Source: Candidatus Bathyarchaeota archaeon
GTDB lineage: Archaea > Thermoproteota > Bathyarchaeia > Bathyarchaeales > Bathycorpusculaceae
DNA length: 64,000 nucleotides
Assembly: GCA_963720565.1 (NCBI GenBank)
Contig: CAVRFW010000005.1
Coordinates: forward strand, 96,001-160,000
Direction: 5' to 3'
Part shown: one piece after another, positions 1 to 64,000 of the stretch
How positions within the stretch are numbered: position 1 is the stretch's first letter
Layout of the letters: every line of letters begins with the position of its first letter
Notes under the pieces: generated by a model
The model's database searches: none
What the model was told of the DNA's origin: nothing
What the model saw: only the letters and a program-made list of their open reading frames with translations
Position numbers and translations under genes: made by a program

Positions 1-9
1 AGATCTTCG

Positions 10-1614
10 CTAGCTTTTGGCCAAGGCTCTCTTCAAAGCCTCAATAACGTTCTGCCCTCCCATGGTCAACAGGTAAGGCCCCAGTTTCGGTCCTTGAGGA
101 ACCCCCAAGAGAATCATATAGATAGTCTTGAAGAAAGCCCTTGGCTGTAACCCGTTTTCTTTTGCAGCGTTGAAAATCGCGTTTTGTATTTTATCTGGGC
201 TTGTTTCAGTCTCCAGGGCTTCCATCAGAGCGGATAAGGCTCGCCTCTCTTCATTTGACAGACTTATCGGTGTTTCTTTGATTTCCTCAAAGTCTCGAAC
301 CCAATTGAGCGCGTACTCGATTCTTCTGGCCAATTCAGCGCCAATCGCCCGATTCTCCAGCGGATATCCATAGCTCGCAAGTGTTTCTGAGATGAAGTCA
401 TTCGCATTGTCTTTGGGAGCCATCTTGGCTAAAAACGCTAACAGATTGTAAGGCACATGCAAACTTGGTTTGGTAGGAGGCTTCATAACCCAACAATACT
501 CATACAAGCCCCGCAGCTTCAAAAGCTCCTTTTCATCCTTAACTTGCTTCTTGCCAAAAAAAACATCCTCAAGATTATCTAACTCATTCATGTAAGAAGG
601 AATATCGGAAACGTCAAGCGACCGCGTGCCCACAAAACGTTTCAGCATCAGTAAAAGCAAAGACTGAGGCGAACCATATTGGAACCAGACTTGCGGCGTG
701 AAAACGTTTCCCGAAGACTTTGAAATTTTCCGCCCACCCTTGTCGAGAAACATCTCATATTTGGCATGAGAAGGCGGCTCGAAACACAGAATCTCCCGGC
801 TAATCCGATCGTTTGTCCGTACAGAATCAGCAATATCTTTACCATAAGCTTCAAACCGAATATCAAACGCTTTCCAGCGAGCAGCAAATTCAACTTTCCA
901 TGATAGTTTGCCCGCTCCAGCCAAAACACTTGCTTCCCCCTGATGACCGCAACCCTCAATCAGTTTACCTCTTATCTCTAAGCCTTCGCACTTGTAATGC
1001 ACCCTGTCTGTCTTTGGATCGAATTTCAGGGCTTTTGTGGTATATATTCGTCCGCATTCTTCACAAATCGGAAAGTAAGGCAAGACCTCTGTGTAACGTT
1101 CTTGTCCAACTTCTTCTTTAACAATTTCGCCAACCCTTTGGGCGTTTAACAGTATGGTGCGTATTTCCTCCCGCAACAACCCTTTATCATAAACTTGTTT
1201 TGCAGACATGTAATTGTACTCGATCCCACATTTGTCTAAAGCGTCAAGGAGAAGCGAACTCATGTGGCTTCCAAAGCTTTCGTGACACCCGAACGGGTCA
1301 GGAATGCTCGAAACTGGAAAGCCCAAGTACTTCTCAAGCGATTTCGGCAACCCTGCGGGAACCTTACGCAACCCATCCTTGTCATCGCAGAAAGCTACCA
1401 GCTCAGAATTAACCCCCGCCTCTTTCAAGGCAAGAGTCACGGCGTAGGATCGAACGGCGTCGCCTAAACTGCCGATGTGAGGAAAACCCGAAGCGCCAAG
1501 ACCCATCTCTGTCCTAACTCTATCTAAGCTCCGATTCAGTTTTCGCTCACGATCGATCACCTTCCGCGCCATCATGTCGTACCAAGTACCGTGACCGATT
1601 ACCTCTTCATTCAT
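10..1614 (-). CDS. lysS: Lysine--tRNA ligase, class I
   Basis: HIGS (HIGH-like) and KISKS (KMSKS-like) motifs, KLSWKVEFAARW, GPKLG. ATG at 1614 chosen; the ORF extends to 1635. Confidence 0.96.
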   Translation of the reverse strand: MNEEVIGHGTWYDMMARKVIDRERKLNRSLDRVRTEMGLGASGFPHIGSLGDAVRSYAVTLALKEAGVNSELVAFCDDKDGLRKVPAGLPKSLEKYLGFPVSSIPDPFGCHESFGSHMSSLLLDALDKCGIEYNYMSAKQVYDKGLLREEIRTILLNAQRVGEIVKEEVGQERYTEVLPYFPICEECGRIYTTKALKFDPKTDRVHYKCEGLEIRGKLIEGCGHQGEASVLAGAGKLSWKVEFAARWKAFDIRFEAYGKDIADSVRTNDRISREILCFEPPSHAKYEMFLDKGGRKISKSSGNVFTPQVWFQYGSPQSLLLLMLKRFVGTRSLDVSDIPSYMNELDNLEDVFFGKKQVKDEKELLKLRGLYEYCWVMKPPTKPSLHVPYNLLAFLAKMAPKDNANDFISETLASYGYPLENRAIGAELARRIEYALNWVRDFEEIKETPISLSNEERRALSALMEALETETSPDKIQNAIFNAAKENGLQPRAFFKTIYMILLGVPQGPKLGPYLLTMGGQNVIEALKRALAKS

Positions 1615-1682
1615 GACGCTTAACCTCTCCACCAATGACTGCAGAATGAAATAGAAAAATGTTTAGAAAGAAAAGGTCGCAA

Positions 1683-2027
1683 CTACTTTTGACGCAATGC
1701 AGTAACGATTGTCAAGACACCGAAAACCAAGAGCAACAGAACCAGCGAGTAAAGCCAACTGAAATGGAATAGGTACAATGCTGCACCTATGGCTATTAAA
1801 AGCAAACCCAAGATCATTGTACTGAAAGCACCGCGATCACTATTATCCGATTTGGAAACTCGGAGTCCAGACACAACCACAAACCAGCATCCGAAAAGCA
1901 CCAGAACCAACGAGACAAGCAGCGACCAATCTGCAATAACATTCAGAGCAAATAGAATCAGACCAACCGCAATTACTAGAAAAAGGACGCCAATCGAAAG
2001 CAAGTCTCTTCTGCTTTGAGCCAACAA
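1683..2027 (-). CDS. Small 4-TM membrane protein, unknown function
   Basis: 114-aa ORF with four hydrophobic segments. Confidence 0.75.
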   Translation of the reverse strand: MLAQSRRDLLSIGVLFLVIAVGLILFALNVIADWSLLVSLVLVLFGCWFVVVSGLRVSKSDNSDRGAFSTMILGLLLIAIGAALYLFHFSWLYSLVLLLLVFGVLTIVTALRQK

Positions 2028-2163
2028 AGCACCTCCTAAGAACGCTCGCTCAGGGGCATTTGATCTTTTGCCTCGGCAAAAAATTCTCTTTTCTCGTTCA
2101 TTTCGATCCCCTACTCATTCGGTTATAGATTATGAGGCACTTTTAAAGTTTCTTAAAGCCCTA

Positions 2164-2908
2164 CTAAAACTTGGCGGCAGGGATATCTCCTTTCAGGGCT
2201 AGCCCTGTGGTGCCGTCAATTATAAGCTGGTATGGCTTACCCTTGTACTCGTATCCTATGAACCACACGGGTGCATGCAAGTAAACAACCTGTCTCACGT
2301 CAAGCTCAACCGCCATCTCAACGATTCTGTCCACATCCTGTTGGAGAAGAAAACGGTTGTGCGCATCTATCTGTTGCTTAGCAAGTTCTGTCGCTTCAGC
2401 CTTATCCATCTCGCTATTCAAGACTTTCGCGAAACCTTCAATTTTCCGGAAATCGTACGGAACCTTGCCACTCAAAGGAATGTCATATTCTCTTGTCGGG
2501 AAACTAGCATGCCTTGCGTGCCAAGACGAGCCAGTTGTACTCTTTCTTGATTTCGCCCTCTTTCACTATTGGAGGCGCAATACGCTCGAAAATGCCTTTG
2601 TATTTTCCTGTTACCCCAACAGAAACAACCCAAATGGGCAGGTAAAGCAGACTCTTTTCCAAAATTCTTGATTTTCTTGCGAGATCTGACGGTTTCAGAA
2701 ACCCAGAACGCATCCAGTTCTGCACAACTGCTTCGATTTGCTCTTCACTAAATTTGTTAAGAAGCATTGAATGCTCGAAACTGAAGGCTTTCCCTGTTTC
2801 AATTACGGTCATGAAGCCGCAGTACGTACAGGTAGCTATTATTTCTCCAGATTTGAATTCTACTGGACCACCGCAGTGTGAACACCTTATGTTGTCAGCT
2901 ACAACCAT
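2164..2908 (-). CDS. Zn-ribbon-containing hypothetical protein, split by a frameshift at ~2509
   Basis: N-terminal CSHCGG...CTYCG. Removing one base at ~2509 joins ORFs 2504-2908 and 2164-2475 (ARKAASFPTREYDIPLSGK). Confidence 0.8.
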
Positions 2909-2910
2909 TG

Positions 2911-4293
2911 TTATGCCTTCAGGTTTTCCCTTTTCATTATTTCCTGGGCAACTATGACTCCTGAAGCTGAAGCTTGAATCAACCCTCGGGTAACGCCGGC
3001 ACCGTCGCCGATGGTAAACATGTTCTGAATCTTGGTTTCTAAAACGTTGCTCAGCTGCAGGTGTGAAGAGTAAAACTTGACTTCGACACCGTAAAGCAGA
3101 GTATCTCTGGATTGCACCCCCGGTGCAATAACATCCAACGCTTGAAGCATTTCTCTTATGTCAGACAAGTAGCGGTAAGGCAACACAAAACTCAAGTCGC
3201 CAGGTGTCGCATTCTTCAAGGTGGGTTCCACAACACTTCGCGCGAGACTCTTAGAAGTCGAACGCCGTCCCGAAAGCAGATCTCCAAGACGCTGGACCAT
3301 CACGCCTCCGCTTAGAAGGTTTGAAAGCCTAGCAATGTATTTGCCATAAGCTGTCGGCTCCTTGAAAGGTTCAGTGAACGAAGTGCTTACGAGGATGGCG
3401 AAGTTGGTGTTTTTAGTTTTTCTCTCCGCATAGCTCTGTCCGTTGACTGTTAAGACACCGTCGTAAGATTCGGTCGTGACTTCTCCGTAGGGCGAAACAC
3501 AGAAAGTTCGCACTTGGTCATCAAAAAGGTGCGAATAATGAACAAGTTTCGGTTCATAGAGTACTTTAGTCAATTCTTCCATAACTGAGGCTAAAACTTC
3601 AACTCTAACACCAACATCAACTGGATTGTTAACGGTTTTCAAACCATGGAACTGAGCTTCAGTTTGAAGCCACTCGGATCCACTTCTGCCCGGAGCAATT
3701 ATAACGTATTTACTGTAGATTTTTTCGCCAGCTACAGTCTCAACACCCTTGACCATATGGTTATCCGTGATAAGAGCTTTGACATCTGTTTTCGGCTGAA
3801 AAGTTATTTTGCTATTAAGTTCCTTTCGCATCTTACGGAGCGTATCTGCACATTTTTCTGTTCCCATATGGCGTACTTCTTGCTTAATTAGTTTCAATCC
3901 CGCCAGCGATGCTCTTCTTTCGATCTCATTTACCTTTTCGGTGTCTCCTCCGTAGACTTGTTCGCTTGCACCATATTTCAAGTAGACGCTGTCAACGTAA
4001 GCAACAAGCGCTTTGAGCTCTTTTTCAGAAATATACTGATTAAGCCAACCACCAACCTCTGTGGACAAGGTCAGTTTGCCGTCACTATATGCACCTGCTC
4101 CGCCCCAGCCTGAAAGGACAGAACAAGGCTCGCAATGATGACATTCTAAGCCTCGACTTGAAGGACACTTGCGCTTGTCAATATCTGGACCTCTGTCCAG
4201 AATTAGTACGCTGAGATGGTTTCTTTCTACTAACTCCAGTGCTGAAAAAATGCCCGCTGGACCCGCACCGACGATGATAACGTCATAGTTCAA
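2911..4293 (-). CDS. NAD(P)/FAD-dependent oxidoreductase, uncharacterised conserved family
   Basis: YDVIIVGAGPAG Rossmann motif, GGAGAYSDGKL, GDGAG, N-terminal Cys cluster. Start probably TTG ~4293; the ORF extends to 4341. Confidence 0.9.
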   Translation of the reverse strand: MNYDVIIVGAGPAGIFSALELVERNHLSVLILDRGPDIDKRKCPSSRGLECHHCEPCSVLSGWGGAGAYSDGKLTLSTEVGGWLNQYISEKELKALVAYVDSVYLKYGASEQVYGGDTEKVNEIERRASLAGLKLIKQEVRHMGTEKCADTLRKMRKELNSKITFQPKTDVKALITDNHMVKGVETVAGEKIYSKYVIIAPGRSGSEWLQTEAQFHGLKTVNNPVDVGVRVEVLASVMEELTKVLYEPKLVHYSHLFDDQVRTFCVSPYGEVTTESYDGVLTVNGQSYAERKTKNTNFAILVSTSFTEPFKEPTAYGKYIARLSNLLSGGVMVQRLGDLLSGRRSTSKSLARSVVEPTLKNATPGDLSFVLPYRYLSDIREMLQALDVIAPGVQSRDTLLYGVEVKFYSSHLQLSNVLETKIQNMFTIGDGAGVTRGLIQASASGVIVAQEIMKRENLKA

Positions 4294-4436
4294 GTGGCAT
4301 TGTCTCCCTGGGAACCCAGAGTTAGATGTAACCACTAGCATATATTTCTAACGAAACGCGAAGATGCAAACACTTGCGCAGACCGAAAACGGATGAAACA
4401 ACACTATAACGTAAACAGAACCCTACGCATCATGAT

Positions 4437-4778
4437 TCATTTTTCGGTATACGGTATGAGACAAAGGAATCTCAAAGCGTCGACACCCGTGTTTCTGAAT
4501 TGATGCAGTTCGTTCGAAGGAACAAAAACAACATAACCAGGTTGAAAGTCAAACGTTTTTTCTCCGTCGGAAACGTTGCCCTCTCCAGATAGTATGAAGA
4601 CCTCATGCTCCCAAGGATGAGTATGTAAGGGGCTATAGCCGCCAGGTTCAATTTCGAAAAGGCGCATAGCAAAGTTATTTGCACCCATTTCTTTCGTTAT
4701 GAGCCATTGTACTTTTGTCTTTATGGCTCCCCCTTCGGCGACCTGCGGGCTTATTGAACTATGGTGAAATACGTTCAT
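4437..4778 (-). CDS. Cupin domain protein
   Basis: HTHPWEHEVFILSGEG and PSNELHQFRN cupin motifs. Confidence 0.92.
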   Translation of the reverse strand: MNVFHHSSISPQVAEGGAIKTKVQWLITKEMGANNFAMRLFEIEPGGYSPLHTHPWEHEVFILSGEGNVSDGEKTFDFQPGYVVFVPSNELHQFRNTGVDALRFLCLIPYTEK

Positions 4779-4922
4779 TTGTTATAGTTCTCCGTGCCTG
4801 TTGCCTGAGGCTAGTTTGCGCAGGTTAATTTATTAAACTATGCAGCGCCAACTGTCTCCCAAAGATATATCTCGAGAACATTTATATCCCGTAAAACCCC
4901 AAATACACCAGCGGTCACCCCG

Positions 4923-5393
4923 ATGACAAACAGAAGAAATGGAGAAATGGACGGGATAATCTCCGATTTTTCCCGTTTCTACATACTCACGATACTCTAC
5001 GAAGGACCTTCGCACGGCTACCAAATTATCAATCGCTTCAAAAAAAGAGTAAAGAAAGACGTAAGCCCCAGCCTCGTCTACCCGTTCCTTCAACAATTGG
5101 AAGAAAAAGGTTTAGTTACGCACACCACGGAACCGGTAGGTCAGAAACAACGGAAAATCTTCAGACTCACCGAAGAAGGCAGAAAAGTATGTACTGGACT
5201 CTTCAAACGATTCGCTGACCTCATCGCGATTACTATCGAACCGAGCCTCTATGTTTGTGCTCACTGCGGATGCAAAGTCTACGAAAGCGGCTACCGAGAA
5301 ACGATAAACGGCAAAGAAACAGCCTTCTGCTGCATACACTGCGCTAATTCATACAAAGAAATGCTGAAACAAGATAAGGCTGTAAAACAATAG
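4923..5393 (+). CDS. PadR-family transcriptional regulator with C-terminal Cys-rich (TRASH-like) domain
   Basis: HGYQII...SLVYPFLQQLEEKGLV...RKIFRLTEEG, followed by CAHCG...FCCIHC. Confidence 0.88.
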   Translation: MTNRRNGEMDGIISDFSRFYILTILYEGPSHGYQIINRFKKRVKKDVSPSLVYPFLQQLEEKGLVTHTTEPVGQKQRKIFRLTEEGRKVCTGLFKRFADLIAITIEPSLYVCAHCGCKVYESGYRETINGKETAFCCIHCANSYKEMLKQDKAVKQ

Positions 5394-5779
5394 CTAAAAT
5401 CAAAGCCCGAAGACAAAATAAGCACTTTGCGAGCCTTCACAGCTACTTCGACTTGCAATCACTCTAGATTCTAGCGCCACGGAACTTTTCCTATTCAGCT
5501 TTCAAATCGCAGCCATCAAAAACTAATGGTCATGCACTACTTTCATCGCGCATCAGAATTGAAAGAAGAAAAACACCAAATTCCAGCAGAATAGAACTTT
5601 TTGTTTTTCTTCTAGTCAATAGTTTTTGTTAGTAGAAGAAGAAAGATGAAAAAACAATTGCTCTTCTTCTACTGCTTTGCTTCAAAGCTTATTCTGAAAC
5701 TTGTTAAAGTAGACTTTTAACGCGCTGTAAAAATGCTGATGAAGGGGTTTCAAAAGCCAAAGTAATCTTGTGCTCTAAA

Positions 5780-6058
5780 TTAGTCTTTTATGGCTTCTAT
5801 GAAGCTCATAACGTTCCACAGTTTTACCCGAGTGTAAGGCGGCATATTTGGATCCTGCAATATATCGTCTAGAAGTGAAACAGCGTTTGAAGCTCTAACT
5901 GCAGGCGTGAACTCTGAACCCTGCAACGCGTTAATAGCGTCCTTGGCTGAACGTCTAATATTCCGCGGGGTTGTGCTATCTTCAGAGACGGCGCCAAGCA
6001 CAGCTAACGCTTGCTTTATCTTTCCCTCATACTCTTCTGCCTTTTTCTTTCGCACCAT
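5780..6058 (-). CDS. UPF0147 family protein
   Basis: DSTTPRNIRR and DPNMPPYTR signatures. Confidence 0.9.
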   Translation of the reverse strand: MVRKKKAEEYEGKIKQALAVLGAVSEDSTTPRNIRRSAKDAINALQGSEFTPAVRASNAVSLLDDILQDPNMPPYTRVKLWNVMSFIEAIKD

Positions 6059-6134
6059 AAATAGACCACCTAATCTCCTTTCGCAGTGCTCAAGTTATAT
6101 AAGCATTGATACGTATTTACTTTGGGGTTCTTTA

Positions 6135-6494
6135 TTGCAGGAAAAAACCGACGATAAGCCTATAAAACGTATGGCTGAAATGCTCCTGAAGGGCGCTACC
6201 CTAACCGATTTGTCGTGTCCAGCTTGCAAATCCCCACTCTTCAGATTGAAGGATGGAACACTTTGGTGTGCACAAGACGAAAAGAAGGTAATAGTCGTCA
6301 AAGAAGGAGAAGAGCCCAAACCAAGCAGCAACTCGGCTTATGACAAACTTGAAGCGACACTAATGTCTAAAATCCAGCAGTTGCAGGAAAGAATCCAGAA
6401 CAGCGAAAACGTTGATGAACTTCAGAAGCTGAGTTCAGCACTCTCCGAGCTGCTAAACAACCTTGAAAAAGTAAAGACGATGAAAAAGACCTAA
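6135..6494 (+). CDS. UPF0148 / Sjogren-scleroderma autoantigen-like Zn-ribbon protein
   Basis: MAEMLLKGATLTDLSCPACKSPLF motif. Start TTG 6135 or ATG 6171. Confidence 0.85.
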   Translation: MQEKTDDKPIKRMAEMLLKGATLTDLSCPACKSPLFRLKDGTLWCAQDEKKVIVVKEGEEPKPSSNSAYDKLEATLMSKIQQLQERIQNSENVDELQKLSSALSELLNNLEKVKTMKKT

Positions 6495-6509
6495 AGCGGA
6501 ACGGCGAGA

Positions 6510-7016
6510 ATGTTAGGGTTTTACGACAACTTCCCCGTGAATATCCATCGAGCAGAAAAATTCACGTCTGCACTCTCAAACAGAGCACTACAGCAGAAAC
6601 TCGTTCAGGTTTTCCGAGAAATAAACAGCAAGACCTTCAGTTTTGACGAAATAGTTCACCCAACCCTGCCGGATAGCACCATAATCTTTGAGATGGGCTT
6701 AGCTGAAGGCAATAGCTTCAATTATATAGACAGAAAAGAAACGAAAAAAGTATGCAGTGCCTTGAGGAAGGATGCATTACGTATGATAGATCTGTTCTGC
6801 GCAATACGATACTACAAAAGCATTGCAGAAAAGAAAAGACCTCTGAGATTTGACTATTATATGATACGTATGGCCTTCAGCGGGAACACCGTGGAAATTC
6901 AGGTTTTCCATGAACGAGGCCCGAGATACTTGTCACCCGAAGACATCACCTCATTCTTAGTTAACGAAATCAACAAGACTACAGAACGAAAAACCCTGTT
7001 AGTGCCTGAATCCTAG
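6510..7016 (+). CDS. Hypothetical protein
   Basis: 168-aa ATG ORF, co-oriented with and 15 nt from the upstream gene. Confidence 0.75.
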   Translation: MLGFYDNFPVNIHRAEKFTSALSNRALQQKLVQVFREINSKTFSFDEIVHPTLPDSTIIFEMGLAEGNSFNYIDRKETKKVCSALRKDALRMIDLFCAIRYYKSIAEKKRPLRFDYYMIRMAFSGNTVEIQVFHERGPRYLSPEDITSFLVNEINKTTERKTLLVPES

Positions 7017-7621
7017 TGAGACGCGTTTAGAAAATTCAGCACGACTCTTTGCAGTTCTTCCGCCACCAAGTGTTTTGGCTTGTTGCCGTCGATTCTACTT
7101 AGGTCACCTTTTTCAACGAATTCCAGGTATATCTGCCGAACTCTTTGCTGTGTCTCCAAGTTCTCCATGACAGATTTCACAGGTTTTAGCCTCTGCATAA
7201 CAGCCCGAGGGTCAACGTCTATGAAGATAGCCAGCTCCGGTCGCAGCGCGTATTGATTAATGCTCTGTATCCATTCGATGCTGAGTCCGGCAGCTCCCTG
7301 ATAAGCCAAAGACGAGTAAACGTAACGATCGGATATCACAAGCTTCCCTTGACGTAAAGCAGGGAGGACTTCATTTTCTACATGTTCAACGCGGTCAGCG
7401 GCGAAGAGCAGCGCCTCAGCAAGGCTTGTAGAGCGTTTTTCGCCGTAAAGGATACTTTTTCGTATGAAATCGCCGATTTTGCCGTCGCTTGGCTCTGCCG
7501 TGTACATTGCGTTATAGCTTCGCTGGAGTTTTTCCACAAGCAGTTTCGCCTGAGTGGTTTTTCCACAACCATCCAAGCCTTCGATGCAGACAAATGTACC
7601 CTTCATCGTCATATCTTTCAA
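7013..7621 (-). CDS. tmk: Thymidylate (dTMP) kinase
   Basis: EGLDGCGKTT P-loop, LLFAADR, SDRYVYSSLAYQG. Confidence 0.96.
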   Translation of the reverse strand: MKDMTMKGTFVCIEGLDGCGKTTQAKLLVEKLQRSYNAMYTAEPSDGKIGDFIRKSILYGEKRSTSLAEALLFAADRVEHVENEVLPALRQGKLVISDRYVYSSLAYQGAAGLSIEWIQSINQYALRPELAIFIDVDPRAVMQRLKPVKSVMENLETQQRVRQIYLEFVEKGDLSRIDGNKPKHLVAEELQRVVLNFLNASH

Positions 7622-7697
7622 CTCACGGTGGCTCAGCGTTACACATTATAAGAAGGCACATAGATATAACTTGGCAAACGCGGGTAGCGTGTACAAA

Positions 7698-8978
7698 ATG
7701 CCGAAAGCGTATTGGGGCGAGATTAAAGATCCAGTTCACGGCTTCGTGTACATAACTGAAGCCGAAAAAGCTATGATTGATTCCTATCCTGTGCAGAGAC
7801 TGCGCAGGTTAAGGCAGCTCGCAGGCTCGGAGTACGTTTATCCTGGAGCGAACCACACGAGATTCGAGCACTGCATTGGCGTCATGTACCTAGCGGGCAA
7901 AGTTTCTGAGAACCCCTACATTTCCAGAGTCGCAAACGACGAAGAAACAGACATGATTAGAATTGCAGCATTGCTTCACGACGTTGGGCACGGCCCATTT
8001 TCGCATGTCTTTGAACAACTTTCAATAAAGTACCTAAACAAGACGCATGAAGATACAACATCGTGGATTATCAAGGAAAGCGAACTCGGGGAAAAAGTGG
8101 CTAGAATGGGCTATAGACCTGAGGAGGTAAGTGCCCTTGCAGTAGGAAAACTACACAAGCCCGGCAAAGCCTTTCTGGATCAAGTAATTAGCAGCGCAGT
8201 CGACGTGGACAAACAAGACTACATCGTGAGGGATACATTCCACACCGGGGCGGAGTATGGTTTCATCGATGTGTTCAGACTGATTCACGCCTTGGATGTG
8301 CTGGGAGAGAACTTGGCAGTTGAAGTAGGTGCGCTTTCAGCGTTGGAGGCTTTCATCATCGCGAGAATTGAATCATTTAAGAGCATCTATTTTCACCGGG
8401 TCGGACGAGCAGCGCAGATAATGCTTGCGACTGCAATGGAGAAGGCGAATGGCACGTTAGGATTGACGGCGTTCAAAACGCCTAACGAGTACTTGGAGAT
8501 GGATGATTACTCGGTATGGTCGGCTTTGAAGCGTTGTGAGAAATCGAAGGAAATCATGGCGGATTTAGAGCAGCGTAAGATGCTGAAGTGCGCGTACGAG
8601 AGGACGTTCTATGAGAAAGACACAATGATTTCGAATATATTCGTACGTGAAGCAAGCAGAATACAGATGCAAACGGAGATTGCGAAAGAGGCGGGAGTAG
8701 ACGCGGAGGCAGTCGTGATTGATGTGCCAGCAGTGCCGTCTGTGCCGTATCATCATGCCGTGTTAATGCAAGAGATGGAGATTCCTGTGTTCAGCAGAAC
8801 CCAAGCGGGCGGCAAGGAACTACAAAGACTAAGCGAGATATCGAAGATTTTTGAAACGCTGAAGGGTTTCATCAACATACTCCGGGTTTACACCAACAGT
8901 ACTGACCGCGAACGAGTAGAGAAGGCTTCAGCAAAGATTCTGGGCAAGATTCCGTCAGCCTCAAAGATCTCTTTCTAA
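7698..8978 (+). CDS. HD-domain phosphohydrolase (dNTP triphosphohydrolase / SAMHD1-like)
   Basis: DPVHG, QRLRRLRQL, HTRFEH, LLHDVGHGPFSH, DVDKQDY..RD. Confidence 0.92.
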   Translation: MPKAYWGEIKDPVHGFVYITEAEKAMIDSYPVQRLRRLRQLAGSEYVYPGANHTRFEHCIGVMYLAGKVSENPYISRVANDEETDMIRIAALLHDVGHGPFSHVFEQLSIKYLNKTHEDTTSWIIKESELGEKVARMGYRPEEVSALAVGKLHKPGKAFLDQVISSAVDVDKQDYIVRDTFHTGAEYGFIDVFRLIHALDVLGENLAVEVGALSALEAFIIARIESFKSIYFHRVGRAAQIMLATAMEKANGTLGLTAFKTPNEYLEMDDYSVWSALKRCEKSKEIMADLEQRKMLKCAYERTFYEKDTMISNIFVREASRIQMQTEIAKEAGVDAEAVVIDVPAVPSVPYHHAVLMQEMEIPVFSRTQAGGKELQRLSEISKIFETLKGFINILRVYTNSTDRERVEKASAKILGKIPSASKISF

Positions 8979-9093
8979 TCCATGACAAAGCAGTCGCTCC
9001 CCTGTTAACAAACAACAGAGCATGTTATTTTTGCTAGCATCATGGTTAAAATAGGCGAGAGCACAAATGGATTAAACGCGACAAACCAAAACG

Positions 9094-9609
9094 GTGGAAA
9101 CGCATTTGGAAAAAAGCGCCAAGAACGTTGAAAGCAGGAAAATCATCAAAGTCAAGATTCCCAAAAAACAGGAGCAGACTGCAGCAATCTTCTCACAGAA
9201 AGAAATAAGACGCTTTGTAGCCGAGTTCGTCGCATCTTGGATCAGAGGCGACATCACAATCCGTTTTCCTACAGCTACCGAATTGGCTAAGAAAGCTCCT
9301 TTGGCCATAGCGTTTCCCACGGACCCATCGGTGGACGCGGAACTGAAAATAAAAGAACACTACATTGATTTGCTGTCAGTCTGCGCTGGCACCAAACCCG
9401 CCACGGCTGAGGAACAAGAAAAAGCCGTGACTGAGACATTCCGGATGCTACTAATGTTCCGCTCTGCAAACAGAATAGAAGGCAAAATAATATCTAACGA
9501 CTTAGAGAAGAGGATTGAAGAGCTTGAGAAGACTACAAAGTCTACGGGTAAGCTCGTAGAACAAATAACAGGATATTTGTTCAAGCCCGCAAAAGACGCA
9601 ACGAAATAG
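9094..9609 (+). CDS. Hypothetical protein with C-terminal coiled coil
   Basis: 171-aa ORF, no family recognised. Confidence 0.6.
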   Translation: METHLEKSAKNVESRKIIKVKIPKKQEQTAAIFSQKEIRRFVAEFVASWIRGDITIRFPTATELAKKAPLAIAFPTDPSVDAELKIKEHYIDLLSVCAGTKPATAEEQEKAVTETFRMLLMFRSANRIEGKIISNDLEKRIEELEKTTKSTGKLVEQITGYLFKPAKDATK

Positions 9610-9803
9610 TCTCGATGGAAGGCAACGCCCGGGAATCGCACAATCAAGTTTCCAGAGAGGATGCGTCAGGACCGCGCTCGCTAGAGGAAAGTAAATTAAT
9701 GTTTGCCTGATTTGAATACGTGCGCTAAAGCGGAAAATACTCAGTAGCTATATATAGAAAGCAGAAATAGCTTCTGAAGGCTCGGAAAGTAACATATCCA
9801 AGT

Positions 9804-9881
9804 GCTCCGGTAGTATAGTCCGGTCAAGTATTCCGGCCTTTCGAGCCGAAGACCCGGGTCCGAATCCCGGCCGGAGCACCA
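9804..9881 (+). tRNA. tRNA-Glu(TTC), CCA encoded
   Basis: Acceptor stem GCTCCGG/CCGGAGC, anticodon loop CTTTCGA, T arm CCGGG-TCCGAAT-CCCGG, ends ACCA. Confidence 0.95.
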
Positions 9882-10080
9882 AAAAAATTCCTAATTCAAA
9901 CAAGTTTTGCCAGTTTAAAACTAGCTTTAACGTTTTCAAAAGACAAGTATTTGTTTCTCCAATACGCGTCGGGTGAATATTTGAAACTTATCAAAACAGT
10001 AACAACGCCTTGACGATATTCCGAACTCTGATTATGCTCGAATAACAGAGAATCAGCAAAGAAAGAAGAAGAGAAGCTGC

Positions 10081-10485
10081 TTATTTCAGTGGAACATACA
10101 TCGAAGACCGTGATGCACCGATACCCGGAGTTCCATGGCGCACGGGTTTGTTTGTTATTGCAAACTCGCCAAGGAAATGGCCAATCATGTCGGGTTTTAT
10201 GTCCACTCCGACAAATTCTTTTCCGTTGTGGACCATGATCTTCGCGCCAACCATCTCCGGAAGTATGATTAAGTCTCGCACATGTGTCTTCAGAGCGTTG
10301 TCTTTGCCTTTTTTGGCAGCTTCGTTTGCTGCTCGCATCTTCTCCAGCAGAATACGCTGTTCGGGCGTCAAACCTCGCTGCAGACTTCGCCTTTGCCTCG
10401 AAGGAAGCAGAGTAATAAACTCATCCATAGACATCGCTTGCAAGCTTTCAAGCGAGTGACCACGATACATGAATTCTTTCGGCAT
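10081..10485 (-). CDS. rps19p: 30S ribosomal protein uS19
   Basis: [15 protein letters not shown]...HNGKEF...GHFLGEF. Confidence 0.97.
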
Positions 10486-10534
10486 TCTTCACTCAACTCC
10501 TAAACCCAATTCTTCAAATGCTATAAACGTTCCG

Positions 10535-11278
10535 TCACCGAACTATTCTTTTCTTCTTTCTTCCCGCACCTCTGGCAGCAATCAACCCTACTTTCTGCCC
10601 TGGCGGAGCACCGTGAGAAGTCGTCGTGCCTTTCCGTGCGCTACGCTTACTACTACCGTACGGGTGCACGGCAGCAACCATTTTTCTCCCGCTGGTTCTC
10701 GGATACTTGTGACCCTTCGCCTTCATCCAATGAAACATCTCACCGGCTTTCAAGAAAGGTTTCTCTTGACGACCAGAACCAGACACAACGCCCACGGTAG
10801 CCATGCAATAATCGTTAACATATCTAATGCGTCCAGAAGGCAACTTAATCATTGCCCCTTGAGGAGTGTGCCCCACAACGGTAGCATACGCACCCGAAGA
10901 CCGGGCAAGCTTCCCACCGTCACCGGGACGAAGCTCAAGATTACAAACCAAGGTTCCCTCTGGAATCTTTCCCAAAGGTATGATATTGCCAATCTCGGCA
11001 GGGGCTTTACCGCCCAATGCAATCTGTTGCCCCTGAAATGTTCCTTCAGGAGTAACGGTGTAACATGAGGTTCCATTCTGGAATTTCACAAACGCTAATG
11101 GTGAACCACGACCTGGATCATGAACAAGCGCTTCCACAACGCCAATTATTGAGGATTCAAAAGACTCTTTCGGAGTAATAGTTGGCGGATATCGAGCAGG
11201 GGCAACTCTCTTGTGAGTCGACGCCCTATAAGTTGAACCGCCACGACCGCGTCTTTGAACACGAATTCTTTTTCCCAT
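10535..11278 (-). CDS. rpl2p: 50S ribosomal protein uL2
   Basis: MGKRIRVQRRGRG, HDPGRG, PGDGGKLARSSG. Confidence 0.97.
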   Translation of the reverse strand: MGKRIRVQRRGRGGSTYRASTHKRVAPARYPPTITPKESFESSIIGVVEALVHDPGRGSPLAFVKFQNGTSCYTVTPEGTFQGQQIALGGKAPAEIGNIIPLGKIPEGTLVCNLELRPGDGGKLARSSGAYATVVGHTPQGAMIKLPSGRIRYVNDYCMATVGVVSGSGRQEKPFLKAGEMFHWMKAKGHKYPRTSGRKMVAAVHPYGSSKRSARKGTTTSHGAPPGQKVGLIAARGAGRKKKRIVR

Positions 11279-11300
11279 TAAACCATACCTTCATTAAATG

Positions 11301-11562
11301 TTACAGGATACCAAGTTTTATAGCTACATCTGATGCCTTGATACTCTGGCTTGAGCTTAACGAAGGCTTTCTTCTCTCCGTGCGGAGTTACCAACAAAGT
11401 AACATTGGCAACCTTTACCTCGTAAAGCTGCTCCACCGCCCGCTTGATATCGGCCTTACCGGCCCTGATATCAACAACAAACAATAGCTTGTTGTCTTTT
11501 TCAACCATCAAACTGGCGGATTCCGTCATCAAAGGATAAAATATAACCTCATTTGGATTCAT
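11301..11562 (-). CDS. rpl23: 50S ribosomal protein uL23 (apparent +1 frameshift at ~11340; as written the ORF runs to 11278)
   Basis: PLMTESA...KKAFVKL. Removing one base restores the typical end [15 protein letters not shown]. Confidence 0.93.
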
Positions 11563-12356
11563 TACTTGTCTCCGCCCCCACCATAAAGTCTATCCAGTTG
11601 CCCGACTGCGCTGTTAGTCCAAAGTGTCAACCTTCCAGCGTGCGTGCCCGGAGCTAACATTTCCGCATTAAGAGCATCAACCTTGGCCACATCCAATCCA
11701 GGTATGTTGCCAGCAGCGTCAGCCAAACCCTTGTTTTCCCCGATTATGATAAGGGGTCCGACAGCCTGCTTCATTTTTCTCCCTCTGCGTTTGCCCTTGC
11801 CAGCGCGAATACTCGTGCTGTCTCTGACACGAGAAACATCTAGCATTAAGCCCAAGTGCAGGAGGGCTTCCTCCACGTCTTTGGTCTTAGTCAAAGTTTC
11901 GATATCATCTGTGACTACAAGTGGGATTTGAGGGACATCCTCCACTTGGTGTCCTCGTTTGGTCACTGTTTCTTTAGAAGCGGTAGCTGCTATAGCAGAT
12001 CGCAATGCCAAGCGCGCTTCTTTCTTGGGAATATACTTTACTATCTTCTTTTCAATTTTTGGCGGGTGAGCCTGACGTCCACCGACGGTTCCAGGCGCAA
12101 CAGCACCTCTCCCGCTTCCGCCTTTGATGCGCGGTATCCTGGCGATTCCACTGCCTGTGCCCCGTGATTCTGCACTGGTGCGTTTGCCAGCCATTTTGTC
12201 TCTGCCCTGTGGTTGGCGCTTGCGAGATTGAATCGAGAGTACAGCACGTTTTATCACGTCTGGCCTTAGCGGAGTTTTGAAAACCGAGGGAAGCTTTGTC
12301 TTGCCAGTTGCTTTGCCGTTTAAGTCGTATATATTGACGGTTCTTTGTTGGGGCAT
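11562..12356 (-). CDS. rpl4p: 50S ribosomal protein uL4
   Basis: [38 protein letters not shown]. Confidence 0.97.
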
Positions 12357-12372
12357 AATCTAATCTCCAGAG

Positions 12373-13386
12373 CTATTTTCCTTGGGGCGAATCGAGTGAT
12401 ATATGTGTGATTTGCGGTGCCTGCTCGATTGCTTCTCGAGGCGGGCGCGCGGGATAGCGCAGTCGAATCAAACGTTTTTCAGGACCTGCCACACTACCTT
12501 CGATAACCATGTAGGGTCCTTTAACGGGACCGTACCGGATGAATCCACCCTTAACGGTGATTTCTTTGCCGTCTTTGCCAATTTTCAAAATGCGTTTATT
12601 GTATTCTATACGCTGATGGTAACCCATTTGTCCGGCTCGTGCAACCGAGTACATTATGTGATGCGGATTCCATGGTCCAAGAGTCCCGATGCCGCGCTTG
12701 GTTTTTCTACCTTTGTGTTGGAGTACGCCTACCCCCCAACGTTTAACAGGTCCTTGAAAGCCTTTGCCCGTTGTTATTGCAGCACTATCTGCGTATTGCC
12801 CATCTTTGAAGACCTCTTCCGGTGTAACCGTTTTCCCCAGGAGAGCCTTAGCATATTCAAATTGCTGTGGGATTGTGCCTCCGCCAATTTCGATTTCAGT
12901 AATGTCCGGTTTCTTCTTCGCTATGTTAGTCTGTTTGGGTTGTGTAATTGCGATTACGCGGACATTTGAGGTTTTGTCGAGGTCCTTTTCGAGTTTCTGG
13001 ATCATGTCCTCTGTGTTAAAGTTTTCCGGCAGGACCAATGTCCGGTCGAGATCAGAGGGTGGTTCTTTCATCCAAGCTTCAGTCAGGTGCTGCAAGCCAT
13101 AAGGCGTTTTTGTGTAAGTCCTTATTCCGCATATCAAAATTGGAGGCGTATCCAGAATCGTGCATGCCCGCATGATTTCTTTGCCAAAATTAGGGCTACG
13201 TTTTCGATCTTCTATGGTAAAGACGTAGGTCATACCTGCTTTGAAAGCTGTGAAGCCTAGAAGCCTAGGTTGATCAGCGCTAATTTTTGGCCAGTGACGA
13301 ATTCTCGCGACTGGATTTTTGGCGCGGTGTCTAGGCAAATAAGCGAGTGACCCGCGTCTTGGGGCGTGTTTTTTTCTATGTCCCAT
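12373..13386 (-). CDS. rpl3p: 50S ribosomal protein uL3
   Basis: PRRGSLAYLPR, FKAGMT, GKGFQGPVKRWG, AGQMGYHQR. Confidence 0.97.
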   Translation of the reverse strand: MGHRKKHAPRRGSLAYLPRHRAKNPVARIRHWPKISADQPRLLGFTAFKAGMTYVFTIEDRKRSPNFGKEIMRACTILDTPPILICGIRTYTKTPYGLQHLTEAWMKEPPSDLDRTLVLPENFNTEDMIQKLEKDLDKTSNVRVIAITQPKQTNIAKKKPDITEIEIGGGTIPQQFEYAKALLGKTVTPEEVFKDGQYADSAAITTGKGFQGPVKRWGVGVLQHKGRKTKRGIGTLGPWNPHHIMYSVARAGQMGYHQRIEYNKRILKIGKDGKEITVKGGFIRYGPVKGPYMVIEGSVAGPEKRLIRLRYPARPPREAIEQAPQITHISLDSPQGK

Positions 13387-13650
13387 TGTAATTCCGCTTC
13401 GCGAAGCTTAGCAATGAGAAAATAGAGTTATAAACGTTGCCATCGCCTTTTCTGTTTAGTTTGCTGCGTTTCTCTTGCTAATTTTGAATTCCCTTTAAAA
13501 ATACCGTACGGTAAAAACTTGAACCCTCGCTTAGGCTTAACAAAACCCCAGCGGGGTTTAGAATGAATGTTTGACAGCGTCTCATGTCAAACGCATTGTT
13601 GCTACAGAAGGAATCGGTAAACCTCTCAAAAACTGGCAGGTAAATGTAGG

Positions 13651-14079
13651 CTAAGCGCTGTAGTCTCTCTCTAGCGGCTTGGAACTCGGGGTTTTCGCTT
13701 CAGGTATCTGGGGCAAGGGTATGGGCGGAGGGATGTTCAAGGTCCTTGAAATAAGCACGGATTCTATGAAAACGACGTTTGATATTGACTGCACTATTAT
13801 CGGAGGAGGCGGTTTCTTATCCTCATATTGTTTAAGGATATTGTCAATTTCGTTCTTGTCGCCAGTAGCGTAGGCGCTTCCTTTCAGGCTAATCTGAGCC
13901 AGTGAAGGATTATAGTTAATTGTCAATACAAAAGGAATTTCCAGCGTACCGTCAGACTTCTTCTCCATACTTACAACGTTGATATTAGTGCTTATCTGGA
14001 TAGGCGGAATAGGTTTTCTGATATCCCAGAAACGTTCCGCTGAAATGCTGGATATTGCAACGTTAACTCGCATCATCAA
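13651..14079 (-). CDS. Conserved archaeal hypothetical protein
   Basis: 142-aa ORF ending in LNIPPPIPLP, lying between eS31 and uL3. Confidence 0.75.
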   Translation of the reverse strand: MMMRVNVAISSISAERFWDIRKPIPPIQISTNINVVSMEKKSDGTLEIPFVLTINYNPSLAQISLKGSAYATGDKNEIDNILKQYEDKKPPPPIIVQSISNVVFIESVLISRTLNIPPPIPLPQIPEAKTPSSKPLERDYSA

Positions 14080-14127
14080 AGGTCATCAATGTAACAACAA
14101 GCGAAGAATTTAAAACTGCTTGTAGCG

Positions 14128-14403
14128 TTAGGCACGCTTGTATCGCGTGAAGCCGCAATGTCCGCAGGTGTATCTATCGTTGTGATCAGCCATGAAGTAT
14201 CCAGGACCGCACCGCTCGCATGTTGGGCGTAGTCTCGTGACTTTGTCGTTTTCCGTCTTGTACATGGCGTGGACGCCTTTCTGCTGTTTTTTCTTCTTTT
14301 CAGTTTTCGGCTTCTCAGATTTCTGAGGTTTAACTTCCGCTTTCTTCTCTTCCTTCTTTGGCTCTGTCGGCTTTTCTTCCTTGCTAACTGCTTTCTTAGA
14401 CAC
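14128..14403 (-). CDS. rps27ae: 30S ribosomal protein eS31 (S27ae) with Lys/Glu-rich N-terminal extension
   Basis: CERCGPGYFMADHNDRYTCGHCG. Confidence 0.94.
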   Translation of the reverse strand: MSKKAVSKEEKPTEPKKEEKKAEVKPQKSEKPKTEKKKKQQKGVHAMYKTENDKVTRLRPTCERCGPGYFMADHNDRYTCGHCGFTRYKRA

Positions 14404-14405
14404 TA

Positions 14406-14714
14406 CTAAGTTGCCTCTTCTTTTGGTTTTTCTGGTGGGCTGTTACGTTTCAGTATGTATTCTGGCTCGATGCGTTTCGCCTGCTCAACAGACTCGTAGA
14501 CATTGGCAAAACCAACAGTAGTATGTGTTCCCGTAAGAGTCTTCATCTTCTTTACTAAAACAAGATCATCGCTTACCTTAAGTTCAATAGCTAAGGCTTT
14601 CTTGACTTCAAGCCTCAGCGGTGTTTTCATTTGTGGTGCCTGTTCTATCTTGAAGTTTACTTCTTTCCGTTTCAGAAGCGGATTCTCTTTCTTTGTGATT
14701 ATTTTGATGTCCAT
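14406..14714 (-). CDS. rps24e: 30S ribosomal protein eS24
   Basis: ENPLLKRKEV...GFANVYES...EPEYILKRN. Confidence 0.94.
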   Translation of the reverse strand: MDIKIITKKENPLLKRKEVNFKIEQAPQMKTPLRLEVKKALAIELKVSDDLVLVKKMKTLTGTHTTVGFANVYESVEQAKRIEPEYILKRNSPPEKPKEEAT

Positions 14715-14761
14715 TTGCTGTTTCACTTGCTTAAGGGTGTTGAGTTCAAACGAGTTTCTTC

Positions 14762-15295
14762 TTATTTAGCTTTTCTAACACTTTTCATGGCTTTTAGAAA
14801 ATCCGCCACTCTGGCTTTTTTCTCCGGAGTCACTTTGACAATCACTATACCCTCTCGGGGTTGCCCATAAACAACCAAGGAATTTTCAGGCGCATAGAGA
14901 ACGGTAATAAGAACCAAGTAAATCTTCTTCCCCTTCGACAATTATCTGGACGCGCTTGCCTTCATCGAACGCCATTCCCTTATCGCTGAAATTGCCTCGT
15001 CAGTTATTGTTCCCCTTGGATTCGACACCTGAATCACGTTTTTCGCAACAGCCTTTGGTGCTATTCTTCGCCTCATACACTTGTTATCGATAATGGACAC
15101 CTGAGGGGGCATCTTGAAATCAACAAGATTTCTCGAGACTCTGTCACCAACAGAAATTATCATGGGGGGCAGTTCTTTCTTCAACAGTTTGGTCATTACC
15201 GCCATGGTTTCAGTATACGAACCCACAACTAGAACGCCAAAAGGCTGCTTAAACCTAATACGCAGTTCCGGCGTAACTCTGTAGGCAACAGCCAT
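14762..15295 (-). CDS. GTP-dependent dephospho-CoA kinase (DUF359), with compensating frameshifts at ~14976 and ~14917
   Basis: ISVGDRVS, IIDNK, NPRGTIT; VEGEEDLL and LVVYGQPREG appear in shifted frames; typical position between spt4 and eS24. Confidence 0.88.
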
Positions 15296-15374
15296 TTTTC
15301 ATTTCAACTCTATAATAAGGCAGTATAGCCCAAAGTGATTACTTTGGAGACAGGTGAATTGAATTTGGGTTTAG

Positions 15375-15569
15375 TCATCTGACTTTTAAGGCATAACGAC
15401 CTTTTTCTTTAATGGTCATGGCTTTTGCAATAACCGAGTCTCCGGGTTCGAACACTATAGCTATTCCGGCGAAGTCTTCACTTAGACTGGTTGACCTGCA
15501 TTTTGGGCAAACGTTTTCTTTGGTTATGAAGTGGCAATTAGTGCATGCTTTTTCGTTCATCCAAGTCAC
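15375..15569 (-). CDS. spt4: Transcription elongation factor Spt4 (RpoE'')
   Basis: KACTNCH...CPKC...GRYALKVR. Confidence 0.94.
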   Translation of the reverse strand: MTWMNEKACTNCHFITKENVCPKCRSTSLSEDFAGIAIVFEPGDSVIAKAMTIKEKGRYALKVR

Positions 15570-15571
15570 TC

Positions 15572-16174
15572 CTACGCCGCACTTGTTTCTTCTTTGCTTT
15601 CCGTTGGCTTCTTCTCTGGCGCCTCTTTCTCTTTGGACGTTTCAAGTTTGAGCCAGTCCAGCTTGCCTAGAAAAGGCTGTCTCGCCGTAACCCCAATTTT
15701 CCCAGAGCTCCCAGCTCTACCGAAAGAAACAGCTGTAATTCTCACACGCACCTGATCACCAGCCACGAGTTTTCTCTTTGTCTCCTTTCCCAGCAAGACC
15801 CCTTGTTTCTCATCATAGGAAATATAGTCGTCCATGAGCTGTGATACGTGTAACAAAGCATCCACTGGACCAATTCGCAAAAATGCGCCGAAATCCGCGA
15901 TTTCGACCACGTCTCCCTCCACTATTTCCTGAAGTACAGGAGAAAACGTCAAAAGAGAAAAGTTCACTTTGTGATAAGTAGCACCGTCACCAGGAATAAT
16001 CTTCCCGATTGGGCTCACTTCAACTTTAGTCACCGCTATTACGTAGCCTAATTCTTCGTCCACTAAGCCTTCGTATTTGACCTTGACTTGGTCACGTCCC
16101 ACTTTTTCAAGAGGGTTACCGAAGGTATCGGGTGGAATGCGTATTGTATCCTGAAGAGTTACAAGTTTAAACAT
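15572..16174 (-). CDS. rpoE1: RNA polymerase subunit Rpo7 (E')
   Basis: GKIIPGDGATY and S1 domain FGAFLRIGPVDALLHVSQL. Confidence 0.96.
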   Translation of the reverse strand: MFKLVTLQDTIRIPPDTFGNPLEKVGRDQVKVKYEGLVDEELGYVIAVTKVEVSPIGKIIPGDGATYHKVNFSLLTFSPVLQEIVEGDVVEIADFGAFLRIGPVDALLHVSQLMDDYISYDEKQGVLLGKETKRKLVAGDQVRVRITAVSFGRAGSSGKIGVTARQPFLGKLDWLKLETSKEKEAPEKKPTESKEETSAA

Positions 16175-16178
16175 CGAG

Positions 16179-16586
16179 CTAGACCATTCCGTCAATCGCA
16201 AGATGCGATTTTTGTCTCACATAAATCACTGGCACACTTATATCTCTTAGCCTCTTCTTAAGCTGCCTATCATTGGTGAAGACTGGAGTGCCCCATTCTT
16301 TGGCTATTCGAGCAATAACGTCATCAACAAGAGAAGGGGGAGCAGCCTCAACGGCAACACATCTGCATTTTTCGGCAAGTTGCAAGGCGTAACGAGCTGT
16401 TTTGCGGAGTTTAGGCGAACGATTAAGAGCCAGCAGTTCCATTTCCTTTTTAACTGGCGAGAGCAAAATCAACTCAAAATTTCTCTGCAATAACTGTTCT
16501 AGTTCGGCAAAAACATCTATTCTGAACTGAAGCGGAACAAACAGGGCATTTGAATCCATAATCACCTTCACGGGTTCTCTTTGCAC
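16179..16586 (-). CDS. PIN-domain ribonuclease (Fcf1/Utp24-like)
   Basis: MDSNAL, VDDVI, TNDRQLKKRL; conserved position upstream of rpoE1. Start GTG ~16586. Confidence 0.88.
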   Translation of the reverse strand: MQREPVKVIMDSNALFVPLQFRIDVFAELEQLLQRNFELILLSPVKKEMELLALNRSPKLRKTARYALQLAEKCRCVAVEAAPPSLVDDVIARIAKEWGTPVFTNDRQLKKRLRDISVPVIYVRQKSHLAIDGMV

Positions 16587-16778
16587 GTGGTTATTCCCTC
16601 CTGAACAATAATCCAACTGGACTGAGATTCTGTACACTCTCTACCGCTTCTCTGTCTGCAAACTTAACTGTTTTCCTCCGAACCTTCATATTTTTCAATC
16701 AACTTAACCGCAGAGTTGCACATCACTTTTAAAGCACCACCGCTTAAATGAGCAGAACAAAAGAAGTGATAAGAGCCT

Positions 16779-17195
16779 GTGTTCCGCGAAAAATCTTGTG
16801 GCGCCGTGGTTTATCTAAAGAAAGACAACACCGTAAACTATCTTCTCCTTCACTACGAAGCTGGACACTGGGACTTCGTCAAAGGAAACGTAGAGCCAAA
16901 CGAAAGCGAAAAAAGCACGGTCCTGCGAGAGCTGCAAGAAGAAACAGGCATAGTTGATGCCCAATTCATAGAAGGCTTCAAAGAGAGAGTAGAATACTTC
17001 TATAGAAGACAGGGAGCAACAATCCATAAAGAAGTAATATTCTACCTCATGGAAACCCACACCGAAAAGGTGGAGTTATCGTTCGAGCATGTGGGATTCG
17101 TCTGGCTGGATTACCAGCATGCAATCGAGAAACTTAACTTTAGTAACGCTAAGAAGGTACTTCAAAAAGCACAAGAGTTCTTGGTTGCTCAGTGA
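16779..17195 (+). CDS. NUDIX hydrolase (Ap4A hydrolase-like)
   Basis: HWDFVKGNVEPNESEKSTVLRELQEETG Nudix box, LSFEH. Confidence 0.92.
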   Translation: MFREKSCGAVVYLKKDNTVNYLLLHYEAGHWDFVKGNVEPNESEKSTVLRELQEETGIVDAQFIEGFKERVEYFYRRQGATIHKEVIFYLMETHTEKVELSFEHVGFVWLDYQHAIEKLNFSNAKKVLQKAQEFLVAQ

Positions 17196-17238
17196 AACGT
17201 TGAGCCCTCGGATTGCGCGTGCTCATCGAGCTTGATTC

Positions 17239-18498
17239 TCACTTGGACTTTTCGATTATAAGACCATAGCCTATGAGCCGCCAGCGCGCCGTAATCTTCC
17301 TGCTAATCGCGACTCTAGCTCCAGGCTGCGCACAAACAGGTCTTGTAAGCTTAACCTTAACTACGTTGCCTTTAACCGAAAGCACTTTCCCTATGTTCAC
17401 CGCGTTGCCCACATGAAGCAGCAACGATTCTTCAAGGTTAATCCTTTCAATTTTTGATAGTTCCTTTGTACCAACTGCTCTCTCTAAAATACGAGTCTCC
17501 AAAGTCAACTCGGTCAAAATTGGCGGCAACAAACCTACCTTTCCCGCTATGTTACCAGTTAAACCGTCAGCTTTTGAAGAGGAAGGATCTAAAAGAGTCC
17601 CAACCCCTACCAAACCGCCACATGAAGCTTCCTTTACGCTTTTCTCGCCCGCGTGCAAACTAACGATTTCGCTAATCAACGGGTCATATACTGTTTTGCC
17701 TTCTCTTTCAGCGCTTATACCAGGGCGTATTTCTATTTCTTCTCCGACGGCAAATTTTCCTTGAGCTATGGTTCCTCCTATGATTCCGCCCTCAAGATCC
17801 TCTATTAAGGTCCCAGGCTTGTTGGTGTCGAAGGAACGAATAATGTACATGAGAGGAGGTTTCGTTTCGTCCCTTTCAGGAGTAGGGATAAGCTCAGACA
17901 TGGCGTGGAGAAGCACATCGACGTTATAGCCGTGCTGTGCCGAAATTGGAATAATGGGCGCGTTTTCCGCTACTGTCCCCTTAACAAAACTTTTTATTTC
18001 CTCATAACTCTTACGAGCTCTCTTCTCATCAACAATGTCAATCTTGTTTTGAACTATAATTATGTTTTTTATTCCGACCACTTCAGCGGCAGCCAGATGC
18101 TCTCTCGTTTGGGGTTGAGGACAGGGTTCATCGGCAGCAATTACGAGTATAGCCCCATCCATTATGGCTGCTCCCGAAAGCATTGTAGCCATCAAAGCCT
18201 CATGACCGGGAGCATCTACGAAACTGACTGCACGCACGAAAACAGCTTCAGAAGCGCAGTTGGGACAAATTGGTGCATTTGAATAATTCTTCGGCGCTTC
18301 GCAATTTGGGCACTTGAAGATGGGCATGTCAGCGTAACCCAGTTTTATGGTGATGCCACGCTTGAGCTCTTCACTGTGGCGAGAAGCCCAAACACCAGTC
18401 AAGGACTGAACTAACGTCGTTTTTCCATGATCAACATGACCTATTGTGCCAATGTTGACCTCCGGCTTTTTCAGCAAAGCTTTACTGGGGTTGCTCAT
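17239..18498 (-). CDS. eif2g: Translation initiation factor aIF-2 gamma
   Basis: GHVDHGKTT, RGITIKLGY, DAPGH, NKID, WRLIGYG. Confidence 0.97.
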   Translation of the reverse strand: MSNPSKALLKKPEVNIGTIGHVDHGKTTLVQSLTGVWASRHSEELKRGITIKLGYADMPIFKCPNCEAPKNYSNAPICPNCASEAVFVRAVSFVDAPGHEALMATMLSGAAIMDGAILVIAADEPCPQPQTREHLAAAEVVGIKNIIIVQNKIDIVDEKRARKSYEEIKSFVKGTVAENAPIIPISAQHGYNVDVLLHAMSELIPTPERDETKPPLMYIIRSFDTNKPGTLIEDLEGGIIGGTIAQGKFAVGEEIEIRPGISAEREGKTVYDPLISEIVSLHAGEKSVKEASCGGLVGVGTLLDPSSSKADGLTGNIAGKVGLLPPILTELTLETRILERAVGTKELSKIERINLEESLLLHVGNAVNIGKVLSVKGNVVKVKLTRPVCAQPGARVAISRKITARWRLIGYGLIIEKSK

Positions 18499-18583
18499 TT
18501 TCTCTTCCACAAATGAATTATGAATTATTGAAGAAGTAAATGGCGGGCAGTTAATAAGTTTTAAGCACTCAAAAAGAGAAGGC

Positions 18584-18979
18584 CTAAGCCTCTTGCTTGG
18601 TTGGTTCTACTTTGCGTTCAGCGGGCTTCTTCGGCTTTTCTACAATTTTCGTGTTAATCTGAACAATCTCGTCCGAAATCACATTGCCTCGAACCATCTT
18701 TCGCCTTCGCTGTCCTTTTTCACTAGGTTTGAAGCCTGCTCCACCGCCCAGCACCACGTTTCTACGGACGCCACCATGCACGCTTGGCCTCATGGGAACA
18801 CCGTCTTTGTCAGAACCGCCCATTATCTGCAACTTGTACGCTGGCAAATCCAATGCAGCGCCATCTACGGTTTCCCCAATCTTCCTTCCAATCAACGAAA
18901 CGGCCCGCGCTTCTTCAATCTCAACCACTTTTGAGGTGCCATCGTCCGGGTCTGAAACTATTACCTTGAATTTTGCCAT
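18584..18979 (-). CDS. rps6e: 30S ribosomal protein eS6
   Basis: GGSDKDGVPM, RRKMVRGN. Confidence 0.96.
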   Translation of the reverse strand: MAKFKVIVSDPDDGTSKVVEIEEARAVSLIGRKIGETVDGAALDLPAYKLQIMGGSDKDGVPMRPSVHGGVRRNVVLGGGAGFKPSEKGQRRRKMVRGNVISDEIVQINTKIVEKPKKPAERKVEPTKQEA

Positions 18980-19091
18980 TTGCTGACTAACTCTCCAGCG
19001 GAGTATGAAGTTGGGTATCTCTCTATTAAGGGTTTATGAAAATGTCTTTAACTATTCAGACTGATGTAAATTTTGTCTGCTAAAAGTTTTA

Positions 19092-20312
19092 ATGCTTCAC
19101 TGCAGAAGTCTTGTTGCTATGTGGCGACTCGGGTTCTTTTTCCACGAAATGGCTTTCGGCCTATTATCAGTGTTTATTCCACTATACGTTGTGACCCCAG
19201 CCGTTGGAGGTTCACTATTCGACTTGGGTATAATGACCTCAGTCGCCCTTTTCTTAGCTATACCTGCCTCGTTCTTCTGGGGATACATATGTGACAGAAC
19301 GAGACAGTATAAACTGTACATTCTTCTCTCGTTCATATCGGTTACCATAATCCTCTATCTTTTCACGCTTGCCACCAATATACTCATGTTCACTGTTCTT
19401 TACGCTGTAATGGCAATGCTCCATGTAGCTCATGAAGCACCGAAAAACATTCTCATAGCCGAACATTACTCGCATGAAGAATGGGGAAAATCATATGCAT
19501 GGTATGAAGGCTTTACTGAGATAGGCTGGTTGATTGGTTTGCTCCTGGGATTGTTCACGTCAACCATCGCTTTCAGCCCCAATCACATCTTATTTTTATG
19601 CAGCGGTTTAAATTTGGCTGCTCTGATTTTGTCGATACTCTTCGTGGCTGATCCACTGCTGATTTTTGAGCGGAGGTTAGTGAGCATAGAAAAAAAGATC
19701 GATTACACCTATCGCGGCGTTAATGCGGCCTCAAGATTAATGGAGGGACTACCTATCGGCGAAAAATTCAGAAGCGAGAACTTCGCAGCGTTCAGCTTGG
19801 GGCTGGTTTTGTTCTCCCTTGCTTCGAGTCTATTCTTCACCCCACTGCCGATATTCTTCGCTAAAGATTTAGCCTTTCCTACAAGTTTAGTTTTCATGAT
19901 TTACATGCTGAGCTCTGGAGGATCAGTTGCAGGATACTTCCTGGCTGGAAAGAGATCAGCATCTCCTAACGCAAAAGTCTACATGAAAAGAATCGTGCTT
20001 CTGCGAGGCGTTCTAGTTTTCTCTTTGGTCTTAATCGTAAGTTTTGCTTTCTCTACGATAATACTCGCTCCAGCCATCTTGGTTTTCATGGGATTAGCGT
20101 ATGGGGTGTATCATATCCTGGCGCTTTCTCTGTCAATGGAGGTAATACCGACTGGAAAAACAGGTTTGTTCGATGTCCTCATGGGTTTGGGTGCAGCCAT
20201 TGGCTCGTTCCTTGGGCCTGTTCTCGCTCAAATTCTGGGTTTTCTACCCCAGTTCCTAATAACAAGCGCAATTTTCCTCTCAGCCTATTTGGTGCTTAAA
20301 ATCTTCACGTGA
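19092..20312 (+). CDS. MFS transporter
   Basis: About 12 hydrophobic helices; WGYICDRTRQYK resembles MFS motif A. Confidence 0.88.
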   Translation: MLHCRSLVAMWRLGFFFHEMAFGLLSVFIPLYVVTPAVGGSLFDLGIMTSVALFLAIPASFFWGYICDRTRQYKLYILLSFISVTIILYLFTLATNILMFTVLYAVMAMLHVAHEAPKNILIAEHYSHEEWGKSYAWYEGFTEIGWLIGLLLGLFTSTIAFSPNHILFLCSGLNLAALILSILFVADPLLIFERRLVSIEKKIDYTYRGVNAASRLMEGLPIGEKFRSENFAAFSLGLVLFSLASSLFFTPLPIFFAKDLAFPTSLVFMIYMLSSGGSVAGYFLAGKRSASPNAKVYMKRIVLLRGVLVFSLVLIVSFAFSTIILAPAILVFMGLAYGVYHILALSLSMEVIPTGKTGLFDVLMGLGAAIGSFLGPVLAQILGFLPQFLITSAIFLSAYLVLKIFT

Positions 20313-20359
20313 ATAAAAATAGGAAAAAAGAAGAGAAGAATAGGCAGTTTACTAGTATT

Positions 20360-21814
20360 CTATTCCGTGTGTACCCTGAACAGGTCGATGTCTTCTCGCA
20401 TGCTTGGTGTCAGTTCCAGGAAGTCTCTGACGGCACGTTCAATATCTTTTGACTGCGTTACGTATCTTCCGACAATAAGTATGTCTGCCCCTAGTTCTAA
20501 GGCTTCCTTTGCTGTTTCCGGAACTATTCCACCAGCAACAGCAATCAGGAATTTCTTGTTTGGAAAAGCTTGACGAATAAGGCGTATGCGTTCCAGCCCA
20601 CATGTTCTTCCACTTTCCTGGTCTATGCCCCTGTGAAGAATAACTATGTCTGGAAAGTTTTTGAGCGATTGGAGTTTTCCAAGAACGTCTTCGACATTAA
20701 GCATGTCTACTACAGCATATATTCCGAGCCTCTTTGCCTCATGGACGAATGCGTCAAGTGTTTCTGGCGGGGCTAGTCCTGCAGCAACCACTGCGTCAGC
20801 TGTATCTTCGTAGGCTATGTCAGCCTCTACTTTTCCGACATCCAGGGTCTTCAAGTCAGCAACCATGAAACTGTCTTTGGCTACTTGCCTCAATTCACTT
20901 ATGACCCTTGTGCCATAACGCTTTATCAAAGGTGTTCCAACTTCAATAATTATCCTGTCGCTTCCAGGAAGCTGTGTGAGGATCTTCTTAGTTCTATCAA
21001 GATCTGGCGCGTCAAGCGAAATCTGCAGATAAGGCGGTCTCCATAGACGCGGAACCTTGAACCCCATTATCGGATGCTTTGCCCTGTCCTTATCATAGTT
21101 AATCTTCTCAATTGATGGATACTGTTTCAATGCTCTTTGCAAAGCCATTTTTGTAGCACCGTAGTTGTACTGGTATATTTTGCGAAAGTCAGTTGCCTGT
21201 GGATGGATAAAAACACTGCAGATTATCACCCAATCATCAACTTTTTCAATAGGAATAACTCCTTCTTCCACGGAGTCAGCAACAGCTTTTGCAACAGCAG
21301 CCTGCGCCGGTCCAAATATCTTCCCTGTATCTTCCATGTTCTTGACAGTAACTTTCGGCACTAGCAAAGTGTGTGGCTTCGGCGGAAGGTTGGGACGTAT
21401 AACCGCCAGCAAAGGAGTGTGTCCTGCTGAAAGATTCGACAACCCATTGGCGAATGCTTTGCCAACTGGTCCATCCTTATCACCCATCAAGAGGTCAATG
21501 TGTGCAACTTCATTGCCTTCTCCGACAAGAGCTTCACCAATCAAAAAAGTACTTTGGGAATTTACGGCATCCTGAGTTAACTTGAGTGTCGGTATGTCGT
21601 CCAGAACTTCCTTAAAATCGACATCAAATTCCCTCAGCCACGTATGAAGAGTGTCTCTGTGTACGTTAAGCACTTTTGCGGTTCCAGATATTGTCGGTTT
21701 AGATAGTTTAGTTTTCTGGAAAGGCTTATAATCTATTTCTTTCTTGGCAGCTTCCTCCAAAATCCTGACAAGTTCTTCGCGTGTCTCAGGTTTCTTCGTG
21801 TTTGTATCCGACAT
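20360..21814 (-). CDS. fae-hps: Bifunctional formaldehyde-activating enzyme / 3-hexulose-6-phosphate synthase with extra N-terminal HTH-like domain
   Basis: Fae motifs [39 protein letters not shown] motifs [27 protein letters not shown]. Confidence 0.93.
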
Positions 21815-21869
21815 TTTGTTGCCTCTGCGTTCTCTCTGTGGTATCTTATATATAAAAGTGTCGGATACA
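21803..21869. promoter_or_regulatory. fae-hps promoter: TATA box flanked by an 11-bp inverted repeat
   Basis: TGTATCCGACA at 21803-21813 and TGTCGGATACA at 21859-21869; minus-strand TTTTATATAT at ~21848-21857. Confidence 0.6.
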
Positions 21870-22051
21870 GCGAGTTGATTAATAGGTTGTCTTTTAAAGT
21901 GTGACGATAATGTCGGCATTCGATCCAATTATCCAAACAGCGAGCGCGCCAAAGTCATCATCATGCTTGCGTTTTTGCAGGTTTCTACAGGTAACTCTAT
22001 ATATTCTATGCGCGTAGTGAATTCCATCGTCTTCCGACTTGAGGCTCTTCA

Positions 22052-22243
22052 ATGACTTGGATTGACTGGTTATGTTTAGGCATCGTAGCTTTAGGCGTCG
22101 TTTTTTTTCTCTACGGAGCGAACTACTATGATGCAATGATTGGCTGGGCGGGCGTATTTCTTTTCATTGCAGGGGCAGTTTCTTTTCTTGCATTTTCCAT
22201 TTATCGTGAGTTGATAAAGAGAACCCAAGCCCAGAACCTATAG
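22052..22243 (+). CDS. Small 2-TM membrane protein
   Basis: 63 aa with two hydrophobic helices. Confidence 0.65.
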   Translation: MTWIDWLCLGIVALGVVFFLYGANYYDAMIGWAGVFLFIAGAVSFLAFSIYRELIKRTQAQNL

Positions 22244-23767
22244 AGAGCACTGTATTTCTCCTGTAAGTAGTGAAGGTATGGTTTGGCGTCCAAGTTTTTC
22301 CCTGTTATTTTCCTGAGCATATCAGCCGTATCATAAAGCTTTCCATAACTGTAGACGTTCGAAGTGAGCCATTCACGCAGATTCTTCAAGCTGCCTTGCT
22401 CCAATTGACTGCGCCAGTTTGGCATATCTTTTGTCAGCTGATTAACTATCTGCCCGCTATAGATGTTCCCTAACGCATACGAGGGGAAATATCCATACAT
22501 TCCGCTTGGCCAATGTGTGTCTTGCATTACTCCTTCGCTGTCATGCAGAATTTTTACTCCCAGGTATTCCTCGTACTTCTGATTCCAGATTACGGGAAGC
22601 TCGTCAACATTGGTTTTCCCATTGAAGAGGTCTTTTTCAATCTGGAAACGCACAACTATATGCAAGTTATAGGTTACTTCGTCAGCTTCAATGCGAATTT
22701 TGGAAGGCTCAACCTCATTTATAGCAAATAGAAAATCGTCTAAACCCACGTTTGAAAGAGCCGGAGCCGTGATTTGCTTTAGTTTCGGCAGATAACATTT
22801 CCAGAATTCTCGCGAACGACCAATGATGTTTTCGCAGAGCCGTGATTGTGACTCGTGAAAGCCCATGGAGCAGTTTGTACCTATTGGCTGATATTTCCAA
22901 TGTTGAGGCAAGTTTTGCTCGTATAGGGCATGTCCCGTTTCGTGAAGTACTGAGAATATTGAGGAAGTGAAATCCTCTGGGTAGTAGTGTGTGGTTATGC
23001 GCACATCATCATAGTATCCTGTGGTGAAAGGGTGCTCAGTCTCGTCAATCCTTCCGCCCGACTTAGGAGTAGTAGTATCATAGCCTAATATCTGACTAAG
23101 AGTTATGGCGATTTTCCGTTGAGCTTCTATTGGAATATTTGTTTTGAGTATTGCACTCTTTGACGTTGTTGACGCGCTTTGGATTTTCGCCAACAGTTTC
23201 CTGAGTCCTGCCTGGAGTGGAGTAAAAATTTTATCTATGGCGTCTGTGGTCATTTTCGGCTCATAAATATCTATCAAGGCATCATAGGGCGTATGAGTAT
23301 TCTTGACTTTCATCAAGATATCCGCTGCCTGGCGATTCAGATTCAGGAGCTTCTCCAGATCGACTTTTAGCATGGAGAAGGAACGCGCAGCTTTTGCCTT
23401 TTTCCAAGTGTTAACTGTTATTGCCTGCTGCTTAGCGGTCTCTGCAACAAGTTTCTCGGGCAATGCTATTTGCTCATCATAATTTTTCTGGGTTAGTTGA
23501 ACGTTGCGTTTCTCCACATCACTTAGTGCACCGTATTGTGAGCTTCCGGTTATTTCATGAAGAAGTCTCCCAATTTCTGGATCAGTAGTTCATCTTATGG
23601 CTAATAATACTGAGCAATGAGAGCTGTTCGCTGCGCAAGTTCACAGCTTTTGGCGGCATCATTGTTTCCATATCCCAGTGGACTATTGCTTCGGTGGAAC
23701 CAAGAACAGCAAGATCCTTAGCCCGGCTCATGAGCCGTTTGTAATCGGAATGGATACTTCCAGTCAT
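22201..23767 (-). CDS. Carboxypeptidase M32 (Taq-type), split by a frameshift at ~23588
   Basis: WDMETMMP, HPF, DVRITT, HETGH, HESQS, IRIEAD, QDTHW, GYFPSYALG. Removing one base joins the two ORFs (HKMNTDPEIG). Confidence 0.93.
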
Positions 23768-23957
23768 TCTTCATCTCTTCTGATGCTTCACATTTACCCC
23801 TCATTTATATAATGTTTTGCAGAGTCATACCCCGTGTATTCGAGACAATCGCCACAGAGCATTCAACGCTTACGGTTCGGAATCTTCTCAGAACGACAGA
23901 CAACCTTTAGGGAATAGGTTTTAAAAGAAATGCTTGAAGAACATGGGAAGCATAGGT

Positions 23958-24572
23958 TCAGACTTTTGCTTCTATCAGAACAATTGTTTCAAAAAACGGC
24001 AAGGCACGTTCTGACAATACTCTTGCGTGTAAACAACGTTCTGAGAAGCGCTCTATTGTCTCTTCAACACCGGTGAGGGTCGACTGCATCAAAAGGATCC
24101 GGCCAGACTGCTTCAAGTATTTGGGCGCTTCGAGAATGAAACGGTCAATTATTTTTCGGCCTGTTGGACCACCTGCCCACGCGCGACTCAGCCAAGAGTT
24201 TGCTTCACTTTCATCAACAGGCAAGTAAGGTGAATTGAAGATTATCAGATCAAACTTTGATGTCTCGCTTAAGGCATTGAACAAGTCACCCTGCAGAAAG
24301 GAAATCTTGCCACGCACTTTGTTGAGAATCGCGTTTGCCATTGCACATCGCACGGCGTATGGGTTCACGTCACTTGCTACAACAGTACCTGCCTCTTTTG
24401 CGGCAACCACACTGAGCAGCCCACAACCAGTGCCTATTTCCAAAACCTGTTCCCCAGCTTCTACGGCGAGGTTTTCGGCGAAGAAGAACGAATCCTCAGC
24501 AGGGTCGTATACATTTTCATCAACGAAAAATGCGTAGTTTCCGAAGTAAACGCGTTTATTTTGCGAGTGCAT
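23958..24572 (-). CDS. HemK2/PrmC-like SAM-dependent methyltransferase
   Basis: VYDPAEDS, LEIGTGCG, FNSPYLP, WAGG. Confidence 0.92.
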   Translation of the reverse strand: MHSQNKRVYFGNYAFFVDENVYDPAEDSFFFAENLAVEAGEQVLEIGTGCGLLSVVAAKEAGTVVASDVNPYAVRCAMANAILNKVRGKISFLQGDLFNALSETSKFDLIIFNSPYLPVDESEANSWLSRAWAGGPTGRKIIDRFILEAPKYLKQSGRILLMQSTLTGVEETIERFSERCLHARVLSERALPFFETIVLIEAKV

Positions 24573-25374
24573 TTGCTAACTCTCCGAAGTCCCTTGGTGA
24601 TAACGTTCTCACGCGCTTATCTCTGAACGCAATAGAAGCAGCTATTCTCTCAGCTTCATCCCTTGTCACTTTATGCATAGTTTTAATAAAGGGCACAATG
24701 GCATTGCAGAGTTTCTTGTTGCGCTGTGTGAAGAGCCATCGAACCATTCGCAGAAAAAGCGTCTTGTCATTGACTGTGAATGGTGCCTGAATCCAAGGAG
24801 TAAGTCGGATGATAACTGAGTCTACCTCTGGTTGAGGAAAGAAGGAGTGTTTTGGCACAGCATCCAAAAGCTCAACTCTTAGACTGTGATAAGCTGCCAC
24901 CGTCAACCAACTGTAGGATTCACTGCCTACCGCTGCAACAAGGCGATCAGCGAACTCCTGCTGAAGAACCCATACCGCGCAATCAACCTTCCGAGTTAGA
25001 AGCCACACAACAAGGCGAGAGGACAAATAGTAGGGCGGGATTGCCACAACCTTGTTGAAGGCAGGCAAGTCGGCCTTTAATGCATCGCCTAAGATCACAG
25101 TCACGTTGTTAGAGTGTCGGAATCGTTCGTGCAGCACATCTGCAACCCGCGAATCCTTCTCCACTGCCAACACGACGCCGCTACTCTCCGAGAGAAAATC
25201 AGTCAGGAAACCAAAACCTGCACCGACCTCTAGCACCGCATCCTTCTTTGACAGATTTGCGTATTGAACAAGTTTGGTGAAAACCGAGGGTTCAACCGTG
25301 AAATTTTGCCCCAACAGCCTGTTCGGAACAATTCGACGAGTTCGAAGAAGGGTCTTCGTTTCTCTAATGCTCAT
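24556..25374 (-). CDS. ksgA: 16S rRNA adenine dimethyltransferase KsgA/Dim1
   Basis: LGQNF, LEVGAGFG, VEKD, IPPY, FFPQPEVDS. Confidence 0.94.
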   Translation of the reverse strand: MSIRETKTLLRTRRIVPNRLLGQNFTVEPSVFTKLVQYANLSKKDAVLEVGAGFGFLTDFLSESSGVVLAVEKDSRVADVLHERFRHSNNVTVILGDALKADLPAFNKVVAIPPYYLSSRLVVWLLTRKVDCAVWVLQQEFADRLVAAVGSESYSWLTVAAYHSLRVELLDAVPKHSFFPQPEVDSVIIRLTPWIQAPFTVNDKTLFLRMVRWLFTQRNKKLCNAIVPFIKTMHKVTRDEAERIAASIAFRDKRVRTLSPRDFGELANALAK

Positions 25375-25384
25375 CGTTTTTGCC

Positions 25385-25951
25385 CTATTGAGCGCGTGTG
25401 AACAATCGATACTTGCTGTCGCCCTCAAGTTCTTCCATGACGCGTTTGGTAATCAGCTTCACAGGACTAGGCAGTTCGGTCCGTTTCTGCAGATCGTCAA
25501 AGCTCAGGAAGGGTTTCCGTTCACGCTCATTAATTACTTGCCACATATACTTTTTCCCAATTCCCGGCACCAGTTCAAGAGCGTGCATACGCGGGGTTAT
25601 AGCCCTTGTTGTGTTGAAAAAGTTGACAAACCATTTTTCACGATTCAGAACTATTCGGTTTATCGCGCTTGGAAGCTCAGCTTTTGCCGCAGCTGTCAAC
25701 TCTTCAAAACCTATGCGACCGATTATGTACGTGACCTCTTCGCGGGCATCTTTTCCAACGTAAACGTGGTCATTGGGCTTGAGAATTAAGCCTTCCTTTA
25801 CTAATGCCTCCAACAGGGTGAAAAACTCTTCACCGATGCATTGGATTAGAGCTCCCGCTCGGTAGCCGGCTCTTCCAGTGGGATGAAACCCTGGCCGACC
25901 GTGCTGCAAAAAGTCTAACACGTAGGCGTACTCTTCGTACCGCTTTTCCAT
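25385..25951 (-). CDS. DUF655 family (putative RNA-binding) protein
   Basis: EEYAYVLDFL, FTLLE, RMHALELVPGIGKK; usual rpoF-DUF655-ksgA context. Confidence 0.92.
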   Translation of the reverse strand: MEKRYEEYAYVLDFLQHGRPGFHPTGRAGYRAGALIQCIGEEFFTLLEALVKEGLILKPNDHVYVGKDAREEVTYIIGRIGFEELTAAAKAELPSAINRIVLNREKWFVNFFNTTRAITPRMHALELVPGIGKKYMWQVINERERKPFLSFDDLQKRTELPSPVKLITKRVMEELEGDSKYRLFTRAQ

Positions 25952-26016
25952 GATAGTCCCTAAGCTCCCTTACTCTATAGCCCAGTACTGCTTAAAAATA
26001 CTTTAGCCGAATTCCG

Positions 26017-26355
26017 CTACTTCAGCGTTCTATTTTCGTTTAGAAGAGTCACTATGGCTTCCAACTTGGTGGTTTCGATGATTTTACGACCGCCGACTAG
26101 AAAAACGCGCAGTTCATCAACGGTCTCAGGCATACAATTGATAACCTGAACAGCTTCGAACTCGTCTAGGCCAAACTCTTTCACCAGTTTCCCCTGAATT
26201 TCTTCGACTTTGTCTGCATCCAACTTTGAAAACTTACTCACGTAATCCAGTGTGCGCCGCTGAAATTGATCCAGATTTTCTTCCCCAACGCTCTCGAGCA
26301 CTTTCTTAACCTGAGGCAACGTAAGCTTGCTTTCGCCCAACTCTCTTTTGCTCAT
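26017..26355 (-). CDS. rpoF: RNA polymerase subunit Rpo4 (F)
   Basis: QRRTLDYVSKFSK, INCMPETVDELR; directly after eL21. Confidence 0.9.
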   Translation of the reverse strand: MSKRELGESKLTLPQVKKVLESVGEENLDQFQRRTLDYVSKFSKLDADKVEEIQGKLVKEFGLDEFEAVQVINCMPETVDELRVFLVGGRKIIETTKLEAIVTLLNENRTLK

Positions 26356-26359
26356 ATGC

Positions 26360-26656
26360 TCAACTACCTGTATACTGTTCCAAGTGTTCAGGTCGAACAA
26401 TTATCTGCTTGATTGCGTCTCCTTGAGGTACATTTACTACGTATGCCCTACCGCGACGTTCCACTACTGTTCCAATCTTGCCATGAAAGCGTTTATGAGG
26501 CAGAGTCTTCTGTTCGCTAGAATCCAGTTTTATGATTACCTGAGAACCTGGCGCGTGCTGAATTAACAATCTGCCAAGCTGAGGTTTACCTTTTTCTCTA
26601 GCAGGCTTAGTCAGTAGCTGACGAGCCCCACCGTGATATCCTTTTGAACCTCTCAT
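26360..26656 (-). CDS. rpl21e: 50S ribosomal protein eL21
   Basis: PHKRFHGKIGTV, IIVRPEHL. Confidence 0.93.
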   Translation of the reverse strand: MRGSKGYHGGARQLLTKPAREKGKPQLGRLLIQHAPGSQVIIKLDSSEQKTLPHKRFHGKIGTVVERRGRAYVVNVPQGDAIKQIIVRPEHLEQYTGS

Positions 26657-26673
26657 CCACAAATTCACCTTTT

Positions 26674-28009
26674 CTATTCATCCAATTTAACGTTCAAAAC
26701 GTCAAGCTTAAGAGGCTTCGCTCTGTTTCCAAGCAAATCCGAAACATTTGGCATAGTTCTTCCCTCGTCACCGGACATCAGCTCCTTTACATAGAGACCT
26801 CCCTGGCAACGAATTTCCAGCTCAGCTCTCTTAGACGACACCTTCTTAACTTTGACCTTATATATGTACCTTTCTCGGATCAAATCCGCCCTGCGATGCA
26901 AAACTCGCAGAGGCGTCTGCTGCTTTACCGAGGCACCTGTGAGTTTTTCCTCCAATAGAAGCAAATTCTCTGCGGACACTGGATGTTCAAACTCAACCAG
27001 CATGCGGTACTCTTTCTGCGCAGATTCCCCCTTCTTCAACCGCCGAACGACGTCCTTATTCGTGAATCGAAGTTTCGACACTTTCACCTTGCCCTTGGCA
27101 CCATCGTTGACTTCAGCCTCAAGCTTCTTTAAATCCAAAAGTCTCTTTCTAGGTTTTGATATTTCAAGCACAAAAGGTCTGCCGGTCCCCAGCATACGAG
27201 CATCGATGTCTTCGCGTCCAGAAGCATGAAAAGCTGTTTTTTCTCCTGCAGCAGCAACCAGCAAAGGCTTTGAAACCAGTTCCTCAACTGACTCAGAGTA
27301 CAATTTGCCACTCCAATTACACTTTACGCAACCTTTTCCGCGACAGCCTGAGCAGAACCACTTTGACTGCGGTATATCCCTTGACTAGCTTCCTATATCG
27401 CCCCCTAACAAAGAGCGGATTAACCTGAACTCGAATCTGCCCAACAAAGGGGTTAATCACCACAACAACTTCAGGCTTCTTGTATTCCACTTCTTTGTTA
27501 GCCCGTTCAGCGATGGTCTTTCCAAGCAATCGTCCGAACTCGTGGCGTATGCTCTCGCCGTAAGCGACTTCAAACGCGGCTTTGAACTCATCCTCACGCT
27601 CTTCCACCGTTACGGGCAATTCAATACCGACAAGAAAAGTGCTGTATTCGTAACTTTCAACCGCCACCAAGGCTTGCTCAACTAAACTTTCAACCAACTT
27701 GAACTTGTCCTCACAAAGAAAACACGTCACAGGATTGCTCTTTCTAATAATCCGCTTCCGCAAGTGCTCGAGAGTACTTTGAGCCTCGCGACAAAAACCG
27801 TTAACCGCAAGAACCCCGAGTTTTTTTACACCTTCGCTTTCTTTTGATGTAAAGAGTGCGTTAGCGTGAAGGGTTAAAGCCAGTTTCAGTGCTTTACCTC
27901 TGGAGTCGTTTTCTATGCCATAACCAAGCAACGCGAATTGCCTTCCGAGGCAATGGTCACAGAGAGGTCGCTTCTCGAGCATTGTCAACGCTTTTTCTAG
28001 AACATCCAT
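26674..28009 (-). CDS. pus10: tRNA pseudouridine(54/55) synthase Pus10, split by a frameshift at ~27381
   Basis: LCDHCLGRQF, GRYRKL, FHASGREDIDARMLG, QQTPLRVLHRR, GGLYVKEL. Removing one base gives KLVRDIPQSKWFC. Confidence 0.94.
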
Positions 28010-28018
28010 AAAGAGAGC

Positions 28019-29353
28019 CTACTTGAACTCTGAGGGAAAACCTTTACCCATGAAAGGCAATCTCTTCTTCCGCTTGAACATTTTCATCATCTTACGCATC
28101 ATTACGTACTGCTTTAGAAGCTCTTTCACTTCCTTATCGCTTGTTCCTGAACCCCTTGCCACACGTCTAATTCTTGAGGAGTTTAAGATTTTCGGATTTT
28201 CTTTTTCCTCGAACCTCATGGACTGAATTATGACACGCCACTTTTCCAAACGCCCCTCAGCCGTGTTAAGCATCTCATCAGGCACGTCGTAAGACATTCC
28301 CGGGAGCATCTTGAAAATCTTCTTGATCGGACCCATACCCTTTACTGCCTCAAACTGTTCATACATGTCCGTCAAAGTGAACTTTCCACTGAGTATAGCC
28401 TTCGCTTTCTTCTCTGGAACTTTTATTTCGGCATCATGGACTTTTTCAAGAAGCGTTTCCAAATCGCCCATGCCCAGAAGGCGTCCAACAAAGCGAGATG
28501 GAATGAATGGCTCGATATCTTCGATCTTTTCGCCTGTGCCAATGAACTTTATCGGTGCCCCTGTGGCTGCAACTGCTGAGAGAGCACCTCCTCCTCGTGC
28601 TGAACCGTCAAGTTTTGTGACGATAATTGCGCCTATGGGAGTGGCTTCATGGAAGGCTTTGGCTTGAATTAAAGCTTGCTGACCGATTGTTCCGTCAATA
28701 ACCATAATAACCTCGTCAGGCTTGACGTGCCTCTCAAGGTTCTTCATTTCTCTAATGAGTTCTTGTTCCTCTTTATGGCGCCCGGCAGTATCCACAATCA
28801 CAAAATCCTTGTCGCTAAAATGCTTCAATCCATCATTTACGACTTTGACAGGATCCTTGGCTTTGGAATCACCAAACACTGGAACGTTTATTCGGGTTGC
28901 CAACTGCTGGAGCTGAGCGAACGCCCCTGGACGGTAGGTGTCCGCACAAATCAGTGCTGGTTTTAGTCCCCTTTTTTGGAAGTATCTAGCGAGCTTAGCC
29001 GCGTGAGTAGTTTTTCCAGAACCTTGAATTCCGACCAGCATTATTATCTTCTTTCTTCCGGGTTCCATCTTGATCGGAACTGGTTTATCTCCAACGAATC
29101 GAGTTAGTTCCTCATAAACGACCTTGATGACGTGTTCACGCCTGGATATTCCTGGCGGCACTTTTTCCTTCAATGCTCTTTCTTCTATTTGCTTGGATAT
29201 TGCGAGAACGAGTTGAACATTAACGTCTGCTTGGAGAAGAGCCCTTTGTAGGTCTCGGACAAGTTCCTTAACAGTAGCCTCATCCACAACTGAAGCTCTG
29301 AATACTTTTTTCAAAGCTTCATAGAGGGACGAACCCAAGCGATCTATTGCCAT
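28019..29353 (-). CDS. srp54: Signal recognition particle protein SRP54
   Basis: GIQGSGKTT, DTAGRH, TKLDGSARGGG, Met-rich M domain. Confidence 0.97.
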   Translation of the reverse strand: MAIDRLGSSLYEALKKVFRASVVDEATVKELVRDLQRALLQADVNVQLVLAISKQIEERALKEKVPPGISRREHVIKVVYEELTRFVGDKPVPIKMEPGRKKIIMLVGIQGSGKTTHAAKLARYFQKRGLKPALICADTYRPGAFAQLQQLATRINVPVFGDSKAKDPVKVVNDGLKHFSDKDFVIVDTAGRHKEEQELIREMKNLERHVKPDEVIMVIDGTIGQQALIQAKAFHEATPIGAIIVTKLDGSARGGGALSAVAATGAPIKFIGTGEKIEDIEPFIPSRFVGRLLGMGDLETLLEKVHDAEIKVPEKKAKAILSGKFTLTDMYEQFEAVKGMGPIKKIFKMLPGMSYDVPDEMLNTAEGRLEKWRVIIQSMRFEEKENPKILNSSRIRRVARGSGTSDKEVKELLKQYVMMRKMMKMFKRKKRLPFMGKGFPSEFK

Positions 29354-29628
29354 CTGCGTCTCCAGCCCTTAAGAAAGTTCAAGCGCCTTTTAAATATATA
29401 TTTCAAGTGAACCGTGAATCCCCGAGGATTCTGCAGGAATACTGCCTTTAGAAGGCTCTAAAATTAAGGATCAGATTATTGCCAAATAGAGTAATCTCAG
29501 GAAGCCTCAGTCCCCAATTAGATATCGTCACAATTCAGACGGCTCTTCATGCATCATCGGCTTCTGGGTAAGATGTGAAAAACAAGAAGATAAACTTTGA
29601 CAAAAAGGCAAAGCAGGATGTGCAGGAA

Positions 29629-30021
29629 CTACTTTGCCCGGACAATTTTGATTCTATCAAGTATCTTCCAATACTCAATCTCTGCGCCTGGAATAAGTTT
29701 GGCCTTTAAGTCCTCTTCTTCTGGGAAGGGAGCATCTATATACTCGTACGTTTCCAAGTCCATGATCTGAACCCCAGTTGGGTTAACCGCAAAAACTTGT
29801 CCAGGTCTCTTGTTAATTATGGGAATTTCGGCGTTACTGTCTACGGGCTTAACGAATTGCCTCTTTTGGCCATCGAACACGCCTATAGCAACGATTCTCG
29901 CCTTGGCGGCTCCATGCTTTCCAGGTTTTGATTTAGCTATGTCCACTATATGGCAAGGTTGGTTATCGATGAGCATGTAGCCTCCAACACGTAAGCTTCC
30001 AACGTCAACTGGTCTGCTCAT
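29629..30021 (-). CDS. eif5a: Translation factor aIF-5A
   Basis: Hypusine loop SKPGKHGAAK. Confidence 0.96.
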   Translation of the reverse strand: MSRPVDVGSLRVGGYMLIDNQPCHIVDIAKSKPGKHGAAKARIVAIGVFDGQKRQFVKPVDSNAEIPIINKRPGQVFAVNPTGVQIMDLETYEYIDAPFPEEEDLKAKLIPGAEIEYWKILDRIKIVRAK

Positions 30022-30104
30022 ATCTTCACCAATTTTAGACTCTAATCAAAGCAATTCACAACAACATGCATATATAGATTAAGGTAACGGTAATAAGCTG
30101 AGCT

Positions 30105-30953
30105 GTGGAAAAAGTGTTCAAAAGCGTGGGAATTGTCGCTCGTTACGATAGAAAACAAGCGATAAAGCTCGCGGAAGACCTTGGAAAGTACCTTAGCAGG
30201 AAGGGGTTAGAAGTCTATATTGAAGACACGCTTGCGGGAAAAATGAACACTGAAGAGAAACTGGTTCCGCTCGCCAACATGAAAACTGATTTCATAATTT
30301 CAATCGGCGGAGACGGCACTATTCTGCGAACCTGTATCACAGTACCCAAACCTGAACCGCCAATACTGTCCATTAACATGGGTGTTAGGGGATTCCTCAC
30401 AGAGGTGGAACCAAATGACGCTTTTAAGGCAACAGAAAAATGCCTAAAGGGCGAGTACGAAATAGAGAAATGCACCAAACTCGCAGTCTCCGCAGACGAG
30501 GCAATATTACCTGACGCCCTTAACGATGTTGTCATTTCAGCAGGAGAACCTTCAAAGATACTGTATGCGCAGATATTCAAAAACGGTAAGCCAATTCTCA
30601 AGTGTCAAGCAGACGGCCTCATAGTTTCTACTCAGACGGGCTCTACGGGCTATTCACTATCGGCAGGGGGTCCAGTTCTCGATCAGGAAGTGGACGCGTT
30701 TGTCCTGACCCCCATCTGCTCCTTAACAGTCTTCCGTTCGTTAGTGTTCCCAGCAGATTCCGAAGTCACAATAAAAACGAGCAGACCAAAGAAAATGCTC
30801 GTCTTAATTGACGGCAACTACAGGCAACTTGCAACTGCAAAAGAACCAACGATAACGGTCACACGGTCCAAAAATCAGACATCTTTCATCAGATTTGAAG
30901 GAGATTTCTACAATCGCCTTCGCTCCAGATTGCTGTTTAAAGGAATGGGATGA
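30105..30953 (+). CDS. nadK: NAD(+) kinase
   Basis: GGDGT, LND, DGLIVSTQTGSTGYSLSAGGP. Confidence 0.95.
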   Translation: MEKVFKSVGIVARYDRKQAIKLAEDLGKYLSRKGLEVYIEDTLAGKMNTEEKLVPLANMKTDFIISIGGDGTILRTCITVPKPEPPILSINMGVRGFLTEVEPNDAFKATEKCLKGEYEIEKCTKLAVSADEAILPDALNDVVISAGEPSKILYAQIFKNGKPILKCQADGLIVSTQTGSTGYSLSAGGPVLDQEVDAFVLTPICSLTVFRSLVFPADSEVTIKTSRPKKMLVLIDGNYRQLATAKEPTITVTRSKNQTSFIRFEGDFYNRLRSRLLFKGMG

Positions 30954-31494
30954 AGAATCCAAAAAAACACCACGAGCAAACGGATATTGGTGTTGGATAC
31001 ATCTGCTTTTCTATCAGGTTTCGACCCACTATCTGTGAATGACGATCAATTCACAGTCCCCAATGTAGAACAGGAAATAAGAACCAACACGATTACGTGG
31101 ATACGGTTTAGAACGGCTGTTGAGAGCGGGAAAATAAAAATCAGACCACCAGCCGAAAAATTCTGGAGCAAAATCAAAACCTCGGCAAACAAGGTTGGTG
31201 ACGCTTTCTTCCTGTCGGAAACAGACCTGCAACTCTTAGCTTTGGCTTTGGAGCTTAAAGAATTAGGCCTCGACCCCCTAATAATAACCGATGATTATTC
31301 CATACAAAACGTAGCCACCCAAGTGGAGATTCAATTCGCATCTCTCGTCACCTACGGAATCCGCCGCCTTCTGACTTGGATCAGATATTGTCCCGCTTGC
31401 CATAAGGAGTATGCTGCAGACTACTAGCACCACAAAGTGCACGGTATGCGACACCGATTTGAAGAGGAAGCCGCTAAAATCACGAAGAACTTGA
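30950..31494 (+). CDS. nob1: NOB1 endonuclease (PIN + Zn ribbon), apparent +1 frameshifts at ~30965 and ~31425
   Basis: VLDTSAF, LSETD, TDDYSIQNVA, CPAC; the second knuckle CTVC is in the shifted frame after 31425. Confidence 0.88.
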
Positions 31495-31578
31495 AGAATA
31501 CTCAACAATGCTCAATAATCTTCCATCTTAGATAGTGTGCGCCACTATGCACTATTCTGCCAATTAGGGGTTTCTACA

Positions 31579-33408
31579 TTACATAAGGGCTAGGAGAATT
31601 ATCAAACCCAGACCCTCACAACCGAAAATCGGAACAACCGTCTGCTTTGCCCTCTGAAGAGCCTTGTCAACAAGCAGTGACAACGATTCTATTCGTGTCT
31701 TTCCGATAACTCTGACCCCTGGGACTGTAAGGCGTCGGCATCCGGCCTTGCAATTTTCAAGGTTTCCTGCTGCGACTTTCGCAGCTTCTTGGATGTAATC
31801 GATTAGAAGCTCATGGTCCATGACCTCACCCACAGGGTGATATCCCCGCCGTCCAAGTACTACCGCGCTTACGGCGTGTGTATCTGTGGTGAAAACCTCG
31901 CCATCGTGGAAACCGGCAGAGTTCAGCTCTTGCAAGATTTCTTCGCGTAACCCTGTGATCATGTTGTTTCCATCGATGATAACGTATGCTGTTTTCTGCT
32001 CAGCAACTCTAACAACAATCGCCGTTATTCCTCCAGCGCCCATTCCATCTGTTAGGCTAAATTCTTTAGGAAAAACAGTGAAAGCACCTACTTCAAAAGG
32101 ATAGGAGGGCAGAGAAATCACCTTTTCCAGACAAACAGAGGACAACTCTTGCAGAACCCCCAAGGATGCTTCCATGTCGTCCTCATCGTCTATGCTGTTG
32201 TGTGCATTAACCATAAGGGCACAATTAAAACCATATTTCGCCACTTGTTCACGGACAAGTCGACCCAACTCTTGCGGCAAATCTTCAGTGGTTTTCGGCG
32301 CTAAGGTGAAAGAAAGGAAAACGGTCTTTCCGAACACCTGACATGATACCGTGGCATAGTCATTAGTAACCTTCACAAAAGGAGAGGCTCTTTCCTCGGA
32401 AGCTGCAAACCTGGCAGAATCAATTATCTCACGGATTATTCTGTGGTTCTGCTCCTGAGAGGCCAAGTCGAGTTCATGCCCTAGAAGACCCAAAGGGATA
32501 CAAGAGGTACCGCCAAATTCCTTTTCAAACTCAAGTTTGAGCAAGGAGGGCAGTAGACTACTTCCGATGTTCTTGAATGGACCAGGGTGAACAAGAGGAA
32601 CTATGATAGCAGCCTTAGGCACGGAAGCATCAAACTTCAGCAGAGCAGCTTCGATATCAGCGTTTTCACCCAATTTCTCAAGCAACTTCTCCAAGGGCGC
32701 GTTCTCACCAACCACCCAATTCAACATAAAAGCCCTGAAGAGAGGCATCGCAGGCATCCCGTACGCTTGTTTCCCCAAACGGTCTAAAGTTAAAAGAAGA
32801 AGATAGGCGGACAAGCTAGCTACTATTGCAGAAACAGCCAAAAAGGGCAGAAAACGAAAAGTAAAATCGCTGATGAGTTTCCCCCAAAAGTACACAAAGA
32901 CACCTATGCATAGGAAAGGCTGAATAAAAGAAGCGAGCAAACGACGCAGCAACTTTTCAGATGAAGACGCCAGAAAAACAACGTTACGAAGAGTCACCAA
33001 AGCTGCAAAACCCAGAAGACATAGTTTAATCCACCACCAAACGTCAAATAGTGCTCCCAAGACGACGCCGACAATAATAAATAACAACCAGAGAACCCAG
33101 CCAAAGAGGGAAAGCGCGACTGTTCTTCTCGGTACATAAATTGGATCTTTTCCAAGTATGGTTCTGCTTATAACAATATCAATTAAAAGAGAAACGGCGA
33201 AAAGCGACGTGCCTAGCAGGAAGCTCCAGATAAATCCTTCAAGAGATGGAAAGAGAACAAAAGTCGAGAACCCAACAACACCAATACAGAGAACAGCCAT
33301 TCCAATAACAGCTCTTCTGAAGGATGGAAGGAAGAACAAAGACGAGTAGTGTTTCAACGCACTGTTCAAAGAGTGATTCAGCGAATTCTCTGTTGCCATA
33401 TCCACCAA
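31579..33408 (-). CDS. DUF2070 family membrane protein
   Basis: N-terminal TM bundle, then HPGPF, DGNN and TTDTH motifs. Confidence 0.9.
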   Translation of the reverse strand: MVDMATENSLNHSLNSALKHYSSLFFLPSFRRAVIGMAVLCIGVVGFSTFVLFPSLEGFIWSFLLGTSLFAVSLLIDIVISRTILGKDPIYVPRRTVALSLFGWVLWLLFIIVGVVLGALFDVWWWIKLCLLGFAALVTLRNVVFLASSSEKLLRRLLASFIQPFLCIGVFVYFWGKLISDFTFRFLPFLAVSAIVASLSAYLLLLTLDRLGKQAYGMPAMPLFRAFMLNWVVGENAPLEKLLEKLGENADIEAALLKFDASVPKAAIIVPLVHPGPFKNIGSSLLPSLLKLEFEKEFGGTSCIPLGLLGHELDLASQEQNHRIIREIIDSARFAASEERASPFVKVTNDYATVSCQVFGKTVFLSFTLAPKTTEDLPQELGRLVREQVAKYGFNCALMVNAHNSIDDEDDMEASLGVLQELSSVCLEKVISLPSYPFEVGAFTVFPKEFSLTDGMGAGGITAIVVRVAEQKTAYVIIDGNNMITGLREEILQELNSAGFHDGEVFTTDTHAVSAVVLGRRGYHPVGEVMDHELLIDYIQEAAKVAAGNLENCKAGCRRLTVPGVRVIGKTRIESLSLLVDKALQRAKQTVVPIFGCEGLGLIILLALM

Positions 33409-33652
33409 CTTAAGGACGGGTTTCTTATGAATTTAGACAGGATTATTAAAGTCTAGCCAAATCAGGCAGCATAACTATCACGAATCACGTTTCTTCAGCC
33501 ACAAGTTAAATGGTAACACAGAATGCTCAGCGACAAAGAACAAGAAGACCAAAGCAGTCTCCCGTGACATCCAGCAAATTGGAAAACTGTGAATGCTGCT
33601 GAGAGCAAGGGTTTTATCTATAGAGCACCTATTATAACGCTTTGCGAAGGCT

Positions 33653-33937
33653 ATGCCAGAGCAAGAACTGCCGCCGTCCATATTTCACATGCTCGAAAGG
33701 AACTTGGGAAAGAAAATTAGGGTTATTTTAGATCCAGCATACGGTTTTGAGGGAACGTTGGTCGCCGTAACCCATGAACCCTCTGGAATCTGGCTCTCTG
33801 AAGCTGAAGCCATAGTCTTAAGATCAACCATTGCTCAACCAATACCGCAGGTCGCCAGCAGGGAGGAAAGAAGCGAGCTATTCCTACATCTCAATTCGGT
33901 CCAAAGAATAGAAGTTCTACATATTCCCCGACGCTAA
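33653..33937 (+). CDS. Sm/LSm-like domain protein
   Basis: LERNLGKKIRVIL...FEGTLVA...IWLSEAE...LFLHLNSVQRIE follows the Sm1/Sm2 pattern. Confidence 0.65.
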   Translation: MPEQELPPSIFHMLERNLGKKIRVILDPAYGFEGTLVAVTHEPSGIWLSEAEAIVLRSTIAQPIPQVASREERSELFLHLNSVQRIEVLHIPRR

Positions 33938-33941
33938 ACGA

Positions 33942-34112
33942 CTATACAGGGAAAAACACTTGGGCTAAAACAGACAGCACCATCAAAGCAACTGAAAACA
34001 CAACGAGAAGTTCAGGCCTAATCTTTACGCCTTCAGTTTCTTCCTCAAAGAACCTCAGCAAACCCGCACTTGCAGCAGGCATTGGACCCGATTCTTTCTT
34101 CTTCTTGCTCAT
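33942..34112 (-). CDS. secG: Preprotein translocase subunit Sec61beta (not in ORF track)
   Basis: Translated by hand: MSKKKKESGPMPAASAGLLRFFEEETEGVKIRPELLVVFSVALMVLSVLAQVFFPV. Confidence 0.92.
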   Translation of the reverse strand: MSKKKKESGPMPAASAGLLRFFEEETEGVKIRPELLVVFSVALMVLSVLAQVFFPV

Positions 34113-34313
34113 CAAACTTCCCTGCTTCAGTTGCCCGAAGCAAGTGACTTCTATAGTTTTCTTTGTTATTAATGTTACGCAGTTTTCTTGTATTTCTTGA
34201 ATGTCTTTAAGCGCAAACGCAAGCTCGCACTTCCTGAACAGCTGACGACTTTTTAAGCGTTAACAAAACTTAGAGTTGGGGAGCAGTGACATGAATGGGA
34301 ACGGTGAAGGGTA

Positions 34314-34601
34314 TTGCATATACATGAATTTCAAGAGATGATGAGATACCTGTACATTCACAGGGATTCTGATCGTGGAGTAGAAGGAACGTATGATTGG
34401 CTTGTGGAGGAAGTTGAGGAATTGGGAGAAGCTTTGAAAGGAGAGGACAGTGAAGCTACTCAAAGAGAATTTGCCGATGTAATCGCGTGGCTATCGTCTC
34501 TTGCGAACATCGTTGGAATTGACCTTGAAAAGGCTGCAATAGAAAAGTATCGAAACGTGTGTCCAAAATGCGAAAAAGCACCGTGTCAATGCGAGTTTTA
34601 G
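34314..34601 (+). CDS. MazG-like nucleotide pyrophosphohydrolase
   Basis: WLVEEVEELGEAL...EFADV, C-terminal CPKC..PCQC. Confidence 0.9.
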   Translation: MHIHEFQEMMRYLYIHRDSDRGVEGTYDWLVEEVEELGEALKGEDSEATQREFADVIAWLSSLANIVGIDLEKAAIEKYRNVCPKCEKAPCQCEF

Positions 34602-34861
34602 GCGACCAGGCGTTTTTGCCCTAAGCCAGTCAATTCCCAAACATAGGGGCGGTTCCCCTTCCGAAGGACAGTGTTTTCTTTCTCAAGCAACTTCAGATGG
34701 TGCGCTACAACACCATATGACAATGATGTTTCTTTTGCGATGCTAGAAGCATCAGAGATTCTTGTTTCAAGAAGGTTCAGCAACACAGTTCGCGCTTTGA
34801 GACCGTTTCTAATGTTTTTAATCTGCTGCATATAGGCGTTAGGATGGTAGGTTTTCTTGAT
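34598..34861 (-). CDS. Small winged-HTH protein
   Basis: ASSIAKETSLSYGVVAHHLKLLE...WELT. ATG at 34831; possible ATC start at 34861. Confidence 0.8.
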   Translation of the reverse strand: MKKTYHPNAYMQQIKNIRNGLKARTVLLNLLETRISDASSIAKETSLSYGVVAHHLKLLEKENTVLRKGNRPYVWELTGLGQKRLVA

Positions 34862-34910
34862 GCAACTTCACCAAGTATAGATTTGTGACTCTTCTTGAAA
34901 AGCTTTAGTC

Positions 34911-37900
34911 TCAGGTAAAGTCTGCAAGACTAACCTGCTTGGGTTTTTTGTTATCGAACATTGAAGTAATTTCATCCTTTATTAAGGCAATACGTTGAGC
35001 GTAGTATTTTGGCAAGGCGTACTTGTCAATCAACCGTTGCGCTGCAGCAAGGTATTTTTCGATACCGCCACGGTAGACTGTCAGGGTTAGCAGACCGCCA
35101 CAGAAAGGACATTTCCCGCGAAGGGGTAAACGACGGAACCGTTTGTTGCACGATTTGCATCTAAACCCCTGGGTTGAGAAGGCACGAAGGTTGCCAGCAA
35201 TATCTCGAATGAAATGGGTCGTCAAAACCTTCAATGCAACATATCGCACATCAACTGCATCGATTCTTTCTCCCAAGTCAAGCTGCATGTTCAGTTTTTC
35301 AATCATAGACTTGAACTGTTTATATGAGCTATCTGCGTTGCCCAAATTTACGTTTGAAACAGGAGTTGTAAACTTGAAGCCTTCAAACTGTGCTTCGGTA
35401 CCAAGTCTATGACCAACAATATCCATCAAAGGCCGAACCGCCCTTGCTTCAACCCTTTCCATAGTCTTTTCGTAAAATTCGAGAGGATAATCCTCATCAA
35501 CATCAAAATCATGTGCCTGCCGCTGAACTTCCTTGGTGTTAATAAACGGTGTCAAAAGCAAAGGAGCATCCATTATTCCTCCTATCTGGGCTGGCAGGTA
35601 TACACGTGAGAAATTTAGGAGCGTGTCCAAAGCAAGCATTATAGTGTCTTCGTCACCGTCGCAGTCACGCCGCTTAGCCGAATGCCACACTGGATGAGCG
35701 TAGCAGAGATGCAAATTTGTGAAGCCAATGATTCGTCCCAAGATACTTACGCAAGTGTGAGGAGCCAAGCCCATAACCAAGTGCCCAATAAGATCCTCGG
35801 CGCAAGTAACCTTGTAGTAGCTTGGAAGCTTGTAAACTCGGGTCAGAAGATCGTCTATGAAAGCTGATATTCTTAGGAAGTACTCTGCAGCAGTCCAGGG
35901 AATCACAACATCTTGAATTTTAAGCTCTAAAACCTGATCTGGATCAGTGAGAGGCGCCCCATGAATATCATGAGAGTAACCTAGCAGCCTGAGCTTTTCC
36001 ACTCTGACGCCGACTTCAGCAGGTTTGAAATGAGTCAAAGGCGCGTTTGTAGCGTCGAACCGGATTGTCCCATCCTTGTAAACAGACAAATCGTGCTTAG
36101 CCCGCAAAACACCTTTTTCAATAATCTCAGGAGTCTTGTTTTGATTTGTCATTCCCTTAACACCTTTCAGGATCTTAGGAAGAGGAACATCTATCGATTT
36201 GCACGAGTTCTCTAGCAAATCCCTGAAGTTAACAGCACATCTTTGATATTGCACCGCTTCAGCTTTGCAGGTGGGACAAATAGAAGATTTCAAAGACCTC
36301 CCGCAACGCGGGCAACTATTCTCGACGTCTGTCTCGCATCCACAGTCAAAACATTTCACTCTGTCAGTGTAGATCTTGCAATTCGGGCACTTACGCCTGG
36401 CTACCTCAACAAACACAGGCCCCTTCTTACCCGCCTCCACCAAGTCTCTATGAGAACCCCCAGCCAAGCTGACCGGATAGAGAACGTGAACCAAAGGTTT
36501 CATCTCTCGCCTCTTCGCCTTCTCAGGTCTTCCCATACGCGCGCCCACGAACGTAGGAGACTTGTCCCTAATCTCCACACCAGAAAGAAATGTCACCGCC
36601 TTCAGCGCGGATTCCGCAGTTACTGTATCCAAGGTTCGAAAAGTACCATAACCGAGACAGAAGGCAAATGCCCACGCGTCTGTTCCCTCAATGACAATAT
36701 TCTCCTCTAGCACTCTGTGAGGGGCAAAAATTTTTCTACACGCCTGAACTACGCTGGAGTCACTCTTCCCAACAATCCTGCTCACAAAGCCATTCTCGGA
36801 AGTCACTTCAGAGTCTGAGAGCCATTTCCACAAAACCTCAACTTCTTGTGTAGAAGATAGATTAGACCAGAAAAAAGTGAAGGCTGGATGCAGAGGCACA
36901 TGGAATTTATGAGACAAAATAGTCGCTTCCTCAGCAGACGGCTTGTTGCTGAAGGAGTCCTGCAACAAGGCTTCAAGTCTTTCCTCAGAAATTTTCGAGA
37001 GTTCCGAAACCTTCTTCAGGTCACACCCAAAACTCTCATCAAACGCCTTTCTTAAGTCCTTAACCCACCATTCTTCAACGTAACCAGAAGGCGAGAGAGC
37101 TTTGCTGGTGTAAAGAAAATCTCCGTAACTTATCAAAATATCGCCCAAGAAAAGGATCTTGGATATTTTTCCCTTAAAATCACCGAAGTTTTCAACGGAA
37201 ACGCGAGCTACTGAACCATCCTTTAACAGGACCACAGGGGGCTCCAGAGCATCCACAGGTACTGTGACACAGCCTTTTCCAGGCAGCTCTATACGCATTT
37301 GAGTACCAGCCGCCAGAAACTTGTCAACCACAAGCATGGTTGCCGGGTGAACCCCCACAGCTGACAACCCAGTGTTTCTCGACCGACCATATCTTAGCCT
37401 AAAACCTCCGCGCCTCGAAGGAAAGGAAAAAATGGGGCGCCCAGCAATAACGTCATCCATGAAGCCAGCGGATTTCTTTTCAGATTTTTTCCGGAACTCT
37501 CCAAGCCAATCCCATCCTTGAAAGCCAAGTTTTTCGACAATAACCAAAACCTTCGGAGCTCGTCCTACGATGCCGTCGTTGACTACTCTGAGCGCTCCGC
37601 CTCTAACGCGATTAGTCTCCACTCTCTGAAGGTTCCTAAAAGAGGAGACTTCAACGGGGTCAGATTCTGTGCCAGTAACCTCAACAGGAAGCCAATTGAG
37701 TGCTTTCTTCAACTCTTCATCTGGAATATGATATTGGAAACGCCCTACCGACCGTTCGTATAGGCGAAGTTCCTCAAGGAATCGAGATATTTCCTCCGCC
37801 GTAGGTTTATACCGGTCAAGTCCGAGCAGTTTGCGTACAAAGTCACCTACAACAAGTGTCAGAGCTTGGTCTGTCCCTCCAGCCGACCTTATTGGTCCTG

Positions 37901-38348
37901 CGAAATATATACCAAGATACTTTGTACGGTCAAGGTTTGATTTTATTTTAACCTGAGCGATACCTTGTATAGGTGCTGCTGTGAGGCCTTCTGTGAAAAT
38001 CGCTAGCGCCGTACGAATTGCTTGTTCTGCTGCTGCTTCAGGTTCCATGTGCCCAAATTTGCCATGGATTATTTCTTCTGCGACTTTGAAAGCTATTTCT
38101 TCCCTTTCAAGTCTCGTGCTTAGTGCTCTTATGCTAACAGCTACATCCTTTGGTCCCACAAGTCCTTCCACGAGATCAGCTATGTCTTTAGCAATCACGC
38201 ATTCAGTCTTTAAAGTCGGATCGACCCCCTTTTCCCTTGCGTTTGCACTTATCGTATACAATAGCTCGAGCTGTTTTTCCAGGCTTCGGATATACGATTG
38301 ATAGGATTCACTCATATTATTGTTCAAGCACTTGCTCTCCGTGTACAT
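34911..38348 (-). CDS. polC: DNA polymerase D large subunit DP2, no intein evident
   Basis: YFAGPIRSAGGT, GGFRLRYGR, RMGRPEK, KRRDCDGDED, C-terminal Zn finger. Confidence 0.97.
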   Translation of the reverse strand: MYTESKCLNNNMSESYQSYIRSLEKQLELLYTISANAREKGVDPTLKTECVIAKDIADLVEGLVGPKDVAVSIRALSTRLEREEIAFKVAEEIIHGKFGHMEPEAAAEQAIRTALAIFTEGLTAAPIQGIAQVKIKSNLDRTKYLGIYFAGPIRSAGGTDQALTLVVGDFVRKLLGLDRYKPTAEEISRFLEELRLYERSVGRFQYHIPDEELKKALNWLPVEVTGTESDPVEVSSFRNLQRVETNRVRGGALRVVNDGIVGRAPKVLVIVEKLGFQGWDWLGEFRKKSEKKSAGFMDDVIAGRPIFSFPSRRGGFRLRYGRSRNTGLSAVGVHPATMLVVDKFLAAGTQMRIELPGKGCVTVPVDALEPPVVLLKDGSVARVSVENFGDFKGKISKILFLGDILISYGDFLYTSKALSPSGYVEEWWVKDLRKAFDESFGCDLKKVSELSKISEERLEALLQDSFSNKPSAEEATILSHKFHVPLHPAFTFFWSNLSSTQEVEVLWKWLSDSEVTSENGFVSRIVGKSDSSVVQACRKIFAPHRVLEENIVIEGTDAWAFAFCLGYGTFRTLDTVTAESALKAVTFLSGVEIRDKSPTFVGARMGRPEKAKRREMKPLVHVLYPVSLAGGSHRDLVEAGKKGPVFVEVARRKCPNCKIYTDRVKCFDCGCETDVENSCPRCGRSLKSSICPTCKAEAVQYQRCAVNFRDLLENSCKSIDVPLPKILKGVKGMTNQNKTPEIIEKGVLRAKHDLSVYKDGTIRFDATNAPLTHFKPAEVGVRVEKLRLLGYSHDIHGAPLTDPDQVLELKIQDVVIPWTAAEYFLRISAFIDDLLTRVYKLPSYYKVTCAEDLIGHLVMGLAPHTCVSILGRIIGFTNLHLCYAHPVWHSAKRRDCDGDEDTIMLALDTLLNFSRVYLPAQIGGIMDAPLLLTPFINTKEVQRQAHDFDVDEDYPLEFYEKTMERVEARAVRPLMDIVGHRLGTEAQFEGFKFTTPVSNVNLGNADSSYKQFKSMIEKLNMQLDLGERIDAVDVRYVALKVLTTHFIRDIAGNLRAFSTQGFRCKSCNKRFRRLPLRGKCPFCGGLLTLTVYRGGIEKYLAAAQRLIDKYALPKYYAQRIALIKDEITSMFDNKKPKQVSLADFT

Positions 38349-38441
38349 GGCAATATCGCATTTATTTTGACTTTCTAACAGAAGAACCGAAATAGCCTAT
38401 TGCAAAAGCAAATCACTTTGTCGGATTCAACTCAAACAAAC

Positions 38442-39200
38442 TCAAGTTCTACATCTTTTTATTCCATCTACAATTTCTGAAATCTGCCGCAAAGCATCAT
38501 CGCTTTCAATAAGGTTCCCCGTGACAATTATGTCTGCACCAGCTAAAGCTGCTGTTACAGCTTGCTCCTTGGTTCTTATTCCGCCACCTACTACCAGTGG
38601 GATATCAACGACCTTCTTAACAGTGTGAATCATTTCCGGAGGAACAGGATTCTTTGCTCCTGAGCCACCTTCAAGATAGATGAAGTGCATACCCAAGTAC
38701 TTAGCAGCAAGTGCATGAGCAGCGGCAAGTTCTGGTTTGTCATATGGGACAGGGATTGCTTTGCCAATTATGCTTGCTGTTCCGCCTTCACCCACAATTA
38801 TGTATCCCATCGATATGGGCTCCAAACCGAACTTCCGAACGAGAGGAGCCCCCAAAACGTGTGCGCCTATTATGAAGTACGGATCTACAGAGTTCAAAAG
38901 AGACATGAACCATATGGCATCTGCGTGTTGACTTATACCCGATACATTGTTAGGAAAAAGGATAGTTGGAAGATTAACCGTGCTTTTAATTGCTTTGACA
39001 ACGGCGTCAAGATGAACCTGCGAAACAAAAGTGGATCCTCCCACCATTATAGCTGCAGAATCACTTGCTTTCGAGTTTTCAGCAACTTGTGATGCTTGAT
39101 CAGGCGTTATCTTCTCAGGATCAACAAGAGTTATGTGAATAGAACGTTCTGCATTAATCTTTTCAAGTAAATATTTCTCAACAAGCCCTGGCAAAGGCAT
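38442..39200 (-). CDS. Geranylgeranylglyceryl phosphate synthase
   Basis: HITLVDP, IMVGGS, ILFP, YLEGGSGA, VGGGIR. Confidence 0.94.
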   Translation of the reverse strand: MPLPGLVEKYLLEKINAERSIHITLVDPEKITPDQASQVAENSKASDSAAIMVGGSTFVSQVHLDAVVKAIKSTVNLPTILFPNNVSGISQHADAIWFMSLLNSVDPYFIIGAHVLGAPLVRKFGLEPISMGYIIVGEGGTASIIGKAIPVPYDKPELAAAHALAAKYLGMHFIYLEGGSGAKNPVPPEMIHTVKKVVDIPLVVGGGIRTKEQAVTAALAGADIIVTGNLIESDDALRQISEIVDGIKRCRT

Positions 39201-39212
39201 ATCCCCTATTCG

Positions 39213-39476
39213 CTAAGCTTTTTCAGCGCCAGTTGCAGATCTTCTTGAAGAACCATAAATTCTGTCAGTCAACTTACAATAAACGTCAACTTCTCCTTGA
39301 GCAGACTTGATTGTGAATTCTTCCTGAAGACCACAACTACTGCAACCTGCTATAGCGCGAGACTCTTCCCTGAAAATTTCAACCCTAACAGTCTCTTTTC
39401 CGCATTTTGGGCAAGAGAAGAACTTTGGTAAACGTTTCTTAGGAATGTGAACAACTTTCTTCCTTCTTCGCCCCAT
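39213..39476 (-). CDS. elf1: Transcription elongation factor Elf1
   Basis: MGRRRKK...FSCPKCG...CSSCG...VDVY. Confidence 0.9.
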   Translation of the reverse strand: MGRRRKKVVHIPKKRLPKFFSCPKCGKETVRVEIFREESRAIAGCSSCGLQEEFTIKSAQGEVDVYCKLTDRIYGSSRRSATGAEKA

Positions 39477-39574
39477 AGCAACAACCGTCCTAATAGCAAG
39501 ATTACAATCCCTTATTATTTGTGCTTGTCCTTAAATATTTGCCTAATCCATAAAAAACAGGAAGGTACGCATAA

Positions 39575-40417
39575 ATGCAATTAGCATCCGACACTCTAGA
39601 AATAGACTTGTCAGAAGCCCTTACAAGAATCAAACTTTTCATTGAAGAATACATTAATAACGCGGGCGTAGATGGCATAGTGCTCGGTCTATCCGGTGGC
39701 ATTGACAGTAGCGTAGTGGCTGCGCTATGCAGCCTTTCGATAGGAGGAAACCGAGTGTTGGGTCTCCTGCTACCGGAGAGAGAAACGTACGACCCCAAAG
39801 ACATTGACGATGCAAAGTTCGTTGCAGAAAAATTCGGCATACAAACACAGGTCTGTGATATCACGCCTACGTTGAAAAGCCTCTATGCCACCATTCCTGT
39901 TTTTGATTCGAAAGAAAAGATTTGCAAAGGCAACATAAAAGCAAGAGCCAGAATGATTTACTTATACTACTATGCGAACAAATTGAACAGGATTGTATGC
40001 GGCAGCTCCGACAAGTCGGAAACAATGATGGGATACTTTACTAAATGGGGAGATGCAGCGGCAGACATAGCGCCAATTATGGATTTGTATAAGACCCAAG
40101 TCCGAAAACTCGCCATTCATTTGGGATTTCCTGATAAACTCGCAAACAAACCGGCTACTCCTGCTTTGTGGCCTGGTCAGCTTGCCGAAACAGAACTCGG
40201 CGTTAAATACGAAATCCTTGACCTTATTCTTTATGGACTTGAAAGGTTTATGACTGTGGAAGAAATAGCGCATCAATTAAACGTCAATCTTACTCTTGTT
40301 AAGAAAGTCAGAAACAAATGGCTATCAGCAGAGCACAAAAGGAGAACTCCATTGACAGTTAAGCTTGGATACAGAACCGTGGGAATAGATTTTCGACTCC
40401 CAAGAAGCGGAAACTAA
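39575..40417 (+). CDS. nadE: NAD+ synthetase (single domain)
   Basis: GLSGGIDS, NIKARARM, GYFTKWGD, SAEHKRR. Confidence 0.96.
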   Translation: MQLASDTLEIDLSEALTRIKLFIEEYINNAGVDGIVLGLSGGIDSSVVAALCSLSIGGNRVLGLLLPERETYDPKDIDDAKFVAEKFGIQTQVCDITPTLKSLYATIPVFDSKEKICKGNIKARARMIYLYYYANKLNRIVCGSSDKSETMMGYFTKWGDAAADIAPIMDLYKTQVRKLAIHLGFPDKLANKPATPALWPGQLAETELGVKYEILDLILYGLERFMTVEEIAHQLNVNLTLVKKVRNKWLSAEHKRRTPLTVKLGYRTVGIDFRLPRSGN

Positions 40418-40439
40418 CTGCTTAAGAGGGTCGTGGAAA

Positions 40440-41270
40440 ATGGAAAAAATCAGAATTGCTCTTGCACAGATTAACTCTAAACGTCAAAACAAGAAAGAGA
40501 ACCTTCAGAAAATCGAAGAATTCACCAAGAAAGCTAGAAATCAAGCTGCTGACCTAATTGTTTTTCCAGAACTCTCTCTAACCGGATATGTCATGAGAGA
40601 TCAAGTTTATGAACAGGCTGAAACAATACCTGGTCCATCGAGCAGAATAATAGAAAGTATATCAAGAAAGAATGGGATAGCCATTGTTTTTGGCATGCCA
40701 GAGCTTAGCAAGAAGGCCAAAGCAACAATATTCAACACTGCTGTCTTTGTGGGAACAAGAGGCTTAATCGGAAAGTATCGAAAAATGTATCTACCCACCC
40801 ATAGCGTCTTCGAGGAGAAAAGATATTTCCGCCCCGGACACCAAACAGTTACACTTAACACAGCCTTAGGCAATATTGGCCTCTGCATATGCTACGACCT
40901 GTTTTTTCCAGAGGTGTGTCGCCTTACCCGGTTGAAAGGTGCACAACTAATAGTAGTCATCTCAGCTTCGCCAGCAGTTCGCAAAAACTACTTTGAGGTT
41001 TTAACCACTGCTAGAGCTCTCGAAAATACGGCTTTCCTCGCATATGTTAATATGGTAGGTGTGGAGGACGGCCTGCAATTTTGGGGTGGAAGCAGACTTA
41101 TCGGACCAACGGGGGACCTTCTAGCAATAGCAAAGTATGACCAGGAAGACCTCGTTGTCTGCGACTTAAACTACAACGATATAAGAACAGCCGAACCCTC
41201 TATCCCCACACTCAGAGACCTGCGCCCAGAACTCTTCGATGAGCTCAAGAGAGAGTCAGAGCAATTCTAA
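40440..41270 (+). CDS. Carbon-nitrogen hydrolase (nitrilase superfamily)
   Basis: Glu-Lys-Cys triad FPEL, YRKMYL, ICYD; RALEN. Confidence 0.93.
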   Translation: MEKIRIALAQINSKRQNKKENLQKIEEFTKKARNQAADLIVFPELSLTGYVMRDQVYEQAETIPGPSSRIIESISRKNGIAIVFGMPELSKKAKATIFNTAVFVGTRGLIGKYRKMYLPTHSVFEEKRYFRPGHQTVTLNTALGNIGLCICYDLFFPEVCRLTRLKGAQLIVVISASPAVRKNYFEVLTTARALENTAFLAYVNMVGVEDGLQFWGGSRLIGPTGDLLAIAKYDQEDLVVCDLNYNDIRTAEPSIPTLRDLRPELFDELKRESEQF

Positions 41271-41323
41271 CTCACGAACTCGTAAGAACCACAGGAATGT
41301 GCAAAATGCAGTAACGAATGAAA

Positions 41324-41405
41324 TCACAGTAATATCACAATGCCTGTGATATCATAGAATCACCAAATGCATGAACCGTGATGCTTTGTGACAAGTGATG
41401 TCACA
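41324..41405. repeat. TGTGA/TCACA array A
   Basis: Pentamers at 41324, 41335, 41345, 41387, 41401; near-palindromes TGTGATATCATA (41345) and AGTGATGTCACA (41394). Confidence 0.75.
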
Positions 41406-41840
41406 CTATTCAGAGGAGCCCTCTGAAATAGAGTTTTCTCTCCGAGAAACCAATCAAACGAAAGTCGAATAGATAAGAACGGCAGAAAGCGTGAAAACTT
41501 GATTAGCAAGCTCTTACGGAACAACTATGTCAGAAAAACGAAGAGGCTAACAAGTTTCAAACAGTCAAAACAAATAACTACCAATTAGAACGCCTTTCAA
41601 GTCCAATAAAAAACGTCAAAAAATACCTCTTATCAATATTATAACCCTAGAATCATTTCAAAACAATTAATAGCCACATTTCTAACCCTTTTTGCGAATT
41701 AAACCAAAATTATGAACTTTTCGATACTAAAATAGAGCTGAAGAGAGATTTTGGCCTGCTTTTTGGAGCCTACGAAAGATTTAAAGATGAAGCGCGTATA
41801 CAAAATTGTATGCATTTAACATTACCGAGGAGCAACGAAA

Positions 41841-42320
41841 ATGAAACTAAAAGAAGGCGTTCAAGCATGGCTAAATGGAGCATTAAGTGACCCCGTTGTC
41901 AAAATTCTCGCTAAAAATAGTCAATTAACAAGAACGCAACTCGAAACATTGCTCATAGACGTTTTAGCCGAGAATTTATCAAATAAACAGCTAAATTACG
42001 ACGAAAAAGCCAGATTAAGGCTAACAAACGCCAAAATAAGTCGCGGTGCCTTCAACAGGACATTAAAACAGTCAAAAGAAAATGTCATAAAATCGATCTA
42101 CACAGTTCTCCTTCTAGGCTACTTAGGCATCTTTGAAAGCACAACTTTAGACCCCTACATCGAGATAGCTAACAAATTACACGAGTACATTGAAGCTCAC
42201 AAAGGCAACCTCAATGAGGGTGAAGATACATAAGACCATCTAAAAGTCATTGATATCATCAGAAAGGAGCTAGAAACGAGCCTAAAACAGCTCTCAAGTC
42301 CATCAAAAGACACTCTGTGA
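41841..42320 (+). CDS. Uncharacterised HTH-like protein (in-frame TAA at 42231-42233; the frame stays open to TGA at 42320)
   Basis: LTRTQLETLL...YDEKARLR...ISRGAFNRTLKQ resembles a helix-turn-helix; 28 further helical codons follow the TAA. Confidence 0.7.
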
Positions 42321-42603
42321 CGTCACAAATCACAACTTTCAACGCAAGATAAAGCTCGTGAAAGCATAAGAACAAACAAGCCAAAATTCACAAACTAAAT
42401 ACCAAAATAAGCTTAAAACAAAGACATTCTCCACGACGGAATTTTCGGAAATTATTGGCATAGTTCCCTGCTCAACTGTGATATGTGATGTCATAGGTGA
42501 ATTTTCGAAGAAAGCACCATAAAACTTAAATCTTTACCATAAGACTGTGATATGTGATGCAACAAACTAGGTCACATACAAATCACAGAGGGGAATCTTG
42601 TGA
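42316..42603. repeat. TGTGA/TCACA array B
   Basis: Perfect palindrome TGTGACGTCACA at 42316-42327; exact 16-bp direct repeat ACTGTGATATGTGATG at 42475 and 42544; 11 pentamers in ~290 bp. Confidence 0.85.
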
Positions 42604-43313
42604 TTGAGCTCTCAGCAACACTCGTTATAGTGTTAATCTTGGTCACAATAGGAGCCTCGATAGAGTACTACAGGCAAATCCGAAAGACGCAAAGAGAATA
42701 TGAAAATGCCAAGAGCGCTGTTGAAAACATTGTTCTGAGTTTCAATAGAGAACTAAGAAGGGAAGCGGAAAGACTAGAGTTAGTAGCGTATAAGGTCGAG
42801 GGCAACAATGCTAGAGAAGACACCAACAGCAAGCGAATTGATTCAATCGAGATGAAAGTCGAGCCCTTGGAAAGTCTTCTTAGCGCGACATCAGAAAACA
42901 ATCAAGGCATTGTGTCGAAAGTCACCGAAGTCGATACTAAAGTGCAAGGACTCGAATTAGCCCAGGAGAGGCTAATAGCCAAAATCACGGGATTAGAGGA
43001 TGAAATGCAGAAATTCACATTCGCCCCTGAAATGAAGAGCGAGCCAGTTATGCCTATCAGAAGAGACAAGGCATTAGCGACATTGACTGAAACAGAGATA
43101 ATGGTGTTGGAAATGTTGTTATCTGAGGGCTCGAAAACGGCTCCTGAGATAAAAGAGAGAGTAGGACTCAGCAGGGAACATACCGCAAGACTGATGAAGA
43201 AACTCTATGAGGAGGGCTACCTGGAAAGAGAAACCGGTAAGATTCCATTCAGGTACAGCGCCAAACAAGAATTGGAAAAATTCCTAAAGAAGCCCGAAAA
43301 CCAACAGGCCTGA
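42600..43313 (+). CDS. Predicted membrane-anchored coiled-coil protein with C-terminal winged helix (MarR-like)
   Basis: N-terminal hydrophobic helix LSATLVIVLILVTIGA, long heptad-rich middle, LTETEIMVLEML...TAPEIKERVGLSREHTARLMKKLYEEGYLER. Confidence 0.85.
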   Translation: MIELSATLVIVLILVTIGASIEYYRQIRKTQREYENAKSAVENIVLSFNRELRREAERLELVAYKVEGNNAREDTNSKRIDSIEMKVEPLESLLSATSENNQGIVSKVTEVDTKVQGLELAQERLIAKITGLEDEMQKFTFAPEMKSEPVMPIRRDKALATLTETEIMVLEMLLSEGSKTAPEIKERVGLSREHTARLMKKLYEEGYLERETGKIPFRYSAKQELEKFLKKPENQQA

Positions 43314-43551
43314 CTTACCCAGAGAGGACGATTTTTTGCTTAAGTGTTTTTGTTCCTCCATCTACTTAAGAAATTTCAGCGAGGCGTGAGGACGGTAATT
43401 AACTCTCCAGTGTCTGTCTAGATAATCCGAGTGGCGAGAGGTTTTTGTTTGGACCACAAACTTATTCTTGGTTCCAATATAGCGTGCATGAGGGCATCTT
43501 AGGTAAATTCCCAGATTACTTGCTCTCTTGAGCACCGGGACGCGTTAAATC

Positions 43552-43995
43552 TTACTTCAACTGTTTCTGAATTATTGCCTGCGGAGCGCTTGGCGCAATC
43601 TTGTATTTCATGTTATTAGGTCCTCCTGTTCTCAGAAGAAAACCCCTGTTAGACATTCTAGCAAGATATGTTGAGACCGTACTGAGGCTTATTGGCTCTT
43701 TTAGTTCCTGTTCATAGACCGCCTGGATGTCTTTCGAAGAAAACCAAATCAAGGGAAAACTTTTCTGCGTTATGAAGCGCATTTTGTCAAATCTGGAAAG
43801 ATTATTCTTCGCGCCAGGGTTGGCAGCGTTAGAGACTGTGGCTTCTTCCGGCATGCCGCCTAGTAATTCAACGAGATCCAGTAATCGAACTGCTTTGTCT
43901 CGCGTTATTTGTCCCTCGAATGCGATAGTGTATCGATTACCTTCGCTATCGAATAGCTCTATACGCATTTTTCGAGCCGGCATTGAGTGGCTCAC
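43552..43995 (-). CDS. Uncharacterised protein with C-terminal winged helix
   Basis: FSSKDIQAVYEQE...ISLSTVSTYLARMSNRGFLLR...YKI; divergent from cdc6. Confidence 0.8.
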   Translation of the reverse strand: MSHSMPARKMRIELFDSEGNRYTIAFEGQITRDKAVRLLDLVELLGGMPEEATVSNAANPGAKNNLSRFDKMRFITQKSFPLIWFSSKDIQAVYEQELKEPISLSTVSTYLARMSNRGFLLRTGGPNNMKYKIAPSAPQAIIQKQLK

Positions 43996-44006
43996 CCTAA
44001 GAGATG

Positions 44007-44318
44007 TTCACAAGCTTTACACTTCACAACTTATAGCTGTTATGGTTAAATCAGCAGCAGTGAAAAGTCAATTTCAGTTCGGAAAAGATGAAATAGGCTG
44101 AATTTGCACTGTTTTCATAATTACAACCTTCACAAGAATCTGATTTCACCAAACAAATTCATGCTTTACTCAATTATGTATTTGCATTGGAAGCGTAGGG
44201 GGGTCTTCTTCACAGAAAAGGACCATAAAAATAGTTATTGTATTAGAAATAGAGGTTGAAATGAGGCAGTTTTATTGCAAATTCACACGGACTTCACAAA
44301 ATGTGAACAGTATGTGAT
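44007..44318. repeat. TTCACA/TGTGAA array C on the origin flank
   Basis: TTCACA at 44007, 44023, 44129, 44209, 44282, 44293; TGTGA at 44302 and 44313; palindrome TTCACAAAATGTGAA at 44293-44307. Confidence 0.7.
44181..44204 (+). promoter_or_regulatory. ORB-like element
   Basis: TTTGCATTGGAAGCGTAGGGGGGT (degenerate TTCCAnTGGAAA core plus G-string). Confidence 0.5.
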
Positions 44319-44447
44319 TTGAAGGGTTACATACACTATGAAAATAACAAAGTTAGAGTATTTAGAGCAAATGGGATGAAGATGCTAAAAAGTGTCAAAA
44401 TATGTAAGAATGTTCAAAGTCTTTCAATAGAATGGGATAAGACAGCC

Positions 44448-44468
44448 ACCCCTTCATTTCCTCTCGAA
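44448..44468 (-). promoter_or_regulatory. ORB element
   Basis: Minus strand TTCGAGAGGAAATGAAGGGGT. Confidence 0.7.
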
Positions 44469-44630
44469 AAGTTTCTGAGAAGAAGACAATAACAGGGTGG
44501 AAAAAAGATTAGTTGAGGATTATCTAAAAAAATGAATAACAAATACTTATTATATGCTCAGTGTTGCTTAGGCTTCAGAGTATATTTCCTATTAAAGGAA
44601 ATCATAACAAATTCTTAATAGTATAGTATA

Positions 44631-44652
44631 TTTCCAGTAGAAACTTTGGGGT
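44631..44652 (+). promoter_or_regulatory. ORB element
   Basis: TTTCCAGTAGAAACTTTGGGGT. Confidence 0.75.
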
Positions 44653-44753
44653 GTGTGGCTGTCTTTACTTTACCGCCTGCTGCTTTAAGCTTACATCACA
44701 TTTTAGGATTGTCGTGCTTCAAAACTACTTTTTTGTACTGCATCCTTTATCTG

Positions 44754-44773
44754 CTCCACTCGAAATAACGGTG
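44754..44773 (+). promoter_or_regulatory. ORB-like element just upstream of cdc6
   Basis: CTCCACTCGAAATAACGGTG. Confidence 0.5.
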
Positions 44774-44799
44774 TTGCCTTTGAAAGTGGTGGGTGCAAA

Positions 44800-46017
44800 A
44801 TGGGAAGTCATAGCACAATTGATGGAATATTCGAAAATTTCGTGAAGAGTGCCCAACTATTTAGAGATCGAGAGGTACTCAGGCACGACTATCTTCCTGA
44901 AAGCCTGCCTCACAGAGAAGAGCAAATTAGGCTTCTAGGTGAAACAGTGGCGCCAGTTTTGAAAGACGCTCGTTGTTCAAACATTTTCATTTACGGCAAA
45001 ACAGGTACAGGTAAGACTGCTGTGACCAAATACGTTTTGGGTCATTTGGAGACGAAAGCAAAGGAGTACGGTGCGCCAGTTAGATTTTCTTATGTTAACT
45101 GCAGGATGACAGGGTCAGCGTATAGAGTTTTTGCAAGTCTTACCCAGAGTCTGGGGATGTCTGTTCCTTTTACGGGGTTGTCTGTGGGAGAAGTTTTTGA
45201 TAGGTTTCGAGGGAGATTGGATTCTTCCCGAACTAATTTCATAGCTGTCTTAGATGAGATTGATGCCTTGATAAAAGATCGCGGAGATAGCGTTCTTTAC
45301 GAGCTAACCCGGATTAATGAAGGTCTCAGCAAGAGCAAGTTTTCCCTTATCGGTATATCCAATGACCTTCGATTGAAAGAGTTTCTGGACCCGCGCGTTT
45401 TTAGTTCATTAAGCGAGGAAGAAATAGTTTTCAGACCTTATGATGCAAGCGAATTGCGGAACATTCTTCTTGAGCGTTCAAAGTTGTCCTTCCACGAGGG
45501 TTCTCTTTCCGATGCAGCTTTGAGCATTTGCTCAGCCTTAGCTGCGGCAGAACATGGAGATGCTAGGCGTGCTCTTGATTTATTACGTGTTGCAGGTGAG
45601 GTTGCTGAGCGACGAGGTTCGAAACTGGTTTCTGAAGAACATGTTAGAGAGGCAGAGAAGCATATTGAGCATGACAGAGTCGTGGAAGCGTTGAAGAATT
45701 TGACTTTGCATTCAAAGCTTGTGCTTCTTAGTGTTTACCGTTTGAGTAAGGCGAGTGCAACTACTGGTGAGATTTTTGATGTTTACAGTCAACTCTGTGG
45801 CGAACTGGGATCCGGGCTCCTTACTCAGAGGCGTCTTGGCACTTTAATTAATGAACTTGACTCGATGGGTCTTGTGAATGCAAAAGTCGTGAGTATGGGG
45901 CGGTATGGTCGCACAAAGAAGATTAGGCTTGAGATATCACGGACTCTTGTCAAGGATGTTTTCCACGGTGATGCTCGACTAGGGCGCTTCTTCGATCCTA
46001 TCCGTAATTCCCTTTAG
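44800..46017 (+). CDS. cdc6: Orc1/Cdc6 replication initiator
   Basis: LPHREEQI, YGKTGTGKT, VLDEID, HGDARRALDLLR, C-terminal wH with GRYGRT. Confidence 0.97.
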   Translation: MGSHSTIDGIFENFVKSAQLFRDREVLRHDYLPESLPHREEQIRLLGETVAPVLKDARCSNIFIYGKTGTGKTAVTKYVLGHLETKAKEYGAPVRFSYVNCRMTGSAYRVFASLTQSLGMSVPFTGLSVGEVFDRFRGRLDSSRTNFIAVLDEIDALIKDRGDSVLYELTRINEGLSKSKFSLIGISNDLRLKEFLDPRVFSSLSEEEIVFRPYDASELRNILLERSKLSFHEGSLSDAALSICSALAAAEHGDARRALDLLRVAGEVAERRGSKLVSEEHVREAEKHIEHDRVVEALKNLTLHSKLVLLSVYRLSKASATTGEIFDVYSQLCGELGSGLLTQRRLGTLINELDSMGLVNAKVVSMGRYGRTKKIRLEISRTLVKDVFHGDARLGRFFDPIRNSL

Positions 46018-46112
46018 CATTTTGAATTATGTGCATCGAAAAACAGGTTCCAGAAGACCTATTTGGCTACATTGAAGTACAATAGCTCATCAAGGGTTAC
46101 CGCCTTGAAAGA

Positions 46113-47669
46113 CTAGATGAAGGACAGAACATTAGTTTCAAGGGTTTGGAGGTTTATCACCGGCACTTTGCCCGGCGTAGGCATTAACCCCAGCTTTTGC
46201 ATGTAGTCTGTCTGATCTTGCCATCCGCCCGAGTTAACAACTAGGACACCACGATAATTGCAGCATCCCACAACGTGTACGTGTCCCGCGTGAAAAACGT
46301 CGGGTAATCGATCTATTACAAGGAAATCTCGGTTTTCAGGCGATAACAATGTTTTCCCCCCGTATGTGGGTGCTAAATGGCGGCTTTGAAGGAGTAGTTT
46401 CATTGCTTTCTCAGGGTATGCATGACTCAAGCCAGGAATTGAAGCGATGACATCATCTAGACTGCGACCGTGGTACATTAAAACTTCCACTTTGTGAAGG
46501 CCGACCAAACAGGGGTCTCCAAGCGAGTGTACTCTCCTATATTTTTGCATATCACTCAAGAACTCATTTGATATTGCAGGCTGAGGGAGTGCTTTCCTAG
46601 GTGCGTCATGGTTTCCAGGAGAAACGATGACTTCGATATAGTCTGGTATTTGCCCGATTAGTTTTGAGGCAAACCTGTATTGTTTATGTACGTCTTTTAT
46701 GACGAGTTCCTTAATCTGGTTCGGGTAGACACCTACTCCGTCAACTATGTCGCCTGCAATTAGTACGTATTTGACGCGACCAGCAATTTCTCTCATTGTG
46801 TTGTTTCCGTATTTGCCGTTAAGCCATAAGATGAACCGGTTGAACGCTTCTCTGTTGAATTTTGTGCTACCTACGTGTATGTCGGAGGTAAGCACAGCAT
46901 AAACGGGTTCTGAAGACCTGCGTTGAGGCTTCTGACCTACTTCTGGAAAAATTATGTCTTCAGCTAGGAACAGCTTGCTTCTGGTTTTTACGCCTGCAAC
47001 ACAAACGACTTGGTCGGGAAGTAGCAACTGCGCTTTTCTATGCAACTCCTCAGGCGCGTTATGAGAAACTAGTATGCTGGCGCTTGCTTGCAAGTCTTCA
47101 ACCGTGATTATAATTTGTCTTTTTACCTCTCGTTTTTCAGTTACCATGCCTATTATTTTCAGTTTGGTCTTAGCGGGTGACTTCAATGCCTCAATAATCG
47201 GAGTTGCTGCCTTGACGTCTATCCTCTGTCGTAGAAGGCGTTCAATCCGTTTGAATCGATCCTGAAAGTATTGGAGGTATTCTTCTATTGTTCCATTGGA
47301 GGTGAGTTTCCCTGTTGGGTCTTCAATTATGCTAAGCTCTGATTCCACATCCTTTGCATAAGGATGAAAACTGCTGTTGGCTTCAGTGATTGGTTCTTCT
47401 GCCCTCTCTATTTGCTCTTCCTCTTTCGGTTGTTCGGGCATTTCCTCAATAGGACCTGGCTGACTAAGGAGTGTTTCCAGAAAGACTCTGTCAATAAATA
47501 CTGGTTTTTCGTTTAACTCCTCAATTCTCAGCAACGCCCTGTTCATAATGGCAGTGGGGTCGTCAGTTAGGGCTGCGGCGCTTAGGAGTTCAAAGGCTTC
47601 CCTGTCTAGTTGGTATCCCGCTGCAATAGTTGTTTCAACGGCTCTCTGTAGCCTTTCTATTCCACTCAC
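46113..47669 (-). CDS. polB: DNA polymerase D small subunit DP1
   Basis: SDIHVGS, AGDIVDG, PGNHD, YHGRS, RHLAP, GHVH phosphoesterase motifs. Confidence 0.96.
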   Translation of the reverse strand: MSGIERLQRAVETTIAAGYQLDREAFELLSAAALTDDPTAIMNRALLRIEELNEKPVFIDRVFLETLLSQPGPIEEMPEQPKEEEQIERAEEPITEANSSFHPYAKDVESELSIIEDPTGKLTSNGTIEEYLQYFQDRFKRIERLLRQRIDVKAATPIIEALKSPAKTKLKIIGMVTEKREVKRQIIITVEDLQASASILVSHNAPEELHRKAQLLLPDQVVCVAGVKTRSKLFLAEDIIFPEVGQKPQRRSSEPVYAVLTSDIHVGSTKFNREAFNRFILWLNGKYGNNTMREIAGRVKYVLIAGDIVDGVGVYPNQIKELVIKDVHKQYRFASKLIGQIPDYIEVIVSPGNHDAPRKALPQPAISNEFLSDMQKYRRVHSLGDPCLVGLHKVEVLMYHGRSLDDVIASIPGLSHAYPEKAMKLLLQSRHLAPTYGGKTLLSPENRDFLVIDRLPDVFHAGHVHVVGCCNYRGVLVVNSGGWQDQTDYMQKLGLMPTPGKVPVINLQTLETNVLSFI

Positions 47670-48086
47670 GCCGCAATGTCTCCTCTGCTCTATTCTTAGG
47701 CTATTTTCGCTCCTTCCCCAAGGACAATTCGCTTTCTCCCTCTTTTAGATTCAATAACGTTTGGGAAAGCAGTTTAATAGCGAGCAGTGTCTATATGTTT
47801 TCTCCTCTATTTGTCTATTCACTCTTGCCGCTTTGTGTTGAGGCTGAAATTCAGTTAGCTTTTCTACATGATATCTTCATCTACATACTTGTTGACAGTT
47901 GAATACGAGTTCCCAACGGTCTCTGATTGGGCAAAAATCTTGAATAAATTTGTTCACAGCACTCAAACAAGCATACTGGAAGCGAATTTCCTTTAATTTA
48001 CTTCTATCCCCCTATCTCGAACGTAGGGCTTTGGGAATATCTACAAGTGAAAACATTTTAGACAGTGCAGCACTCCTTGTATTCGA

Positions 48087-48210
48087 GCCGGGGTGGCGGA
48101 GTGGTTATCGCGCTGGCCTCGAGATCCAGAAAGGCACAGTTAGGGCTATGCCAGAGACAAGCCAGCCAGTGGGCCTTTGGCTCGCAGGGGTTCGAGTCCC
48201 TTCCCCGGCG
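48087..48210 (+). tRNA. tRNA-Ser(CGA) with a 40-nt intron at 37/38 (48124-48163)
   Basis: Acceptor stem GCCGGGG/CCCCGGC, anticodon stem CTGGC/GCCAG, long variable arm, T loop TTCGAGT, discriminator G. Confidence 0.9.
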
Positions 48211-48432
48211 CCCTTGCCCATTGTCTTACGCGGGCTAGATGGAATTTGAGGTCAAAAATTCTGACAGAACTTCTCCTATGACTTACCCTCCGAGCTTTGC
48301 AATTACTCCGTTTGTTTATGCAAGCTCTCCCACTGTCTTTTTCATCCCACCAACAAGAGCATTCAACCATGCAAAACATATTAGGCGCGTATATTCATGT
48401 ATCATCCGAAAGATTGGTGTCGGAGACGAAAA

Positions 48433-49818
48433 ATGGGCCTTCACATAACTCTTGTGAACCCGCCTTATCCAAGCGGGTCTCATCAGCATCCACCGTTCAC
48501 ACCTTTGGGTTTGGGGTATTTGGCTGCTGTTCTGGAGAAGAAGCATTACACTGTCGATGTGATTGATTGCCAAGCAATCGGATGGACGTATGAGCAGGTT
48601 AAAAACGAGGTCAAAAAACGCCGCCCCGACGTAGTGGGTATAACCTCTACAACGCTTACATACAAGTCAGCTTTGCGCGTAGCAGAATTAGCCAAGGAAG
48701 TATGCCCGAATTGCCTAACTCTTCTCGGCGGTTCCCATGTTACCTTCTGGGATGACAAAGCGCTACTAGACTGCCCCTCTATAGATGTTGTAGTGCGAAA
48801 GGAGGGTGAAAATACGCTGCTAGACCTTGTTGAGAGGATAGAAGCAGGGAAAGACTACCGTTATGTGTTGGGTACAACCTCTAGGAAAGATGGAGAAATC
48901 ATAAAGAACCCTGATAGAGATTACATCGAGAATCTAGACGAGCTTCCATTCCCAGCCCATCATCTTTGGCCAATCGACCAGCTTCAGAAGTATGGAAGTG
49001 TAGTGTTTCCGATAATCGCAAGTCGTGGTTGTGTTTACTGGTGCGACTTCTGCACAACTGTAAGAATGTTTGGACGTCGATATCGCATGAGAAGCCCTAA
49101 AAATGTGGTGGACGAGATTGAATATCTTCAGAAAACCTTTGGGGCTCATCAGTTTACATTCTATGATGACGCTTTTACTGTGAACCAAGAGAGGACCGCT
49201 GAGATATGCAGGGAAATAAAGAATCGAAAACTAAAAGTAGAATGGGACTGCGAAACCCGAGTTGACATGGTTACAAAAGATTTGCTCTTTAGTATGAAAG
49301 ATGCCGGCTGTTTCGCCGTGTGGTTCGGAGTAGAATCAGGCTCGCAGACCGTCTTAGATGCTATGAGAAAAGGGATTACTCCTGCTCAAACAATCAATGC
49401 TTTCAGTTGGGCAAAAGAAGTTGGGTTGATGACTGTTGCGGGCGTGGTTCTTGGTTTTCCAGGTGAAACCAAGGAAACCATATGGGAGACAATAAAGTTC
49501 ATAGAACGCCTTAACCCCGGCGACGTGGGCTACTATATTGCAACACCCTACCCGGGAACACCGTTGTATGAACATGTTGTAGAAGAGGGATTGCTTAAGA
49601 TCCACGACTTCGATAGATACGACACTGCAACTCCCGTGTTTGAAATGGGGACCATGACTGGGCAAGAACTGAGAGAAATTCGCGAACGCGCATTCGAGAG
49701 GTTCTATCTAAGACCAGGCTACTTTTTCAGCATGCTAGGCAAAGGCAGGTTCTGGAGCTTCTCGATAATTCGAACGATATTTGCGCATCTTGTTCGAGCC
49801 GTAAAACGCCGGCTATGA
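48433..49818 (+). CDS. Cobalamin-binding (class B) radical SAM protein
   Basis: PLGLGYLAAVL and GGSHVT (B12 domain), SRGCVYWCDFC, GVESGS, TPYPGT. Confidence 0.92.
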   Translation: MGLHITLVNPPYPSGSHQHPPFTPLGLGYLAAVLEKKHYTVDVIDCQAIGWTYEQVKNEVKKRRPDVVGITSTTLTYKSALRVAELAKEVCPNCLTLLGGSHVTFWDDKALLDCPSIDVVVRKEGENTLLDLVERIEAGKDYRYVLGTTSRKDGEIIKNPDRDYIENLDELPFPAHHLWPIDQLQKYGSVVFPIIASRGCVYWCDFCTTVRMFGRRYRMRSPKNVVDEIEYLQKTFGAHQFTFYDDAFTVNQERTAEICREIKNRKLKVEWDCETRVDMVTKDLLFSMKDAGCFAVWFGVESGSQTVLDAMRKGITPAQTINAFSWAKEVGLMTVAGVVLGFPGETKETIWETIKFIERLNPGDVGYYIATPYPGTPLYEHVVEEGLLKIHDFDRYDTATPVFEMGTMTGQELREIRERAFERFYLRPGYFFSMLGKGRFWSFSIIRTIFAHLVRAVKRRL

Positions 49819-49937
49819 ATGAAATAATTGCCTTCCCTTCTTGGTTGATTAGACGGGAGAGATCCTCGAATTTTAACATTGAAACTTCGAGCTCTACTGT
49901 GTAAGATATTTATTTTCCGTTTACCAAGTGTTTAGCA

Positions 49938-51128
49938 TTGTTGAAATTGATAAAATCAGTGTTGGTGCTAACGCTTAGTGCGCTTCTAATTCTTTGCGTT
50001 AGCTTACCTGTTTTCTTCTTTTGTTCGAACGAGAGCGGTGTTGTTGAGGAACAATTTTTTTTCGGGGTCACGTATGGCTCAAACACTACCCAGGAAGCCA
50101 AGTTGCTGATTGACAAAGCCAAAGGTTACACAAATCTTTTCATTGTCGATTCTTGGGATATAAGCACTAACGAAACCGCCCTTAATGAGATCTGTCAGTA
50201 CGCGGTAAATTCGGGATTGAGCGTAATGGTTTATTTTGATTACGTATTCTACGAAGTTGAACAGTGGTCTTGGCTTCGAAATTGGATGGAGACAACAAGA
50301 GAGAGATGGGGTGACAAATTTTTGGGAATTTACCTTTTTGATGAGCCGGGTGGAAACCAGATTGACACAAACCAATGGCGTAGTGGAACATTGGCTAGAC
50401 AGGCTATGGAAAACGCTTCAGACTACAGCGATGCCGCAGGCAGGTTTGTCAAAGATATTCCTTCAACCATAAGCTGGAGAAATGTGAAAAGTGTGAACCT
50501 CCCCATTTTCACTTCTGACTACGCGCTCTACTGGTTTGATTACTTAGCGGGTTATGACGCAGTCTTCGTGGAACTAGGTTGGAACACAAGTTCGATTCAA
50601 CAGCTGGCTCTTTGCCGTGGGGCAGCGAACGTCCAAGGAAAGGATTGGGGTGCCATAATCACATGGACTTACAATGATCCGCCCTACTTGGCAAGTGGAC
50701 CAGAAATATATGCAGAAATGGTCACCGCTTACGATGCAGGAGCAAAGTATGTCGTTGCCTTCAATTTTCCAAAGCACCCTGAGACCAACCCTTACGGCGT
50801 ATTAGCTGAAGAACACTTTGTCGCAATGCAGCAGTTCTGGGATTACGTTCAAACCCGTCCAAGAAGAGGCAATGCAGACGCGAGTGGGCAAGTGGCTTTT
50901 GTTCTGCCGAAGGATTACGGTTGGGGCACTAGACGAACGAAGAATTTCATAGAAGATAGGATATGGGGTTTTTGGCCGGAAGACCAAACAACACTTATAG
51001 TCGGAAAAAATATGCGCATACTTTTAAACTTGTATGGACTGAAGCTAGACATAATCTATGACGATCCACAGTTTAGTTATCAAGAAATGTACAAGCAAAT
51101 CTATTATTGGAACAGCACCCTTATCTAA
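49938..51128 (+). CDS. Secreted or membrane-anchored hypothetical protein
   Basis: N-terminal hydrophobic helix; Trp/Tyr/Asp-rich body with GIYLFDEPGG and FTSDYALYWFDY. Confidence 0.8.
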   Translation: MLKLIKSVLVLTLSALLILCVSLPVFFFCSNESGVVEEQFFFGVTYGSNTTQEAKLLIDKAKGYTNLFIVDSWDISTNETALNEICQYAVNSGLSVMVYFDYVFYEVEQWSWLRNWMETTRERWGDKFLGIYLFDEPGGNQIDTNQWRSGTLARQAMENASDYSDAAGRFVKDIPSTISWRNVKSVNLPIFTSDYALYWFDYLAGYDAVFVELGWNTSSIQQLALCRGAANVQGKDWGAIITWTYNDPPYLASGPEIYAEMVTAYDAGAKYVVAFNFPKHPETNPYGVLAEEHFVAMQQFWDYVQTRPRRGNADASGQVAFVLPKDYGWGTRRTKNFIEDRIWGFWPEDQTTLIVGKNMRILLNLYGLKLDIIYDDPQFSYQEMYKQIYYWNSTLI

Positions 51129-51885
51129 GGGTGAAGCAATCGGTCGATTTCTCTATTCTTTGCCTTAATTTCGCTCTTTGAACATCCATATAAAGGAAAT
51201 TTCCGACGCGGTTCGGGTAGCCACCAAAGTCTAGCTCTTCCTTTCTTCTGATTACCTTTTCAATTTCAATTGTCTCTTTAAACAGCGGGGCATCCAACAC
51301 GGTCGTATGGTATTCTCCGGGTTCGCCTGTGGCGTCTATTCCTTTCTTCCATGGACCAATCAGGGGTTTCATATCTTCGACGCATTTTCTATCGAACTCG
51401 CGACCAAACCATTCCTCTCCGAGATAATTCAGGTCTACGCAACTTATGATGGGCTTCATCCCCACCGAGAGTTCTATATCCAAGATCCTTTTTCGATAGC
51501 GGTTGCCTGGGAGGAGGGAGAAGAAGGGTCTGTCCCACAGAGGCATTATCAACTTCATTCCTAACTTTTTGCACGCGTAGTCCCACGTGCGCTTATGATG
51601 AACGTTATCGATATCGCCTGTTACTATTCCTTCGATTTCCTCTTCTTTCTTCAAACGGGCAAGCTCGCCAACGATGCCCTCGAATCGATCTCCTTCGACT
51701 TTAACTTTGAGGTGGGGCAATCCCAAGGCCTTAGCCTGCAGCTCAGCTACGGGTATGCTATGGAAAATATAGGGTTCCATGTAAACATAGGTAACTAGGT
51801 AAACAACCTCGTGGCCTTGTTCGACTATCTTATGAAGTGCTGTGCAACAATCCTTTCCGCCGCTCCAGTGAACAATAACTCTCAT
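51121..51885 (-). CDS. Diphthine-ammonia ligase family (PP-loop ATPase)
   Basis: WSGGKDC, VTGDI, PLW, GEPGEYHTTVLDAPLF. Confidence 0.85.
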   Translation of the reverse strand: MRVIVHWSGGKDCCTALHKIVEQGHEVVYLVTYVYMEPYIFHSIPVAELQAKALGLPHLKVKVEGDRFEGIVGELARLKKEEEIEGIVTGDIDNVHHKRTWDYACKKLGMKLIMPLWDRPFFSLLPGNRYRKRILDIELSVGMKPIISCVDLNYLGEEWFGREFDRKCVEDMKPLIGPWKKGIDATGEPGEYHTTVLDAPLFKETIEIEKVIRRKEELDFGGYPNRVGNFLYMDVQRAKLRQRIEKSTDCFTLR

Positions 51886-52134
51886 CTGAGGCCACCTATC
51901 AAACGAAATGGTTAGACAATAGTATCATTATTAACCTTTATGTCGCACAAAGAATTCTGTGATAGCTCCAATTTTAAACACTGTTTGATTTTGGCCTGAT
52001 AAAATTTTAAACAATTTTCGAAAAGTGATCAAGGGTTCGTGTTGATAGTACTTGAGTGTAGCAGGAGTTAGAATGGCGATACACTATTTTGAAGTCTCTA
52101 TGCGCCTTTATTGCCTGGGTATTCCTTTGAAGAG

Positions 52135-52470
52135 TCAGAATCCAAAAATCGATTTCCCTTTCTCTGCTCCATTTTCTTCTGAATGCTCATCCTCTTCGGA
52201 TATGTGGTGAGCGACATGAATAGCTAAGCCAGTTGCAGCTCCCGCAGACAGCCCCAGTAATAGGTGAGTAAGCCAGGCAAACTGAGATGAGTTTAGCAAT
52301 GCCAATACAATGAGGAAGTCAAAGACTATAGCGATTGTTAGATAGCCATAGCACCACATTTTGACACTTGTTCCACGCGGCTGATTAATGCCGATGCCTA
52401 CCAAAACTCCGAACATTGTCAGGAAACCTATCAACGCATAAATCCAGTCGTAAATCCCGTTTTCCTCCAT
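52135..52470 (-). CDS. Small 3-TM membrane protein
   Basis: Three hydrophobic segments and a His/acidic tail. Confidence 0.7.
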   Translation of the reverse strand: MEENGIYDWIYALIGFLTMFGVLVGIGINQPRGTSVKMWCYGYLTIAIVFDFLIVLALLNSSQFAWLTHLLLGLSAGAATGLAIHVAHHISEEDEHSEENGAEKGKSIFGF

Positions 52471-52701
52471 TACAGTTGATACCCTTTTGCCGTGCCACTT
52501 TAATAGTTTATCTTCTCACAAGCAACTTTTCTTTCCAATAGAATAATCAAAGTCCTGCTGCTAAAACCGCTAGCTTTTTTACATAATCACACTTTACTAA
52601 GCCAAAGTTGGTGGTTACTGTAACAATATTTGACGAAAAACACTGCCACAAGTGGGCTTTGCTCTTGGACCAAAGGCGAAGTAAAATCGAACGAGGCGAA
52701 G

Positions 52702-54694
52702 ATGGCAATCAGTGAGAAGAACTTCGCAGAGGGAAAGCGTCTATTCTCCGAAGTTTTTTACGGAGTTTCCTCGGGCAAGGACTCTGATCCTGGCATGGCA
52801 GGTTCGCTTCTATACCACATGGCAATGGTTACCAAAATGGAAACCGAGAATGAGCTTCTCACGAGGGAATTTCATGCAGTTTTGCCCGAAATAAACGCGC
52901 AACTCGAGCTATTCACCGATGCTTTCTTTTCTGATATGAAAGAAACATCAAAAACAATTCTCAAAGCGAAGATTAATTGGCACGAGGTTGTTGCCAGAGA
53001 GAGTCTAAGTTCCGACAAGAAAATCCAATTGTATGCTTCTTTGAACAAAAACACCAAAGCGCTTGAAAGCATGTTGAGCAACAGAAATTCTGATGCAACT
53101 GAGCATCTTGAGAAAGTTTTCGGCAATTGGGCGCAAAACATAATTGAAATGCGTTTGCGTCAAGAATATGAAACAATAAAGGGCCTGCTTCTCACGGCTG
53201 GGCTGGTCAAACGCTTGGGCTTATCACGGGTTCAGGATTTCATGAACAGAGTGCAAGATAAGTTTGGCGAGGAAACCGTTCGAATTGCACTCGACGTTAC
53301 ACTAAAGGCTGGTATGCGAAGAGAAAAACTGCAGTCAATTATGCTTAGTGATCATTTCATAAACTATACTATGGACATGGAAAAACTAGACGGGCATATG
53401 GAGTTTCTAAACTGCCCGATTTTTGGCAGTCACAAGTACGTTGGTGAGACTTCGGGAATAGGTGAAGAGGTGGCTGCTCTTTTTTGTACTCACTTCTGTT
53501 ATGCACACGCCAAGGCAATGCTGAGCTCTGTGCTTCCTTTCACGTTTACGCTTTGGCAACCTAAACGCATTGCGACTCATGGACTCTGCGAGTTCTACCT
53601 CAAACTCGCATATTCCCCTACCGCAGAACCGGCACCGTTTGTTCCACTTATTTTGTCTTGGAATGTGACTCGAAAGTGCAATCTAAAATGCGCGCATTGC
53701 TACATAAACGCTACCGCAGAAGAACTCCAGAATGAACTCAGCACTGAAGAAGCCAAGATCCTCATGGATCAAATTTCTGCAGTCAGCAGACCACTGCTGA
53801 TATTAAGCGGCGGAGAACCTCTTTTGCGCAACGACATCTTGGAACTTATCCGCTACGGAACTGCAAAAGGCTTCAAGATGGGTCTGGGAAGCAACGGCAG
53901 CCTAATCGATTGCAAGACTGCAAAAGATCTCAAGGAAGCAGGCATCACAACCGTTTCAATCAGTTTGGATTCAAGCATTCCAGAGGTACATGACGATTTC
54001 AGGGGGGTAAAAGGATCATGGGAAAAGGCTATCGGTGCCATTAGAGCATTGAGAGAAGAAAACGTGCTTGTCCAGGTGAACACCACAGTAACACAACAAA
54101 ACTACGGAGAAATCGACGAGATTATGTCTCTGGTGGAACAACTCGGCGTGGAGAATTTCCATTTGTTCTTTCTTGTGCCTACTGGTAGAGGCGTAAAAAT
54201 TGCTGACATATCGCCAGCCAAATACGAGGATATGATTAGAACCACTTTCGCGAAAGCTGCAAAACACAAACTCAACGTGCGGCCATCTTGTGCCCCCCAG
54301 TTTATGCGCATTGCAAAGGACTCGGGCTTAGACATGCGACAGTGGATTCGGGGATGCATCGCTGGTTTGTACTACTGCCGGGTTTACCCAAACGGAGACG
54401 TCACTCCTTGTCCATACCTTCCAGTCCGACTTGGGAACATACGTGAGAAGACTTTTGGCCAAATCTGGCGTACGTCTGAGGTTTTCAAAAATCTCCGAGA
54501 TTTCAGCACCCTGAAAGGCAAATGTGGAGCGTGTGAATACATCAAAAGTTTGCGGTGGTTGCCGTGCTCGAGCGTACGGTCTCTCAAGCGATTTCATTGA
54601 CTTCTGCGGTGACTTGCATGAACCTGCCGAATTGAAAGGCGATTATTTGAAAGAAGACCCTTGGTGTGTTTACCAGCCTAAAGAAAGACGTTAA
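52702..54694 (+). CDS. Radical SAM/SPASM protein (AhbC/AhbD/NirJ-like) with ~310-aa N-terminal extension; +1 frameshift at ~54545
   Basis: [30 protein letters not shown]...PCPY, GKCGAC; the shifted frame continues CGGCRARAY...EDPWC. Confidence 0.9.
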
Positions 54695-55026
54695 AGATCG
54701 GAGCATACAACAAACCTTTCAAGGGATATCTTTGCTGGGCTGCAGTGGTATTTTTCCGCAGGCTGAAACTTAATCTTCTGAATTCCACCTTGTTTCTGCT
54801 ATTTTTCCAAAAGGAGGTTTGAAAGTGGTCATAATGACACATTGTTGTTTTCAACTGAGCCCCGCAACTCTTTTGAGCAAAGTGCCACTCACGCGCGCCG
54901 GCGTCGAAGACTTAAGGATGACTAGCTTCTCCAGAACAAGTATGCGCCGTTGAGTAGCCTAGATACTTATTTACATTTCATTAACACTATAAACTTGTTT
55001 TCACTTACTTCTGCCAAAGGGTAACT

Positions 55027-55395
55027 ATGTCTCAGAATGAAGAAGAACAAAAAAACGCTTTGACTTGTCCCAACAACACTTGCGCCAAGATTTTCCTTAA
55101 ACCCCTTAAGGCCTTGAATCTTCAAGTCGCCTCTGCCGGTCCTTATGATGCCTGTCCATACTGCTTAACAGAGATAAATCGCGATGAAGTGACGACAGTC
55201 TCAGATGAACCAATGGCGGCTGAGGTTGATGAAAAAATGTCGCTTGAAAACCAAGTTCAGGTTCCTCAGCAGTCAACTGGTTGCAGTTATCATCTGGGAT
55301 ATTTGAGCGAGCGGGACTCCAAAGACCAGATTCCAGATGGCTGCATAATCTGCAAGGACATCGTTGAATGTATGCTAAGGAAAATGAAAGACTAG
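55027..55395 (+). CDS. Cys-rich hypothetical protein (two putative metal-binding modules)
   Basis: CPNNTC...CPYC and CSYHLGYL...CIICKDIVEC. Confidence 0.75.
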   Translation: MSQNEEEQKNALTCPNNTCAKIFLKPLKALNLQVASAGPYDACPYCLTEINRDEVTTVSDEPMAAEVDEKMSLENQVQVPQQSTGCSYHLGYLSERDSKDQIPDGCIICKDIVECMLRKMKD

Positions 55396-55503
55396 ATAGC
55401 TTAGTAAACTTCCATTACCTGCTAAAATATCTTATCTTGATCTGAGCAAAAAAGATTCGCAATTGCCGTAATTATTAAAAAAAATAAAAAACTTTAGAAA
55501 TAA

Positions 55504-55530
55504 TTGCCCTGATAATGGATTGCAGGGCAA
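55504..55530 (-). terminator. Hairpin followed by a T-rich run, downstream of the ahcY / membrane-protein genes
   Basis: TTGCCCTG-N11-CAGGGCAA; the minus strand then reads TTTTTATTTTTTTTT. Confidence 0.5.
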
Positions 55531-55542
55531 ATCTTTGCTATT

Positions 55543-55898
55543 TTAGGTTTTTCTCTTCTTTTCAGGCATTTTTTCGTCTTCGACCGCTGACTTCACTGCT
55601 TCTTCTGCTTCTTCCTTCTTCTCCTCTATTTCGCTCGTGATTTCTTCGATTGGTTTTGGCGGCGGTGTGGTTGCCATTGTCCAGCCAATCCATGCTCCTA
55701 TGAACATTATGGCAACAAAAGCTATGAACACCGGTATGGCGATGACCCAGAACCTGATGTTTTGCAGCGCTTCAGCAGTGATCCGGCAAGGCCGACCATG
55801 CTTAGCCAGTTTGGATAGAACAGCGTTACCAGGTAGCCTATGGCGACGACTATGCACACGATAAATATTGCTCCACCTATTGCTTGATCTTTACTCAT
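55543..55898 (-). CDS. Conserved 2-TM membrane protein, frameshift at ~55782
   Basis: MSKDQAIGGAIFIVCIVVAIGY joins WVIAIPVFIAFVAIMFIGAWIGWTMATTPPPKPIEE in another frame. Confidence 0.75.
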
Positions 55899-55975
55899 TT
55901 TAGTATCACCACTTATAAGCCATGTTTATAATCTTAATCCATTTAAAGTTTACCATGTCAGCTGACATACTCTTG

Positions 55976-57232
55976 TCACGTAGTTCCCATTTCCCACGTC
56001 GATAGATATTTCTTCTGTTCTAGGGTGAGTTCGTCGATTTTTATTCCCATGGCGTTGAGCTTGAGTTCAGCGACCGTTTCATCTATGTCTTTCGGTACGG
56101 TGTAGACTTTTGGAGGCATTTTCGCGCTTCTGGCGATGTACTCTGCGCTCAGTGCTTGGTTTGCGAATGACATGTCCATAACCTCAGAGGGGTGTCCTTC
56201 GGCTGCAGCCAGGTTTACGAGTCTTCCCTCGGCGAGAAGATAGAGCTTTCGTCCATCCTTTAATGTGTACTCTTCTAAGTTGGGCCTAATGGTTCTCTTC
56301 TTTTTTGACATTTTATCAATGTCTTTTAGACTTATTTCTACATTGAAGTGGCCGCTGTTTGCGATTATGGCGCCGTCTTTCATTTTCTCCATGTGTTCCT
56401 TGCGTATTACGTTGATGTCTCCGGTGGCTGTTACAAAAATGTCCCCTATCGGGGCAGCTTCTGCAAGGGGCATAACGCGCAGCCCGTTCATAGCTGCTTC
56501 CAAAGCTTTGGTCGGTACAACTTCTGTTACTATTACATTAGCGCCTAACCCCTGAGCGCGCATTGCAATACCTCTTGAGCACCATCCATACCCGCAGACA
56601 ACGAAGTTTTTGCCTGCTAGGAGGACGCTTGTAGCTCTGAGAATACCATCGATAGTGCTCTGGCCGGTCCCGTAGCGGTTGTCAAACAGATACTTCGTGT
56701 ACGCATCGTTCACAGCTAGTATGGGGTACTTTAGGCTTCCAGCCTTTTCCATCGCCCGTAAGCGCACCACGCCTGTGGTGGTTTCTTCTGTTCCGCCTTT
56801 GACGTTCCTCAGTTCTTTTGCTCGTTTGCTGTGAAGGGTACCAACCAAGTCTGCGCCGTCATCCAGAGTTATTGCGGGTTTGTAATCCAAAACTTTGTTT
56901 ATACATTCATAATACTCTTCTGTGTTTTGTCCACGCCAAGCAAAAACATGAATTCCTTTGTCTGCAAGAGCTGCTGCTACATCATCCTGCGTTGATAGCG
57001 GGTTCGACCCACACAAAACGACTTTAGCTCCACCAGCTGCTAGAGCATCCACTAAGACAGCTGTTTCCTTAGTAACATGAAGGCAAGCTCCCAACGTTAA
57101 ACCCTTGAGAGGCTTTTCTTTGATAAATCTGTTCTTGATTTGGTTCAGAACAGGCATGTGAGCTGCAGCCCATTCAATTTGCAAATGACCTTGAGATGCA
57201 AGAGATGGATCTTTGATTTTGCATGTTTCCAT
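55976..57232 (-). CDS. ahcY: Adenosylhomocysteinase
   Basis: [43 protein letters not shown]. Confidence 0.98.
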
Positions 57233-57472
57233 TTTGTCAACCTTCTTTTAGAAAAAGACTGCTGTCTTACTATTTAGCTTTGCTTTACACTCGTAAACCT
57301 GTTTGCGAACTTACGAAGCCAATCCTATTTCCTCAACGGCACAGGCGAATATTCATACTGTCGAATAAGCCGATTGCGTCTGCTTCGCATCACCAGTTAA
57401 ATGGTCAATAAGAAAGCGTTTTTTCCTGCTGGAAAAGTTTAATTATACTTTTACGGAACTATCGATAGAGGT

Positions 57473-58084
57473 GTGTTGGTGCGGGAACCTTTCGCCGAGT
57501 TTGTCAAGAGCACGCTTAGATCACGGTCTTTGTTGATTACATGCGGTCTTCCAGGAACTTGGAAAACTGAGACGTCCGAAGAAATTTCAAAGATTAAGGG
57601 TTACCAAATTATACGGAGCGATATTGTTCGCTTGGAAGTTCTCAAGAACGAAGATGTTTTTGATGCGAAAGTGGCAGGCAACATGAGCAAACGTCTTTCC
57701 GTTTATGACGAACTATTTCGCCGGGCAGATGTTTTAGCCGGAAAAAGCAAGAAGGGCTTAATCTTGGATGCTACTTTCGTTACCCAAGATCTGCGAAGGC
57801 GTGCCGCGGAAATCGCAGCAAAGCACGACATGACTTTTGTTGTTCTCCAAACCAGTTGTCCTCAAGAAGTGTCCGTCGCTAGGATTCAGAGAAGGACAAA
57901 AGAGAAGTATGAGTCTAACGCTTTAACTGTCGAGGCGTATCTTGCTAACAAGAGCAAGTTTGAACCCGTTGATTTGGACGATTTGAAGCAGCGGTATCCG
58001 CAGCTGAAAATAATTCACTTCACGGTTGACACCTGCCATGATTCTCCAGAGAATTGGTTTGTAATCGGGATGGGAAAAAGGTAA
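57473..58084 (+). CDS. P-loop kinase (AAA_33 / COG0645-like)
   Basis: CGLPGTWKT, IRSDIVR, ILDATF, RIQRR. Confidence 0.8.
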   Translation: MLVREPFAEFVKSTLRSRSLLITCGLPGTWKTETSEEISKIKGYQIIRSDIVRLEVLKNEDVFDAKVAGNMSKRLSVYDELFRRADVLAGKSKKGLILDATFVTQDLRRRAAEIAAKHDMTFVVLQTSCPQEVSVARIQRRTKEKYESNALTVEAYLANKSKFEPVDLDDLKQRYPQLKIIHFTVDTCHDSPENWFVIGMGKR

Positions 58085-58100
58085 TCAGGCATAGTTCAGC

Positions 58101-58970
58101 ATGAAAACAGATTTGCATATTCATTCGAATCATTCCGATGGAGCTTTATCTGTCGAGGAAATCGTCAGAGAAGCCAAGCTTAGGAATATTGGGTTACTAT
58201 CGATTACTGACCACGACTCGATTGCCTGTCAAGAACTTGCATTCGGTTTGGCTAGGAAAGCAGGGCTCAGCTATGTTTCCGGCGTTGAATTGAATGTGAC
58301 CTTTTCGCATCCAAGATTCAACTCGGGCAAATCCGTGTCATTAGATTTTTTAGGTTACCAATTTGTTATTGATGATACTGCATTGAGAAAGAAACTTGAA
58401 AAAATGGCAGAATATCGAGAGGCAAGAGCTGCAAAAATCTTGGAAAATCTTAATGCAGCATTTGAAATGGAAGGTATTGAAAAGCTAACAAGAAACGATT
58501 TTGCAGAAATCCAGGCTTCAGTTGATGGATCAATGGGAAGACCCCACATCGCTGATTATCTGGTTAGGAAGAAGATTGTGAAGTCTAGACAGGAAGCTTT
58601 TGACAAGTACCTCGTGAAATGCGATGTTCCAAAGTATCCACTTCACCTTGGCGATGCATCGAGATTAGTGAAAGACGCGGGGGGAAGAGTAGTGCTAGCC
58701 CATCCTAATGACCCTCATGGCACCTCCCTTGCGTCTTTGTCCAAATCGCTGTTCGAACAGACAGAGATAATACAGGAGTCGATGTTACCGTACATTGATG
58801 GCGTTGAGTGTTGGCATTCAAGAAGTGACCCTGTAACAACTAGACACTATGTCAGTTTTGCAAAAGAGCACGGCTTGATTATGACGGGCGGGAGTGATTG
58901 CCATCAAAAACCCATCGTTATGGGAACAGTTAAGGTACCAGAGAGTGTGGTCAATTACTTCAAATTTTAG
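58101..58970 (+). CDS. PHP-domain phosphoesterase (TrpH/YciV-like)
   Basis: DLHIHSNHSDG, ITDHD, GVE, GRPHIA, LAHP, TGGSDCH. Confidence 0.93.
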   Translation: MKTDLHIHSNHSDGALSVEEIVREAKLRNIGLLSITDHDSIACQELAFGLARKAGLSYVSGVELNVTFSHPRFNSGKSVSLDFLGYQFVIDDTALRKKLEKMAEYREARAAKILENLNAAFEMEGIEKLTRNDFAEIQASVDGSMGRPHIADYLVRKKIVKSRQEAFDKYLVKCDVPKYPLHLGDASRLVKDAGGRVVLAHPNDPHGTSLASLSKSLFEQTEIIQESMLPYIDGVECWHSRSDPVTTRHYVSFAKEHGLIMTGGSDCHQKPIVMGTVKVPESVVNYFKF

Positions 58971-58978
58971 GATATATT

Positions 58979-59992
58979 TCAATCTAACCTTTTTGCATAA
59001 TTTGCAGCTAGCTTGAAGTAGGCACTTGCTTCTCTCTTTGCTGCACTTTTATCTCTACTACTTACATTTTTATCTTTGAGCTTGAAACTAGTTACTTTTC
59101 CTCGCACATAAGCCCTATAGCATTGGTAGAAAGGAAAAAGCTTGATTACTCCTTCATCTCCGGAGTACTCGATATATCTCTTTGCTAAAACGTCAGACAG
59201 GTCGGGTCGCTTTCTGAAGTCTAAATCCATGGCTAAAAAGGCAATGTCAGCGGCGACATCGGAGTACCTAAATCTCTCATTGAACTCAATGGCATCGAAG
59301 ATGTATATTTGATCCGCGACAAAAATGTTACCCGAATGGATATCGCCATGGCAGTCTTTGATTCTGCCGTCTAGTACTCTCTTCTCAAAAAGCCCGCCGT
59401 TCTGCTTAATGTACTTGCTGACTTTTTCACAGATTGCCTCATAATCGCTTGCAGATATTGTACTCCCGATGAACTCTTCTGTTTGATTAAAATTCTCTTT
59501 CCAGTTTTTCCTTATGATTCTTAATGAACCGAATTGGCGTGTTCTCTCGTTCGATTCGGCTTTCTTATGAAATTCTGCAATGATTTTAGCTATTTTGTCA
59601 ATTAGATTGTTATCGACTTTGTTGTCTTTGAGAAGCGTGATTAGTATTCTTTCTTGGGGTATTCTCTTCATCTTCAAAGCATACTCAACGATTTTTCCTT
59701 GGCCTCTTATCTTGATTGTTCTTAGTTTGTTAATCGGGACAACCTCTAGATACATGTCTCCGCAAAGACGTCTGTTGAGCTCCAGCTCTTTATCGCAGAA
59801 GAAACGCCTTTTTTCAAGGGTAGTAAAATCCAGAAATCCTAGGTCAACGGGTTTTTTCACCTTGTAAGCATGATTGTCGGTTAAGAATACAAAGGATATG
59901 TGCGTTTGAATTAATTCAATGTGGTCTGTATCTTCATCGTAAGCTTCAGGTTTCATTAAAGCTTCTACAATTTCCTTCTGATCCACAATCAT
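58979..59992 (-). CDS. Aminoglycoside-phosphotransferase-like kinase (COG2187-like)
   Basis: QTHISFVFL, YKVKKPV, ELELNRRL, CHGDIHSGNI, FDAIEFN, YRAYVRGKV. Confidence 0.9.
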   Translation of the reverse strand: MIVDQKEIVEALMKPEAYDEDTDHIELIQTHISFVFLTDNHAYKVKKPVDLGFLDFTTLEKRRFFCDKELELNRRLCGDMYLEVVPINKLRTIKIRGQGKIVEYALKMKRIPQERILITLLKDNKVDNNLIDKIAKIIAEFHKKAESNERTRQFGSLRIIRKNWKENFNQTEEFIGSTISASDYEAICEKVSKYIKQNGGLFEKRVLDGRIKDCHGDIHSGNIFVADQIYIFDAIEFNERFRYSDVAADIAFLAMDLDFRKRPDLSDVLAKRYIEYSGDEGVIKLFPFYQCYRAYVRGKVTSFKLKDKNVSSRDKSAAKREASAYFKLAANYAKRLD

Positions 59993-60269
59993 CGTTGAAT
60001 CTACTTCTCAAAGGTGTGATGCACCTTTTGGGTATGAACAAAAATTCAACGGGCAATATAGAGCTATCTGTGATTGAAGCGTTGGACTAACGCAACAGCT
60101 TGAGGTGTTAGGTGGACTTCAAATACTCTTGAGCATTTGAATGCTTCTCTTTACTTGTCTAAGTTGACCTCTGCTCTTCCGTAGCAATTAGGTATTTCTT
60201 CTGACATATTCCGGCAATGGAATTAAGAGCTAAATAAGGAACACACTTTAGCACTCATCGGTGACGAAG

Positions 60270-60374
60270 GTGATTATTGAGACAGTTGAGGATTTGAAGA
60301 ATGCTCTAAAGGACAGCGGGTATTCCAGCAAGGCAATAACTGAAATTTTGAAATGGTATGCCGAAAGACCGTGA
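60270..60374 (+). CDS. Putative 34-aa small protein (not in ORF track)
   Basis: GTG-started MIIETVEDLKNALKDSGYSSKAITEILKWYAERP with GGTGA upstream. Confidence 0.45.
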   Translation: MIIETVEDLKNALKDSGYSSKAITEILKWYAERP

Positions 60375-60478
60375 ATTGGTCTGTCCCAAATTAGGGCAAG
60401 CTTTCTGGACCCGCAGATTTTTCGAGTTTTGAAAGGCAAGCAATTGTGCCTTCTCTGAAACATTGCTAATTCGTGCGT

Positions 60479-61090
60479 TTACTTCTTAATATAACTAAAT
60501 ACAGCTTCTGCTTGTTCATTTGATATTTTCCGAGACTTTGCTAAAGCGTTCACTAAATCAGAAATCTGTGCCAAGGCATGAACTTTGTAGCCTAACTTCT
60601 CCAGGTTTTCCTTGCCTCCCTGTTCCCTGTCAATTACTACCATCAAATGCTCAATTTTTGCGCCAAGTTGTTCTAGCGGTTTTATTCCCTCAAGCTTTGA
60701 CAAGCCTTCGCTGATGACATCGTCGAAAAAGAGTATGTTTTCACCTTTCACGACCTCTCCGCCTGCAATTCTGCCTGTCACACCGTAGCCTTTCTGTTCT
60801 TTCCTGACCACAAGACAAGGTAAAGGTACTCTGCAGGCAATGCTGGGTAGTAATAGTGCACCTTTAAGTTCAATTGAAGCCAGCTTGTCTATTCTCTTGG
60901 AACCGAAAGTTTCCTTGATGACTTCGGCCGCAATTTCCGTGACGATGCAAAGCTCTTTTGGCACAGATAACAAACGTGCAAGGTCAATGTAGTATGGACT
61001 AAGCGCGCCAGATTTAATTCTGTATTCGCCAAACTTCACGCAACCTGATAAAAAAAGGGCTTCAGCCAACCTGTCGGTGATGCTAGACAT
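60479..61090 (-). CDS. pyrE: Orotate phosphoribosyltransferase
   Basis: KFGEYRIKSGALSPYYID, VRKEQKGYG, PRPP loop FDDVISEGLS. Confidence 0.92.
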   Translation of the reverse strand: MSSITDRLAEALFLSGCVKFGEYRIKSGALSPYYIDLARLLSVPKELCIVTEIAAEVIKETFGSKRIDKLASIELKGALLLPSIACRVPLPCLVVRKEQKGYGVTGRIAGGEVVKGENILFFDDVISEGLSKLEGIKPLEQLGAKIEHLMVVIDREQGGKENLEKLGYKVHALAQISDLVNALAKSRKISNEQAEAVFSYIKK

Positions 61091-61265
61091 TCTGGGTATC
61101 CCTGAATTGAATTTAGTCTATAGCATTTAACCTTTTGTCAGAATAGGCGTACATCAAACGTTCTATGATCAAGTTGGCTTTTCTGCATTAGGAGTTGCAT
61201 GCAATTGAGTACCATGGTAGAATGTGCGCGCTCGTGAATAAACCGGTTTTGCGATTGAAGGTTCC

Positions 61266-61754
61266 CTATTGCTTGTCGTATTCTTCAACTTCATTGTTCA
61301 TTATGACAAGTTCAACGCCTGCCTGCCTGAACATTTCCTTAGTGTCTCCATCAGCGTGGTAGCGTTTCTCGCAAACCACCCGCTTTATTCCCGCGTTAAT
61401 TATAATCATCGCACAGGTTCTGCATGGCGTCATCCTGCAGAAAAGTGTCGTTCCTTCTAAAGGAATCCCAAATCTAGCCGCCTGTATAATCGCATTCTGT
61501 TCAGCGTGTAGCGTGCGTACGCAATGCTGAGTAATGTTTCCATTGAAATCAATCATTTTGCGCATGTCGTGTCCCGCATCGTCACAATGAGGCAAACCCG
61601 CAGGTGCGCCAACATACCCCGTAGTCATGATTCGTTTGTCTTTAACAATTACACAGCCGCTTCTTCCACGGTCGCATGTGGCTCGCCTAGCAACAGCATC
61701 GCAGAGGTCTAAGAAGTACCTGTCCCAATTAGGTCTTAGTTTGGTAGCCAACAA
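61266..61754 (-). CDS. dCMP deaminase (ComEB-like)
   Basis: RPNWDRYF, RATC, HAEQNA, PCRTC. Confidence 0.92.
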   Translation of the reverse strand: MLATKLRPNWDRYFLDLCDAVARRATCDRGRSGCVIVKDKRIMTTGYVGAPAGLPHCDDAGHDMRKMIDFNGNITQHCVRTLHAEQNAIIQAARFGIPLEGTTLFCRMTPCRTCAMIIINAGIKRVVCEKRYHADGDTKEMFRQAGVELVIMNNEVEEYDKQ

Positions 61755-61828
61755 TCTCCTGTCCTGAACAGCCTATTTTCTTCACAGAACAAATTAATAA
61801 ACATGCACAGCTATCAAGAAAATGGCCT

Positions 61829-63151
61829 TTACTTTTGAAAAACGTGAACTTCTCTTCCGATTTTGTGCCTTTCATCAGTGTCAACGAAAGAGGTAATTCC
61901 AATTAGGTTCTGTGGCAAAGTTACTTTTTCCGTGAAAAATTCTTCTCGGAAAATAGATGCCGTTTTGTACCCTATCTCTGCTGCCTTATTGCCGATTTGC
62001 ATGGTAACTGGTTGCTCTGAACGAGTTTTAATGTAGGGAGATACCGTGACCAATCGCCCATCCTTTCTCAGGACTCTAAATGCTTCCTCTAAGAAGCTAT
62101 AGTGCAGAGGTTTCAGTTTTTCAATCAATCTTAGGGCATATGGTTTAGTCGGGATTTGACGCAGAGCCGGACCTAGGTCGGGTTCCGTCACAATACAATC
62201 TACCTGTTCTCGTCCTATCTTTTCTGTCAACTTCAATACGTCTCCTTGAACAACTCTGTATTTCGCGTCTTCCAAGGAATACTCGTTCTTCAGCCAATTT
62301 AGATTCCGTGTAGCCGCCTCAACACACCAATTGTTAATGTCCATGCCGACTACTTCTGCGCCTGCGAGAAGGGCTTCCTGCAAAATAGTGCCCACGCCAC
62401 AGAACGGGTCTAACAAGACTTGTCCCCGTCTAAGGGCAGCCAGGTTTGTCATAATCCTTGCCAATCGTGGAGAAATGGCAAAAATCTTGCGTTGACTAGG
62501 TTTGCCTACGTCACGCTTTTGGAATTCAAATGGATTATGGACGGCGATTGTAGTGGCAACAAATGTCTGCTCCTTTCCAACGCAGAATAGAACCTCAGCC
62601 TTGTTCTCAACCAGTTTCTTCTTAATGACTTCAACGTGACTGAGTTGAGGATAATCTCTGTCTCTGGCAAAACCCATAAAATTAGCCCGCTTGTCCTGAG
62701 AAGCCAAAGCTTTTTTTACGGTACTGCCTACAAAATGCTGCATCGTGTGGGCGACCGGACGAAAAACCGAATCAATCCAATACACACTAACGCCGAAGAT
62801 TGCTTTTCCATGAATCGAATTCTCAAACATTTGCTCGATTAACCCTGTTTTCGATATCTTATCTTTCAACTGCACTTGAGCTGTTTTTTCCTTCTGCAGG
62901 AATGCCTCTTTGACGGTCTGTGTGGCGAAACTTGTTTTAACTTCACCAATCTTTATGATCCCGCCCAGAGAAGCTACATCTACCGTGCTTGTGCTGTTAA
63001 CACTTACAACAAAAAATGTTTTTGAAAACAAGTTCACTTCAAAACTGCTGCATTTCACTTCGAGAAACGTCATGAGTTCTGCTAGTGACAATTTCCAGTT
63101 CTTTCCTGGGACAAAAAGCAAAGAAACTGAATCCCTGTTTGGCATTCTCAC
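61829..63151 (-). CDS. Trm11/TrmG10-like RNA methyltransferase
   Basis: ISPRLARIMTNL, LLDPFCGVGTIL, GMDI, VTEPDLG. Confidence 0.85.
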   Translation of the reverse strand: MRMPNRDSVSLLFVPGKNWKLSLAELMTFLEVKCSSFEVNLFSKTFFVVSVNSTSTVDVASLGGIIKIGEVKTSFATQTVKEAFLQKEKTAQVQLKDKISKTGLIEQMFENSIHGKAIFGVSVYWIDSVFRPVAHTMQHFVGSTVKKALASQDKRANFMGFARDRDYPQLSHVEVIKKKLVENKAEVLFCVGKEQTFVATTIAVHNPFEFQKRDVGKPSQRKIFAISPRLARIMTNLAALRRGQVLLDPFCGVGTILQEALLAGAEVVGMDINNWCVEAATRNLNWLKNEYSLEDAKYRVVQGDVLKLTEKIGREQVDCIVTEPDLGPALRQIPTKPYALRLIEKLKPLHYSFLEEAFRVLRKDGRLVTVSPYIKTRSEQPVTMQIGNKAAEIGYKTASIFREEFFTEKVTLPQNLIGITSFVDTDERHKIGREVHVFQK

Positions 63152-63310
63152 ACTGCTAAAGCTCCAGTTAGATATATGAGTGGAAGGCGCTTATAACCCG
63201 AAAGTCTAATCGCTTACCGCAGAACGCTGAAAAGTCTAAAAAAATCTGCGAAGAACGCGACAAATCGTTTAAATAGCGCTTAGGCGGTAACCTACAAAAG
63301 GGATGTTCTC

Positions 63311-63844
63311 ATGCATGCAAGAAATTATGGTCCTGTGAAAGGTCAAGCATACACAAGGAAAAAGTATGCTAAGGGATTTCCACCCCCGAAAATAGTGAAG
63401 TTCACAATGGGGGACACTAAAGCAAACTTTGATATCGAAGCAAAACTCGTGGCTACAAAAAGGTGGCAAGTACGGCATATGGCATTGGAAGCGGCGCGAG
63501 TAGCAACAAACCGTGTTCTTATGGATAAACTCATTAATGATTATCTCATGGTGGTTCATCCTTATCCTCATATAATTCTTAGAGAAAACAAGATGATTTT
63601 TGGCGCTCATGCGGACCGACTTCAGCAAGGAATGCGCAGGTCCTTTGGAAAGGGAATCGGCACCGCAGCTCGAATAGAACCTGGCCAGACAATAATAACT
63701 GTGAAAGTGAAGGCCAACGCCGTGGAAACCGCTAAAGAATCATTGAAACGAGGAAGCGCAAAACTTCCGATGCCGTGCAGGATAACCGTCGAAAAAATTG
63801 AATCTCCCGATGTAACCACCAAGACGGAGACGGAGACGGCTTGA
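63311..63844 (+). CDS. rpl10e: 50S ribosomal protein uL16 (L10e)
   Basis: ALEAARV, HPYPHIILRENK, ADRLQQGMRRSFGK. Confidence 0.96.
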   Translation: MHARNYGPVKGQAYTRKKYAKGFPPPKIVKFTMGDTKANFDIEAKLVATKRWQVRHMALEAARVATNRVLMDKLINDYLMVVHPYPHIILRENKMIFGAHADRLQQGMRRSFGKGIGTAARIEPGQTIITVKVKANAVETAKESLKRGSAKLPMPCRITVEKIESPDVTTKTETETA

Positions 63845-64000
63845 GCCAAAAAAAAGATTTGGTTCTATGGTTTGAAACGGTAAGGAACACGGATGTTCCC
63901 ATTGTTGGAGGCAAGAATGCCAGCCTTGGCGAAATGATCAATGCCGGGCTTCCTGTGCCTCCGGGGTTTGCAGTCACGGCGTATTCTTACGAAAAGTTTA
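63841..64000 (+). CDS. ppsA: Phosphoenolpyruvate synthase, N-terminal fragment (runs off the window)
   Basis: TTG-started MSQKKDLVLWFE...VGGKNASLGEM...PVPPGFAVTA. Confidence 0.9.
   Translation, partial: MSQKKDLVLWFETVRNTDVPIVGGKNASLGEMINAGLPVPPGFAVTAYSYEKF

What the first reader, a model, noticed from the sequence alone, without database searches (positions are those of the whole stretch)
41320..44780. Candidate origin-tethering / segregation system: three HTH genes interleaved with phased TGTGA/TCACA arrays next to oriC
Seen: between the nitrilase and cdc6 lie three uncharacterised helix-turn-helix proteins (41841, 42600, 43552). The intergenic gaps carry 24 exact TGTGA/TCACA pentamers in three clusters (5 in ~85 bp, 11 in ~290 bp, 8 in ~310 bp). 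A given 5-mer is expected roughly once per 500 bp on either strand under uniform composition. Pairs recur at 7-bp spacing (42323/42330, 42477/42484, 42546/42553) and 11-bp spacing (41324/41335, 42572/42583, 44283/44294, 44302/44313). Known: centromere-like arrays plus DNA-binding proteins near origins underlie ParABS, Sulfolobus SegAB and Bacillus RacA/ram. No ParA/MinD ATPase is encoded in this window. Inference: an ATPase-independent, or trans-ATPase, origin organisation module.
Basis: partly seen in the sequence, partly recalled or inferred. Interest (0 to 1): 0.85.

Follow-up and report, generated by a model that had tools for sequence, protein, structure and literature searches.

The report
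Membrane-anchored binder of origin-side arrays
Beside the replication origin of this uncultured archaeon, clusters of a short DNA word travel through evolution with a membrane-anchored DNA-binding protein and survive even inside or after deletion of neighbouring genes, so they may pin the origin region to the cell membrane, though no binding has been tested.

Summary
The 24 pentamers and their spacings are real and are the densest such clusters in this Bathyarchaeia genome. They are two motifs, not one. Type I (YGTGAY/RTCACR, 41323-42604) tracks gene B (membrane helix, coiled coil, winged helix with invariant R-E-x-x-x-R): two or more sites at gene A's stop in 61 of 65 loci with B and 0 of 20 without. 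The arrays are also written into neighbouring hypF, nadE and aminotransferase coding sequences and persist when those genes are deleted, so they are not just promoter operators. Type II (TTCACA, in oriC) tracks gene C: 48 of 52 versus 0 of 8. Gene A has its own palindrome and a premature stop here. The genes are lost independently, so they are not one machine. Best reading: B holds origin-proximal DNA at the membrane, like RicO/RocS but unrelated (0.5); rival: looping autorepression (0.3). Against: B or its membrane helix is lost in several lineages. Conserved in ammonia-oxidising archaea, so testable. The scan noted this locus before on other genomes.

The parts
39854..39865 (.). Type I palindrome inside nadE; possibly an outlying site
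   Evidence: 2 sites against 0.4 expected from synonymous shuffles, 4 of 300
41323..41405 (.). Type I cluster 1 (6 YGTGAY/RTCACR sites). Its right half has the same internal pattern as the array inside an aminotransferase gene that lies here in related lineages, so it is probably a relic of that gene
41780..41786 (+). TATA-like box upstream of gene A (inferred from position and conservation)
41796..41813 (.). Gene A's own palindrome (ATACA-N4-TGTAT) at the expected transcription start; probable autoregulatory operator
   Evidence: 74 of 88 distant A loci by strict pattern, misses mostly near variants; present where B is missing; only 2 copies in the genome, the other inside a coding region
41841..42320 (+). 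Gene A: sigma4/LuxR-like helix-turn-helix plus C-terminal helical hairpin; 159 aa in most relatives, interrupted here by an in-frame TAA at 42231-42233 (130 aa)
   Evidence: found in 120 of 151 class genomes
42316..42334 (.). Type I cluster 2: TGTGAY-RTCACA palindrome plus 7-bp tandem site, overlapping A's ancestral stop codon; the most constant element of the arrays
   Evidence: A's stop is the TGA of GTGA in 112 of 143 loci with B and 1 of 20 without
42477..42492 (.). Type I cluster 3 (tandem plus partial palindrome) upstream of B's TATA-like box
42525..42530 (+). TATA-like box upstream of gene B (inferred)
42546..42604 (.). Type I cluster 4 over B's expected transcription start, leader and start codon
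42600..43313 (+). Gene B, 237 aa: N-terminal membrane helix (res 1-19), ~140-residue coiled-coil stalk, C-terminal winged helix with invariant R192 E193 H194 R197; probable binder of type I sites
   Evidence: 102 of 151 class and 174 of 301 phylum genomes, nearly always single copy
43552..43983 (-). Gene C, ~143 aa (conserved start ATG at 43983): beta-beta-alpha N-terminal domain plus Fur-like winged helix; probable binder of TTCACA
   Evidence: 92 of 151 class and 199 of 301 phylum genomes
44007..44037 (-). C promoter region: two TTCACA sites just downstream of a TATA-like box (44030-44037)
44129..44307 (.). Five TTCACA/TGTGAA sites bracketing ORB-a at conserved offsets (about -60, +30, +100 to +120)
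44182..44203 (+). ORB-a, a degenerate origin recognition box that travels with gene C in rearranged relatives
   Evidence: ORB consensus recalled
44447..44653 (.). Core origin: inverted ORB-b (44447-44468) and ORB-c (44632-44653) around a 73% A+T spacer
   Evidence: architecture as in PMC4010727 passages; origin activity not tested
44754..44771 (+). Conserved mini-ORB-like site before cdc6
   Evidence: interpretation recalled
44800..46017 (+). orc1/cdc6 initiator
   Evidence: TIGR02928 E 3.5e-123

Best explanation
This is an ancient origin-side block with three separable DNA-binding proteins, each paired with its own motif. The striking part is B with the type I arrays. B dimers (inferred) sit in the membrane by an N-terminal helix and reach the nucleoid on a coiled-coil stalk. 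Their winged helices bind GTGAY half-sites, read by an R-E-x-x-x-R triad like CRP's (inferred). Several clusters over 1.3-2 kb, centred on the palindrome at A's stop, would be held at once, fixing origin-proximal DNA at the membrane without an ATPase. B probably also damps its own promoter in this lineage, since sites overlap it. C binds TTCACA at its own promoter and around ORB-a, linking C to the initiator. A binds its own palindrome. Shown: motifs, co-occurrence, intragenic arrays, domain layout. Inferred: all binding, the tether, and any role in segregation.
For: B-motif pairing: 61 of 65 against 0 of 20 loci; B not found in 31 of 31 genomes of the seven B-less families; a quick Cdc6 tree needs 7 changes of the B-less label, at least 2 forced by well-supported branches. 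R-E-H-x-x-R in 149 of 150 further homologues; CRP's DNA-contacting triad is Arg180/Glu181/Arg185 (PMC2677863 passages). The one family seen with R changed to K (f36, one locus) has no arrays. Positional, not promoter-bound: enriched over synonymous-codon shuffles inside locus-linked hypF in 13 of 19 rows from B genomes, 0 of 25 unlinked hypF, and 0 sites in the same-position hypF of a B-less genome; inside adjacent nadE in 11 of 15 rows; inside an aminotransferase in 8 of 8 rows; inside B itself in 5 of 5 ammonia oxidisers. Arrays outlast deletion of the aminotransferase and of hypF. Where genes separate A from B, arrays stay at A's stop while B's upstream 300 bp often has 0-3 sites. No second cluster or regulon in this genome. 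B has no sensor domain. When A-B separates from C (f40, f45) it stays 11-32 kb from the cdc6 orthologue in 3 of 3 genomes checked. In the class, a Soj-type ParA occurs in 10 genomes whose B lacks the membrane helix (8 checked directly, 2 judged from alignment start) and in only 1 of the other 92 B genomes.
Against: B is dispensable: lost in several lineages, and only 2 of those 31 genomes have the ParA. The membrane helix is absent in Bathyarchaeia f29 (two genera) and f31 and in f36, f37, f38, f43, f51, f53, f63, f66, mostly with arrays kept; at phylum level these mostly lack that ParA (7 of 276 genomes; f38 1 of 22, f36 0 of 17, f43 0 of 6; strict cut-off). In f18, f12, f15 and f27 no ORB or cdc6 lies next to B and the cdc6 orthologue was not found in 9 of 10 genomes, yet the arrays are at their richest, so they do not need this origin. 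In one f38 genome B lies 190 kb from the cdc6 orthologue, and in one f18 genome a nadE array lies ~490 kb from B. The arrays span 1-2 kb, not the 600-700 kb of ram or ricS sites. The -1 kb cluster is in only 33 of 64 distant loci. hypF enrichment failed in 6 of 19 linked rows and nadE in 4 of 15. In this lineage sites overlap B's promoter, as for a repressor. The ParA contrast rests on one or two events.
Confidence: 0.5

Rival explanations
1. B is a membrane-bound transcription repressor. The distant and intragenic clusters are auxiliary operators that loop DNA around gene A and B's promoter (as lac O2 lies inside lacZ, recalled). The locus is three autoregulated regulators with no role in chromosome positioning.
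For: Sites flank B's TATA-like box and cover its start in this lineage. Clusters bracket gene A at about -1 kb and 0. A and C each have a private motif at their own promoter. Best Pfam match is TrmB (E 1.1e-9). Arrays persist where the origin is gone or the membrane helix is lost. Arrays stay in cis with A-B when the pair moves.
Against: Up to 28 sites in four clusters, kept inside unrelated genes and after their deletion, is a heavy cost for a regulator with no other target in the genome. Where B is moved off by an insertion, its own upstream region often has almost no sites. Arrays are kept in lineages where A was not found (f9 locus L132, f38). There is no sensor domain to explain the membrane anchor.
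Confidence: 0.3
2. B with its arrays controls replication timing rather than position: it sequesters or insulates the origin-proximal region at the membrane after initiation, working alongside C, which acts with Cdc6 at ORB-a.
For: Conserved order DP2-...-A-B-C-oriC-cdc6-DP1 in Bathyarchaeia and ammonia oxidisers. C's sites bracket ORB-a at fixed offsets and vanish with C.
Against: Type I sites are at chance level inside oriC. A-B and the arrays persist where the adjacent origin and cdc6 orthologue are missing. Origins in C-less lineages keep ORB-b/c without TTCACA.
Confidence: 0.12
3. All three proteins form one ATPase-independent segregation machine on one array.
For: Long-range synteny; A and B move together in f40 and f45; ParA sits beside A in f31 and f55.
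Against: Independent losses: A and C without B in seven families, A and B without C in f18, f24 and parts of f11, B and C without A in f38. Three different motifs.
Confidence: 0.08

Closest known systems
RicO/ricS of Staphylococcus aureus, RocS of Streptococcus pneumoniae, RacA/ram of Bacillus subtilis (bioRxiv 10.64898/2026.03.06.710092; passages read)
   Same: One DNA-binding head, a coiled coil and, for RicO and RocS, a membrane anchor; specific sites near the origin; ram sites lie inside coding sequences; no dedicated ATPase.
   Different: Reverse order (B: N-terminal integral helix, C-terminal TrmB/MarR-type winged helix; those: N-terminal MerR/MarR-type HTH, C-terminal amphipathic helix or DivIVA binding). 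Their 9-25 sites spread over 600-700 kb; here dense clusters of 6-bp half-sites in 1-2 kb next to the gene. Described in Firmicutes; B is archaeal.
SegAB of Sulfolobus and AspA-ParB-ParA of plasmid pNOB8 (PMC5120986; passages read)
   Same: Archaeal site-specific DNA binder with sites beside its own gene; the same centromere-or-operator ambiguity is stated there for SegB. A SegAB-like pair lies beside gene A in f31 (SegB match E 0.002).
   Different: No Walker-type ATPase at this locus or found in this genome; no profile match of A, B or C to SegB or AspA among solved structures; B is membrane-anchored.
TrmBL1 and the Thermococcales glycolytic motif TATCAC-N5-GTGATA (PMC4706686; passages read)
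   Same: TrmB-type winged helix (PF01978 above cut-off) and a similar GTGAT half-site.
   Different: TrmBL1 is a global regulator with 28 promoter sites. B's sites are confined to one locus, the commonest arrangement in distant relatives is the head-to-head YGTGAY-RTCACR at distance 6 plus 7- and 10/11-bp tandems, and B has a membrane helix and coiled coil instead of a sugar-binding domain.
UBP and the ucm of Sulfolobales origins (PMC12141716; outline, two of three parts of Results, and Discussion read)
   Same: A non-initiator protein with its own motif inside an archaeal origin is the nearest analogue for C and TTCACA; the authors ask whether other lineages have analogues.
   Different: UBP is a beta-rich saddle binding one site midway between the ORB pair and over 300 sites genome-wide. 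C is a winged helix whose sites surround ORB-a and its own promoter, outside the ORB-b/c spacer.
CRP/FNR family (PMC2677863; passages read)
   Same: R-E-x-x-x-R spacing in the recognition helix; TGTGA half-site (CRP site recalled).
   Different: No cyclic-nucleotide domain; HTH_Crp_2 match is below cut-off (E 0.0012); spacer 2 bp rather than 6 bp (recalled).

Membership tests
RacA/RocS/RicO family | N-terminal MerR/MarR-type HTH followed by coiled coil | tested here: not met
   B's winged helix is C-terminal (res 162-222), after the coiled coil
RacA/RocS/RicO family | Membrane anchor on the far end of the coiled coil from the DNA-binding head | tested here: met
   Hydrophobic N-terminal helix, KD 2.38, in 42 of 50 aligned members; three of the misses are start-site truncations, five real losses. 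An integral helix rather than an amphipathic one.
RacA/RocS/RicO family | Sequence homology to the family profile | not tested
   No sequences of these proteins were fetched; no such hit among solved structures at E 0.001
RacA/RocS/RicO family | Specific sites spread over several hundred kb around oriC | tested here: not met
   Only the 10-kb bin holding the locus stands out on contig C5; palindromes in other large contigs cluster at the locus or scatter
RacA/RocS/RicO family | Anchors origins to the membrane in cells | not testable with these tools
   Needs localisation and deletion experiments
ParABS / SegAB partition system | Walker-type ParA/SegA ATPase encoded with the DNA-binding protein | tested here: not met
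   None in the window; best genome hit 22% identity; 0 of 33 genomes of the window's order
ParABS / SegAB partition system | ParB or SegB/ribbon-helix-helix centromere-binding protein | tested here: not met
   A, B and C match neither in Pfam/NCBIfam; a relative's SegB-like protein has no tblastn hit in this genome
ParABS / SegAB partition system | Centromere-like repeated sites near the origin | tested here: met
   (sequence-level only)
TrmB-family regulators | TrmB-type N-terminal winged helix | tested here: inconclusive
   PF01978 38.5 bits over cut-off 25.6, but the domain is C-terminal and MarR and HTH_27 also pass
TrmB-family regulators | Effector-binding domain and a dispersed regulon | tested here: not met
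   No such domain; no second cluster in the genome
UBP/ucm (for gene C) | Beta-rich saddle fold binding between the inverted ORBs | tested here: inconclusive
   C's model is a winged helix, best Z 10.5 to FurB 2o03, rmsd 2.4 over 74 residues; its sites lie outside the ORB-b/c spacer
Archaeal ORB/cdc6 origin | ORB repeats flanking an AT-rich spacer next to orc1/cdc6 | tested here: met
Archaeal ORB/cdc6 origin | Initiation activity | not testable with these tools
   GC skew on C5 turns from negative to weakly positive near the locus, suggestive only

The most novel reading that the evidence does not exclude
B and the type I arrays are an ancestral, ATPase-free centromere-and-tether system of Bathyarchaeia, ammonia-oxidising archaea and their relatives: a single membrane protein grips a 1-2 kb point centromere, coded over whatever genes lie there, so that sister origins part with the growing membrane; lineages that lose the membrane helix switch to a ParA motor.
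Probability: 0.25. Interest if true: 0.9.

Novelty: new variant of a known kind. Interest (0 to 1): 0.72.

Why it matters
How archaea without SegAB or ParAB position and separate their chromosomes is open (PMC5120986 passages), and my searches found no paper on this locus. B is present in 43 of 43 genomes of an ammonia-oxidiser family, where a Soj-type ParA was found in 0 of 39. A named protein, a predicted 6-bp site, predicted contact residues and natural loss-of-site lineages make chromosome-membrane attachment in archaea directly testable. C with TTCACA is also a candidate for the origin accessory factor that the UBP authors asked about. If B is only a looping repressor, it is still an unusual case of operator arrays written over several unrelated genes.

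Tried and rejected
RNA explanation: no Rfam match at E up to 1 in 41000-45000. Regulon or widely spread sites: none in this genome; other palindromes lie in coding regions. One motif for all three gaps: rejected. A as the binder of type I sites: rejected, since A is kept in all 20 B-less loci that lack the arrays. 'Cluster re-formed at a fixed distance after a gene insertion': considered after and dropped, because the intergenic array matches the intragenic one letter-pattern for letter-pattern and is more simply a relic of gene deletion; I did not test the direction on a tree. A-B complex prediction: no answer, score 0.00, controls not folded; not evidence either way. Fold searches: no Foldseek hit at E 0.001 for A or C; A's best Z is 7.3, within the range of common arrangements; no family for A in Pfam or among solved structures. 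Atlas: only unnamed clusters. Whether A's TAA is real: the read lay-out listed 40 of 450 differences and not this position, and no run held half the words, so it is unresolved; no RNA holder listed. Covariation of C's recognition helix with a TTCACA-to-TTAACA shift: seen in f32 (5 loci) and two f2 loci, with counter-examples L131, L164, L213, so only a lead. The bacterial promoter scan is uninformative for an archaeon. Literature searches that found nothing on this locus: (listings only), whose locus tags were guessed from memory and are weak; PMC5898192 had no passage on it. Subscription journals and bioRxiv supplements were not visible and could hold a mention.
Full report
Setting. The window is from a Bathyarchaeia genome: the best relatives of gene A are nearly all records titled Bathyarchaeia or Bathyarchaeota; G000 has 2.09 Mb in 13 contigs and is 88.8% complete. 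The order is DP2, GGGP synthase, Elf1, nadE, nitrilase, A (41841+), B (42600+), C (43983-), an 816-bp gap, cdc6 (44800+), DP1 (DP1, DP2 and GGGP synthase named by inspection). The gap holds three conserved ORB-like boxes, two of them inverted around a 73% A+T spacer (ORB consensus recalled), so it is very probably oriC. Family and genus labels below (f18, g55) are the anonymous ones given by the genome search.

The observation. All 24 pentamers and the listed spacings are present, and these are the densest clusters in the genome. They split into two words. The two gaps around A hold YGTGAY/RTCACR (type I; 6 and 9 sites, 0.8 expected, 0 of 500 shuffles). The oriC gap holds TTCACA/TGTGAA (type II; 7 sites, 0.9 expected, 0 of 500). 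Each word is at chance level in the other's gaps. In alignments of 36-41 close relatives the sites are conserved while the DNA between them is not. A third element, ATACA-N4-TGTAT, sits just after A's TATA-like box (41796-41813).

The proteins. B has a hydrophobic helix at residues 1-19, about 140 residues of coiled coil and a C-terminal winged helix. In a 50-row alignment of 25% mean identity the invariant columns are R192, E193, H194, R197 and Y219; R-E-H-x-x-R is in 149 of 150 further homologues. This is the spacing of CRP's base-contacting Arg180/Glu181/Arg185 (PMC2677863 passages), whose half-site TGTGA I recall. C folds as a beta-beta-alpha domain, a linker and a winged helix (pLDDT 75.8; Z 10.5 to FurB). 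A folds as a helical protein whose first 100 residues resemble sigma4/LuxR HTH domains at Z 6-7.3, a weak match. A is cut by an in-frame TAA here, while 80 of 80 close relatives have 147-159 aa; error or real mutation is unresolved.

Which protein goes with which motif. In the same 151 class genomes A was found in 120, B in 102 and C in 92. Seven families keep A and/or C but B was found in 0 of their 31 genomes. I fetched 20 of their A loci: none has two type I sites at A's stop, against 61 of 65 distant loci with B; counts over ~2.1 kb were 0-5 against 6-28, median 16. A quick Cdc6 tree of 66 rows needs 7 changes of the B-less label, at least 2 forced by well-supported branches (the careful search did not finish; families lacking this cdc6 are not on it), so the loss is probably repeated. 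One phylum-level family (f36, one locus seen) has K for R192 and no arrays. For type II, 48 of 52 C-cdc6 gaps have two or more sites and 0 of 8 cdc6-upstream gaps in C-less genomes do; within f11 the genera with C have 3-4 sites and those without have 0. C-less origins keep ORB-b/c but lack ORB-a, and in f29 and several phylum families ORB-a stays with C when cdc6 moves. A's palindrome is upstream of 74 of 88 distant A genes, with or without B, and occurs only once more in this genome, in a coding region. So three proteins, three motifs, independent losses.

The type I arrays are positional. Where hypF lies between A and B, clusters sit inside its coding sequence. Against 300 synonymous-codon shuffles, 13 of 19 locus-linked hypF rows from B genomes are enriched (at most 15 of 300), 6 are not, 0 of 25 unlinked hypF are (lowest 72 of 300), and the same-position hypF of a B-less genome has 0 sites. 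Adjacent nadE is enriched in 11 of 15 rows, the 11 more distant or differently oriented nadE rows not at all. An aminotransferase gene between nitrilase and A carries a cluster 1.1 kb before A's stop in 8 of 8 loci tested. In ammonia oxidisers (amoA in 4 of 4 f32 genomes tested) B's own coding sequence is enriched in 5 of 5 loci and A's in 0 of 5. The window's cluster 1 repeats the internal pattern of the aminotransferase array, and f18 genomes without hypF keep both of its clusters as intergenic islands. The simplest reading is that host genes were deleted and only the arrays were kept. These rows are kin and not independent, but three unrelated host genes show it. When insertions separate A from B, the arrays stay at A's stop and B's upstream 300 bp often has 0-3 sites. 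A cluster near -1 kb is present in 33 of 64 distant loci.

Link to the origin and to segregation. A-B-C-oriC-cdc6 is conserved across most of the class and in ammonia oxidisers; B was found in 174 of 301 phylum genomes. Where A-B has left C, it still lies 11, 14 and 32 kb from the cdc6 orthologue in the three genomes checked. A Soj-type ParA was found in 13 of 151 class genomes: 10 whose B lacks the membrane helix (f29 g55/g66, f31), 1 with a helix, 2 without B; the f29 genus that keeps the helix has none. In f31 it lies beside A with a SegB-like partner. This is one or two events, and it does not extend to the phylum, where helix-less B families mostly lack that ParA at a strict cut-off. Against an origin tether in the narrow sense: f18, f12, f15 and f27 have no ORB or cdc6 beside B and the cdc6 orthologue was not found in 9 of 10 genomes, yet their arrays are rich; one f38 genome has B 190 kb from cdc6; one f18 genome has a nadE array ~490 kb from B; B-less lineages mostly have no visible replacement.

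How it most likely works. Shown: motifs, pairings, intragenic selection, domain layouts. Inferred: B binds type I sites (about 0.85); the arrays have a structural role beyond promoter occlusion (about 0.65); that role is to hold origin-proximal DNA at the membrane (0.5 overall). A looping repressor with auxiliary operators explains much of the same data (0.3), and the two can coexist, since sites overlap B's promoter in this lineage. C is most simply an autorepressor whose promoter region also binds the initiator at ORB-a, and possibly an origin accessory factor. A is an autoregulated HTH protein with no other target found.

Comparison and novelty. B works, on this reading, like RicO or RocS but fails their membership on domain order and site spread; it is not ParABS or SegAB, not a TrmBL1-type global regulator, and C does not look like UBP. 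Nine paper searches found no description of the locus (listings and abstract starts only). The scan's earlier notes describe the same locus in other genomes, split between tether and autoregulation; they are not independent support. Verdict: real, new variant of a known kind, interest 0.72.

Noticed in passing
window 42231-42233: In-frame TAA truncates gene A by 29 codons; 80 of 80 close relatives read through. Assembly error or recent nonsense change not resolved.
   Followed up: partly
L031:7478-10016 and 26 other loci: A ~2.6-kb gap between B and C in 27 of 108 loci; in those inspected it holds a HerA-like ATPase and a NurA-like gene (named by inspection and earlier notes). Absent here, with no tblastn hit in this genome; a different HerA/NurA-like pair lies at G000:C1 (L222:373-2915).
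   Followed up: partly
L149:809-1889, L150, L186:95-1120: SegAB-like pair (Soj-type ParA plus 103-aa protein matching SegB at E 0.002) directly upstream of gene A in f31 and 4 kb away in one f20 genome.
   Followed up: partly
L259:4766-8984: In B-less family f55, ParA is directly upstream of A, followed by C and, 1.7 kb on, a ParB-like gene (by inspection).
   Followed up: no
G135, G144, G075, G065, G030, G123, G048, G006, G096: The origin-type cdc6 orthologue, gene C and the ORBs were not found in most sampled genomes of f18, f12, f15 and f27; only a 28-35% paralogue was found. Possible lineages with a different origin or origin-free replication.
   Followed up: partly
L320:8245-8743, L330:2928-3475, L322, L321, L332: In f38, f51 and f53 an inverted ORB pair lies beside a ~100-aa HTH gene instead of cdc6; a similar gene is near C in some Bathyarchaeia loci (L124).
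   Followed up: no
L254-L257, L273 upstream of C: In ammonia oxidisers the motif around the origin is TTAACA (7-11 copies) rather than TTCACA, with a T-to-I/V change in C's recognition helix; counter-examples exist elsewhere.
   Followed up: partly
window 42597-42608 and relatives: In close relatives B's start region most often reads ACG within a type I site (ATCACG), so the start codon may be non-canonical; here it is GTG within TGTGAT.
   Followed up: partly
L222:3005-4646 (G000:C1): A 132-aa protein with a C-like layout (beta-hairpin, helix, winged helix; by inspection, no hit with the C profile) lies beside a MinD-like ATPase and a 124-aa coiled-coil/winged-helix gene.
   Followed up: no
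L255 and L273, gap between B and C: A short AbrB-like open frame (about 50 aa, by inspection) lies between B and C in ammonia oxidisers.
   Followed up: no
L258, L260, L271: In f40 and f45 gene C has left the origin and lies near the PCNA gene (by inspection), without TTCACA arrays.
   Followed up: no
window 34598-34831: 77-aa winged-helix gene (HTH_5, E 1e-4) directly after DP2, kept there in distant relatives (L146, L169).
   Followed up: no

Follow-up and report, generated by a model that had tools for sequence, protein, structure and literature searches.

A putative origin-side DNA anchor with a locus-confined candidate binding word in Bathyarchaeia

The window, that is the whole 64,000-nucleotide stretch of a Candidatus Bathyarchaeota contig analysed here, contains a gene whose product combines a membrane helix, a probable coiled-coil stalk and a winged helix beside a predicted replication origin (Table 1). 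The surrounding genes are archaeal and include those for the large and small subunits of polD, orc1/cdc6, GGGP synthase, Elf1 and NAD synthase. The 80 best related loci, 78 of which are titled Bathyarchaeia/Bathyarchaeota or Bathycorpusculum and the others Thermoproteota and Nitrososphaerota, were found to keep a near-fixed order of upstream helix-turn-helix gene (78/80), the gene itself, convergent 147-aa winged-helix gene (76/80), origin and cdc6 (73/80). At the seven loci missing cdc6 the contig extends at most 3.8 kb downstream, and the upstream gene is likewise missed on short contigs.

Table 1. Features of the locus, in window coordinates.
Feature	Position	Strand	Basis or occurrence
Upstream array, six YGTGAY half-sites	41323..41405	.	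75/75 loci long enough
Separate inverted repeat, TACA-N4-TGTA type, travelling with the upstream gene	41796..41813	.	58/78, strict pattern
Upstream helix-turn-helix gene, sigma-4/LuxR-like fold (weak match)	41841..42320	+	profile and model
Three-half-site element over conserved stop codon of upstream gene	42316..42334	-	78/78 loci
Promoter array	42477..42604	+	78/78 loci
Gene for membrane anchor / coiled coil / winged-helix protein	42600..43313	+	237 aa
N-terminal membrane helix, residues 1-22, predicted N-out / C-in	42600..42665	+	hydrophobicity and charge
Heptad helix, residues 23-140, probable coiled-coil stalk	42666..43019	+	AlphaFold2 model and periodicity
Winged helix, residues 161-225, recognition helix signature REH..R	43080..43274	+	Pfam, model and alignments
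Convergent uncharacterised winged-helix gene, 147 aa	43552..43995	-	usually adjoins ORB-like box
Variant half-sites, YGTGAA type, between 147-aa gene and origin	44007..44318	.	locus alignment
Predicted replication origin	44182..44652	.	ORB-like boxes 44182, 44447 (reverse), 44632; AT-rich 44470-44631
orc1/cdc6 initiator gene	44800..46017	+	TIGR02928, E 3.5e-123

Inverted ORB-like boxes at 44447-44468 and 44632-44652 bracket a 73% AT stretch beside cdc6, an arrangement that an alignment of 72 loci shows to be conserved. Over the 423-kb contig, the cumulative GC skew has its minimum at window position 42434. The gene ends 1.16 kb from the AT-rich stretch, in agreement with the first-pass annotation, which had placed it about 1 kb from the origin. 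The ORB pattern, a known consensus hand-fitted after viewing these loci, has 10 matches in the 2.09-Mb genome, of which this origin accounts for 3; the 64 kb surrounding generic winged-helix genes gave a single match. Of 32 distant gene-bearing loci, hand-picked from the matches at 1 to 4 per family code, 28 have an ORB-like box at 0.47-1.65 kb from the start of the gene and 4 have none nearby; of 8 further loci, 7 also have such a box (chance about 1.6%). The linkage to the origin holds where cdc6 has moved, and even where neither neighbour nor cdc6 is adjacent (L125, L127, L164) the gene keeps adjoining such a box.

The neighbours were characterised as well. An inverted ORB-like box lies about 160-420 bases upstream of the 147-aa gene in most lineages, and this pairing holds without an adjacent cdc6 and without the membrane-anchored gene (L112-L182); the product is a candidate origin-accessory factor in its own right. 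Its identity with WhiP is unsupported, as judged from the range of its own profile rather than from a WhiP profile: 34 of 53 genomes matched, including none of the 11 from family codes f21, f27, f29, f14, f22, f42 and f26. The element ACCATAA, possibly a common BRE variant, stands just upstream of the TATA-like box in the promoters of both this gene and the membrane-anchored one (44030-44046 and 42516-42531). The upstream helix-turn-helix gene has an in-frame TAA at 42231-42233, leaving 130 aa here against 154 or more in relatives (59 of the 60 ORFs examined have at least 154), and the frame stays open and conserved to 42320, the TAA being either a real mutation or an assembly error. The inverted repeat at 41796-41813 is probably its own operator and resembles the Sulfolobus ucm word. 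The upstream protein was rejected as UBP, a beta-sheet saddle (PMC12141716): its model is all-helical and a PDB sequence search matched nothing. In 28 of 76 loci (e.g. L002:6718-9256, L046:5691-8259) a 2.6-kb insert with a divergent HerA-like ATPase gene and a NurA-like gene, unannotated and labelled from context, separates the gene from the 147-aa gene. A query found no HerA-like ATPase in this 88.8%-complete genome, and an FtsK-like pairing with it was discarded on the grounds that the ATPase gene is convergent and confined to those 28 loci. Elsewhere the genome has an SMC gene and eight ParA/MinD-like matches, none of them at the locus; FtsZ/tubulin gave no match at this completeness and one in a complete relative of the same order.

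The reading frame of the anchor gene opens with GTG behind a GAGGGG ribosome site. Its product has a single hydrophobic segment, residues 1-19 (best 19-residue Kyte-Doolittle mean 2.5), followed by EYYRQIRK and a heptad-patterned stalk of 118 residues whose hydrophobicity repeats every 3.52 residues over 25-140. In the AlphaFold2 model a single helix spans residues 2-140, residues 142-155 form a linker of low confidence, and the winged helix occupies 164-229. The lone N-terminal helix and the heptad-like helix of about 120 residues noticed in the first-pass annotation are thereby borne out. One membrane segment is present in 79 of 81 aligned homologs and a second hydrophobic segment in none of the 81; no K/R precedes the segment in 76 of the 79, and K/R are more numerous after it than before it in all 79. 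Under the positive-inside rule, the positively charged flank of a membrane helix marks the cytoplasmic side. Because of this rule and the K/R distribution, stalk and head are placed in the cytoplasm as expected earlier, with N-out, C-in topology, and the N-terminal helix is predicted to be an uncleaved anchor, not a signal peptide. A cleaved signal peptide and an outward-facing head were rejected on the same charge distribution in the 79 homologs.

The head had been called MarR-like. A winged helix it is, in keeping with the structure matches, and MarR PF01047 scores above cut-off (residues 162-211, E 3e-7), but the best Pfam match is the TrmB helix-turn-helix PF01978 (residues 162-222, E 1e-9, 38.5 bits against a cut-off of 25.6), which was also found in 16 of 27 homologs. 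No curated NCBIfam family reached its cut-off with the 237-aa protein, and a PDB sequence search with the head profile returned nothing at E 1e-4; the stalk matched only generic coiled coils. The recognition helix is the best conserved part (0.86), and the distal stalk (0.25) and the membrane helix (0.31) are the least conserved; in the recognition helix, E193, H194 and R197 do not vary across 27 distant homologs.

The DNA around the gene is marked by a short word, YGTGAY. TGTGA/TCACA density reaches its genome-wide peak at 42301-42600, with 10 occurrences in 300 bases against a mean of 0.48. The alignment of 79 loci resolved three elements TGTGA-N2-TGTGA-N2-TCACA together with 11-base-spaced half-sites around a BRE/TATA-like box, which was read by eye from the alignment at 42516-42531. 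The promoter array consists of elements at 42477-42495 and 42546-42564 and half-sites at 42571, 42582 and 42599, and the upstream array stands about 375 bases upstream of the closest TATA-like box. The overlap of the start codon with a TGTGA, pointed out earlier, exists here at 42599, but only 13 of 80 relatives have an in-frame GTG inside such a site. That arrays flank the gene in 78/78 close relatives is a new result of this analysis. The archaeal anti-SD reads AUCAC, and the word was considered as a ribosome-binding site; this was rejected because the word needs a pyrimidine before GTGA and occurs on both strands, in palindromes and mid-gene.

The word is confined to this locus. Clusters, defined as three or more half-sites, number only 8 elsewhere in 914 kb across the close-relative loci, and when the 1392 intergenic regions of this genome are ranked for the word, the three at this locus take the top 3 places. 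With a matrix built from the other 78 loci, the genome gave four sites scoring above 12 bits, every one of them here; two shuffles gave 0 and 5. Exact matches to the pattern number 2, 3 and 3 in three Bathyarchaeia chromosomes that are single contigs, all 8 at the locus; a fourth genome has no match and a fifth has one near the locus and one elsewhere. The predicted sites are confined to the origin side, and no dispersed regulon was found. The first-pass annotation had looked for binding limited to a few promoters unrelated to the origin as evidence against a tether; the predicted sites lie only beside the origin and some lie off promoters, although the strongest flank the gene's own promoter. 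Applied to five complete genomes from distant lineages, the three-direct-repeat pattern gave 3 scattered matches and failed to mark the locus, so that the spacing is not fixed there.

Some arrays lie within coding sequence. An aminotransferase gene is present upstream in 22 loci, and the upstream array there falls mid-gene. Among the complete copies, 19 after exclusion of two truncated ones and one lacking a called ORF, codons V157, S165 and V167 are fixed in 19/19 and R166 in 18/19, against a mean of 0.60, and 3 of the 8 fully fixed synonymous codons among 192 columns lie in the 11-codon array stretch. The same element is intergenic in relatives lacking the aminotransferase. As read from these codons, the in-gene arrays are kept under synonymous constraint. 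Distant loci have 19 clusters inside ORFs, at least one of which may sit in an over-extended ORF start, against 0.5 after synonymous recoding. Single half-sites within ORFs outnumber those of the recoded control whether the gene is present (453 vs 335) or not (117 vs 93), so that clusters alone are discriminating. In f13 a half-site cluster was seen within the winged-helix coding sequence itself, at codons 135-170, in 4/4 loci (L112-L115).

Clusters follow the gene. Among the distant loci, the 380 kb that include the gene have 57 clusters, spread over 25 of the 32 loci (the other 7 have none), vs 1 in 99 kb without it (8 loci, 2 of them from genomes carrying the gene elsewhere). A second set gave 17 clusters in 99 kb with the gene (8/8 loci) vs 0 in 138 kb without it (12 loci, one ending at a contig edge). 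These are counts over kin loci, without a tree-based count of independent losses. Three relatives in the class (G068, G036, G256) have the two neighbours side by side, with no gene found and no cluster, and two of them visibly retain the upstream gene's own operator. Conversely, f33 and f44 have the gene and clusters, and no copy of either neighbour was found there. Wherever the word persists, the recognition helix is almost unchanged. Because arrays are absent where only this gene is missing and the neighbours are kept, the winged-helix head probably binds the YGTGAY word, as co-occurrence among kin suggests.

The gene is single-copy in this genome, and its family is broad. Among 4621 candidates, 4052 homologs were found at E<=0.001. 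In 300 sampled Thermoproteota genomes, strong matches were present in 39 of the 45 genomes of the same class and matches in all 45 of family code f13. Homologs extend across Thermoproteota, including cultured Nitrosopumilus (WP_109877579.1), and the proteins of the distant loci are named in their sources as Nitrosopumilus, Nitrosotenuis, Methanosuratincola and Culexarchaeum. The raw tally of 225/301 genomes overstates the range, because the weak matches in f21, f27, f29, f32, f42 and f26 lack REH..R and were set aside as generic winged helices. In several lineages the gene was not found, and it is thus dispensable there. Of the 32 distant homologs, 11 have the membrane helix and 21 (13 of 21 family codes) lack it, and many distant loci with a helix-less homolog keep half-site arrays. 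No common membrane partner gene was found beside the helix-less homologs at the 21 loci. The short amphipathic N-termini seen at four loci of f17 and f23 are at most suggestive. Next to the gene, 12 of the 21 loci (L116, L117, L120, L121, L124, L130, L159, L160, L164, L168-L170) have a helix-turn-helix plus CBS-like gene of about 190-280 aa, and 11 of the 21 have a 100-aa helix-turn-helix gene, both labelled by eye. Literature searches, mostly outside subscription journals, returned no paper on this protein family, and the supplementary regulator tables of PMC10269533 may include such proteins.

The architecture, the topology signals, the single copy, the origin linkage and the locus-confined word tracking the gene are computational results; the tethering of DNA to the membrane is what we infer from them. 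The best explanation, held with middling confidence, is that the protein is an origin-side, centromere-like, site-specific organiser or anchor, membrane-bound in Bathyarchaeia and Nitrosopumilus-like archaea and autorepressing. Paired stalks would form a coiled coil rising from the cytoplasmic side of the membrane, and each winged-helix head, on its flexible linker, would read one YGTGAY half-site; such a one-to-one reading would account for sites that differ in spacing and orientation. The arrays, extending over 1.3 kb at a distance of 1.9 to 3.1 kb from the unwinding element, might be loaded with many copies that hold or loop the DNA at the membrane, thereby helping to position the origin or to part newly copied origins. 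Sites over the gene's own promoter would lead to autorepression, as in partition systems whose centromere doubles as operator. The tether proposed in the first-pass annotation gains from the topology, the origin linkage and the predicted sites found only at the origin; it loses from the missing helix in 21/32 distant homologs and from the best-conserved elements, which flank the gene's own promoter and transcription start and count against an anchor.

Those promoter elements are the natural starting point of the leading alternative, plausible but less likely than the anchor, in which the protein is a membrane-bound transcription regulator dedicated to its locus, repressing its own promoter and tuning the neighbours by looping between main and auxiliary operators. 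The membrane helix would then take a signal or merely sequester, and proximity to the origin would reflect gene dosage or cell-cycle timing. The TrmB helix-turn-helix as best Pfam match and the existence of homologs without the membrane helix are in keeping with it, and operators inside genes have a precedent in lac O2. Elements immediately before the BRE/TATA box and across the start of transcription occupy the activating and repressing positions described for TrmBL1 (PMC4706686), and membrane-bound regulators are common in archaea, at about 4 per genome (PMC10269533). The latter source also describes such regulators with few sensory domains, and the earlier argument that the lack of an extracellular sensor domain speaks for a tether does not exclude a regulator. 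Against regulation, no target was found beyond the locus; the gene and its arrays stay next to ORB-like boxes even in loci that have lost both neighbours and cdc6; the upstream gene has an operator of its own, retained on loss of this gene; and in other lineages clusters are found as far as about 6 kb away. The in-gene sites fit a structural role and also auxiliary looping operators, and tilt toward the anchor.

It is improbable that the array complex controls replication initiation, sequestering the origin or setting its topology together with the 147-aa protein and so limiting Orc1/Cdc6 access or re-initiation. The close linkage to ORB-like boxes is as such a controller would have it, and an accessory origin-binding protein, UBP, is known from Sulfolobus (PMC12141716). 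Yet the ORB/AT-rich core is without any YGTGAY cluster, the HerA/NurA-like insert parts the arrays from the origin in 28/76 relatives, and ORB-like boxes and cdc6 are kept in relatives without the gene. Most improbable is another reader of the word (the upstream helix-turn-helix protein, the 147-aa protein or an unlinked one) with this gene as just one target: co-loss of sites and gene is also expected if the sites only regulated this gene, but arrays occur in the f33 and f44 genomes without either neighbour, the distant upstream array and the stop-codon element also vanish with the gene, and the recognition helix hardly varies where the word is kept.

The mechanism of chromosome positioning and separation is open for most archaea, even Sulfolobus, according to a 2024 review (PMC7617429). 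The locus supplies a protein together with predictions of the word it binds and of its place in the cell; with a homolog in cultured Nitrosopumilus, origin-to-membrane attachment in archaea becomes directly testable. If the protein is a regulator instead, a phylum-wide control circuit still sits at the origin. A wider form of the anchor reading, put forward tentatively and with less assurance than the anchor itself, is an ancient archaeal centromere and anchor of Bathyarchaeia and marine ammonia-oxidising archaea, in which a private origin-side array is pinned to the membrane, helix-less forms use a partner to get to the membrane or a cytoskeleton, and the RacA/RicO/RocS design has been reached by convergence in reverse order. 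Chromosomes would then be positioned without a motor in archaeal groups where no such route is described.

Several known systems share parts of this design. TrmB regulators carry a C-terminal sugar-binding domain, missing here, where the protein ends about 15 residues past the wing. MarR proteins have long C-terminal dimerisation helices after the wing, whereas only a 7-residue helix follows it here, and over the whole chain the top MarR structures superpose at an rmsd of about 15 A. Compared with ToxR/CadC and archaeal ArnR, the membrane helix comes first here, the stalk is long and nothing lies outside the membrane. Transmembrane regulators act on target genes in response to a signal; here predicted sites lie at the protein's own promoter, and no target gene was found beyond its locus. 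With a DNA-binding domain and a single membrane helix, the protein falls under the formal definition of that class (PMC10269533). The Thermococcales glycolytic motif of TrmB/TrmBL1, TATCAC-N5-GTGATA, has the half-site ATCAC in common with the word here, and TrmBL1 sites up- and downstream of the TATA box recall the present ones (PMC4706686). There is, in contrast, no fixed N5 palindrome and no dispersed regulon here, and a stalk and membrane helix are added.

The archaeal centromere binders AspA of pNOB8 and SegB of Sulfolobales have their site beside their own gene, and the candidate site here is placed likewise (PMC5120986 and 10.1101/2025.04.15.649018). Both work with a ParA-type ATPase encoded alongside and are without a membrane helix, whereas this locus lacks such an ATPase and the protein has a membrane helix. 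AspA is a winged helix found among the fold matches (4rs8, E 9e-4, rank 15), no better than many MarR/ArsR proteins, and SegB is reported as absent from Thermoproteota outside Sulfolobaceae.

A likeness is also seen to RicO, RocS and RacA of Firmicutes, although the present protein is archaeal. RicO and RocS join a small helix-turn-helix head, a coiled coil and a membrane attachment in one chain, as here (10.64898/2026.03.06.710092 and PMC11500499). According to the former, RicO binds both a motif near the origin and the membrane, and the RocS membrane helix is replaceable by unrelated transmembrane domains. RicO and RacA are described there as having a specific motif near the origin, and here the word is enriched at the origin with binding predicted. 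There is no motor at the loci of RicO, RocS and RacA, again as here. In these three an N-terminal helix-turn-helix precedes the coiled coil, whereas the order here is reversed, and RicO and RocS end in a C-terminal amphipathic membrane helix, in contrast to the N-terminal transmembrane helix of this protein. The first-pass likeness to RocS accordingly stands for head, coiled coil and membrane part in reverse order, but not for the helix, which in RocS is amphipathic rather than transmembrane (PMC11500499). RicO has nine sites spanning about 700 kb (10.64898/2026.03.06.710092), and the arrays here lie within about 1.3 kb. Pfam and NCBIfam scans of the protein and 27 homologs gave no match to the RicO, RocS or RacA families. 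Membership fails on domain order and anchor type; what the analogy suggests is a RicO-, RocS- or RacA-like mode of working, with no homology detected in those scans.
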